A DNA stretch of 32,000 bases from Patescibacteria group bacterium (GTDB lineage: Bacteria; Patescibacteriota; Patescibacteriia; 2-01-FULL-39-33), in the NCBI GenBank assembly GCA_041649575.1, contig JBAZMW010000004.1, positions 1 to 32,000 on the forward strand, in the 5' to 3' direction. A program made the translations under genes and the position numbers. A model generated the notes under the pieces. It was not told the DNA's origin, did not search any database, and saw only the letters and a program-made list of their open reading frames with translations. Shown piece by piece: positions 1 through 32,000 of the stretch. The number at the start of each line of letters is the position of its first letter. Position 1 is the first letter of the stretch.

Positions 1-296
1 TCTTCGGTGGGCAGGGGGACGTTGGCTTCGGTGAAGTCGCCGTCAACCCAGTCGCAGGCGATGGCCTCGCGCAACTGCTCACGGGTGAACGAGTGGTCGA
101 TGTCGAGGGTGAAATTGTTAACCATATCGATCGACACGATGATGTGGGTGCCGCCACGAAGTTTGAGAACTTCCGTAAGCGTCGTGCCGGTCGACAGCCA
201 CTTCACATCATCGGCCGTCCAGCCATTCCGAGCAAAACCGTGATCCAACTCCGCCGCTTGCCTCACTCCTATTACTTCCGACTTGTCTTCGGGCAT
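1..296 (-). CDS. hypothetical protein, N-terminal part only (ORF runs off the left edge)
   Basis: My own minus-strand translation starts at the ATG at 296-294: MPEDKSEVIGVRQAAELDHGFARNGWTADDVKWLSTGTTLTEVLKLRGGTHIIVSIDMVNNFTLDIDH... It stays open to position 1. It is absent from the ORF track because it has no stop in the window. GGGAG lies 7 nt upstream. Codons are mostly C/G-ending. Confidence 0.5.
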   Translation of the reverse strand, partial: MPEDKSEVIGVRQAAELDHGFARNGWTADDVKWLSTGTTLTEVLKLRGGTHIIVSIDMVNNFTLDIDHSFTREQLREAIACDWVDGDFTEANVPLPTE

Positions 297-388
297 GACT
301 TGTCTCCCTATTATGGACATGTCCGTTCTCGGACTCGTCCTTTTAGGTACGAATTAGCTCTGTCGAAATGACAGTTTGCTAATATATT

Positions 389-417
389 ATTATATCATAC
401 AAAAAATATTTTGTCAA
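389..417 (-). promoter_or_regulatory. sigma70-type promoter, TTGACA-N17-TATAAT (perfect consensus) reading toward the 1-296 ORF
   Basis: The reverse complement of 412-417 is TTGACA. The reverse complement of 389-394 is TATAAT. The spacer is exactly 17 nt. Confidence 0.5.
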
Positions 418-464
418 TATTAAAAATAGTAAAAATGCTATTTTTATTTAAATTTAAATAAAAA

Positions 465-2009
465 TCATTCCACTTTCGGCCGATACTGCAAGGCCTCGGC
501 CAGATGTTCCAATAAAATTTTTTCGCTCTGGGACAAGTCGGCGATGGTACGCGCCAATTTCAGCACCCGGTGATAGGCGCGGGCCGAAAGATGCAGCTGC
601 TCTACCGCCTGACGCAGTAATTGCCGGCCGGCTTCCTCAAGCAGACAATATTTGACAATCTGCTGGGGATTCATTTCCGAATTGTCAAAAATATTTTCGG
701 CCTTAAATCTCTGGGTCTGCAGATCCCTGGCGTTTTGTACCCGGACTCTGATTTCTGCGGAAGTTTCTCCGCTAAGATCGCTTTCCAGTCTTTCAAATTT
801 GACTCGCGGCACCTCGAGGTGCAAATCGATTCTGTCCAAAAGCGGGCCGGAAGCCCGTTTTTGGTATTTTAGGATTTGCGATGGCTGACAAGCGCACTGT
901 TTTTCCGAATCAGACAGAAAACCGCAAGGGCAAGGATTCATGGCGGCCACCAAAATGAATTTGGCAGGAAACTTAAGGGTGCCGGTGGCGCGAGAAACCG
1001 AGACAATGCCGTCCTCCAGCGGCTGGCGCAAATTTTCCAAAACGCTTTTGGGAAATTCCAAAAACTCGTCCAGAAACAGCACGCCGCGATGGGAGAGGGA
1101 AATTTCTCCGGGCCTGGGCCAGGCGCCGCCGCCCACTAGCGCCACGCCCGAAGCCGTGTGATGCGGTGAGCGGTAGGGCCGACTGGCGATGAGCGGCTGG
1201 CCGGCGGGCAGAAGCCCGGCAGCGCTGTAAATCCGAGTCACTTCCAGGCTCTCGGCCAGAGTCATTTTGGGCAGAATCGAGGGCAGAGCCTTGGCCAGCA
1301 TGGTCTTGCCCGAACCGGGCGGCCCGGACATGAGAATGTTGTGGCTACCGGCGGCAGCGATTTCCAGCGCCCGCTTGGCCTGCTCCTGGCCTTTGATAAA
1401 AGACAAATCGAACTCAAAAAATTCATTATCAAAAAAATTGATCTCGCCTCTGATAAACGGCTCGATTGGCATGACACCGGAAAAATGATCGGCCACCTGG
1501 CGCAGATTTTCCACCGGATAAATATTAAAACCGTCCACCAAAGACGCTTCGGCCGCGTTGGCTTGCGGCACAAATAGATTTTTTATCTCTTTTTCCTGGA
1601 CCATCAGAGCAATGGAGAGCACGCCGCTGACCGGCCGCAGTTCGCCGTTTAGGGCCAGCTCGCCGACAAACAGATTGTCCCGCCAATTGTCTCTGATCTC
1701 CAGCTGTCCGGCTTGCGCCAAGCAGCTTAGGGCGATAGGCAAATCATAATAAGTGCCGGCCTTGCGCAAATCAGCCGGCGCCAGATTGATGGTCACATTG
1801 CCGCGCGGAAAACCCAAGTCGGAATTTTTAATGGCGCTCCGCACCCGGCTCTTGCTTTCGTCCACCGCCTTATCGGGCAGGCCGACAATAAAAATTCCCG
1901 GATTGCCATACGGGGAATTATCGGCTTCCACTTCTACCGGTTCGCAGTCCAAGCCGATGACTGCGGCCGAAAAAACTTTTGAAGACATAAAAAAATTCTT
2001 AATTTTCAA
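465..2009 (-). CDS. comM: YifB/ComM family Mg-chelatase-like AAA+ ATPase
   Basis: 514-aa ORF with Walker A GPPGSGKT, an MCM/Mg-chelatase-like core (VLFLDEF, arginine finger region) and a Lon-like N-terminal domain. The length is typical of the YifB/ComM family. Confidence 0.9.
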   Translation of the reverse strand: MKIKNFFMSSKVFSAAVIGLDCEPVEVEADNSPYGNPGIFIVGLPDKAVDESKSRVRSAIKNSDLGFPRGNVTINLAPADLRKAGTYYDLPIALSCLAQAGQLEIRDNWRDNLFVGELALNGELRPVSGVLSIALMVQEKEIKNLFVPQANAAEASLVDGFNIYPVENLRQVADHFSGVMPIEPFIRGEINFFDNEFFEFDLSFIKGQEQAKRALEIAAAGSHNILMSGPPGSGKTMLAKALPSILPKMTLAESLEVTRIYSAAGLLPAGQPLIASRPYRSPHHTASGVALVGGGAWPRPGEISLSHRGVLFLDEFLEFPKSVLENLRQPLEDGIVSVSRATGTLKFPAKFILVAAMNPCPCGFLSDSEKQCACQPSQILKYQKRASGPLLDRIDLHLEVPRVKFERLESDLSGETSAEIRVRVQNARDLQTQRFKAENIFDNSEMNPQQIVKYCLLEEAGRQLLRQAVEQLHLSARAYHRVLKLARTIADLSQSEKILLEHLAEALQYRPKVE

Positions 2010-2056
2010 TTTTCAAACAATTTTCAATGACTTAATTTTATCAATTTAAAACTCCA

Positions 2057-2085
2057 TTGACAAAAACCTATCAGCGATTTATAAT
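2057..2085 (+). promoter_or_regulatory. sigma70-type promoter, TTGACA-N17-TATAAT (perfect consensus)
   Basis: TTGACA at 2057-2062, a 17-nt spacer, and TATAAT at 2080-2085. It lies about 50 nt upstream of the 2137 ATG. Confidence 0.55.
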
Positions 2086-2136
2086 ATGACGATGCACATT
2101 TTGAATTGGTAGTGACAACATGGAGGCACGGTCAAA

Positions 2137-2676
2137 ATGCGAAGAATGACTGAAAGCTTTCTGGGGGAGCTCTGGATGTTCCTTCGAGAAGCCAGGGCTA
2201 CCACCTACGCTGGCGATGCCCAGCCATCCACATCTTCAACTATGCCCGGTTTCAAGCTGTTCGCCCTTGGCAATAGAACCTGGACATATCGTGACGTCTA
2301 CGCCGGTTCGCGGCTCTTCGGTGGTTACGAAGCAGTCTGGTATATGGCCAGACCGGTGTGGCACATGAACTATCGCGGCGGCATGATTGAGTGTTTCCGT
2401 CACGATCGCCGTATTGCCCAACAGGCCTACGCGATGTTGCGGGAATTCTTGCGACAAGACAGCAGCAGATTCGAGCCGCGTGGCGGTAGTCATAGCGCTA
2501 TCATTGGCGCAAAGGGCTGGCGCTACCACTGTGTGCAGCTTGATGCCAACGACCGAACTATCGCCAGCCCCCACTGGGACATAAGGGATTTCCGGGGCAA
2601 GGAACAACTCGTCAAAGTCGGGGAGCGAGGTCCGTGCTACATCGGCTATTTCCACGGCGGCCTCTTGATCGACTAG
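2137..2676 (+). CDS. DUF5680-like protein of unknown function
   Basis: 179-aa ORF with GGAGG 11 nt upstream. The motif pattern TYAG...YRDVYxG..FGGYEAV...PVWHMNYRG...FRGKE...Y.GYFHGG matches my recollection of the DUF5680 family; I did not verify this by search. Codons are C/G-ending (TTC, TAC, GAC). Confidence 0.7.
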   Translation: MRRMTESFLGELWMFLREARATTYAGDAQPSTSSTMPGFKLFALGNRTWTYRDVYAGSRLFGGYEAVWYMARPVWHMNYRGGMIECFRHDRRIAQQAYAMLREFLRQDSSRFEPRGGSHSAIIGAKGWRYHCVQLDANDRTIASPHWDIRDFRGKEQLVKVGERGPCYIGYFHGGLLID

Positions 2677-2703
2677 GCCACCCGACCCCCTCGTACCATG
2701 GCA

Positions 2704-2750
2704 AAACGCCCGCCCCTAGCTTGCAAAAGCGAAGGCGGGCGTTTCTATGT
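2704..2750. terminator. bidirectional intrinsic terminator
   Basis: AAACGCCCGCC (2704-2714) pairs with GGCGGGCGTTT (2734-2744). The hairpin is flanked by A-runs and T-runs. It sits between convergent ORFs ending at 2676 (+) and 2759 (-). Confidence 0.75.
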
Positions 2751-2758
2751 TTTTGAAG

Positions 2759-3214
2759 TTATTTTGGCTTAGATTTAAAAAAAGAATTAATCAACAAAAT
2801 CGCCACCCCAATACAAATCATTACGTCGGCCAAATTGAAAACCGTGAAATATTTGACGCTTAAATAATCGATAACCTGGCCCTGATAAAGGCGGTCGAGC
2901 AGATTGGAAAAAGCGCCAACCACAACCAACTCCAAACCCAAAACCGGCCAAATCTTTTGCTGTTGCCAGAATTTGATCAGGAAATAAACCAGCACCAATA
3001 AAATCACAACTGTCAGAAAAATCAACCAAGACAAATTGACCGGCAGACTAAAAGCAATGCCGGGGTTGGTTGCTAGTTCTAATTTTAGATAATCGCCACC
3101 AAGCTCAAAATGATGGGGCGAATGGAGAAAAAAATATTTTAGGCCGCGATCTGTCAAAAACAACAACAAACCAAGAACTGAAATGACGGCCAATGATAAT
3201 TTTTTGGACATCAA
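2759..3214 (-). CDS. lspA: lipoprotein signal peptidase (signal peptidase II)
   Basis: 151-aa polytopic membrane ORF with NPGIAFS and FNLADVMI motifs characteristic of LspA. The ATG at 3211 is a more likely start than the TTG at 3214. Confidence 0.85.
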   Translation of the reverse strand: MMSKKLSLAVISVLGLLLFLTDRGLKYFFLHSPHHFELGGDYLKLELATNPGIAFSLPVNLSWLIFLTVVILLVLVYFLIKFWQQQKIWPVLGLELVVVGAFSNLLDRLYQGQVIDYLSVKYFTVFNLADVMICIGVAILLINSFFKSKPK

Positions 3215-3217
3215 ATT

Positions 3218-3589
3218 TTAAGCTTCGCCTTTGAGCGCTTTTTTACAGGCTACGCAGGCGGTAGACTCGGGACGAATCTTTAACCTTTCCAATTCGATTT
3301 CCTTGCCACAATAATTGCACTTGCCATAGGTGCCTTCCTCCAGGCGCTTTAAGGCTTTTTCCACGCCATGCAAATCTTTTTCCAGGCCCCTCTCAAAAGA
3401 AAGGTTTTTGGTGTAATCGGCCACTTCCACGGCGCTGTCCTCGCTGGAATCGCCGTAGTCGGGAAACTCGGCGCTGAAATTAACTTCTTCGCCCTCATTT
3501 CTGGTGCCGATGCTTTCTAGCTGCTTGATAATCTCTTCTCTTCTTTGGTTAAGGAGCTCTTTCAGCTCCTGCAGAACCTTTTGTTCCAT
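3218..3589 (-). CDS. DksA/TraR family C4-type zinc-finger protein
   Basis: 123-aa ORF with a coiled-coil N-terminal part and a C-terminal CNYCGKEIELERLKIRPESTACVACK four-Cys finger. Confidence 0.8.
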   Translation of the reverse strand: MEQKVLQELKELLNQRREEIIKQLESIGTRNEGEEVNFSAEFPDYGDSSEDSAVEVADYTKNLSFERGLEKDLHGVEKALKRLEEGTYGKCNYCGKEIELERLKIRPESTACVACKKALKGEA

Positions 3590-3628
3590 AAAGTAAAAAT
3601 TAAAATAATTCCTCCATCTTACTTAAAA

Positions 3629-3684
3629 GGCCGTCGGCCGCTCTCTGCGGCCCTAACGGCAAACCGGCCAATAGCCGGCTTTTA
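3629..3684. terminator. two adjacent GC-rich hairpins with U/A tracts (terminator-like, readable on both strands)
   Basis: Hairpin 1 has GGCCGC/GCGGCC around an AGAGA loop, extended by GCCGT/ACGGC (3629-3660). Hairpin 2 is CCGGC-CAATAG-GCCGG followed by TTTT (3664-3683). Confidence 0.45.
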
Positions 3685-3732
3685 TATACTAAATATTTAA
3701 ATAACTATAACAAAAAATTAAAATAAAATAAA

Positions 3733-3975
3733 GAGGCGCGAGTCTTATGCCCCAAATACACGTGGTGATTAGTGGGTAAGGTCTCACGCCTACGGATCCC
3801 GAGATCTGTTTTGTCTTTCGCCCTGAGAGTTACGTTAGGGCAAAATGCAAAAACCATTTCTCGGACTCGTAATGTGCGCGCCCTCTACCACCAACCGGTC
3901 TACTTTGCTAACCGCTCTTTCTGGGATCAGCAAACGACCCTAGAGAAACTGTCTGCCTTTGTTAGTACAGGGCAG
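3733..3975. ncRNA. unclassified structured RNA candidate (non-coding G+C-rich island)
   Basis: There is no credible ORF on either strand. A long-range closing stem pairs GAGGCGCGAGTC (3733-3744) with GACTCG...GCGCGCCCTC (3864-3885). A second hairpin is GGTC/TTTGCT...AGCAAA/GACC (3897-3939). A third is CTGCC...GGCAG (3953-3975). The island is flanked by very AT-rich DNA and terminator-like hairpins. Confidence 0.35.
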
Positions 3976-4128
3976 GAAAATGCTATAAATTAGCTAAAAT
4001 TTATACCATTTTCCTAAATCAATTATTATTTTGTTAATTTTCTATAAATCCATTATATCACATTTTTTTACCTTAGTCAATAGTTGAAATTAACTAAATT
4101 TAAACAATATTTTATTATTAATATTAAT

Positions 4129-4182
4129 TTATCCACACTTTTAACTAATATTCAGATAGTTTTTATCCACTGTTTATGCACA
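4129..4182 (+). promoter_or_regulatory. cluster of three DnaA-box-like 9-mers
   Basis: TTATCCACA at 4129-4137 is a perfect consensus. TTATCCACT at 4163-4171 and TTATGCACA at 4174-4182 each have one mismatch. All three are in the same orientation, inside a roughly 230-bp extremely AT-rich intergenic region. Confidence 0.4.
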
Positions 4183-4227
4183 ATTGTTAATAAATATGAA
4201 TAATTATCTAAATTTAAATAAAAAATG

Positions 4228-5583
4228 TTATCTCATTAATAAAAGTCCATCCTTTATTTCCAGAACATCAAAATATTTTAGATAAGAGAAAAAGCCGACA
4301 TCGGGCAAAAGCTTGGTTTTTACTTTCAGATATTTCCGGCAAGAATCGGCTGATTGTAAAGATAGCCAGGACTTTTTATTGGTGGCCGAGAGGGATCCGT
4401 TTTTCAACCGGTAAAATATGGTGGCCGACTTGTCTGGGGCAGACAAAAGCCTTGCCTCTCCCAGGCTTTCAAAGCGAAAATCGTCGGTTTCCGCCTTAAA
4501 CTCTATTAATTGCGTGCCGTCTCTCAAAAGAGTGGGTCTTTCTTTGGGAAATCTTACGGCCAAGGCAAGCTGAAGAATTTTTTCCCAGTTTTGCAGATCG
4601 GCTGGTGACAAACCATCGCCTGCAACCAGACTGTTTAAATAAAAATCATAATCTTTAAAAAACCAACCTGATTGATATTGGCGCTGATTGAGCGAGAAAG
4701 CCAGAAATAAATTCTGGCCAAACATCCGGCCCAGAAACTCCTTGTCCAGTAAAGAATTGACAGCCAGGAGATTCCAATAGTTTTGCCAATAGCCAGAACC
4801 GCTATTAGCCGGAGCCCGAACTCTATCGGCCAGCCAGGCGTCGGCTCCGGAAAGACACAAGGCCAAATCAAAATTAGGATCCAGGTTTGTTGATTCGGAT
4901 TTTATTTTTTTAGCCGCCTTTGAGCTGGCGCCGGAGACAACCACCGCACCGCGCCCCACCCGAACATTAAGAAACACCCGACCCTTATCATCGGACAAGG
5001 CAGTTTTAACCAGATTCAAAAAAATATCTTGAGGGAAATGATCAAAAAATTCCGGTTTCAAATAGACGCTTAAAGAATCAAACAGAGAGAATTTACCAGC
5101 CACCGCCTGCTTGGCCGGATTTTTACGATTGGAAACAAAAGCATTCAGTTCCGACGGCGCGGCAATTACCACCCGGCTACGATCGAGAAAACGATGCGGT
5201 ATTTGCTTGGCGGTTAGAATTTTTTCAAGCTGCCTGGGTCTGTCGGTCCTAAGTAAAACGCTGAAGCTCAAACGATCGCCGGCCGGCCGGCCAATCACCG
5301 CCAACTCCCTTTTTAAATAGCGCAACTCGACGGCCGACAAATTATTATCGGCCAGCACCCTCGAGAGCACCGCCCTAAACTGTTGGGAATCATTCAGCTT
5401 GGGCAGACTGAAATGCGCATAAAAAACACTGTCGCCGGACGCGTAATTTATCAAGGTATCGGCAAAGCATTGATTCCAAAAGGAACAAATCAACAAAATA
5501 AAAAAAACAATCCCGGCGGCCAAGCCTACAGCCAACCTGGCCCGGCGCGGGATGTTTTTGAGTTGAGAATATTTAATTGTCAT
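4228..5583 (-). CDS. hypothetical membrane-anchored protein
   Basis: 451-aa ORF with a single N-terminal TM segment (LAVGLAAGIVFFILLICSF). It is tightly coupled downstream of pnp (8-nt gap). I recognise no family. Confidence 0.7.
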   Translation of the reverse strand: MTIKYSQLKNIPRRARLAVGLAAGIVFFILLICSFWNQCFADTLINYASGDSVFYAHFSLPKLNDSQQFRAVLSRVLADNNLSAVELRYLKRELAVIGRPAGDRLSFSVLLRTDRPRQLEKILTAKQIPHRFLDRSRVVIAAPSELNAFVSNRKNPAKQAVAGKFSLFDSLSVYLKPEFFDHFPQDIFLNLVKTALSDDKGRVFLNVRVGRGAVVVSGASSKAAKKIKSESTNLDPNFDLALCLSGADAWLADRVRAPANSGSGYWQNYWNLLAVNSLLDKEFLGRMFGQNLFLAFSLNQRQYQSGWFFKDYDFYLNSLVAGDGLSPADLQNWEKILQLALAVRFPKERPTLLRDGTQLIEFKAETDDFRFESLGEARLLSAPDKSATIFYRLKNGSLSATNKKSWLSLQSADSCRKYLKVKTKLLPDVGFFSYLKYFDVLEIKDGLLLMR

Positions 5584-5591
5584 CGGCAGAG

Positions 5592-7838
5592 TTAGCGTCT
5601 CTTCATAAAGCCGAGCTTGCCAGACGGCCTGCCGCGATTGTTGCCATAACCACCGCCGCGGCCGTTAAAATCATTCCTTTTATCATTAGCCGGATTATAA
5701 TTGGGGTCGGCTTTTTTGATTGATAAATTAGTCCGGCCTTGTTCGTCGATTTCTATCACTTTGACCGTCACTTCCTGGCCGATTTTGACCACATCACTGA
5801 CCTTGGCCACTCTTTCCGGCGCCAGTTCGGAGATATGAACCAGGCCCTCTTTGCCCGGCAGAATCTCGACGAAAGCGCCAAAATCCATCAGCCGAGTGAC
5901 TTTGCCGGTATAAATTTCTCCCACTTCAACTTCTTTGACTATATTTTCGATCCATTTAACGGCTCGGGCGACGCATTCGACTTTAAGGCCGGTAACCGCC
6001 ACCAGACCGTCATCATCAATATCAATTTCAACCTCGCAAGCATCAATGATCTCATTGATGATTTTGCCGCCAGTGCCAATAACCTCGCGAATCTTATCTG
6101 GACTAATGCGGATATTAACGATTCGCGGAGCATAGGGCGATAGCTCTGGCCGCGGTGCCGGAATAACCCGGGCTATCTTGTCTAAAATAACTAGTCGCGC
6201 CTCTTTGGCCTGGCTCATGGTTTGCTCGCAAAGCTCGAAACTCAAGCCGCTGGTCTTAGTATCCATTTGAATGGCAGTAATACCGTCTTTAGTGCCGGTA
6301 ATTTTAAAATCCATGCCACCCTCGCCGTCTTCCAAGTCCTGTAAATCGGTAATTATCTTATACTTGTCGTCGCTGCTGGCCAAGCCCATGGCAATACCGG
6401 CCACCGGCTTTTTGATGGGCACGCCGGCATCCAAGAGTGACAAAGTGGAGCCGCAGGTGGAGGCCATAGAGGAAGAGCCATTGGAGCCCATGACCTCGGA
6501 AACCACCAGAATCGTATAAGGAAATTCTTCTTTGGTGGGCAACATTGGCAATAAGGCTTTTTCGGCCAGAGCGCCGTGGCCAATCTCCCGCCGACCAGCG
6601 CCGCGCAGAGGACCGGCTTCACCATAACAATAAGGCGGAGCATTATAATGATGGATGTAAGTCTTTTTGGTGTCGGATTCGGTCATTTCGTCTAAAATTT
6701 GAGCGTCGCCAGGCGCGCCCAAGGTGACCACGCTCAAAACCTGGGTCTCGCCTCGAGCAAACAGGGCACTGCCATGAGTGCGCGGCAACAGGCCGACTTC
6801 AATCTCCAGCGGCCTGATCTCGCCGAGCTGGCGGCCGTCAATTCTTAAATCTTTTTCCAGAATCGCCCGGCTGACCTCGGCTTCCAAGTAACTCTCGAAT
6901 TTATCTTCCACATATTCAATAATTTCCTCATGCTTGCCTTGCCGCTCCAATTCGGTCAAAAACAACTTTAACAATTCCTTGGCCACTTCTTTTCTTTCTC
7001 TTTTGGTGCCTTTGGGCTGATTAAAAAGATATTTTTCCAGTTGCGGCTGAAAAAATTTCTGGGCTTCGGCAAAAGCGGCTTTCTTTTCCGACAAGGAAAT
7101 TTCTTTTTCCTCATTGATTTCCTCCAGTAATTGAGCGACTTCTTTTTTGGCCGACCCAACCTGATCTTTAACTAAATTGACAAAATCCAAAAGCGGCTTG
7201 GCTTGCTCCAGGCCAAACTTGACGGCCGCCAGGATACCGGCTTCGGAAACTTCTTTGGCCTCGGCGTCGATCATCAAAACCTTGCCGTAAGCGACAGAAA
7301 AAACCAATTTGAAATCGGAATTTTTGAGCTGATTTTCACTGGGATTGAGCACCAACTCCCCATTAACCCGGCCAACCATCAGGCCGACCAAAGGGCCGTT
7401 CCAGGGAATATCGGAAACATGCAAAGCCAAAGACGCGGCCGTGATAGCCAAGACATCGGCCGAGTTTTCCTCGTCATAAGACAAAGTGGTGGCAACCACC
7501 TGAACTTCATTTCTTATTTCCTGATTAAACAGCGGACGAATGCCACGGTCGATCATCCGAGAATCTAAAATAGCATTGTCGGTTGGTCGGCCGTCACGCT
7601 TGATAAAACGCGAGCCCTTGATTTTGCCGGCGGCATACATTCTTTCCTGCATTTCCACGGTCAAAGGAAAAAAATCAACGCCCTCGCGCGGTTCTTTGCC
7701 CATTACGGCAGTGGCCAAAACCACGGTGTCTCCATAACGCACCAGGCAGGAGGCATTGGCCTGTTTGGCCATTTTACCGACTTCCACTGTCAGCCGACGG
7801 CCGGCGAAATCCAGCTCAAACTTTTTTTCTCTAGACAT
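5592..7838 (-). CDS. pnp: polyribonucleotide nucleotidyltransferase (PNPase)
   Basis: 748-aa ORF with two RNase PH domains, a KH domain and an S1 domain (GEIYTGKVTRLMDFGAFVEILPGKEGLVHISEL). It follows rpsO, the classic synteny. It has a C-terminal Arg/Gly-rich tail. Confidence 0.95.
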   Translation of the reverse strand: MSREKKFELDFAGRRLTVEVGKMAKQANASCLVRYGDTVVLATAVMGKEPREGVDFFPLTVEMQERMYAAGKIKGSRFIKRDGRPTDNAILDSRMIDRGIRPLFNQEIRNEVQVVATTLSYDEENSADVLAITAASLALHVSDIPWNGPLVGLMVGRVNGELVLNPSENQLKNSDFKLVFSVAYGKVLMIDAEAKEVSEAGILAAVKFGLEQAKPLLDFVNLVKDQVGSAKKEVAQLLEEINEEKEISLSEKKAAFAEAQKFFQPQLEKYLFNQPKGTKRERKEVAKELLKLFLTELERQGKHEEIIEYVEDKFESYLEAEVSRAILEKDLRIDGRQLGEIRPLEIEVGLLPRTHGSALFARGETQVLSVVTLGAPGDAQILDEMTESDTKKTYIHHYNAPPYCYGEAGPLRGAGRREIGHGALAEKALLPMLPTKEEFPYTILVVSEVMGSNGSSSMASTCGSTLSLLDAGVPIKKPVAGIAMGLASSDDKYKIITDLQDLEDGEGGMDFKITGTKDGITAIQMDTKTSGLSFELCEQTMSQAKEARLVILDKIARVIPAPRPELSPYAPRIVNIRISPDKIREVIGTGGKIINEIIDACEVEIDIDDDGLVAVTGLKVECVARAVKWIENIVKEVEVGEIYTGKVTRLMDFGAFVEILPGKEGLVHISELAPERVAKVSDVVKIGQEVTVKVIEIDEQGRTNLSIKKADPNYNPANDKRNDFNGRGGGYGNNRGRPSGKLGFMKRR

Positions 7839-7867
7839 AACTTTCCTTTCTGATGAATCGGCTCGAA

Positions 7868-7940
7868 GCGTTTATTTGAAGGCAGCTAAATTGTTAATCT
7901 TTTTCGATCAAAAATTTAATTGCTTTCAAATAAATAGCGC
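7868..7940 (-). promoter_or_regulatory. long imperfect hairpin in the pnp 5' leader
   Basis: GCGTTTATTTGAAGGCAGCTAAATT (from 7868) pairs imperfectly with AATTTAATTGCTTTCAAATAAATAGCGC (to 7940). It occupies the same position as the RNase III-processed pnp leader hairpin known from E. coli. Confidence 0.4.
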
Positions 7941-8006
7941 TAACGCCAATCCATTTTTATTTATTTAATAAAAAACTATTTTTAAAATCGTGTTTTGGGT
8001 TTTAAT

Positions 8007-8038
8007 AAAAACCAGAAAAGAGGAGAAAAATCTCCTCT
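8007..8038 (-). terminator. intrinsic terminator/attenuator after rpsO
   Basis: On the minus strand, an AGAGGAGA-TTTT-TCTCCTCT hairpin is followed by TTTCTGGTTTTT. Confidence 0.6.
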
Positions 8039-8044
8039 CGAATA

Positions 8045-8413
8045 CTATTCCGGGGCAACCACAGCTTCAGCCGTATCTTCAACCACTTCGTTAAAACTCT
8101 CGGCCATTTCTTCTTCCAAGAGTTTTCCGGCCTCTTGGGGTCGCTTGACTATTTTGAGTTTCAATTTTTTAACCAACTCGTCAAAACTCTCGACATTTTC
8201 CCGCTCCAGATAACGCAACAGCTTTCGGCGCTCGGCCACCTTGCGCAACAAACCACGACGAGAAGAAAAATCCTTCTTATGGGTTTTTAAGTGCTCGGTC
8301 AAATTTTTGATTTCTTCGGTCAAAAGGGCGATTTGCACTTCGGAAGAGCCGGTGTCATTTTCGTGGGTGGCAAACTTTTTAATAATCTGAGCCTTCTTTT
8401 TTTTATCTATCAT
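8045..8413 (-). CDS. rpsO: 30S ribosomal protein S15 with a roughly 34-aa acidic C-terminal extension
   Basis: The first ~88 aa align by eye with bacterial S15 (NDTGSSEVQIALLTEEI..L..H...HKKD..SRRGLL..V..RRKLL.YL). An extra tail, VKRPQEAGKLLEEEMAESFNEVVEDTAEAVVAPE, follows. Confidence 0.9.
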   Translation of the reverse strand: MIDKKKKAQIIKKFATHENDTGSSEVQIALLTEEIKNLTEHLKTHKKDFSSRRGLLRKVAERRKLLRYLERENVESFDELVKKLKLKIVKRPQEAGKLLEEEMAESFNEVVEDTAEAVVAPE

Positions 8414-8557
8414 GTTTGAGAGTCCTTGTCACGATATTCCGAGTTTTTTGACAATAGCCGCAAAAAACCAAGAAAACCGTCTTAATAATTATTGGCTATA
8501 GTTTATTACAAAAAAATGAATTTGTCAATCTCCTGTCGGGACATTTAATTTTAAACA

Positions 8558-8606
8558 GTAAAAAAACCCAGTGCGACCAGAGAGTGGGCTATTTCAGGTC
8601 GCACTG
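8558..8606 (-). terminator. intrinsic terminator overlapping the stop codon of the 8589-8915 ORF
   Basis: A 10-bp stem pairs CAGTGCGACC (8569-8578) with GGTCGCACTG (8597-8606). It is followed on the minus strand by a run of seven T. Confidence 0.6.
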
Positions 8607-8915
8607 AAAAAACGGGTCTTCGTCTGTGCTTGCCTTCCTTTCCCTGCCACAATTGGGACAGTGCGAGGACAGGGGTTCGCAAGGGTCACACCAGCCGCAA
8701 GGGCAGTAGCCCTTTAGAGGCTTACCAACGGGCAAGTTGGCGTCGCTCTCCAGATTGGTGGGCACGGCATAGAGATCTTCTTCCCGATCGGGGCGGAAAA
8801 TGATCTGACGGCAATACCTGGCTACTGCCGCTTCAGCGCTTTCGGCCACCACGGGATTGGCCCTGACGATCGTGCCGTCTAGACACCGACAGATGATAAA
8901 GGACTGCAGTCTCAT
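8589..8915 (-). CDS. hypothetical Cys-rich (zinc-ribbon-like) protein
   Basis: 108-aa ORF with AGGAGG 7 nt upstream and a C-terminal CPCGWCDPCEPLSSHCPNCG cluster. Spot G+C count is 37/60 at 8641-8700, versus 24/60 in rpsO at 8281-8340. Confidence 0.6.
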   Translation of the reverse strand: MRLQSFIICRCLDGTIVRANPVVAESAEAAVARYCRQIIFRPDREEDLYAVPTNLESDANLPVGKPLKGYCPCGWCDPCEPLSSHCPNCGRERKASTDEDPFFQCDLK

Positions 8916-8944
8916 TCGGATTCCTCCTCTTGCTATCTGAAATG

Positions 8945-9448
8945 TTACTTGTATTTTTCGTACTTGATCTTGGTCTTATCAAATTGTTCCTCGCTATGAG
9001 CTTCCGGGCTACTGGCCGGAACGCCCAGAGGCATTAGACACAAAACTCTATGTTTGACGGGAATGTTTAAAAGTTCTTTGATTTCTTTTTCGGCAGTGTC
9101 GTTACCGCGGATTTGAATCCAGCAGCTACCCAGGCCTTGCTCGGCCGCCTCCAGCCAGATGTGTTGGGCGACAATAGAGCAGTCCTCAACCCATTCCGGG
9201 CTTTCTTCGGCGTGACCGACAATCACAATCACGACAGCGGCCTCTTTGGCGTGTGCCGACCAAGGGGTAGTCTTGGACAGCTTATCCTTGGTTTCGGAAT
9301 TAGTTACCACCACCAGCTCCCAAGGATAATGAGCGTTAGCCGAGGGGGCATACATGGCGGCGGTGAGGATCTCTTTAAGTTTTTCTTCGGGTACGCTTTC
9401 GGCCAAGTATTCCCTGACAGACCTTCTATTCTTTATGGCTTCTATCAT
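8945..9448 (-). CDS. nitroreductase family protein
   Basis: 167-aa ORF. The N-terminal RRSVREY motif and the overall pattern are typical of NADH/flavin nitroreductases. Confidence 0.85.
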   Translation of the reverse strand: MIEAIKNRRSVREYLAESVPEEKLKEILTAAMYAPSANAHYPWELVVVTNSETKDKLSKTTPWSAHAKEAAVVIVIVGHAEESPEWVEDCSIVAQHIWLEAAEQGLGSCWIQIRGNDTAEKEIKELLNIPVKHRVLCLMPLGVPASSPEAHSEEQFDKTKIKYEKYK

Positions 9449-9525
9449 GCTTTTTACTGATTAGTATTAAAATGATGTTAAAAACGATCAAAATAATTAT
9501 ATGACAGTTTTTAATAAAAAATCAA

Positions 9526-9554
9526 TTGACCTTTTGTGTTAAAAATGTTATATT
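9526..9554 (+). promoter_or_regulatory. promoter of the tRNA operon (TTGACC-N17-TATATT)
   Basis: TTGACC at 9526-9531, a 17-nt spacer, and TATATT at 9549-9554. Confidence 0.5.
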
Positions 9555-9586
9555 GAATTATACTTTTATGATTAAAATCGATTTTT

Positions 9587-9724
9587 GTCCCCGTAGTTCA
9601 ACGGTTCGAGGCTGAAAGCCGAGAAGGATTAGAAGCGACCCGCTCAGAAGCGAAGCGCTTTGAGCGGGGAGCGATCGGAAATATGCCACTGACATATTTC
9701 CGCTAATCCCGGACAGAACACCAG
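9587..9724 (+). other. truncated tRNA-Arg 5' fragment whose D-loop carries a 110-nt structured insert
   Basis: 9582-9604 is identical to 9746-9768 (TTTTTGTCCCCGTAGTTCAACGG). 9715-9724 is identical to 9771-9780 (AGAACACCAG). The intervening 9605-9714 folds into P1 GGATTAG/CTAATCC, hairpin A CCCGCTCA/TGAGCGGG and hairpin B CGGAAATATG/CATATTTCCG. No T-arm or 3' acceptor strand follows. Confidence 0.7.
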
Positions 9725-9750
9725 TCATGTTCTAAAATAGATTATTTTTT

Positions 9751-9822
9751 GTCCCCGTAGTTCAACGGATAGAACACCAGCCTTCTAAGCTGGATATCGT
9801 GGTTCGATTCCACGCGGGGATA
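9751..9822 (+). tRNA. tRNA-Arg (anticodon TCT)
   Basis: Manual cloverleaf: acceptor GTCCCCG/CGGGGAT, D-arm GTTC..GAAC, anticodon arm CCAGC-CTTCTAA-GCTGG, T-arm CGTGG-TTCGATT-CCACG. CCA is not encoded. Confidence 0.9.
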
Positions 9823-9830
9823 CTGGCCGG

Positions 9831-9902
9831 GTCCTCGTAGTTCAACGGATAGAATGCAGGTTTCCGGAACCTGAGATGCAGGTTCGATTCCTGCCGAGGG
9901 CA
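9831..9902 (+). tRNA. tRNA-Arg (anticodon CCG)
   Basis: Manual cloverleaf: anticodon arm CAGGT-TTCCGGA-ACCTG, T-arm GCAGG-TTCGATT-CCTGC, acceptor GTCCTCG/CGAGGGC. CCA is not encoded. Confidence 0.9.
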
Positions 9903-9916
9903 TAGGAATAATTTAT

Positions 9917-9989
9917 GGTGGCTATGGTGTAGTGGTTAACACAGCGGTTTGTGGTACCGTTAACTCGAGTTCAATTCTCGATAGCCACC
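9917..9989 (+). tRNA. tRNA-His (anticodon GTG) with genomically encoded G-1
   Basis: An extra 5' G lies opposite discriminator C. Acceptor GTGGCTA/TAGCCAC, anticodon arm GCGGT-TTGTGGT-ACCGT, T-arm CGAG-TTCAATT-CTCG. Confidence 0.9.
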
Positions 9990-9997
9990 CCCATAAA

Positions 9998-10025
9998 AAC
10001 ACCCCCTAATCGGGAGGTGTTTTTA
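9998..10025 (+). terminator. intrinsic terminator of the tRNA operon
   Basis: AACACC...GGTGTT hairpin followed by TTTT. Confidence 0.7.
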
Positions 10026-10074
10026 CTATTTATTTAAAAATTATTAGTTGCTATACTAAGGTAAACCAATTTTT

Positions 10075-11524
10075 ATGGATAATTTCCCCGAAATTGTCAC
10101 CTTCCGCATCACCTCGCGTTGCAGTCAAAACTGCTCTTTTTGCTATGGCCCCAAAAATATTCCCGAGTTAGATTTCTCCGAGGCGCGAAGCATCTTCGCG
10201 CTGCTGGCAAGCAAGGGAGCCAAGGCCATCACTATTACGGGTGGGGAGCCGCTAATCAGAAACGACATTGAAAAAATATTTTCTGAAATAAAAAGCCTCG
10301 GGCTGAAAATTTTTTTTGGACTCCAACGCCGACCTATTTTTCAAACATAACGACGCTATCGACAAATATGTCGATATGCTGGGATTGCCCCTGGACAAGG
10401 TTGATAATAAAAACCAAACGGGCCATAGCAATCCTGAACATATCATAAAAGTCCTCAATTATTATAAAAATCTGCCCCAAGAACGGAAAAGGCCAAAATT
10501 AAAAATTGGGACTGTTGTAACCCGACAAAATATTGACCGGCTCGAAAGTATAGCTTTATTGATAAAAAATTTCGTTATTGACTATTGGAAAATATACCAG
10601 TTTATTCCCAGCGGCGCAGTCGCCAAGGCCAACCAAGCATACCTCCAGATTAACGAGGAGGAATTTTTGAAAGCAGCCGGAGAGATCCTCCGTTCTTACG
10701 GCCGAGATTTAAAGATTATAATTTCTCCAAGGCGCCAAAGAACCAACGCCTACTTTTTGATTAACCCAAGCGGCGATGTCATTATGCCGCAAGACAGGGC
10801 CGGCGCATGTGATGAACTGAATGTTGGAAATATTTTTGACCAAGACATCACCACGAGATGGCAAAGTTGTGTGAATGAAGATAAATATTTGAACAATGCA
10901 ACCGACACTTTTAGTTATCGATGGAACAGCTACCCGATGCCGGAGATCTATAATAAGATATGGCGACTCTCCAGAAAATACAACCAAAAAGGACAACCAT
11001 ACACCGAAAAGCATATCGAATGGCTTATTGGCAAAAGCTTGAGTTTGACAAGGGAAGAAAAAATGGACGAAAAAATTTTCATCCCTTTCGTTTTGCTGCA
11101 TGATGTCGGTTATAGCGCTACCGGCCGAAACAACCCCTTCAATAGACAATCGCGTAAGCATCACATGATGGCCGGCAAACAATTGGCCAAAAAAATTCTA
11201 AGGCAGGTCGATTATCCAGCCGACCTAAGTTCAAAAATTTGCAATTACATCGGAATCCACGATAATTGGGCTTTTGGCGACCACCAGCTTTACCGTCGCA
11301 ACAAACATTTGGGGCTCTTCAATGATTTAGATTTTATTTCTATGTATTCGGATGCCTGTTTCGGCTCCATGATGAAATTTTTAAACAGCGACTCCGGCCA
11401 GCTGCTGGAATATTTGAAAAATAACGAGAAGACGGTTAATCGGCCATTCGTTTGCCAAGCGAGCCGTCGAGTGCTCGAAGAAAGCATTAAAAAAATTAAG
11501 ATTGAATACGCACCTGGCCTTTAA
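10075..11524 (+). CDS. viperin-like radical SAM enzyme fused to a C-terminal HD-domain phosphohydrolase, interrupted by a 1-nt frameshift in a T8 tract
   Basis: ORF 10075-10350 carries the CxxxCxxC cluster (RCSQNCSFCY) and GGEPLI. ORF 10316-11524, in the +1 frame, continues the radical SAM barrel (LDSNADLF, KIGTVVTRQN, YWKIYQFIP, INEEEFL, AYFLINPSGDV). It ends in an HD domain (H...LLHDVGY...HH...IHDNW...D). Removing one T from 10310-10317 gives a single 482-aa reading frame (1449 nt). Confidence 0.75.
10310..10317 (+). repeat. T8 homopolymer at the frameshift point of the radical SAM-HD gene
   Basis: Frame 0 reads GLKIFFGLQRR and then a stop. The +1 frame reads (F)LDSNADLFFKHN. The +1 frame is closed upstream by TGA at 10304-10306, so the shift must occur within 10307-10350. 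Confidence 0.8.
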
Positions 11525-11559
11525 TTGAACTTTAATCTAAAACCTGTTAAAATGAAAAA

Positions 11560-12126
11560 ATGTTAGAGACGACTGACGAACAGCTGATTGCCTTATACTT
11601 AAGAGGCCACCAAGAAGCCTTGGAAATCCTAATCAAGCGCTATCTTAACCTTGTTTATGGTGCTGTTTATAGACTGGTCAGTAGTCAAGTGGAGGCGGAG
11701 GATATTACCCAAGAGACATTTATACGAGCCTGGAAAAACTTAAAAAAATTTGACCAACAAAAAAATTTTAGAGTCTGGCTGATGGCTATCGCTAAAAATG
11801 CCGCTTTGGATTATTTAAAGAAGAAAAGAGCCATAAACTTCACCGAATTGGAAAATGTTTTTGACAAAGATAATTTGCTAGGAAACATTGCCGATCCGAC
11901 GCCACTAGCCAGCCAGCTGGCCGAAAATCAAGACACCGCCGATTGGTTGGCCGCAAACTTGGCCCAGCTTACCGCAGAAAATAGTCTGATTTTATCTTGG
12001 CATCACCAAGACGGCTTGACCTTTAAAGAAATATCCCAAAAAATCAATGCGCCTTTAAATACCGTCAAATCCCGTTATCGACGCGCCCTGCTGAAATTAA
12101 AAAAAATTCTAGGCGAACCTCTCTAA
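11560..12126 (+). CDS. ECF-type sigma-70 family RNA polymerase sigma factor
   Basis: 188-aa ORF. Region 2 (DITQETFIRAWKNLKKF) and a region 4 HTH (LTFKEISQKINAPLNTVKSRYRRAL) are recognisable. Confidence 0.85.
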   Translation: MLETTDEQLIALYLRGHQEALEILIKRYLNLVYGAVYRLVSSQVEAEDITQETFIRAWKNLKKFDQQKNFRVWLMAIAKNAALDYLKKKRAINFTELENVFDKDNLLGNIADPTPLASQLAENQDTADWLAANLAQLTAENSLILSWHHQDGLTFKEISQKINAPLNTVKSRYRRALLKLKKILGEPL

Positions 12127-12204
12127 ATTTAAACAAAATTGAAAATATTCTTTTAGCGGATGCACCAAAAAGCATCCGTTATTCGTATTTATTAATAAGC
12201 AACT

Positions 12205-12618
12205 ATGAAAGAAAAACTACCCCAAAAAGAAAATTCACCAGAACCGCTGCTGCCGAGCGAAAAACTTTTTGACAGCATCATGCTCGGTATTGGCCGAGAA
12301 CAAAAACGACAGCTTAGGCGCCGAATATTTTTTTATTCTCTGTGTTTTGTCTGTTCGCTTGTAGCGCTACTACCGGCCTTTCGAGCGGTAAGGGCTGAAA
12401 TTATAAATTCCGGATTAATAGAATTCTTAGCTCTGGCCATTTCCGATTCAAAAATAGTTTTGACCTATTGGAATAATTTTATTTTTGTTGTCCTGGAGGC
12501 TTTGCCGGTGATCAGTCTTGTTGTTTTCTTGGCTGTAATTTTTGTCTTTTTAGAATCTCTCAAGCTACTGGCCAGAGATTTAAAGACATTGCTCTCCCCC
12601 GCTTCAATAACTAATTAA
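12205..12618 (+). CDS. putative anti-sigma factor-like membrane protein
   Basis: 137-aa ORF immediately downstream of the ECF sigma gene, with predicted TM helices. The call rests on position only. Confidence 0.45.
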   Translation: MKEKLPQKENSPEPLLPSEKLFDSIMLGIGREQKRQLRRRIFFYSLCFVCSLVALLPAFRAVRAEIINSGLIEFLALAISDSKIVLTYWNNFIFVVLEALPVISLVVFLAVIFVFLESLKLLARDLKTLLSPASITN

Positions 12619-12622
12619 AAAT

Positions 12623-13120
12623 ATGGATTTCAATAAACTAGTCCAATCAAAAACATTCAGAGGTTTTCTGTACGGCATCGCCGCTTTTATCATTATTCTG
12701 ATCGTCTTTAGGCTGGGTGTGGTTGTCGGTTTTAGAGAGGCCAGCTTTTCTTACCGTTGGGGAGACAATTATCATCGGAATTTTGCCGGACCACAGCAGG
12801 GATTCTTAAACGACTTTAGCGGCCAAAACTTCATTAACGCCCACGGAATAATAGGGCAGATCATCAAAATCGACGACTTGAGCCTTGTAATAAAGGGCCA
12901 GGATAATATAGAAAAAATAGTTTCGCTTAAGGATAATACGCCAATCCAACGTTTCCGAGAGACTATTAAATATGGCGATCTTAAAACCGGTGATTATATC
13001 GTAGTTATCGGAGAACCCAACAAGACCGGCCAGATAGAAGCAAACTTTATTAGAATTTTGCCGCCGCCTAATGCTAACGATTTGAACTTCTTGCCGCCGC
13101 CCCACGCTCCCAAAACCTAA
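12623..13120 (+). CDS. membrane-anchored small beta-domain protein (paralogue of 16857-17330)
   Basis: 165-aa ORF with an N-terminal TM helix. The C-terminal pattern G.II...D.SL.IK...K.V......DL..G..V.V.G..N..G...A..I.I.P..PP is shared with the 16857-17330 product. Confidence 0.6.
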   Translation: MDFNKLVQSKTFRGFLYGIAAFIIILIVFRLGVVVGFREASFSYRWGDNYHRNFAGPQQGFLNDFSGQNFINAHGIIGQIIKIDDLSLVIKGQDNIEKIVSLKDNTPIQRFRETIKYGDLKTGDYIVVIGEPNKTGQIEANFIRILPPPNANDLNFLPPPHAPKT

Positions 13121-13136
13121 ATAATCAAATTATATT

Positions 13137-14903
13137 ATGTCAAAAGTGTTAAAGAAATTTTTTGGGCCTATCGTCAAACATAAGCTGCTCTCTCTTATTG
13201 CCTTGGTAATAATTGTTATCGCCGGTTATTTTGGTTATCAGGCGTTAAAGGGCAAAGACGCTCAAACCAGCTATGTTTCGGCGGCGGCAGAAAAGGGTTC
13301 GATTATCGCTTCTGTTTCGGGCAGCGGCCAAGTTTCTGCCTCTAATCAGGTAGACATAAAAACCAGGGCCTCCGGAGAAGTTTATGCAGTCAATGCAAAA
13401 GAAGGGCAGGAAGTTAAGGCCAACACCACTTTAGTACAACTTGATGCTCGAGAAGCACAAAAATCGATAAGAGACGCTCAGGCCAATCTGGAGTCGGCTC
13501 AAATCGCTTTGGAAAAAATAAAACAGCCGACCGATGAACTTTCTATATTGCAAGCCGAAAATTCTCTAGCCCAAGCCAAAGAAACCAAACAAAATTCCGA
13601 GGACGCTCTGAAAAAAGCCTATGACGATGGTTTTAATACGGTGGCCAATTCTTTTTTGGGGCTGCCAACAATCATGACTGGTCTAAATGATATAATTTAC
13701 GGTCATACCTTTGAAAAGAATCAACAAAATGTTGACTGGTATGTTAATCAAATAAACACCGACGACAAAAGAAACCAGGCCATTGATTATCGTGACAAAA
13801 TTAATAGCTCTTATAGCGAAGCTAACGACAGTTATGATAAAAATCTTGAGGCTTACAAAGCGGCCTCCAGAACCTCTGACAATCAAACCATAGAATCAAT
13901 TATTTCGGAGACCTACGAAACAGTGAAAATCATCGCTGATACAGTAAAAAATGGCCATAATCTTATCGACTTCGTCCGGAATGATTTGACTGAAAAAAAT
14001 ATGAGCGTTTCCGCCACCATCATCGCACATCAAGCCAGCCTGGACTCCTACACGGGCAACACCAATACCTATCTGCTTAATCTTCTTTCTGTCAAAAACA
14101 CCATCCAAACCAACAAACAAAACATAATCAATGCCGACAGATCGATTGCCGAAAAGACCGAGTCGCTGGCCAATTTAGAAGCGGGCGTTGATGCACTGGA
14201 CTTGCACTCCCAGGAATTGAATCTGCAACAAAAAATTAACGCTCTGTCTGATGCTAGAGAAAAATTATCAGATTATTATGTCAGGGCTCCTTTTGACGGC
14301 GTGGTCGCCAGCGTCAACATAAACAAAGGCGACTCGGTTTCCTCTGGCGCTTCGGCGGTAACCATGATTACCAAACAACAAATCGCCAAAATCTCGCTTA
14401 ATGAAGTTGACGTCGCCAAGGTAAAAGTCGGCCAGAAGACAACCTTGACTTTTGACGCGGTCGGCGACCTGACTATTGCCGGCTCGGTGATAAATGTAGA
14501 TCTTATCGGCACGGTGAGTCAGGGGGTTACTAGCTATAACGTTGAAATCGGTTTTGACACCCAAGACGAAAGAATTAAGCCGGGCATGACCGTTCTCGCC
14601 AATATCATCACCGAATCAAAAACCGACGTCTTGTTGATTCCCAGCTCGGCGATTAAAACCCAGGGTGATTCGAGCTACGTCGAAATTTTGGAAAATGGCC
14701 AACCGCTAAAAAAAGAGGTGTCAACGGGATTGGTCGGTGATACTATGACGGAAATTTTAAGCGGCCTGAATGAGAATGATCAAATCATTACCAAAACCAT
14801 CACCTCCAGCCAAAACAATGCCGAAAATTCTAATTCCTCAAGCCGAGCTGCTGGCGGCAATCAACAAAACCAGGATGGCATGCCGCCAATAATGGGTTTT
14901 TAA
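13137..14903 (+). CDS. HlyD/MacA-type periplasmic adaptor (membrane fusion) protein with a long coiled-coil insert
   Basis: 588-aa ORF with an N-terminal TM helix, a lipoyl-like/beta-barrel signature (YVRAPFDGVVASVNINKGDSV) and an extended alpha-hairpin region. It is followed by MacB-type ABC genes. Confidence 0.8.
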   Translation: MSKVLKKFFGPIVKHKLLSLIALVIIVIAGYFGYQALKGKDAQTSYVSAAAEKGSIIASVSGSGQVSASNQVDIKTRASGEVYAVNAKEGQEVKANTTLVQLDAREAQKSIRDAQANLESAQIALEKIKQPTDELSILQAENSLAQAKETKQNSEDALKKAYDDGFNTVANSFLGLPTIMTGLNDIIYGHTFEKNQQNVDWYVNQINTDDKRNQAIDYRDKINSSYSEANDSYDKNLEAYKAASRTSDNQTIESIISETYETVKIIADTVKNGHNLIDFVRNDLTEKNMSVSATIIAHQASLDSYTGNTNTYLLNLLSVKNTIQTNKQNIINADRSIAEKTESLANLEAGVDALDLHSQELNLQQKINALSDAREKLSDYYVRAPFDGVVASVNINKGDSVSSGASAVTMITKQQIAKISLNEVDVAKVKVGQKTTLTFDAVGDLTIAGSVINVDLIGTVSQGVTSYNVEIGFDTQDERIKPGMTVLANIITESKTDVLLIPSSAIKTQGDSSYVEILENGQPLKKEVSTGLVGDTMTEILSGLNENDQIITKTITSSQNNAENSNSSSRAAGGNQQNQDGMPPIMGF

Positions 14904-14909
14904 CTTTTT

Positions 14910-15596
14910 ATGCTTAGATGCGAAAACATTAGCAAAACTTACCTGATGGGTGAAGATAATAATCTCACGGTTTTGAAAAAAGTTAATTTTCAAATCGAGA
15001 AAGGAGAGTTTGTCGCCGTCATCGGGCCGTCTGGCTCGGGCAAATCGACTCTGATGAATATTATAGGAGCCCTGGATCGCCCTTCGACCGGTAAATACTT
15101 TTTGGATGAGGAGGATGTTTTCAGCCTGCCCGATGACAAACTGGCGGAAATCCGTTGCAAAAAAATCGGTTTTGTCTTTCAATCCTTCAACCTTTTGGCA
15201 CGTTCTACTGTTTTAAAAAACGTTATGGTCCCCTTGGTTTATGCCAGAGTGCCAAAAATCAAACGCTGGGAAATGGCAAAAAAAGCGCTTCAGGCCGTTA
15301 ACTTGGAAGAAGAAAGGTGGCAGCATCTTTCTAATCAGCTCTCTGGCGGGCAGATGCAAAGAGTCGCCATCGCTCGTGCTTTAATCAATGATCCAGAATT
15401 AATTTTGGCCGACGAACCAACCGGCAACCTGGACTCTAAAACCGGCGAGGTGGTACTGAAAACATTCAAACAGCTTAATAAAGAATTCCACCATACTATT
15501 ATCCTGATAACTCACGATCATAATGTCGCTGCCCATGCCGATCGGGTGATGGAAATCAAGGATGGCGAGATAATCAGTGACAAAAAAAATAATTAA
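14910..15596 (+). CDS. ABC transporter ATP-binding protein (MacB/LolD type)
   Basis: Walker [10 protein letters not shown], signature LSGGQMQR, Walker [14 protein letters not shown]-loop ITHD. Confidence 0.9.
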
Positions 15597-15604
15597 TTAG
15601 TCTT

Positions 15605-16828
15605 ATGCTCATAACCGACCTGTTCGGGGAAACATTCTTTTCTCTGTTTGCCAATAAGTCGCGATCGGCGTTGACTATCTTGGGAATTATTATCGGCATT
15701 GGCTCGGTGATCGCCATGGTTTCCGTAGGCCAGGGCGCGACTCAAAATATCACTTCAAGAATCGAGTCGCTAGGAACGAATTTATTGGTGGTAATGCCCA
15801 GCTCCCAACGCCGAGCTGGTAATTTAGTCAAGGGCGGCATGGGCGAAGCCACCACCCTGACCACCGACGACGCCCAAGCCATTAAAAATTCCATCGAGGG
15901 CATCAAGGCGATCGCCCCGACGGTGAGCTCGCGCAAACAAGTAACGGCCAAGGGTACCAATACCAATACCAGTATTTATGGCGTCGATGAAAATTATTTT
16001 TCTATCAAAATGATTACCGTCGATTTGGGCTCGCTTTTCAGTGCCAGCCAAATCAATTCCAGCTCTCGTGTGGCCGTCATTGGCCCAACCACCAGAGACG
16101 ATCTGTTCGGAGAGAATACTGACCCGCTCGGCCAAAAAATCCGCATTAACAGCCAAGAATTCACGGTTATCGGAGTCACGGCTTCAAAGGGCGGCAATAG
16201 CGTGGGCAGTTCTGACGATTTAATTTACATTCCTCTAAACATCGCCCAACAATATTTTACCGGCAGTAAATCTTTAAGCAATATTAATGTGGAAGTTGCC
16301 GCCGCCAATCAAATGGATGCGGTGGAGCAAGAAGTCAGCGATTTGCTTTTGGCCAGACATAAAATCACCAACACTGATAACGCCGACTTCCGGATCATGA
16401 ACCAAGCCGACATGCTAAGCGCCATGTCTTCTGTCTCCTCAACTCTGACCTATCTCCTGGGAGCGATCGCCGGTATCTCGCTGATTGTCGGCGGTATCGG
16501 TATTATGAACATGATGCTAACGACTGTTACCGAAAGAACTCGAGAAATCGGCCTAAGAAAATCCTTGGGAGCAAAAAATTCCGATATCAGCAGTCAATTC
16601 TTGGCCGAGTCGGTCGCTTTAACCTTTATCGGCGGCACTATCGGAATTATTGCCGGCTGGGTGGCTTCTTATATTATTAGCGCCTTGGCCAGCATGACAA
16701 CCGTTGTCACTCTTAACTCCATTTTGCTCTCTTTTGGTATTTCGGCTTTAATCGGCATCGTTTTTGGTTACTGGCCGGCACAACGCGCCGCCAAACTTAA
16801 TCCTATTGATGCCCTGCGTTATCAATAA
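15605..16828 (+). CDS. ABC transporter permease, FtsX/MacB family
   Basis: 407-aa ORF with an N-terminal TM helix, a large extracytoplasmic MacB_PCD-like domain and a C-terminal FtsX 3-TM module (ERTREIGLRKSLGA). Confidence 0.9.
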   Translation: MLITDLFGETFFSLFANKSRSALTILGIIIGIGSVIAMVSVGQGATQNITSRIESLGTNLLVVMPSSQRRAGNLVKGGMGEATTLTTDDAQAIKNSIEGIKAIAPTVSSRKQVTAKGTNTNTSIYGVDENYFSIKMITVDLGSLFSASQINSSSRVAVIGPTTRDDLFGENTDPLGQKIRINSQEFTVIGVTASKGGNSVGSSDDLIYIPLNIAQQYFTGSKSLSNINVEVAAANQMDAVEQEVSDLLLARHKITNTDNADFRIMNQADMLSAMSSVSSTLTYLLGAIAGISLIVGGIGIMNMMLTTVTERTREIGLRKSLGAKNSDISSQFLAESVALTFIGGTIGIIAGWVASYIISALASMTTVVTLNSILLSFGISALIGIVFGYWPAQRAAKLNPIDALRYQ

Positions 16829-16856
16829 AAATTTAATAACTAATCATAAAAAAACC

Positions 16857-17330
16857 ATGAAAGAAAAAAAACTACCGTTGATTGTCGTAGCAATTATAGT
16901 CATTATTATTGTCGCTGGTGGCAGTTTTTACTGTGGCCTAAAATACGGCTATCTAATTAAAGGTCCGGGCCAGAATAATCTGGAAGGTTTTCAAAATCTT
17001 ACGCCCGAACAGCGTCAACAGCGTCTGGGACAAATGGGAGCAAACGGCCTCCGCGGCAATGGTTCTGGTGGCGACTTTTTAAATGGTGAGATCATTTCTA
17101 AGGACAACTCGAGTCTAATTCTCAAGCTACGAGCTGGCGGGTCAAAGGTTGTTATTTTCGCCACCTCAACGGAAGTGGGAAAATTTACCAACGGTTCTGT
17201 GGCCGACTTGTCCGTGGGCCAAACTGTCAGTGTTAATGGTCAAAGTAACTCGGATGGCAGCTTGACCGCTCAATCAATTCAAATTCGACCGGCTCTGCCG
17301 CCAAACGACCAACAGCCGTCTAAGCAATAA
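16857..17330 (+). CDS. membrane-anchored small beta-domain protein (paralogue of 12623-13120)
   Basis: The ATG at 16857 (MKEKKLPLIVVAII...) avoids the overlap with the permease that the track start at 16764 would create. The architecture matches the 12623-13120 product. Confidence 0.65.
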   Translation: MKEKKLPLIVVAIIVIIIVAGGSFYCGLKYGYLIKGPGQNNLEGFQNLTPEQRQQRLGQMGANGLRGNGSGGDFLNGEIISKDNSSLILKLRAGGSKVVIFATSTEVGKFTNGSVADLSVGQTVSVNGQSNSDGSLTAQSIQIRPALPPNDQQPSKQ

Positions 17331-17349
17331 AAAAGATAAAACGCAAACT

Positions 17350-17379
17350 AAAAAGTCCCGCCAAAAGGCAGGATTTTTT
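17350..17379. terminator. bidirectional intrinsic terminator
   Basis: AAAAAGTCCCGCC-AAAA-GGCAGGATTTTTT lies between convergent ORFs. Confidence 0.6.
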
Positions 17380-17392
17380 AGTTTTAGCAGAA

Positions 17393-18511
17393 CTATCTGA
17401 TTGATTTATAGCCTCCCGGCACGCCATGGGGAGACAAAACCAGTTGCCACAACTGGATCGAACGAGCCCGAAAAGCGCCGGCGCAGCACAAAAGATAATA
17501 ATGCCACATCCGATAGAAACGATCGTCATAATTTTTTTTGAGTTCCGGCCAAGCCGCTACAAAATTATCGTGCCAGGCCATTAAAGTCTTGTCATAGTCG
17601 GCGCCAAAATTATGAATATCCTCTATAACAAATAACTTTTCCACGCTGGTGGTAAGCAGTTTTAATGACGGCAGCATGCCATTGGGAAAAATATACTTAT
17701 TAATCCAGGGGTCGGTGCTGCTGCCCGACTTCAAGCTGCCAATAGTGTGAAGTAAAAACAGACCTTCAGCCTTAAGACATTTTTTTGCTATTTCCATATA
17801 AGTTCGATAATTCTTACGACCCACGTGTTCGATCATGCCAATAGAAACTAAGTGATCGAATCTTTCATTTACCTCTCGGTAGTCCTGCAAGCGGAACTCC
17901 ACCTCCAGTCCTTGGCAAAGCTCCTCGGCCAGCTTTATTTGCTCTTTAGAAACAGTGATACCAACCACTTTGACGCCATAATTTTTGGCGGCGTGCCTGG
18001 CAAAACTGCCCCAACCACAACCGATATCCAAAACTTTCTGACCTGGTTGCAGATTTAATTTGCGACAGATTAAATCTAACTTTGCCTCCTCGGCTGAATC
18101 CAAATCAGAAGCCTCGCGCCAATAGCCGCAACTATAAGTCATGCTTTTGCCCAGCATGGCAACAAACAGATCATTGCCAGTATCGTAGTGTTTTTCCCCT
18201 ATTTCGAAGGCGCGGCTAACCGCCTGAAGATTGAACAGTTTGGCCTTGATAAATCCCAGTACTAATGGCAAGGACAGGCCGATACGCTCATAAATATTAG
18301 TCGAAAGCAGACGATAAAAAAATTGGTCCAGTTCTTGGCACTCCCACCAGCCATCCATATAAGCCTCGCCCAAACCGAGCGAGCCCTGAGCCTTAACGCG
18401 ATCATACAAACCCTGGTTAATAACCTGCGGGTCCCATGGATTAGGGCCGTCTAGAACAATACCAGTTGGCTCTAAAACCTGATTGACCCATTGTTTAGTG
18501 TTGTCGGACAT
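17393..18511 (-). CDS. cfa: cyclopropane-fatty-acyl-phospholipid synthase family SAM-dependent methyltransferase
   Basis: 372-aa ORF with the SAM-binding motif VLDIGCGWG. The overall pattern (HYD.GNDLF...YSCGYW) is typical of the CFA synthase / mycolic acid cyclopropane synthase family. Confidence 0.8.
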   Translation of the reverse strand: MSDNTKQWVNQVLEPTGIVLDGPNPWDPQVINQGLYDRVKAQGSLGLGEAYMDGWWECQELDQFFYRLLSTNIYERIGLSLPLVLGFIKAKLFNLQAVSRAFEIGEKHYDTGNDLFVAMLGKSMTYSCGYWREASDLDSAEEAKLDLICRKLNLQPGQKVLDIGCGWGSFARHAAKNYGVKVVGITVSKEQIKLAEELCQGLEVEFRLQDYREVNERFDHLVSIGMIEHVGRKNYRTYMEIAKKCLKAEGLFLLHTIGSLKSGSSTDPWINKYIFPNGMLPSLKLLTTSVEKLFVIEDIHNFGADYDKTLMAWHDNFVAAWPELKKNYDDRFYRMWHYYLLCCAGAFRARSIQLWQLVLSPHGVPGGYKSIR

Positions 18512-18646
18512 AAGTCTAACTGTTAATTTTAATTAAAATAATCATAACAAGACTAAATTAAAATTACAAACATGAAAAAGCCACTGACTTAACCGGTATT
18601 TACAGATAAAATTTTTATTGTTAAAATCAAAATTAGATATTAAACC

Positions 18647-18850
18647 ATGGAAAATCTCTTAAATCCTTATTCTTGGATAATAGTAATTGGCGGAATTATA
18701 TTTTTCGGATTAGCTGTTTTTTTATGCTTGGCTGCCTATAATATCGATTCTGATTTTAGCAAATTCTTGGGCCGACTGAGCGTTTTCAACCTTTTAGCCG
18801 GGGCCTGCATCGCCGTAACCTTAATAATCAAGTCTTTCAACCTTTTTTAA
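18647..18850 (+). CDS. small hypothetical membrane protein (2 TM)
   Basis: 67-aa ORF with hydrophobic helices. No family recognised. Confidence 0.45.
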   Translation: MENLLNPYSWIIVIGGIIFFGLAVFLCLAAYNIDSDFSKFLGRLSVFNLLAGACIAVTLIIKSFNLF

Positions 18851-18858
18851 AAAAACTT

Positions 18859-19083
18859 ATGAAAAAAATTATTATTATCCAGCTTTTGGTCTTATTGGCC
18901 GGCGCTCTGTTTGCCTGGTTTAACTTTTACAAAGAGCTGGCCGCCTGGCTGAACCAAACCGCCTGCACCTTCGGCTGCACCGGCAGCGAAAATCCTTTTA
19001 TCACTCCTTGTTTTTACGGCGCGCTTTTCTTCACTGTGGCTCTGATTTTAAGCATTTTTTTAACAAAGAAAAATAAGGCCTAA
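18859..19083 (+). CDS. small hypothetical membrane protein with a Cys pair
   Basis: 74-aa ORF with two TM helices flanking CTFGCTG...PCFYG. Confidence 0.5.
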   Translation: MKKIIIIQLLVLLAGALFAWFNFYKELAAWLNQTACTFGCTGSENPFITPCFYGALFFTVALILSIFLTKKNKA

Positions 19084-19087
19084 ACAT

Positions 19088-19399
19088 ATGAAAACGCCTA
19101 TCACGCCGGATTATACTGTTTTACGGCCGCCGGAAGAATCGGAAAGCGAGCCCAGGCCCGATGAAAGAACTCTGGAAGAAGGCCGGGCCAGGGAAACCAT
19201 GAGAGACGGTCTCTACGCTCTGGCGATTTCTCCGGATATTAGTGAGCGGGAAAGAAAAATTCTGGATCCTTTCAAAATTAGCACGGCCTCTTTTGAGGAG
19301 CTAAAAGAAATAAAAGCGAGATTTGAGAGCTTAAAAAATATTACTCCCTTTCCCCAAAAACCAGAGGGAGACAGCCCTTCGCGAGAAAAAGCAGCTTAA
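19088..19399 (+). CDS. hypothetical acidic protein
   Basis: 103-aa ORF, translationally coupled to the preceding small ORFs. No family recognised. Confidence 0.5.
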   Translation: MKTPITPDYTVLRPPEESESEPRPDERTLEEGRARETMRDGLYALAISPDISERERKILDPFKISTASFEELKEIKARFESLKNITPFPQKPEGDSPSREKAA

Positions 19400-19409
19400 T
19401 CGTTTAAAA

Positions 19410-19447
19410 ACACAAAAAGCAAGAAAAAATCTTGCTTTTTGTGTTCT
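19410..19447 (+). terminator. intrinsic terminator
   Basis: A roughly 15-bp stem pairs ACACAAAAAGCAAGA with TCTTGCTTTTTGTGT. Confidence 0.7.
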
Positions 19448-19499
19448 AGTAAAACTTTCAAAAAACGCTGTCTTTTGCTATAATCAAAACAAGATCAAT

Positions 19500-21092
19500 A
19501 TGAGTAAAATAACCAATGAACTAGAGTGGCTGGTTGATATTTACGGCCACAATTACCAGAAGTCGGTTCCCGATGAGGTAGAAAAGATAAAGCTTAGCCA
19601 ATTAGTGTCTAAGCTTGGTTTTGTTTATGAAAAATTCAGAAACGCCATTGATTATAATGAAGAGCATTTGGTCAGACGCAATTCTTTAGAGCGGCTTCTT
19701 AAGCGACAAATTCTTTTTTTGCAGGAGAGGCGCCCGCAACAAATCAGCCAAACCTTGATTTATGAATTCATCCGCGCCGGCTACCTGCCAAACAACCAAT
19801 TGCCAGAGACGGTGATCGAGGAAGTGGCGACGATCATCATAAAGTATCTGGAAATTTTTAACTGCCTCCATGGCCAGCGGCTGGCCAACTACGGCAAACT
19901 GGCTGCCTGGCTGATCAGTCTGGCTGCCTGCGAAATAAACGAATACCTGGTGCCTCAAGAAAGAGAAACGGCCATGGTCAATTTCATGTATTCTCATTTG
20001 GTTGATAATCTGGCCTTTACAAAAACCAAAATCGAAGAAAAAGAAAAAAACCTGCAGATTTATCTGGCCACGCTAAGAACTTTTTCTAATGCCGATACCG
20101 TGGCCTTAAATTATGGTCTGCTCAAGCTTTATCTGCCCAATTGGCGGCAAGCGGACAAAAACGAAATTCAAAGTTTTTGCCAGAACATCAACATTATTAA
20201 AAATAAAATTGAGGCGCACATTAAACACTCAATTGGCTTCCAGCTCACTCGAACCGTTCGATCCCAGGCGGTATTTTTTACGGTCTTAAACCAATTAATG
20301 CAAAAAAATGCGGGACAATTAAAAGAAGTCCTGGATGACCCTAAAACCCTGGAAGAAAAAATCGAGGAAATAGCGCTGGCCAATTATCACCGTATCAGAA
20401 GTAAACTGATGGGCACTATTTTCAGAGTGATAATTTATATTTTTTTTACCAAAACGATTTTGGCCTTTATTTTAGAGCTGCCTTATGATTATTTATTTAT
20501 CAAACAAGTCGATTGGTATGCCTTGAGCGTTAATGTCTTGTTTCATCCGCTACTAATGTTTTTTCTGGCCATGACTATCCGCGTACCCGGAACAAAAAAC
20601 ACAAAAATCATCATTGAAGAGATAAAAAACATTGTCTATGGCACCGAAAGGAAAATCGGCTTCAAGGCCAAAAAATCTCTGAAACGCGGTTCCTTTAGCT
20701 ACTTCGTCTTCAACACTATTTATTTATTAATGTTTATTGTTTCTTTTGGTATCATTATAAAAATACTAAATCTGATACATTTTAATATAATCAGCGGCAT
20801 TCTTTTCGTTTTTTTCTTAACCATAGTCAGCTTCTTCGGATTCAGGCTGCGCAATTTGGCCAAACAGTTTTCGGTTTTGCCGCGCAAAGACAGCCTGTTT
20901 AATTTTTTGGTCGACTTTATTTCTCTGCCTATCATCAGAGTGGGACGGTTTTTCTCTACCAACTTTTCCAAAATCAACATTTTCTTGTTTATTTTAGATT
21001 TTATTATTGAAACGCCTTTCAAGTTACTGATAGAATTTTTGGAAAAAACGGTTTCTTTTATCAAGGAAAAGCGCGAAGAAATCGCGGAATAA
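19500..21092 (+). CDS. large hypothetical polytopic membrane protein
   Basis: 530-aa ORF with a soluble N-terminal ~300 aa followed by several TM helices. No motif I can assign. Confidence 0.7.
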   Translation: MSKITNELEWLVDIYGHNYQKSVPDEVEKIKLSQLVSKLGFVYEKFRNAIDYNEEHLVRRNSLERLLKRQILFLQERRPQQISQTLIYEFIRAGYLPNNQLPETVIEEVATIIIKYLEIFNCLHGQRLANYGKLAAWLISLAACEINEYLVPQERETAMVNFMYSHLVDNLAFTKTKIEEKEKNLQIYLATLRTFSNADTVALNYGLLKLYLPNWRQADKNEIQSFCQNINIIKNKIEAHIKHSIGFQLTRTVRSQAVFFTVLNQLMQKNAGQLKEVLDDPKTLEEKIEEIALANYHRIRSKLMGTIFRVIIYIFFTKTILAFILELPYDYLFIKQVDWYALSVNVLFHPLLMFFLAMTIRVPGTKNTKIIIEEIKNIVYGTERKIGFKAKKSLKRGSFSYFVFNTIYLLMFIVSFGIIIKILNLIHFNIISGILFVFFLTIVSFFGFRLRNLAKQFSVLPRKDSLFNFLVDFISLPIIRVGRFFSTNFSKINIFLFILDFIIETPFKLLIEFLEKTVSFIKEKREEIAE

Positions 21093-21116
21093 GAAAGACG
21101 TGTCACCGCTATCCCT

Positions 21117-21164
21117 CTTGACAGGGATTTTAAACTAAGATATAATTAGATATATATCTAATTA
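21117..21164 (+). promoter_or_regulatory. consensus promoter (TTGACA-N17-TATAAT) overlapped by a 24-bp perfect palindrome, the likely SdpR/ArsR operator
   Basis: TTGACA at 21117-21122 and TATAAT at 21140-21145. The palindrome ATAATTAGATAT|ATATCTAATTAT spans 21141-21164. Confidence 0.6.
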
Positions 21165-21182
21165 TCTAAATTTATTAACTAT

Positions 21183-21455
21183 ATGCCTCTTTCCCAAACC
21201 TTCGCCGCTCTGGCCGACCCTAACCGCCAAAAAATCCTGGATTTACTCAAAAAACAGGAGCTGGCTGTCTCGGAAATCGGCGAGCACTTAAATATAACTC
21301 TGGCCACCCTTTCCCACCACTTGGACGTCCTCAAAAGGGCCAACCTAATCAGTGGCCGGCGCGAAGGCCAGCAGATTATTTATTCTCTGAACCTAAGTGT
21401 TTTTGAGGAGGTGACTGAAAAAATCATTAAATTTTTAAAAATAAAACATAAATAA
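21183..21455 (+). CDS. ArsR/SdpR family winged-helix transcriptional repressor
   Basis: 90-aa ORF. FAALADPNRQKILDLL..QELAVSEI...L.ITLATLSHHL..L is the typical ArsR HTH. Confidence 0.85.
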   Translation: MPLSQTFAALADPNRQKILDLLKKQELAVSEIGEHLNITLATLSHHLDVLKRANLISGRREGQQIIYSLNLSVFEEVTEKIIKFLKIKHK

Positions 21456-21460
21456 AAAAT

Positions 21461-22123
21461 ATGAGCAGTCCTATTAAACCAAATTTAAAAACCGAGTGGT
21501 TTCCTGTTTTGCTTTTGGCGATAGCTGTTGTTTTGTCTTGCCTCTTTCACCCGCTACTACCAGAAAGAGTGGCTAGCCACTGGAATTTTTCTGGACAGGT
21601 TGATGGCTGGAGTTCAAAAAATTTCCATACTTTTTTCTTTCCCCTGCTGCTTATAGGCATGTACATTTTATTTTTGGTCCTGCCCTATCTTGATCCCAAA
21701 AGAGAACGCTACCAAGAGTTTTTGCCGATTTATAAAATATTCAGAAACCTAATTTTACTGGTTTTGCTGGTAATCTATCTGGCCGCCAGTTTGTACAACA
21801 TCGGTTGGCCGATTAATATCGGCGTTGTTGTGGCGCTGGCCATAGGAATATTGATGATCGTCTTGGGCAACTATCTGGGTAAAATAAAAAATAATTGGTT
21901 TCTGGGGATACGAACGCCCTGGACATTGTCTTCGGAAAATGTCTGGAACAAAACGCACCGCCTGGGCGGCTGGCTGTTTATGCTGTTTGGGCTGATAATA
22001 ATTGTCGCGCCCTGGCTGCCAGAGATTGTGGCAACAGTCGCCTTTGTTTTTGGTATTGCCTTGTTGCTTATCGGCACCACGGTCTATTCTTACTGGCTTT
22101 ACAGAAAAGAGCGAAAAAAATAA
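21461..22123 (+). CDS. SdpI/YhfL family membrane protein (DUF1648 + SdpI immunity-like domain)
   Basis: 220-aa ORF with an N-terminal HWNFSGQVDGWSSK motif, a GNYLGKIK.NWF.GIRTPWTL.SE.VW..THR segment and multiple TM helices. It is paired with the ArsR/SdpR-like gene. Confidence 0.8.
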   Translation: MSSPIKPNLKTEWFPVLLLAIAVVLSCLFHPLLPERVASHWNFSGQVDGWSSKNFHTFFFPLLLIGMYILFLVLPYLDPKRERYQEFLPIYKIFRNLILLVLLVIYLAASLYNIGWPINIGVVVALAIGILMIVLGNYLGKIKNNWFLGIRTPWTLSSENVWNKTHRLGGWLFMLFGLIIIVAPWLPEIVATVAFVFGIALLLIGTTVYSYWLYRKERKK

Positions 22124-22130
22124 TAAGCCA

Positions 22131-22170
22131 AACAAAACCCTTCCAGTTAATTGGAAGGGTTTTGTTTTTA
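22131..22170. terminator. bidirectional intrinsic terminator
   Basis: AACAAAACCCTTCCA (22131-22145) pairs with TGGAAGGGTTTTGTT (22152-22166), followed by a T-run. Confidence 0.75.
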
Positions 22171-22174
22171 AAAA

Positions 22175-23392
22175 CTACTTTTTGACGACTTTAGCAAAAA
22201 ACTTTTTTCCTTTTTGTAGTAATAGACCGCTGCCTGACACTTCTAGTTGCATTTTTTCATTGCGCACCAATTGATCATCAACCCTTAAAGCGCCCTCTTT
22301 GATCAACCGGCGAACTTCGGCATTGCTCTTGGCCAAACCAGCCTTAACAAACAGATCTAAGACACCGATTTTGCCATCTTTGTCTTCGATTAGTACTTCT
22401 GATATTTCCAGCGGCTTTTGCTTATCTTGAAAAACCCGCTTGAAATATTGTTCCCCCTCTTTAGCTTTTTTATCGCCCTGATAAACCCGTACCACCTCGT
22501 AAGCCAATTGCATTTTAAGGTCACGGGGATTGACCTTGCCTAAAGACAACTGATCTTTTACTTCTAAAATTGTTTCTTCTGAGACATCGGTTAAAATCTC
22601 AAAGGCCGGAATAATCATCTCATCGGGCCAACTCATTACTTTGCTATACATTTCCTCGGGTGTGTCAATGAGAGGAATCATATTACCTTCAGATTTGCCC
22701 ATTTTTTTACCAGTTGGATCCTCTAGCAATCTAGTGGTCAAAACAAATTTTTCCTTGTTTTTCATTTTTTTCATCAAAGTCCGCCCAGCCAGCATATTAA
22801 ACATCTGGTCATTACCACCAATTTCTAAATCTACATCCAGAGCCACGCTATCATAGGCCTGCATTACGGGGTATAAAAATTCATGAAAATACAAATCCTT
22901 TCCCGAATCAATCCTTTCTTTGAACATACTCCTAGCTAAAGTCTGTTGAGCAGTAAAATAAGAAGCGAGCTTAATGGTATCGGCAAAATTAAGTTTACTC
23001 AGCCATTTCGAATTATATTCAAATCTAATTTTTTTAATATCAATCAAATCCTTAATTTGGCCTTTCCACCCTTTTAGATTCTCCAAAACTTGTTTTTTGG
23101 TTAATTGTTTTCTGGTGGCTGATTTATCTGTCGGATCTCCAATCTGGCCGGTAAAATCGCCAAACAAAAAAATCACCTCGTGACCCAGCTGTAAAAATTG
23201 AGCCAATTTGCGAATGGTAATACCATGGCCGATATGTAAAGTAGCTGCCGTCGGATCATAACCACAATAAAGCCTGATTCGTTTTCCAGACAGCAAGAGT
23301 TTTTTAAGCGACTCCTTGTCGGGGTAGATATTTTCTACTCCGCGAGTAAGTAAATGCTCGATTTGTTTTTCGTCGGTGACGATTTTTGACAT
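22175..23392 (-). CDS. tyrS: tyrosine--tRNA ligase
   Basis: 405-aa ORF with GYDPTAATLHIGHG (HIGH), KMGKSEGN (KMSKS) and a C-terminal S4 domain. Confidence 0.95.
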   Translation of the reverse strand: MSKIVTDEKQIEHLLTRGVENIYPDKESLKKLLLSGKRIRLYCGYDPTAATLHIGHGITIRKLAQFLQLGHEVIFLFGDFTGQIGDPTDKSATRKQLTKKQVLENLKGWKGQIKDLIDIKKIRFEYNSKWLSKLNFADTIKLASYFTAQQTLARSMFKERIDSGKDLYFHEFLYPVMQAYDSVALDVDLEIGGNDQMFNMLAGRTLMKKMKNKEKFVLTTRLLEDPTGKKMGKSEGNMIPLIDTPEEMYSKVMSWPDEMIIPAFEILTDVSEETILEVKDQLSLGKVNPRDLKMQLAYEVVRVYQGDKKAKEGEQYFKRVFQDKQKPLEISEVLIEDKDGKIGVLDLFVKAGLAKSNAEVRRLIKEGALRVDDQLVRNEKMQLEVSGSGLLLQKGKKFFAKVVKK

Positions 23393-23446
23393 CTATTTTA
23401 GATTATTGTCTTTTTTGGGACAGAGGATGGCAGTCTCCTCTGTCGG

Positions 23447-23731
23447 TTAATGGCGGTGACCATTCTCATTTCTTCTTTCGCGAAAATTGGGCTGTTTTCT
23501 CTTGGCAGTCCGGCCTTGGACTAGATCGCGCAAGGAGCCGGCGATAGGCGAGATGAAAGAAGCGCCTAAGCCGACGACCACGACAGAAAACGTAAACCTC
23601 AAGACCTTGTCGCAGTCTAACTTCAGCCAGATGAGCCCAACCAAGAGCAGCGCTACAACCCAAAGAACGGTTTCTAGCAGGAAGAGCTTCCGCCATTTCT
23701 GCAACGACCTCGCTACTATTCTAAGGTTCAT
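23447..23731 (-). CDS. hypothetical small membrane protein (2 TM) between valS and tyrS
   Basis: 94-aa ORF with GAGGAGG 8 nt upstream and C/G-ending codons. No family recognised. Confidence 0.55.
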   Translation of the reverse strand: MNLRIVARSLQKWRKLFLLETVLWVVALLLVGLIWLKLDCDKVLRFTFSVVVVGLGASFISPIAGSLRDLVQGRTAKRKQPNFRERRNENGHRH

Positions 23732-23761
23732 GTGAGAACCCTCCTCTTATCAAATAGTGCT

Positions 23762-26416
23762 CTATTTCAAACTCTGCAAATTATCTTTTAATTTTAACAC
23801 TTTTTCCTGGGCCATGGCCAGTTTTTCCTTTTCCCCGTCTACCACTATTTTAGGAGCGTGGCTAATAAACTCCTGGCCAGCCAACTTAACCTCTAAATTT
23901 TTTATATATTTTTCTAACTCGCCAATCTCCTTATTTAAACGCTCTTGTTCTGCTACCCTATTAATTGTAACCGATAAATCCAAATATATCTGTGCCTGGT
24001 TGGTTACGGCACCAAGACTACTAGCTGGCTTCTGGCTGATGTTGTCGGTGACAGTCAAAGATTCTAGACGAGCCAGACGCTTGATAATAACCGCTTGCGA
24101 CTCGAGCAATTCTTTTTGCCCACTGATAATTACCGCTTTCAATAATTTAGCTGGCTCAATTTTGTTTTCACTGCGTAAATTTCTAATGGAAGTGATGATC
24201 TGTTTTATTAATTCAAAATCTTTATTCTTGGCCGGCCCGGCTTTAACCGCGGGCCAAGTTTCGACCATCAATAAACCGCTGTCAAAATTATGCCAAAGCT
24301 CTTCGGTAATAAAGGGGCAGAAAGGATGCCAGAGCCGCAAAATATTTTGCAAGACATAAAGCAGAATTTCATCCTTATCACCCTCGATTTTGGCAATCTC
24401 CAAATACCAATCGGCAAAACAATCCCAGGTAAATTCCTGCAGTTTTTCCGCAGCTAAAGAAAACTCATATTTATCCATCAAATGCTCAATTAAATGAGTT
24501 GTCGCCTCCAGTTCTTGCAAAATCCAATGGTCGGACAAGGTCTGGGCGGTTGGCTTGGCCGTAATTATTTTAATGTCATCGACTGACTGCAAAATAAACC
24601 GAGAAATATTCCAAAGCTTATTAATAAAATTCCTGGCGCCAGCCACTTTCTCCTCGAAAAATCTCATATCATTACCCGGGGTCGTGCCTTTAAGTAAGCT
24701 AAGCCGCAGGGCATCGGTGCCGTATTTTTCTATAATCTCCAACGGGTCCAGCCCATTACCGGCCGATTTAGAAAACTTTTTGCCATTTTTGTCACGTAAC
24801 ATGCCATGAATATAGACCTCCTTGAATGGGATATCGTCTAAAGCATAGGCGGACAAGAGAATCATCCGCGCCATCCAAAAAAATAAAATTTCATAACCCA
24901 TCTGCATCCAGGAGGTAGGGTGAAATTTTTTTAGGTCCGCTGTCTGGTCGGGCCAGCCAAGGGTCGAGAAAGTCCAGGCGCCAGAGGAAAACCAGGTATC
25001 TAGGGTATCTTCGTCTTGTCTGATATTTTTACTCTGACATTTTGGACATTTTAACGGACTACCTTCGCTAAAAAATATTTCTTGGCAATCATCACAATAC
25101 CAAACTGGTAAACGATGGCCCCACCAAATCTGACGTGAAATACACCAATCACGCAAATTATCAATCCAATGCAAATAAATACTTTGAAATCGGTTAGGTG
25201 TAATTTTGATAATTTTATCCTGATCGCCGCTGTGGCCCGTAGTAACCGCTTCACGCATTAAATCTTTCAAGCTCTGGTCGCGGCCAGTAATTTTTTTATT
25301 AACATCAACAAACCACTGATCCATCGGCAGGGCTTCGACAACATCTTTGAAACGATCGGAGGTACCGACGTTATGTTCGATTTCTTCTTCACCAACATAA
25401 AGGCCATTATCTTTAAGCCAGTTAACAAATTTATCCCGCGCCTCCAAAACCGTTAAACCCTCATAACCCGGACCAGCGGCCTTAAGCATCCGGCCATCAC
25501 GGCCAATGACCGGTGTAATACCGATATCTTTGTTATTCTGATACATTTCAAAATCGATCTGGCTGTGAGCCGGTGTCACACCCACGGCGCCAGTGCCATA
25601 ATTCATGTCAACATTCTTATCGCCAATGACAGTGATTGTCAGCGGCCGCTCGGCACCGACATCGACTGTGAATTTCTGGCCAATAAATTTTTGGTATTTC
25701 CCATCATCGGGATGAACCGCTACCGCAGTGTCCCCCAGCTTGGTTTCTGGACGAGTGGTGGCAATGGTAATGGGAAAATCCTTGGAATATCTAAAAGTAT
25801 AGACCCTCGTCTTTTTTGTTTCATAAACCAGCTCGTCATCGGAACAAGTGCTTTGTCCCTTGACCGACCAGTTGACCACCCGATAACCGCGATAAATCAA
25901 GCCATCATCAAACATCATCTTAAAAAGCTTATTAACAGCAGCCGACCTCTTATCGTCAAAAGTATAGGCCAAACGCGACCAGTCGCAAGAAGTGCCCATT
26001 TTTTTGATTTGACCAATGATGATGCTTTTGTGATTCTCTGCGAATTCGCGAATTCGCTTCAACAGTTCTTCACGTCCTAACTCTTGACGCGGATTGGTAA
26101 TGCCCTGTTTTTTCAGCTCGTCTTCGACCCTGGCTTGAGTGGCCACGGCGGCATGATCCGTGCCGGGAACTATTAAGGCGCGTTTGCCTTTCATCCGCTG
26201 ATAACGAATCTCGATATCCATTAGAGAATTTTCAAAAGCGTGACCCAAGTGTAAAATACCCGTGACGTTGGGCGGCGGCATGGAAATAACAAAAACCTCG
26301 GGACGATCACCCGGCAATTTGTCAGGATCAAAAAAACCGGAAGCTTCCCATTTTTGATAAATCTGGTCTTCGACTGTTGCGGCTTCGTAAGTTTTAGGTA
26401 ATTCGATTTTGGCCAT
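23762..26416 (-). CDS. valS: valine--tRNA ligase
   Basis: 884-aa ORF with PPNVTGILHLGHA (HIGH), KFSKSAGN (KMSKS), a CP1 editing domain and a C-terminal coiled coil. Confidence 0.95.
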   Translation of the reverse strand: MAKIELPKTYEAATVEDQIYQKWEASGFFDPDKLPGDRPEVFVISMPPPNVTGILHLGHAFENSLMDIEIRYQRMKGKRALIVPGTDHAAVATQARVEDELKKQGITNPRQELGREELLKRIREFAENHKSIIIGQIKKMGTSCDWSRLAYTFDDKRSAAVNKLFKMMFDDGLIYRGYRVVNWSVKGQSTCSDDELVYETKKTRVYTFRYSKDFPITIATTRPETKLGDTAVAVHPDDGKYQKFIGQKFTVDVGAERPLTITVIGDKNVDMNYGTGAVGVTPAHSQIDFEMYQNNKDIGITPVIGRDGRMLKAAGPGYEGLTVLEARDKFVNWLKDNGLYVGEEEIEHNVGTSDRFKDVVEALPMDQWFVDVNKKITGRDQSLKDLMREAVTTGHSGDQDKIIKITPNRFQSIYLHWIDNLRDWCISRQIWWGHRLPVWYCDDCQEIFFSEGSPLKCPKCQSKNIRQDEDTLDTWFSSGAWTFSTLGWPDQTADLKKFHPTSWMQMGYEILFFWMARMILLSAYALDDIPFKEVYIHGMLRDKNGKKFSKSAGNGLDPLEIIEKYGTDALRLSLLKGTTPGNDMRFFEEKVAGARNFINKLWNISRFILQSVDDIKIITAKPTAQTLSDHWILQELEATTHLIEHLMDKYEFSLAAEKLQEFTWDCFADWYLEIAKIEGDKDEILLYVLQNILRLWHPFCPFITEELWHNFDSGLLMVETWPAVKAGPAKNKDFELIKQIITSIRNLRSENKIEPAKLLKAVIISGQKELLESQAVIIKRLARLESLTVTDNISQKPASSLGAVTNQAQIYLDLSVTINRVAEQERLNKEIGELEKYIKNLEVKLAGQEFISHAPKIVVDGEKEKLAMAQEKVLKLKDNLQSLK

Positions 26417-26560
26417 GGAGATAAAGCTTTTGGAATGGTTTTATTTTACTTAATTTAACTTAATTTTTCAAGTTTTAAAAGCCCTGTCCGGCGTTTATTG
26501 ACAATAAATGAAAATTTGGCTAAGATTAAATATTCAGTTAAATTATTATCCAAAACACTT

Positions 26561-27697
26561 ATGGCTCTTTCGGAGCTCCAGCAGACGCAGGAACTGATCA
26601 GAAAAAACAAATCAATACTGATAATCTTCAAAAAAGACTGGTCGGGCGATGCCGCAGCCAGCTCCTTGGCTTTGGCGGAAACCCTAAGAAAACTGGATAA
26701 AGCGGTGGAAATCGTCTGTCAGGATTTTAAGCCGACAACCAGCCTTAATTTTTTGCCGTTGTCACAAATTAAAAACAGCCTGATCAATCTGCAAAAATTT
26801 ATCATCAGTATTAACACTTCGCAAACCCAGGTGGGTGAATTTTATTATGACCACCAGGAAAACCGCCTGAACATCTACTTAACGCCGCAGAACGGCCAAC
26901 TGGAAGCCAAGGACGTCACCACTGCCATTTCCGATTATAAATATGATCTAATTTTTATCATTAATTCTCCGGACCTGGCTTCTTTAGGCGAGGCCTATGA
27001 AAGGCAGCCGGATTTCTTCTTCAATACTCCTAAAATAAATCTGGATCATTCCAACCGCAACGAATATTTTGGCGACGTCAATTTGGTCAATATCACTTCG
27101 GCCGCCAGCGCTGAAATAGCCTACGAGCTGATAAAAAGTCTGGGCGACAAGCTGATTGACGATAATATTGCCACCTATCTATTGGCGGGAATTATTTTTT
27201 CTACCAAAAATTTCAAAGTTTCCAATCTCACTCCCAAAACCTTAAGCATTGCCAGCTTGCTGGTACACTATGGGGCGCGGCGAGAACAAATCATCCAAGC
27301 CATTTACCAAAATAAATTTTTATCGACCCTGAAGCTCTGGGGCCGAGTTTTATCAAGACTCAACAACGACTTAGACGATCGCCTGGTGTGGTCGAGCTTG
27401 TCGGTTCAGGACTTTCTGGAGACTGCCACTACGCCCGAGGAGATTTTAGACGTGGTGGAAGAGCTGATTGTCTCCATGCCCAAAACGGATGTGGTGGTGC
27501 TCTTGCACGAGGGCCGGGACATAAACAAAAAAGAGGTCTGCTGTTTGGTTTACGCTGTCAAAAACGGCAATGCCCTCTTTCTTAGTAAAAGATTCGAGCC
27601 CAGCGGTAACAGTGAGATTGCTAAATTCTCTTTAAACAACCTTTCCTTGGCCGAAGCCGAGAGGCTGGTAATCGGTGAGATAAAAAGCAAGCTGTAA
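26561..27697 (+). CDS. DHH-family (NrnA/RecJ-like) phosphoesterase homologue with degenerate catalytic motifs
   Basis: The architecture and spacing resemble DHH/DHHA1 proteins. Motif I reads DWSGDAAAS, the DHH motif reads DHS, and the GGGH position reads PSGN. I chose the ATG at 26561 because the track's TTG start at 26498 lies inside a TTGACA -35 box. Confidence 0.65.
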   Translation: MALSELQQTQELIRKNKSILIIFKKDWSGDAAASSLALAETLRKLDKAVEIVCQDFKPTTSLNFLPLSQIKNSLINLQKFIISINTSQTQVGEFYYDHQENRLNIYLTPQNGQLEAKDVTTAISDYKYDLIFIINSPDLASLGEAYERQPDFFFNTPKINLDHSNRNEYFGDVNLVNITSAASAEIAYELIKSLGDKLIDDNIATYLLAGIIFSTKNFKVSNLTPKTLSIASLLVHYGARREQIIQAIYQNKFLSTLKLWGRVLSRLNNDLDDRLVWSSLSVQDFLETATTPEEILDVVEELIVSMPKTDVVVLLHEGRDINKKEVCCLVYAVKNGNALFLSKRFEPSGNSEIAKFSLNNLSLAEAERLVIGEIKSKL

Positions 27698-27704
27698 GCT
27701 AATC

Positions 27705-27733
27705 TTGAAAATTCGAAAAAAATAGGTTATATT
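27705..27733 (+). promoter_or_regulatory. promoter of the tRNA-Ile/Val operon (TTGAAA-N17-TATATT)
   Basis: TTGAAA at 27705-27710, a 17-nt spacer, and TATATT at 27728-27733. Confidence 0.5.
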
Positions 27734-27765
27734 AATAACACTGTTTATTAAAAATCGCTAGATAA

Positions 27766-27838
27766 GGGCCAGTAGCTCAGGGGTTAGAGCACCGCTCTTA
27801 TAAAGCGGGGGTCGGTGGTTCAAATCCACCCTGGCCTA
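27766..27838 (+). tRNA. tRNA-Ile with genomically encoded TAT (UAU) anticodon
   Basis: Manual cloverleaf: acceptor GGGCCAG/CTGGCCT, D-arm GCTC-AGGGGTTA-GAGC, anticodon arm CCGCT-CTTATAA-AGCGG, T-arm GGTGG-TTCAAAT-CCACC, discriminator A. The body closely resembles bacterial tRNA-Ile. Confidence 0.85.
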
Positions 27839-27897
27839 CAAAAACAAATTGGAATTAAAAGTTAATTGTTTTTAAAAAAGTAAAGACTGACATTAAA

Positions 27898-28021
27898 GTG
27901 GATTTGAAGGGCAGTAATGAGCCAAATCCCGCCACCGGCGGGATGAAGGCGAGACGCCCGCCAAATCCGAGCAAGCGCAGGATTTGGCGCTGCCCCGGAC
28001 CCAAATCCACCCTGGCCTACA
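27898..28021 (+). other. structured G+C-rich insert ending in a duplicated tRNA-Ile 3' fragment
   Basis: The 20-mer CAAATCCACCCTGGCCTACA occurs at 27821-27840 (in the tRNA) and again at 28002-28021. GTGGATTTG (27898-27906) pairs with CAAATCCAC (28002-28010). GGGCAG (27909-27914) pairs with CTGCCC (27990-27995). GCCAAATCC (27921-27929) pairs with GGATTTGGC (27980-27988). An inner hairpin is CCCGCC-ACCG-GCGGG. Confidence 0.65.
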
Positions 28022-28028
28022 AGAATGA

Positions 28029-28102
28029 GGACGGCTAGCTCAGTTGGTTAGAGCACTATCTTGACGTGATAGGGGTCAGAGGTTCGAATCCTCTGCCGTC
28101 CA
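28029..28102 (+). tRNA. tRNA-Val (anticodon GAC)
   Basis: Manual cloverleaf: acceptor GGACGGC/GCCGTCC, anticodon arm CTATC-TTGACGT-GATAG, T-arm AGAGG-TTCGAAT-CCTCT. Confidence 0.9.
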
Positions 28103-28112
28103 TAACTTAAAA

Positions 28113-28138
28113 GTTCCCACTACTGGTGGGAGCTTTTA
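28113..28138 (+). terminator. intrinsic terminator of the tRNA-Ile/Val operon
   Basis: GTTCCCAC-TACTG-GTGGGAGC followed by TTTT. Confidence 0.7.
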
Positions 28139-28165
28139 CTTTAAGCCTGTTTAAAAAAAATAAAA

Positions 28166-28633
28166 CTAAATATTTCTCTCCAATACTAAATCATAATCCT
28201 TAAACCCCTCTCTTCTGTAAAACCTGATTGCTCTAAAATTTTGAGCACTGGCGACGACACGAACTCTTTTAGCCTTCTTCAGCCGGCACCATTTAATAAA
28301 TTCTTTAAATAATTTGCCTCCGATTCCCAGGCTACGGAATTTTTCAAGCACGAACATATTTTCGGCTTCTGCCAATTTAGATATTGTTCTATATTCTTCG
28401 GCCTCAACAATACCACCGACTAGATAACCAATAACTTTATTTTCTAAAACAGCTACTAAGGCACAGCCGCTCCTTATTCTTTTTTTGAAATACTTTTCAC
28501 TAGGATCGCTAAGTGAATAGTCCTTATCAATGGTCTGATCAAACTCCGCATACTCTTTTAAACAAAGACGGTGATTTAAGTCTTGGATGTCTTTAAAATC
28601 TTTAAGGGTGGCAAATTTAATTTTTGGTTTCAT
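28166..28633 (-). CDS. GNAT family N-acetyltransferase
   Basis: Acetyl-CoA binding motif (FRSLGIGGKLFKEFIKW) with GNAT-typical length. I prefer the ATG at 28633 to the TTG at 28648, which would overlap a + strand promoter. Confidence 0.85.
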   Translation of the reverse strand: MKPKIKFATLKDFKDIQDLNHRLCLKEYAEFDQTIDKDYSLSDPSEKYFKKRIRSGCALVAVLENKVIGYLVGGIVEAEEYRTISKLAEAENMFVLEKFRSLGIGGKLFKEFIKWCRLKKAKRVRVVASAQNFRAIRFYRREGFKDYDLVLERNI

Positions 28634-28685
28634 ATATTTATCTGCCAATTGACTAAAATTACTAGGCTGACTTTATTGAGCAATA

Positions 28686-28810
28686 GGAGTGACGGTTATT
28701 TCTTGCCCGCGCATCTCGTTTGGACCACCTGAACAAGTCAGGCGGAACTGTTTTTAGCGGCTTACGGGGCACGAGATATACACCACCCGCAATAACTAAC
28801 CGTCACTCCA
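28686..28810 (+). ncRNA. small structured RNA, possibly an SRP (4.5S-type) RNA
   Basis: A 13-bp terminal stem pairs GGAGTGACGGTTA (28686-28698) with TAACCGTCACTCC (28798-28810), with inner ATCTCGT/ACGAGAT pairing. The segment CCCGCGCA...CACCTGAACAAGTCAGGCGGAAC...AGCGGC resembles the bacterial SRP pattern CCCGCAA...CTGAACC.GGTCAGGTCCGGAAGGAAGCAGC. The apical helix is not canonical. A TTGACT-N17-TTTATT promoter lies at 28649-28677. Confidence 0.45.
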
Positions 28811-28951
28811 TTTTACCTAATAAAATTTTAAATTTTCATCTTTGAGTTCTACATACGAGCTGGCTAAAATGACCAGCCAAATACAGTGTCAATTATAGTT
28901 GAATACGTCTCTAAAATCAAGACGATCCTGGTGTAATAAAAAAATAAAGGA

Positions 28952-28980
28952 TTGACTTTTTTATAAATTTTACGTAAAAT
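28952..28980 (+). promoter_or_regulatory. promoter TTGACT-N17-TAAAAT
   Basis: TTGACT at 28952-28957, a 17-nt spacer, and TAAAAT at 28975-28980. Confidence 0.5.
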
Positions 28981-29022
28981 AAACAAACCATTGTCTCTAA
29001 ACATGGCACAAGGAGAATGGAG

Positions 29023-29265
29023 ATGGAATTTGTTCCTTTCTATATCGACACCGACACCACTAATACCGGAGTTAGAGATTCTGAGCAATGGGCCCGAGTC
29101 GAGGCTGAGGAAAAGAGACTCCTGCCCAACGCCAGGTTATCGGTTACACAGGAGATACGTGGGTTACCAACTTTCGGCTTCGACAACTGGAGAGGCTATA
29201 CGGGGGAAACGCTCGGGGAGTGGGCGCGTAGGAGGGGAATGGACCTTTTCCCCGACCGATTCTAG
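29023..29265 (+). CDS. hypothetical small protein (about 80 aa)
   Basis: AAGGAG (29010-29015) lies 7 nt before the ATG at 29023. The track's ATG at 29017 is too close to it. A GCCGTGACCG/CGGTCACGGC terminator hairpin (29288-29316 plus a T-run) follows the TAG. No family recognised. Confidence 0.5.
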   Translation: MEFVPFYIDTDTTNTGVRDSEQWARVEAEEKRLLPNARLSVTQEIRGLPTFGFDNWRGYTGETLGEWARRRGMDLFPDRF

Positions 29266-29287
29266 AAAGTCAATGACCTTTGATTCT

Positions 29288-29328
29288 GCCGTGACCGTGC
29301 ACTTAGCGGTCACGGCGGTTGCTTTTAT
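29288..29328 (+). terminator. intrinsic terminator
   Basis: A 10-bp stem pairs GCCGTGACCG with CGGTCACGGC, followed by GGTTGCTTTT. Confidence 0.65.
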
Positions 29329-29418
29329 GACAAAAAACTTTATCATAAAACAATCAAATTTAAAATAAAAAATTGGGAATTTAAAGGCTTTTTATGTTAG
29401 AATAAAGATAATAGTTGT

Positions 29419-31017
29419 ATGAAAATTAGCGTAGAAAAAAAATTACGAAACTGGCAACTAGAGGCGCTGAAATCGCCCGAGTTTGCTTTTGTGGAAAAGT
29501 TGACAAAAAAATTCCCCGAGGCGAAAGTTTACTTGGTGGGCGGTGCCGTCAGAGACCTGATTCTAGAGCGTGATACTAAGGATTTTGATTTTGTGGTGGC
29601 CAAAGTGCCGGCCAAGGATTTGGAAAAATTCCTTAGCTCTTTGGGCAAGGTCAATCTGGTTGGCAAAAGTTTTGGAGTATTTAAGTTTGTACCTAATAAC
29701 GTCATCCCGAGCGAAGCCAGGGGAGAAGTGTGGGGATCCCGCGGGATTGCCACGTCGTCCGGTTCCGTTACGCGGAACCGGTCTCCTCGCAATGACATTA
29801 TTTTTGAACCCTTCGATATCGCTCTGCCGCGCACCGAGCATGCGGGCATGAGCGGCGGCTACAGGGATTTCGAAGTGCAAAGCGACCAAGACTTGCCAAT
29901 CGAGGAAGATTTGTCACGCCGCGATTTTACTATTAATGCCCTGGCCTGGGACTTGAGAGAGAAAAAAATAATTGACGAGTTTGACGGACTAAAAGATTTG
30001 GAAAATAAAACTATCAAAGCGATTGGCAAACCGGAACAGAGATTCCAGGAGGATTATACCCGCCTGCTGCGCGCTATCAGGCTCTGCTGCCAACTGGATT
30101 TTATGATCGAGGCCCACACCCTGAAAACCATTCACGACAAAGCTCAAAAAATCGGCACCATTGCCAAAGAAAGAATTAATGAAGAGCTAGTCAAAATTGT
30201 CATGTCGAACAAAGCCGAGGACGGTTTTCGATTACTGCAAAAAATCGGGCTTTTAAAAATATTAATTCCAGAACTGGAGTCGACGGTTAACATCAGCCAG
30301 AATAAACATCATATTTACGACATTTTTGAACATAGCGTACGGGCGCTGGGAGCAGGCGCTCAAAGGAATTATTCGCTTTGGGTGCGGCTGGCGGCGCTAC
30401 TGCATGACATTGGCAAGCCGCAAACAAAAGAGGGCGAAGGCCCCGACTCAACTTTTTACAACCACGACATCGTTGGAGCCAAAATCGCCAAAAATATTTT
30501 AAAACGACTAGATTTTTCCAATGAGACTATTAGCAAGGTGACGCATTTAGTGCGTTATCATATGTTTTATTATGCCCTGGATACGGTGAGCGACGCCGGA
30601 GTAAGGCGACTACTAGCGCGACTGGGCAAAGAAAATATTCAAGATTTCATTGATGTCAGAATCTGCGACCGGTTGGGCATGGGCCGGCCTAAGGCCAAAC
30701 CCTGGAAGCTGATTGAGCTGGAACGCCGACTCAAGGAAGTGCAGCTCGATCCCATTACTCCCAAGATGCTCAAAATCAATGGCGATGAGCTGATGAAAAT
30801 TTTGAAAATCAAGCCGGGACCGCGAGTGGGCCTGATACTTAATGCCCTGCTGGGCGAGGTTTTGGAAGATCCCGAGAAAAACGATAAAAAATATTTGACC
30901 AAAAAAATGAAAGAGTTGGATAAATCGAAAGACGAAGAATTAAAAAAACTAAATCCGGATGTAAAATTTTACGAAGAAGAAAGGAAGAGGTTGCTACATT
31001 TCAATAAAGACAACTAA
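29419..31017 (+). CDS. cca: CCA-adding enzyme (class II tRNA nucleotidyltransferase with HD domain), carrying an in-frame 32-codon insert
   Basis: GGAVRDLIL..D.KDFDF head motif, RRDFTINAL motif, and a C-terminal HD domain (HHIYDIFEH, LLHDIGKP). None of the five tRNA genes in the window encodes CCA. Confidence 0.9.
   Translation: MKISVEKKLRNWQLEALKSPEFAFVEKLTKKFPEAKVYLVGGAVRDLILERDTKDFDFVVAKVPAKDLEKFLSSLGKVNLVGKSFGVFKFVPNNVIPSEARGEVWGSRGIATSSGSVTRNRSPRNDIIFEPFDIALPRTEHAGMSGGYRDFEVQSDQDLPIEEDLSRRDFTINALAWDLREKKIIDEFDGLKDLENKTIKAIGKPEQRFQEDYTRLLRAIRLCCQLDFMIEAHTLKTIHDKAQKIGTIAKERINEELVKIVMSNKAEDGFRLLQKIGLLKILIPELESTVNISQNKHHIYDIFEHSVRALGAGAQRNYSLWVRLAALLHDIGKPQTKEGEGPDSTFYNHDIVGAKIAKNILKRLDFSNETISKVTHLVRYHMFYYALDTVSDAGVRRLLARLGKENIQDFIDVRICDRLGMGRPKAKPWKLIELERRLKEVQLDPITPKMLKINGDELMKILKIKPGPRVGLILNALLGEVLEDPEKNDKKYLTKKMKELDKSKDEELKKLNPDVKFYEEERKRLLHFNKDN
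29701..29796. repeat. 96-nt palindromic (MITE/RPE-like) element inserted in frame in cca
   Basis: Imperfect terminal inverted repeats are GTCATCCCGAG... and ...CTCGCAATGAC. An internal 9-bp hairpin is CCGGTTCCG-TTACG-CGGAACCGG. The element starts exactly at codon 95 and is 32 codons long (VIPSEARGEVWGSRGIATSSGSVTRNRSPRND). It splits FGVFKFVPNN from IIFEPFDIALPRTE. Confidence 0.6.
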
Positions 31018-31044
31018 AAAGCACGCGACTACTGCCCCGCGTGC
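31012..31044 (-). terminator. intrinsic terminator of the minus-strand two-gene cassette
   Basis: GCACGCG (31021-27) pairs with CGCGTGC (31038-44). A TTTTT run follows on the minus strand. Confidence 0.55.
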
Positions 31045-31081
31045 CCAGGCTAAGCTGATGGAGTGAACGCCCAATGTATGA

Positions 31082-31366
31082 CTACTTCCCTAATAAATCA
31101 CCTGCGCCATTCTCGCGCATGTACGCCTCGGCTCGTGCCGCATTTGGATCGATGCGGGCATAATCATAGACATCGTTGGCGCACCTATCCACTTGATCAC
31201 CAATGAAGGAAAAACGATTGAACCAACCCTTCTCGTCGAATCCTGACGGCCTGATGAACTGCACTACGTCGCCGCTGGGACTACTGCCAACCGGGCTTAG
31301 CAGAATATAGAACCGTCCGGATTCCAAGTCTGCGGCTGTCACTTGTTTTGCTGCTGTCCCCGCCAT
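31082..31366 (-). CDS. hypothetical protein (94 aa), second gene of a two-gene cassette
   Basis: AAGGAGG lies 7 nt upstream, directly after the stop codon of the preceding ORF (translational coupling). Codons are C/G-ending. No family recognised. Confidence 0.55.
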   Translation of the reverse strand: MAGTAAKQVTAADLESGRFYILLSPVGSSPSGDVVQFIRPSGFDEKGWFNRFSFIGDQVDRCANDVYDYARIDPNAARAEAYMRENGAGDLLGK

Positions 31367-31378
31367 AGATGATCCTCC

Positions 31379-31714
31379 TTAGCGCTGACTAACACTGATG
31401 TCGAAGAAAGCACGTAGACTCTGTGAAAGCCGTTTTTCCATCTGATCAAGTTGTTTGCCTCTCACGCGACGGCCGAAATCCTTTAAAGGGACCTGACCTT
31501 GGACAAGCTCGCCGGTATCCGAATTGAGCACAAACACATCAATGCCGGCTGGACTCACGAGAGCGCCACTTCTACCGATTACCCTGATGATCTGCTGAGA
31601 TTCTCTCCGATAATAGCAGGCGTCTAGACTCAGCCCTTTATACTTCTTTTTCTTCTCGTCTACCTGCCAATTCATTATCCAAACAACTCCGTGTTCGACT
31701 TTTCTTCGTCTCAT
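31379..31714 (-). CDS. hypothetical protein (about 111 aa), first gene of a two-gene cassette
   Basis: I prefer the ATG at 31714 (MRRRKVEHG...) because GGAGGGAGGTGGAG lies 5-9 nt upstream. The track start at 31735 would sit inside that SD-like run. Confidence 0.55.
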   Translation of the reverse strand: MRRRKVEHGVVWIMNWQVDEKKKKYKGLSLDACYYRRESQQIIRVIGRSGALVSPAGIDVFVLNSDTGELVQGQVPLKDFGRRVRGKQLDQMEKRLSQSLRAFFDISVSQR

Positions 31715-31771
31715 TGCGACTCCACCTCCCTCCATAAGAGCGGATTAAAAGCCAAAGCCAATGTACAGCTT

Positions 31772-32000
31772 ATGATAGAAAACATTACCATAATAAATTC
31801 TAATAGTCAAGGCCAACGCCTGGATAAATTTTTGGTGGAAAAATTACCGGAATTATCCCGTTCGCAAATCCAAAAAGCCATTAAAGACGGTCTGGCTTTA
31901 GTCAATGATAAAAAGGTGACAGTACACCACTTTTTGAAAGCGGGTGATGTCGTTAAAATCATTCCCCTTTCTTCTAAGGAGGGGCCAGGGGGAGGTTCTG
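31772..32000 (+). CDS. RluD-like pseudouridine synthase, N-terminal S4 domain only (runs off the right edge)
   Basis: My own translation from the ATG at 31772 gives MIENITIINSNSQGQRLDKFLVEKLPELSRSQIQKAIKDGLALVNDKKVTVHHFLKAGDVVKI... This is the typical RluD/RluA-family S4 N-terminus. It is absent from the track because it has no stop in the window. Confidence 0.7.
   Translation, partial: MIENITIINSNSQGQRLDKFLVEKLPELSRSQIQKAIKDGLALVNDKKVTVHHFLKAGDVVKIIPLSSKEGPGGGS

Follow-up and report, generated by a model that had tools for sequence, protein, structure and literature searches.

Within the window, by which we mean the whole 32,000-nucleotide stretch of DNA analyzed, positions 10075 to 11524 of the plus strand code for a 482-amino-acid protein that joins a radical SAM domain to an HD-superfamily domain, once one T is deleted. 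Upstream of this gene, on the same strand, ARAGORN placed a cluster of tRNA genes (tRNA-Arg TCT, tRNA-Arg CCG, and tRNA-His GTG; 9751 to 9993). Between the tRNAs and the gene, RNA folding and a pattern scan located an intrinsic-terminator-like hairpin (9994 to 10025, plus strand) with a folding energy of -16.5 kcal/mol (z = -4.68; 0 of 200 shuffles fold equally well). The hairpin is bordered by an A-run and a U-run and is terminator-like in either direction. The downstream gene encodes an ECF-type sigma factor. Neither a nucleotide kinase gene near the gene nor a defense-island context was seen in the window. A reading made earlier from the letters alone (the sequence-only reading) had the gene standing alone after a tRNA operon terminator, with no kinase partner, and both descriptions agree with what we found.

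In the deposited sequence, the coding region is divided between two open reading frames in different frames, 10075 to 10350 (91 amino acids) and 10316 to 11524 (402 amino acids, TTG start), and the public record annotates only the 402-amino-acid piece, as a "hypothetical protein." Comparison with intact homologues places the break at a run of eight Ts (10310 to 10317, plus strand); the homologues have five to seven Ts at this site (e.g., AAA ATT TTT TTA GAT, encoding KIFLD). Removal of one T brings back the 482-amino-acid frame and yields ..GLKIFLDSNADLF.., in agreement with every homologue. On the plus strand, codons 1 to 80 of the radical SAM domain (10075 to 10314, frame 1; Pfam Radical_SAM, 56 bits against a gathering cutoff of 29.5) contain the CxxxCxxC cluster motif C16/C20/C23 at 10120 to 10143 and the GGEP SAM motif at 10240 to 10251. 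Codons 81 to 283 (10316 to 10924, frame 2) supply the remainder of the barrel and a viperin-like C-terminal extension, including P105/D107, K143-x-G145, W171-K172, Y174-Q175, and Y226. Residues 284 to 482 and the stop codon (10925 to 11524) make up the HD-superfamily domain, assigned from its motif and all-alpha fold, with H342-D343 at 11099 to 11104. The junction between the two domains is open, with no stop codon.

Because the T7-to-T8 change cuts the 80 cluster-binding residues off from the remainder of the protein, radical SAM activity has probably been lost in this genome, barring an assembly error or a slippage bypass of the extra T, and the window copy is probably inactive. The sequence-only reading was right that a frame-corrected 482-amino-acid protein can be restored, but it had placed little weight on the frameshift itself. 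The 402 codons 3' of the lesion form a clean frame in which all conserved residues are intact, and so the lesion is either recent or artifactual; the same clean frame speaks against a pseudogene. On balance, we consider it likely that the locus is a dead pseudogene, that T8 is an assembly error in an intact gene, or that T8 is a contingency or slippage site allowing low-level or switchable expression. The frameshift is located at a homopolymer, a Buchananbacteria relative has lost about 125 codons of the radical SAM core, and another copy (L039) keeps codons 1 to 80 only, stopping at the same KIFLD site. Judging from the sequence, KIFLD would be recreated exactly if tRNA-Phe slipped by +1 on U_UUU_UUU_G.

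The radical SAM cluster motif and GGEPL that had been claimed for the N-terminal half are both present in 10075 to 11524, the former as FRITSRCSQNCSFCY, which provides C16, C20, and C23. These cysteines and G56-G57-E58-P59 are invariant in 20 fusion sequences and in all 73 family members. Six blocks previously likened to RSAD2 fall into the same alignment when HMMER is used with mouse viperin (6Q2P) or hhalign with a viperin profile. The top profile matches are NF038283 in NCBIfam and pVip in PADLOC, and viperin models align over positions 3 to 277 of 281. In profile-profile comparison, hhalign gave 215 to viperin versus 140 to MoaA. Among PDB folds, the closest match is CTP-bound mouse viperin (6Q2P; E = 3e-12, target TM 0.75, 292 aligned columns), and the AF2 model superposes on the entire 291-residue 6Q2P chain with an rmsd of 3.3, whereas MoaA reaches a target TM of 0.49. 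In the model, a partial (beta-alpha)6 barrel is predicted to be closed by a C-terminal extension, with the order of secondary structure past beta6 as in viperin. These results support viperin as the closest characterized family by profile and fold. Mean raw identity is 18.8% to viperins, 19.2% to MoaA, and 21.4% to SPASM enzymes; because identity to viperins is no higher than to MoaA or SPASM enzymes, viperin-like chemistry is suggested by profile and fold only.

MoaA (GTP 3',8-cyclase) is a radical SAM enzyme that acts on an NTP and is the usual outgroup for viperins. It resembles the fusion protein over the N-terminal ~200 residues, but the Pfam scan found neither the MoaA domain PF06463 (the C-terminal second [4Fe-4S] cluster) nor the SPASM auxiliary-cluster domain PF13186, the MoaA model TIGR02666 scored 50 bits against a cutoff of 284, and SPASM-family NCBIfam matches were all at or below 53 bits against cutoffs of 265 to 650. 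We rejected placement with MoaA, SPASM, QueE, or NrdG enzymes on the grounds of absent auxiliary domains, low scores, and partial coverage; the sequence-only reading had set its viperin assignment against these same subfamilies, and the best match is with none of them. Operationally, a viperin is a radical SAM protein that groups in a tree with established viperins instead of with MoaA or another radical SAM family (Shomar et al.; Culbertson & Levin). In our neighbor-joining tree, in which the Kimura distances are saturated, viperins were monophyletic in 299 of 300 bootstraps, viperins plus the family formed a group in 0 of 300, and viperins, the family, and intermediates together formed a group in 33 of 300. 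By sequence, the radical SAM half is placed in a separate clade, distinct from the viperins and probably sister to them, with the signature FR(I/V)TS..C..C..CYGP, (I/L)P(I/L)D, (R/K)IGTVV, and WK(I/L)YQFIP.

For the C-terminal half, sequence and model both point to a divergent HD metallo-phosphohydrolase with a dinuclear-type motif. The pattern H313, H342-D343, H363, H395-D396, and D417 is invariant in the aligned fusions (n = 20, and n = 16 in a second alignment), so the HD domain read earlier has its complete set of metal ligands. The six-residue motif H...HD...H...H...D is diagnostic of dinuclear HD phosphohydrolases (PMC8177086). No variation was seen at H313, H342-D343, H363, H395, or D417 across 16 fusions and 20 distant relatives, and H313 is Gln in 8 of 17 stand-alone close relatives. 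Residues W316, W398, F415, and L418 are family-specific and invariant in this half. AF2 gives a confident two-domain protein (pLDDT 90, pTM 0.86), with an all-alpha HD half (pLDDT 94.6) for which the top PDB matches are all HD hydrolases; Foldseek returned 2PQ7, 3DJB, YpgQ 5IHY, HDDC2, and PgpH with TM scores of 0.55 to 0.66 and probabilities of ~1.0 at E values of 0.05 to 0.8. With YpgQ, 2PQ7, and 3DJB, this half shares an all-alpha HD fold of ~190 to 200 residues (TM 0.58 to 0.66), and with dinuclear YqeK it shares the H..HD..D ligands plus two additional His residues, but sequence similarity to these proteins is marginal: Pfam HD PF01966 scores 16.7 bits (E = 0.009), below its gathering score of 22, and the profile of the HD half against the PDB gives E = 0.09. 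Several stand-alone relatives carry a precomputed PF01966 match, and JGI labels more distant relatives YqeK-like.

The fusion of these two domains is a genuine, conserved, and rare architecture. About 20 intact full-length homologues (473 to 514 amino acids, 37 to 61% identity) show conservation across both halves, and since 20 full-length homologues have E values of 1e-102 to 1e-199, the region stands far beyond chance. The fusion makes up 4 clusters at 50% identity among 1.84 billion representatives, every case that we traced is from Patescibacteria, and a pattern scan of GTDB species representatives found 6 loci. The gene has decayed independently in three copies (the window, L012, and L039). 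No neighbor is conserved among 40 flanking genes at 24 loci, and the single kinase among those 40 neighbors is a thymidylate kinase, probably of a housekeeping tmk-holB pair. No viral relatives were found in IMG/VR. In CPR/DPANN genomes, a stand-alone radical SAM gene next to a stand-alone HD gene was not seen. Reported viperin fusions involve a kinase, an E3 ligase, a triphosphatase/cyclase, or an RT; HD is not among them. A radical SAM-HD fusion was likewise not found in the literature searched, in keeping with the earlier reading, which knew of no described viperin-HD fusion, and the architecture appears to be undescribed. Since the window copy is broken, the intact homologues P0002 to P0017, P0022, and P0165 are the candidates for expression.

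Outside the radical SAM-HD fusion, the clade includes proteins with TIR, caspase, WD40, or REC plus PRTase-CE domains attached, and these partner domains match the ThsB, retron III-A PRTase, and PDC-S07 defense models. On the E. coli IncF plasmid NZ_CP045714.1, a clade member lies in an overlapping operon with a deoxynucleoside kinase and the Nudix-type NTPase NudI, flanked by toxin-antitoxin and colicin genes; the operon is rare (2 of 5,426 E. coli genomes). This radical SAM protein scores 147 bits with the family HMM versus 74 with the viperin HMM and carries the FRITS, IPID, and YQFxP signatures. The operon thus resembles the fusion in pairing a radical SAM enzyme of the same non-viperin clade with a nucleotide phosphohydrolase, and it differs in having Nudix rather than HD, a kinase, three separate genes, and 29% identity. 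It is plausible that the Nudix NTPase fills the role there that we propose for the HD domain. At a further locus (L014), the family member overlaps a thymidylate-kinase gene, with a holB-like gene after it.

The explanation that we prefer, and hold only tentatively, is that the gene encodes a nucleotide-modifying radical SAM enzyme coupled to a phosphohydrolase, a rare single-gene module restricted to Patescibacteria that has a conflict or accessory role and is disrupted by a frameshift here. The N-terminal domain would bind a [4Fe-4S] cluster and SAM to generate a 5'-deoxyadenosyl radical, as its motifs predict, and this radical would then act on a small substrate that carries phosphate, with a nucleotide as the most probable candidate. 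By analogy, the HD domain most likely strips phosphate(s) or pyrophosphate from what the radical SAM domain takes in or releases; modification probably comes first and dephosphorylation second. The module would yield a nucleoside or nucleotide in modified form for conflict (antiviral or antimicrobial) or for another accessory role. Viperin residues with equivalents in the radical SAM half (D182, K220 as R/K, N229, W246-K247, Y302, and in most members R194), taken with R11 (invariant in the family) and K50 (near-invariant), would fit a substrate that is anionic or bears phosphate. We favor a nucleotide substrate because of the kinase/NudI operon in the clade and the overlap with thymidylate kinase in L014, and a conflict or accessory role because of the rarity, the absence of a conserved neighbor, the three decayed copies, and the immune-domain fusions of the clade. 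Several observations pull the other way: the likeness to viperin comes from profile and fold, with raw identity not above that to MoaA and SPASM enzymes; viperin site residues and the C-terminal RGG are replaced; stand-alone radical SAM and HD relatives lie apart, among housekeeping genes; tmk followed by a holB-like gene, as in L014, is the usual housekeeping order; the HD matches fall short in Pfam (16.7 versus 22 bits) and in Foldseek E value; and viral contigs yielded no family member, nor does the gene have a defense-island context in the window.

There is precedent for the proposed logic. In oxetanocin-A synthesis, the radical SAM enzyme OxsB remodels a nucleotide sugar and the HD phosphohydrolase OxsA strips phosphates, giving an antiviral and antibacterial nucleoside analogue (PMC9204698, PMC8177086). 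The comparison is one of analogy and not homology: OxsB is cobalamin dependent and of an unrelated subfamily, the two Oxs enzymes are not fused to each other, and OxsA does not appear among the 50 best fold matches to the HD half. Ophion, a validated anti-phage system of OpnA (radical SAM), OpnB (PHP phosphoesterase), and OpnC (PRTase), also combines a radical SAM enzyme with a metal phosphoesterase, although its partners are PHP and PRTase instead, and OpnA has been described as pVip related yet distinct (bioRxiv 10.1101/2025.09.30.679545). OpnA scores 13 to 14 bits on both the family and the viperin HMMs, and we rejected it as a closer relative.

A broader reading is possible, though we regard it with more doubt: the FRITS/YQFxP clade as a whole may be an unrecognized family of immune effectors, radical SAM enzymes that modify nucleotides alongside the viperins and produce an analogue other than a ddhNTP. 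The clade would then take in the fusion, ~280-amino-acid CPR/DPANN proteins, the E. coli plasmid operon, and the forms that carry a TIR, caspase, WD40, or PRTase domain. HD or Nudix would be an integral second step, which might mature the product to an active nucleoside or monophosphate or might shield the producer. Viperins belong to a small set of immune enzymes found in bacteria, archaea, and animals alike, and they make natural chain terminators that act against viruses. Repeated coupling of a sister clade with a remodeled pocket to phosphohydrolases (HD, Nudix), kinases, and classic immune domains (TIR, caspase, PRTase) would suggest new radical nucleotide chemistry and, if so, possibly new natural antiviral nucleosides.

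Less probable is a housekeeping role in the nucleotide or RNA metabolism of CPR/DPANN (for instance in salvage, in repair, or in modifying tRNA or cofactors), with the HD domain as a nucleotidase and no part in conflict. In its favor, stand-alone relatives in CPR/DPANN lie near RFC/FEN1/PolB, DnaG/RpoD, ribosomal proteins, tRNA methyltransferases, Cbf5, and HisRS, a placement that favors neither a conserved two-enzyme pathway nor defense islands. The tRNA cluster before the window copy, the overlap of the L014 copy with tmk-holB, and the lack of any defense island seen fit as well. However, the family is rare and patchy and has no conserved neighbor, and the decay of three of the closest copies is unexpected for an essential function. 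Relatives outside the fusion also turn up joined to TIR, caspase, and PRTase domains and, on a plasmid, flanked by toxin-antitoxin modules.

We consider it quite unlikely that the protein is a true pVip, converting CTP, UTP, or GTP to 3'-deoxy-3',4'-didehydro-NTP chain terminators that the HD domain dephosphorylates, or with the HD domain depleting NTPs. Much is shared with viperin: its models rank first in NCBIfam and PADLOC, it is the best fold match, C-terminal extension included, and both proteins have the partial barrel, CxxxCxxC, GGEP, (S/T)NG, the D of SxDS, and a strand motif, (S/A)Y(I/F)(M/L)(I/L)(D/N)PxG, that aligns. Equivalents of D182, K220 (as R/K), N229, W246-K247, Q250, and Y302 are kept. 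Yet NF038283 scores 85.8 bits, less than half its curated equivalog cutoff of 180, the PADLOC pVip model gives 98.6 bits where the true pVips P0091 and P0105 reach 240 to 294, and the viperin HMM built here gives 92.6 bits, against 224 to 257 for independent viperins and 66 to 75 for MoaA.

The substrate pocket would differ from that of viperin as well. Over validated viperins, in mouse numbering, we computed which positions are invariant, and about half of these are affected by replacements that are themselves conserved within the family: N77 to T, H79 to R, K120 to A, S180 to P, N222 to G, and R245 to I/Y/L. The C-terminal RGG is replaced by A or is variable, and R194 is kept in 69 of 73 family members, with T115 at that position in the window. 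We take N77, H79, K120, S180, D182, R194, K220, N222, R245, K247, Y302, and RGG to be nucleotide contacts in 6Q2P. Because such nucleotide-site residues are replaced, the substrate could be other than an NTP. The hhalign alignment to viperin ends at AYFLINPSGDV (residue ~238), and the beta8-loop and C-terminal region past this point did not align; for that loop, Shomar et al. give a nucleobase-stabilizing residue, at the positions of Asn/Cys314 and Lys319. The fusion protein also differs in its fused HD domain. Viperins and pVips are frequently linked to a nucleotide kinase, which the window lacks and which occurs in 1 of 40 neighbors across loci. Score calibration, the tree (0 of 300 bootstraps, on saturated distances), and the residue map therefore rule against a true pVip, and the viperin identity and ddh-nucleotide product that had been proposed are not upheld.

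The weakest alternative, a superficially viperin-like enzyme acting outside nucleotides (a RiPP peptide maturase, cofactor maturase, or glycyl-radical activase), is very improbable. In its favor are Foldseek matches to SkfB, SuiB, and PqqE at query-normalized TM 0.36 to 0.44 versus 0.47 for viperin; NCBIfam W-cofactor maturase, NirJ, and StsB at 44 to 53 bits; and a mean identity to SPASM enzymes of 21%. Against it, those NCBIfam matches span just the N-terminal ~200 residues where viperin models run nearly end to end, there is no SPASM/twitch domain, second cluster, Mob_synth_C domain, or conserved precursor peptide or partner gene nearby, and the HD phosphohydrolase fusion and the clade's kinase and Nudix partners suggest nucleotides.

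PADLOC-type pVip models match the clade at E values of ~1e-23 to 1e-31 despite its failure by stricter viperin criteria, and for this reason automated defense annotation may over-call it.

The gene at 10075-11524 (+) contains every radical SAM and HD motif that a sequence-only reading had listed, but they are split between two overlapping ORFs. The first (10075..10350, +; 91 aa, ATG start) and the second (10316..11524, +; 402 aa, TTG start) are in different frames and meet at a T8 run, 10310-10317. Taking one T out of this run gives a single 482-aa protein whose junction reads ..GLKIFLDSNADLF.., and this frame-corrected protein aligns over its whole length with 19 intact metagenome proteins of 473-514 aa (37-61% identity, E 1e-102 to 1e-199). 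The run is T8 in the window copy versus T5-T7 in the intact homologues, and the public record of this Patescibacteria-group MAG annotates only the 402-aa piece, as "hypothetical protein." The 402 codons downstream are otherwise clean, so either the frameshift arose recently or it is an artefact of assembly. We infer that the frame would be recovered by a +1 slip on U_UUU_UUU_G or by slippage during transcription. Among genomic copies, the nearest relative (61% identity) is a pseudogene in a Candidatus Buchananbacteria MAG (L012/L016; CAIOLF010000046.1, match 6001-7063). It keeps residues 1-64 and 190-476 in different frames and lacks about 125 codons of the radical SAM barrel core; a 286-aa ORF (P0018) preserves its HD half. 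A third decayed copy (locus L039, 735-965) retains only codons 1 to ~80 (68% identity) and ends ...GLIF* exactly at the KIFLD site, where the window frameshift lies, followed by unrelated sequence and a hairpin. With three lesions that arose independently among the closest relatives, the gene looks dispensable, and the module is probably inactivated in this genome.

The enzyme had been called viperin-like from six blocks resembling RSAD2/viperin, and HMMER or hhalign pairs each block in the way that reading had. Pfam Radical_SAM matched the window protein at 56 bits, and the best curated family was viperin NF038283, at 85.8 bits under a cutoff of 180, followed by a W-cofactor maturase (53 bits) and MoaA (50 bits); PADLOC pVip (prokaryotic viperin) gave 98.6 bits. 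For calibration, a viperin HMM was built from 14 viperins in the table of Shomar et al. On this HMM, P0091 and P0105, independent proteins that behave as true pVips, scored 257 and 224 bits (240-294 on PADLOC pVip models), the window protein 92.6, its 73-member radical SAM family 54-104, MoaA 66-75, and SPASM enzymes 55-97. Beyond these scores, the evidence was mixed. Profile-profile comparison of the family with viperin scored 215 (E 9e-31, 228 columns) versus 140 with MoaA, so the family profile is closer to viperin than to MoaA; viperin versus MoaA scored 146. Mean identities hardly differ, being 18.8% against viperin, 19.2% against MoaA, and 21.4% against SPASM enzymes. A bootstrapped neighbor-joining tree grouped viperin with the family in 0/300 replicates, with viperins monophyletic in 299/300 and MoaA in 300/300. 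The AF2 model of the window protein (pLDDT 90, pTM 0.86) best matched mouse viperin, 6Q2P (E 3e-12, target TM 0.75, full-length coverage), ahead of SkfB (0.55) and MoaA (0.49).

We mapped 16 viperins against the 73 family members, using mouse viperin numbering. The cluster and SAM motifs, N158-G159, D182, N229, W246-K247, and Y302 are kept, and K220 is R/K. In contrast, N77, K120, S180, and N222 have the conserved replacements T, A, P, and G; H79 is R (R11, invariant in fusions), R245 is I/Y/L, and the C-terminal RGG is replaced. R194 is kept in 69/73 members but is T115 in the window's subclade (with P0002-P0004), where G-H replaces the otherwise conserved Y-R, the counterpart of viperin G193-R194, within residues 112-116 (10409-10423). 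Model confidence is low only in this loop (pLDDT < 50), and the swap may be a subclade-specific change in a putative substrate site. Overall, the family is best described as a lineage of its own, sister to viperins and with a putatively remodelled pocket. The proposed architecture stands, with viperin as the closest known family; identity as a true viperin is not supported (85.8 versus 180 bits, 0/300 bootstraps, and the replaced residues).

The HD half fell below the Pfam HD threshold (16.7 versus 22 bits) and gave marginal matches in sequence searches against the PDB. Its HD-type positions, H313, H342-D343, H363, H395-D396, and D417, are invariant across 16 fusions and 20 more distant YqeK-like relatives. 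Modelled alone (pLDDT 94.6), its best PDB matches were without exception HD hydrolases, ~190-200 residues long (2PQ7, 3DJB, YpgQ, and HDDC2), with PgpH next (overall TM 0.55-0.66). A review of the HD superfamily (PMC8177086) takes the six-residue motif H..HD..H..H..D as the mark of a dinuclear site, with the Ap4A hydrolase YqeK as an example. Phosphodiesterases have an additional His (HH), which is not conserved in the fusion HD domain. The HD-like domain of the fusion turned up again in P0077, P0079, P0214, and P0248, either ahead of a second, canonical PF01966 HD domain in proteins of 430-524 aa, where Gln stands in for the first His, or within proteins of 1,133-1,157 aa.

The likeliest reading, though a tentative one, is a putative two-step chemistry in which the viperin-sister enzyme would modify a nucleotide-like phosphorylated substrate by radical chemistry and the dinuclear-type HD domain, coupled in cis, would hydrolyse phosphate or pyrophosphate. 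A characterised precedent is the radical SAM protein OxsB, which with the HD phosphohydrolase OxsA makes a nucleoside analogue (PMC9204698, PMC8177086). In the wider clade of FRITS/YQFxP radical SAM relatives, a phosphohydrolase partner recurs in two forms, HD and Nudix. In proteins from the exhaustive search, clade radical SAM domains are fused to TIR (P0181), caspase/Peptidase_C14 (P0198), WD40 repeats (P0193), receiver plus PRTase-CE (P0261), and a MarR/AsnC-type wHTH (P0179). Such fusion architectures are typical of biological-conflict systems. The TIR partner matches ThsB and the PRTase matches retron III-A effector models; proteins with conflict-type domains scored ~180-240 bits on the family profile versus only 58-94 on the viperin HMM. 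On an E. coli IncF plasmid (L044; NZ_CP045714.1, 6001-7998), overlapping genes for a radical SAM protein, a deoxynucleoside kinase, and the nucleoside triphosphatase NudI form an operon; toxin-antitoxin pairs (RelE/Phd and Doc/Phd), a recombinase, and colicin genes lie on either side. The radical SAM protein of this operon has the clade signatures FRITS, IPID, and YQFxP (147 bits on the family HMM versus 74 on the viperin HMM), and NudI matches PADLOC candidate PDC-S07. The operon was present in only 2/5,426 complete E. coli genomes and appears to be a candidate defence system not described before. In an uncultured Gammaproteobacteria MAG (L014, 649-2306), the gene of a full family member (family HMM, 353 bits) runs with its stop codon into the start of a gene for thymidylate kinase. 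A holB-like gene follows, so this kinase may be the housekeeping tmk of a tmk-holB pair. The domain fusions, plasmid operon, and kinase overlap link the clade to nucleotides and conflict systems, and the module's role is probably accessory or conflict related.

Searched exhaustively with a profile, 1.84 billion representatives yielded no more than four clusters (50% identity) with the fusion: P0010, P0016, P0022, and P0165. Genomic cases are from Berkelbacteria, Buchananbacteria, and the window's Patescibacteria MAG; none was found on viral contigs. Each half is also encoded on its own in Patescibacteria, Nanoarchaeota, and Woesearchaeota (radical SAM, ~280 aa, P0023-P0075; HD, ~195 aa, P0121-P0137), in housekeeping surroundings and not adjacent to one another at the loci examined. 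No family appeared more than three times among 40 non-redundant flanking genes, giving no conserved neighbour, and the fusion looks like an accessory gene that stands alone. Upstream lie tRNA-Arg, tRNA-Arg, and tRNA-His and a strong hairpin resembling a terminator (-16.5 kcal/mol, z = -4.7), and no kinase is nearby; the sequence-only reading had likewise placed the gene alone after a tRNA operon terminator, with no kinase partner. Nitroreductase, ribosomal protein S15, and PNPase genes are upstream on the minus strand. Downstream, the gene for an ECF-type sigma factor (11560-12126) is followed by those of two small proteins without a Pfam match (12205-13120), and then by an HlyD-like gene (13137-14903) and an ABC ATPase gene (14910-15596). 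The first of the two small proteins could be an anti-sigma factor; no defence genes were seen in 11560-16828 or among the upstream neighbours. Elsewhere in the window, a tRNA-Ile with anticodon TAT (27766-27839) adjoins a tRNA-Val (GAC; 28029-28102). The TAT anticodon is an uncommon way to read AUA in bacteria, most of which use a lysidine-modified CAU tRNA.

Follow-up and report, generated by a model that had tools for sequence, protein, structure and literature searches.

The 161-nt segment between tRNA-Ile(UAU) and tRNA-Val(GAC) in the DNA analysed here (a stretch of 32,000 nucleotides, referred to below as the window) is very probably a member of a family of insertion elements, inserted at the T-loop position of the tRNA-Ile gene. 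The family consists of small (about 110-190 nt), non-coding, structure-constrained elements of Patescibacteria located at loop-coding positions of tRNA genes, and it is apparently undescribed, as full-text literature searches found no description of such elements. Copies share a constrained fold, their arms are tailored to the tRNA concerned, the accompanying tRNA duplicates are derived from the target, and the core has spread among the tRNAs within genomes. The explanation preferred here, for and against which we find the case evenly balanced, is that the insert is a mobile, non-autonomous element whose spread depends on breaks in tRNA-loop DNA, into which it is copied.

The tRNA-Ile/tRNA-Val locus

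The insert is flanked by a direct repeat of the 3' end of tRNA-Ile, as stated in an earlier note on this DNA. The repeat is exact over 21 nt, extends to 24 nt with one mismatch and has a start-to-start distance of 181 nt, giving a repeat-to-repeat unit of 181 bp. The 20-mer CAAATCCACCCTGGCCTACA occurs only twice in the whole window (27821-27840 and 28002-28021), and none of 100 shuffles contained a single match. The repeat starts at T-loop position 56 of tRNA-Ile(UAU) and extends 3-6 nt beyond the discriminator, which places the insertion junction at position 55/56; the host T-loop GGTTCAAATCC fits the motif GGTTCRANTCC, a correspondence of position only and not of cleavage. Repeat copy 1 is part of the functional tRNA-Ile. 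Repeat copy 2 runs on into a short, ancestral-looking spacer followed by tRNA-Val. The coordinates of all features are listed in Table 1.

Among 12 related genomes from other genera, ten have an Ile-Val spacer of 1-13 nt and two have longer ones of 39 and 59 nt, and the core of the insert is absent from the Ile-Val spacers of all 12. The downstream repeat copy together with AAGAATGA and tRNA-Val resembles the short ancestral junctions of these relatives. The Ile-Val segment is read as an insertion; one gain is preferred over many losses by parsimony only, since recombination between the two repeats would remove it cleanly. One read-derived contig bridges 27839 and 28028, but one of its sides covers only 27 nt, at 90% likeness, which was too weak for it to be accepted as an empty allele; the other contigs of a single DNA run that match here are short tRNA-only pieces from other organisms. 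A promoter-like site was found only upstream of tRNA-Ile and no terminator was found before tRNA-Val, so that co-transcription of the insert within the tRNA operon, as the earlier note had expected, is plausible, and on the strength of a consensus scan an Ile-insert-Val transcript is probably driven by this site.

Fold of the insert

The insert was found to contain only chance open reading frames of 23-51 aa and none longer than 51 aa, in agreement with the earlier description of a segment that encodes no protein, and no integrase or nuclease gene lies in or beside it. Its minimum free energy is -63.2 kcal/mol (z-score -5.1), a stability that none of the shuffles matches. The nested stems described previously were recovered as helices of 9, 6-7 and 10 bp with two inner hairpins. 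The outer 9-bp stem (GTGGATTTG/CAAATCCAC) is built with the duplicated T-loop/T-stem sequence, confirming that the duplicate takes part in the fold, and within it lies the 6-7-bp stem GGGCAG/CTGCCC. The antisense arm GTGGATTTGAA (27898-27908) is complementary at 11 of 11 positions to the real tRNA-Ile at 27819-27829 (tRNA positions 54-64), whereas its pairing with the downstream duplicate is limited to 9 nt. When tRNA-Ile and the insert are folded together, the distal duplicate is predicted to compete for the 5' acceptor strand of the tRNA. A competing pairing that involves a second CCAAATCC copy, proposed earlier as a source of alternative folds, proved peculiar to the Ile-Val copy, as other copies have other sequences in that helix.

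Table 1. Positions in the window of the Ile-Val element, its host locus and a second, diverged family member
Feature	Position	Strand	Remarks
Promoter-like site TTGAAA-17-TATATT	27705-27733	+	5' of tRNA-Ile; consensus scan only
tRNA-Ile (anticodon UAU), intact host gene	27766-27839	+	ARAGORN and Rfam tRNA model, 71.4 bits
Direct repeat copy 1	27821-27844	+	tRNA-Ile positions 56-73 and 3-6 trailer nt
A+T-rich filler/spacer	27845-27897	+	weak hairpin 27840-27847 / 27866-27873; not conserved among family copies
Antisense arm, 11-nt reverse complement of T-loop/T-stem	27898-27908	+	5' half of clamp stem
Conserved structured core	27909-27999	+	covariance model R1: 83.7 bits, E 1.8e-16
Core P1	27909-27914 / 27990-27995		
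Core variable hairpin	27926-27944		
Core small hairpin	27948-27958		
Core P3	27959-27968 / 27980-27989		10 bp
Core internal loop GA...A and mini-hairpin	27969-27979		internal loop conserved
Core 3' end, NGGA	27996-27999		conserved
Linker CC	28000-28001	+	2 nt; family linkers 0-78 nt
Direct repeat copy 2	28002-28025	+	displaced tRNA-Ile 3' fragment; 3' half of clamp stem
tRNA-Val (GAC)	28029-28102	+	downstream neighbour
Second, diverged member, D-loop type	9587-9750	+	5' side of tRNA-Arg(UCU); R1 E 0.008, filters off
Second member, duplicate of tRNA-Arg 1-18	9587-9604		
Second member, hairpin	9605-9625		
Second member, core	9626-9713		

A family of conserved cores

Rfam returned only tRNA matches at the gathering score for the Ile-Val copy and nothing credible on its core at E<=10, and no family for the core was returned for eight other copies at E<=0.01. 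A relative of the core, about 76-78% identical, was found on another contig of the genome behind tRNA-Ser(GCU), where it is followed by an 18-nt duplicate of the tRNA-Ser 3' end that again starts from position 56; the helices of the Ser(GCU) and Ile copies differ by compensatory changes. When 14 copies from 8 genomes were aligned using MAFFT, RNAalifold yielded 20 pairs, 13 of them with double changes. A covariance model of the core (R1) was used for searches of the genome, family, class and phylum.

The genome-wide search for the insert identified 7 copies (E up to 1) in this 0.92-Mb genome, every one of them beside a tRNA gene. Partial tRNA duplicates led to two diverged copies, one behind tRNA-Gly(UCC) and the other before tRNA-Arg(UCU), for a total of 9. 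All 9 lie beside a tRNA gene, on the tRNA strand and with a partial duplicate of the same tRNA. In the tRNA-Arg(UCU) member, which is the second one within the window, the core is followed by a stretch resembling tRNA positions 21-31 and a spacer, and the intact tRNA-Arg begins at 9751. Within the family, R1 matched 29 of 34 genomes with 2-24 copies each; matches were found in 33 of 151 genomes of the class and, besides this genome, in 1 of 150 genomes of a phylum-wide sample that includes some genomes of the same class.

Across 115 aligned copies, 97.8% of cells are paired and all 20 pairs display compensatory changes, in an alignment which, being fitted to the R1 model, favours pairing, although the independent MAFFT alignment agrees in direction. 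None of 500 shuffles reached the observed level, and slid controls were 28-41% paired. Structure conservation and covariation are both strong, the opposite of what the earlier note had named as the sign of a mere att remnant. A decayed attL/attR remnant, or the filler of a single repair event with chance structure, would indeed be short, gene-less and repeat-flanked as the insert is. However, hundreds of copies of the core were found and each of its helices shows compensatory changes, the fold is far from chance by its z-score, and the same layout is found at about 20 different tRNA species; an inert scar is almost certainly the wrong reading and was ruled out by the copies in the genome and family together with the covariation.

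In the family helices 42 G-U pairs were counted against 14 A-C mismatches, indicating that constraint on the fold acts on the tRNA-sense strand, whether in RNA or in single-stranded DNA, either of which may be the active form.

Layout of the copies

The layout was surveyed for 114 distinct copies from about 45 genomes, with about 20 tRNA species among the hosts. The Ile-Val type accounts for 44 of these copies and consists, in order, of the intact tRNA, a trailer or filler that often contains a terminator-like hairpin, an antisense arm (tRNA positions 53-63) abutting the core, the core itself, a linker, and a sense duplicate running from about position 54-60 to the tRNA end. A mirror layout, found in 23 copies, begins with the leader and tRNA positions 1-19 or 1-47, followed by a GTC...GAC hairpin, the core with NGGA, a further 10-17 nt of the tRNA sequence, a spacer and then the intact tRNA. 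No tRNA lies within 200 nt of the remaining 47 copies. Three genomes contribute almost all of these, with cores inside G-run/C-run hairpin repeats, and one composite copy lies inside a reverse-transcriptase gene whose frame is unbroken. T-loop copies have 3' duplicates, D-loop copies mostly 5' duplicates, and variable-loop copies either kind.

The antisense arm is specific to its site. In 24 other copies 8-11 of its 11 positions agree with the tRNA at that site (9-11 in 23 of them), it is tailored also to the unusual T-loops TGCGAAT, TTCAAGT and TTCAACT, and over positions 54-57, which are missing from many sense duplicates, 64 of 64 comparisons match. The only inverted pair of the element is that of the antisense arm and the tRNA duplicate, which is target-derived and different at each site. 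The A+T filler, 18-53 nt long, is of unrelated sequence. The duplicates span 10-67 nt across the family and often run 20-60 nt into species-specific trailers or leaders, as in the Met-Leu spacer of one genome and in a His trailer that is duplicated including its terminator, indicating that they were made at the site. The inner end of the duplicate is fixed and the outer end variable. The short fixed-length target duplication of a MITE is not seen, the family duplications being long and variable, and neither is the fixed att core of an integrase element, the duplicates being local and paralogous cores carrying unrelated ones.

These layouts bear on the earlier proposal of att-like integration into the tRNA 3' end. 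Insertion at the 3' part of the tRNA gene agrees with the short spacers of the relatives, but the 'classic att' signature of an integrase element does not fit, given the lack of an integrase in or near the insert, the reach of the sister duplicates into species-specific trailers and leaders, and the D-loop and variable-loop copies with 5' duplicates. A miniature integrative element, or its remnant, moved by a site-specific recombinase was nevertheless considered and is judged unlikely. Here a small circle, possibly folded as single-stranded DNA, would carry the 3' part of the tRNA, the clamp would mimic attP, and a tyrosine recombinase working in trans would join it to the tRNA gene at the T-loop, as happens for tRNA-targeting islands, integron attC and the folded attP of CTX phage. 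Such an element would account for the direct repeat from T-loop to tRNA end, which is the classical signature of the T-loop sublocation, for a clamp that reproduces the T-arm sequence as a duplex, and for ectopic copies with a spacer and part of the left repeat, expected from re-integration of an excised circle via short homology; two tyrosine recombinases, the only ones in the genome, are encoded on another contig. Against this, no integrase accompanies any examined copy, duplicates made at the site are not a carried att core, paralogous cores lie at different tRNAs with wholly different duplicates, and the element would need each new tRNA end before integrating. The D-loop and variable-loop copies would moreover require other crossover sites, and many sense duplicates start at positions 58-64, leaving an 'attP duplex' of only 4-6 bp.

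The combination of a fixed T-loop junction with variable duplications and filler was also compared with the behaviour of a SINE-like retroelement, whose RNA would undergo target-primed reverse transcription from a nick in T-loop DNA. Such an element would be expected to have a constant junction on its 3' side, filler at a 5' end that varies, and target duplications that differ in length. The T-loop junction is fixed while duplication length and 5' filler vary, the fold is constrained on one strand, and the genome holds two reverse-transcriptase genes. However, these enzymes look DGR- or group-II-type and have their own loci, and the presence of reverse transcriptases does not track the element: no co-occurrence was found across the 34 family genomes, those with 14 and 11 copies having none and one copy-less genome having three. 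The lack of an A-tail or 3' signature, and a locally tailored antisense arm that this mechanism leaves unexplained, make it very unlikely.

Relationships among copies

In 12 of 62 cases, against an expectation of 2.4, the nearest relative of a core sat at another tRNA within the same genome; in 7 cases, against an expectation of 3.3, it sat in a different genome at a tRNA of the same type. The nearest relative of the Ile-Val copy is the Ser(GCU) copy of the same genome, and the His and Gln copies of one genome have cores that are 88% identical, each with its own tailored arms. Nearest relatives at other tRNAs of the same genome indicate that the core moves from one tRNA to another and acquires its arms from each new target. 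Tandem repeats of the unit were found in two genomes, and two others have ectopic copies in which the spacer is accompanied by a portion of the left repeat (G066 L091 and G165 L106). An insertion at tRNA-Pro(CGG) is common to two species of one genus, with cores that are 99% identical and spacers that are roughly 75% identical by eye, so that some insertions, on this sequence comparison, are evidently inherited; the better-conserved core of this shared insertion also fits a selected function. Neither a filled/empty polymorphism within a species nor an excision product was seen.

A selected function is the basis of the reading in which the insert is a host-useful structured RNA gene that is not primarily mobile, a stable RNA processed from tRNA operons whose arms would contact the cognate pre-tRNA or tRNA, or the processing enzymes, as a checkpoint, decoy or mimic. 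The strong purifying selection on structure, with G-U favoured over A-C on the tRNA-sense strand, an orientation that always matches the tRNA, the plausible co-transcription at Ile-Val and the retention of the element in streamlined genomes of about 1 Mb are all in its favour. So are the insertions common to species with a core better conserved than the spacer, the predicted competition of the distal duplicate for the 5' acceptor strand, and an antisense arm tailored even where only the real tRNA can pair. However, the distribution is patchy, the element being absent from 5 of the 34 family genomes, present in 33 of 151 of those of the class and almost absent outside it; copy number ranges from 0 to 24 and the occupied tRNAs differ among genomes. 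In three genomes most copies lie in the G-run hairpin repeats away from tRNAs, with one in the reverse-transcriptase gene, the unit is duplicated in tandem, and terminator-like hairpins often separate tRNA and core. On balance an RNA gene kept for the host is improbable.

Proposed break-dependent copying and candidate nucleases

In the preferred, break-dependent explanation, we infer that a nuclease makes a break at TΨC-coding DNA and that the element is copied in from another copy, with repair synthesis giving rise to a direct duplication of variable length and a short inverted copy. At the Ile-Val locus the element would have landed at T-loop position 55/56 of tRNA-Ile(UAU), with local duplication of the 3' part of the tRNA (positions 56-73 and a few trailer nt), resulting in an intact tRNA-Ile upstream and a displaced fragment before tRNA-Val; by pairing with each other, the antisense and sense tRNA pieces would then hold the core closed like a clamp on the tRNA-sense strand. 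The only survivors would be insertions whose repair duplication passes the nearer tRNA end, because only these leave an intact gene. Such a filter would yield 3' duplicates at the T-loop, mostly 5' ones at the D-loop and either at the variable loop, and would leave the outer end of the duplicate variable and the inner end fixed. Fold-back priming on a nicked T-arm, template switching to a displaced flap and P-nucleotide-like hairpin opening were considered as sources of the inverted 11-nt copy within a full break-repair pathway; each fits part of the layout and none also accounts for the A+T filler.

The best candidates for the break-maker would be GIY-YIG nucleases of 90-130 aa, since their genes are found in this genome within an identical arrangement of 'tRNA - cargo - partial tRNA duplicate'; naming this enzyme class specifically is a tentative step, open to considerable doubt. 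The genome holds six small GIY-YIG genes (94-128 aa). One of these lies between a duplicate of tRNA-Ser(CGA) positions 1-18 with a G+C-rich double hairpin and the intact tRNA-Ser(CGA), the 3' side of which holds a family copy, and another, now interrupted by a stop codon, is flanked by tRNA-Ile(GAU) on one side and by a duplicate of the 3' part of this tRNA on the other. In 8 other genomes GIY-YIG genes were found within about 500 nt of cores. Across the family, small GIY-YIG genes are present in 23 of 29 core-bearing genomes as compared to 1 of 5 core-less genomes, a co-occurrence (one-sided Fisher about 0.02) that is weak, related genomes not being independent; six core-bearing genomes are without a small GIY-YIG gene and one core-less genome has four. 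The closeness of these genes to cores can be explained by a shared preference for tRNA loci, and the small GIY-YIG proteins of Patescibacteria are without a DNA-binding domain.

An archaeal-type bulge-helix-bulge tRNA intron was rejected, as no match to the splicing endonuclease (PF01974) was found in the genome, which is 97.9% complete, and an uninterrupted tRNA lies beside every copy.

A further reading, which we hold to be highly improbable, takes the core as a guide scaffold (RNA or folded single-stranded DNA) with arms that would address, in the cognate tRNA gene, both strands of the TΨC region and with a minimal nuclease recruited in trans. The antisense arm would correspond to tRNA positions 53-63 and the sense arm to positions 56-76, and a candidate nuclease would be, for example, a GIY-YIG protein of 90-130 aa. 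If true, this would amount to a nucleic-acid-guided homing system for tRNA genes in which each copy is reprogrammed to its own tRNA.

If the break-dependent explanation is correct, tRNA genes of CPR (candidate phyla radiation) bacteria have been colonised by an undescribed class of tiny structured parasites that solve the problem of insertion into an essential gene by rebuilding it through partial duplication. This would explain many 'pseudo-tRNA' fragments and odd tRNA spacers, which is relevant to annotation, and would tie them to minimal GIY-YIG nucleases and to the segmental duplications driven by phage nucleases; it would also provide a natural system for split, nested or fragmented tRNA genes. 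The placement of site-tailored sense and antisense arms round a conserved fold is an unusual design and could represent a new targeting principle.

Comparison with known systems

Tyrosine-integrase islands and prophages are said to have been placed by Williams in 2002 at the T-loop sublocation of tRNA and tmRNA genes. The present element resembles them in its T-loop insertion, in the direct repeat from T-loop to tRNA end and in the regeneration of an intact tRNA on one side. It differs in being gene-less, whereas the islands reach kilobase size and possess both an integrase and a fixed att core, and in its variable, target-derived duplicates that extend into trailers, its extra antisense copy and its D-loop and variable-loop sisters.

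MITEs, REP/BIME, Correia elements, Rickettsia palindromic elements and the GC clusters of yeast mitochondria are small, structured, non-autonomous repeats. Like the element they are short, gene-less, G+C-rich, folded and scattered in A+T-rich small genomes, and some lie in RNA genes or in frame in protein genes, comparable to the composite copy in the reverse-transcriptase gene. To our knowledge none of them is site-tailored with sense and antisense copies of its target. Nor are they known to regenerate a disrupted gene by a long duplication, and the core of the element is a branched junction with conserved unpaired nucleotides rather than a simple palindrome.

The bridge RNA of IS110 is a dual-guide RNA that addresses both DNA strands. 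The tigRNA of TIGR-Tas, which occurs in parasitic bacteria and phages, is likewise a dual-guide RNA for both DNA strands (PMC12045711). The likeness to the element, a structured RNA between two short target-matched segments, one per DNA strand, is conceptual only: the element is without tandem 36-nt units, no Nop-domain or IS110 recombinase gene lies beside its copies, and its two arms overlap and pair with each other.

Short insertions without open reading frames, mostly <200 bp, have been described in CPR rRNA genes together with GIY-YIG-encoding insertions; they are neither group I nor group II introns and are located at the tips or bases of stem-loops (PMC11270868). Compared by description, these share with the element the group of organisms, the preference for structural RNA genes and the company of GIY-YIG nucleases, but the rRNA gene itself is interrupted by them, and duplication of part of the gene was not described.

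SegB, a free-standing GIY-YIG homing endonuclease encoded in the tRNA gene cluster of T-even phages, has a 27-bp site in which the conserved 11 bp are the tRNA TΨC motif GGTTCRANTCC, and its cuts are spread over several points in the direction of the tRNA 3' end (PMC2330249). In a 2026 study RAWTSGAAC, the same motif read from the opposite strand, was found at SegB cut sites, and SegB was shown to drive recombination-dependent segmental duplication around tRNA genes (PMC13096335). The target motif of SegB is the stretch copied in antisense by the element, and small GIY-YIG genes of this genome lie in an architecture of a tRNA and its partial duplicate, so that, by analogy, the two may be linked. 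SegB is nevertheless encoded by a phage protein-coding gene and has its own DNA-binding part, whereas the element is a 160-nt non-coding chromosomal fold; the nuclease gene that a SegB-like homing element would carry in its mobile unit is absent from the Ile-Val copy and present at two other tRNAs of the genome. Site-specific insertion into tRNA genes with regeneration of the gene is already known, as are small non-autonomous repeats; what is new is the miniature gene-less form with a conserved branched core, sense and antisense arms made for each site, and targeting of several tRNA loops.

tRNA duplications with and without the core

The family of small gene-less folded elements has a diverged second member in the window, in which a duplicate of tRNA positions 1-18 is followed by a hairpin, the core (helix P1, GGATTAG/CTAATCC), a stretch resembling tRNA positions 21-31 and a spacer, after which the intact tRNA-Arg(UCU) stands at 9751. 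Only 34 nt downstream of tRNA-Arg(CCU) comes a duplicate of its own 3' end, and the core is absent from the gap; the locus may have arisen by deletion from a fuller copy, or it may be a duplication that is empty. Nested tRNAs were also observed in the source genome, an intact gene being enclosed by the 5' and 3' parts of another copy of itself; the enclosing copy is broken near the anticodon loop and the inner gene is bordered by short complementary spacers.

Features located in the source genome (G000, contigs C2-C4), the window and genome G007
Feature	Location	Strand	Detail
Diverged second member	window 9587-9750		upstream of tRNA-Arg(UCU)
tRNA-Arg(CCU) duplicate	G000:C4:122385-122440		17 nt of 3' end
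Nested tRNA-Val(UAC)	G000:C4:103840-104160
Nested tRNA-Thr(CGU)	G000:C2:213970-214200
Nested tRNA-Arg(UCG)	G000:C4:35380-35700
GIY-YIG gene, tRNA-Ser(CGA)	G000:C4:90288-90488	-	partial tRNA duplicate - cargo - intact tRNA
GIY-YIG gene, tRNA-Ile(GAU)	G000:C4:46997-47212	-	partial tRNA duplicate - cargo - intact tRNA
Hairpin insert	G000:C3 ~170990-171125		near pseudo-tRNA D-arm
Hairpin insert	G000:C4 ~47300-47370	-	near pseudo-tRNA D-arm
Reverse transcriptase	G000:C3:74894-75508	-	359-376 aa (both genes)
Reverse transcriptase	G000:C3:188740-189411	-
L015 small ORF	G007:C16 ~130-480
L114 composite copy	G007:C7:27800-29000

GIY-YIG genes and other inserts

Two small genes for GIY-YIG nucleases, the candidate break-makers, lie at tRNA loci, the one at tRNA-Ile(GAU) being broken by a TAA stop. 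Four further small GIY-YIG genes were found at other places in the genome. Of these, two have inverted repeats of GTCATTGCGAG type on their flanks, and one precedes tRNA-Glu(UUC) by 54 nt. The inserts of a different, G+C-rich hairpin family share the stretch CCCGCC...GAACGGC...GTTCAG...GGGCGGGG. Unrelated to these are three inserts in a near-full pseudo-tRNA-Asn of another genome (L102). At the core-copy locus L015, a small ORF is placed between tRNA-fMet and a D-loop-type copy preceding tRNA-Met; its translation, read by eye, suggests a product resembling a four-helix-bundle / 23S rRNA intervening-sequence protein.

AUA decoding

AUA is probably read without lysidine in this genome, because the UAU anticodon of tRNA-Ile (window 27766-27839) is encoded in the genome itself, no match to TilS (lysidine synthetase) was found in the 97.9%-complete assembly and only two CAU tRNAs were identified using ARAGORN.

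Reverse transcriptases

Both reverse-transcriptase genes of the source genome score under the group II intron cut-off and are adjoined by small ORFs; they are probably diversity-generating retroelements. In G007, a composite copy consisting of a G-run hairpin and the core was observed at L114, where it lies within a gene for a reverse transcriptase that runs on the other strand. The reverse-transcriptase frame around this copy is open across 401 aa, resembling in-frame insertions of palindromic elements.
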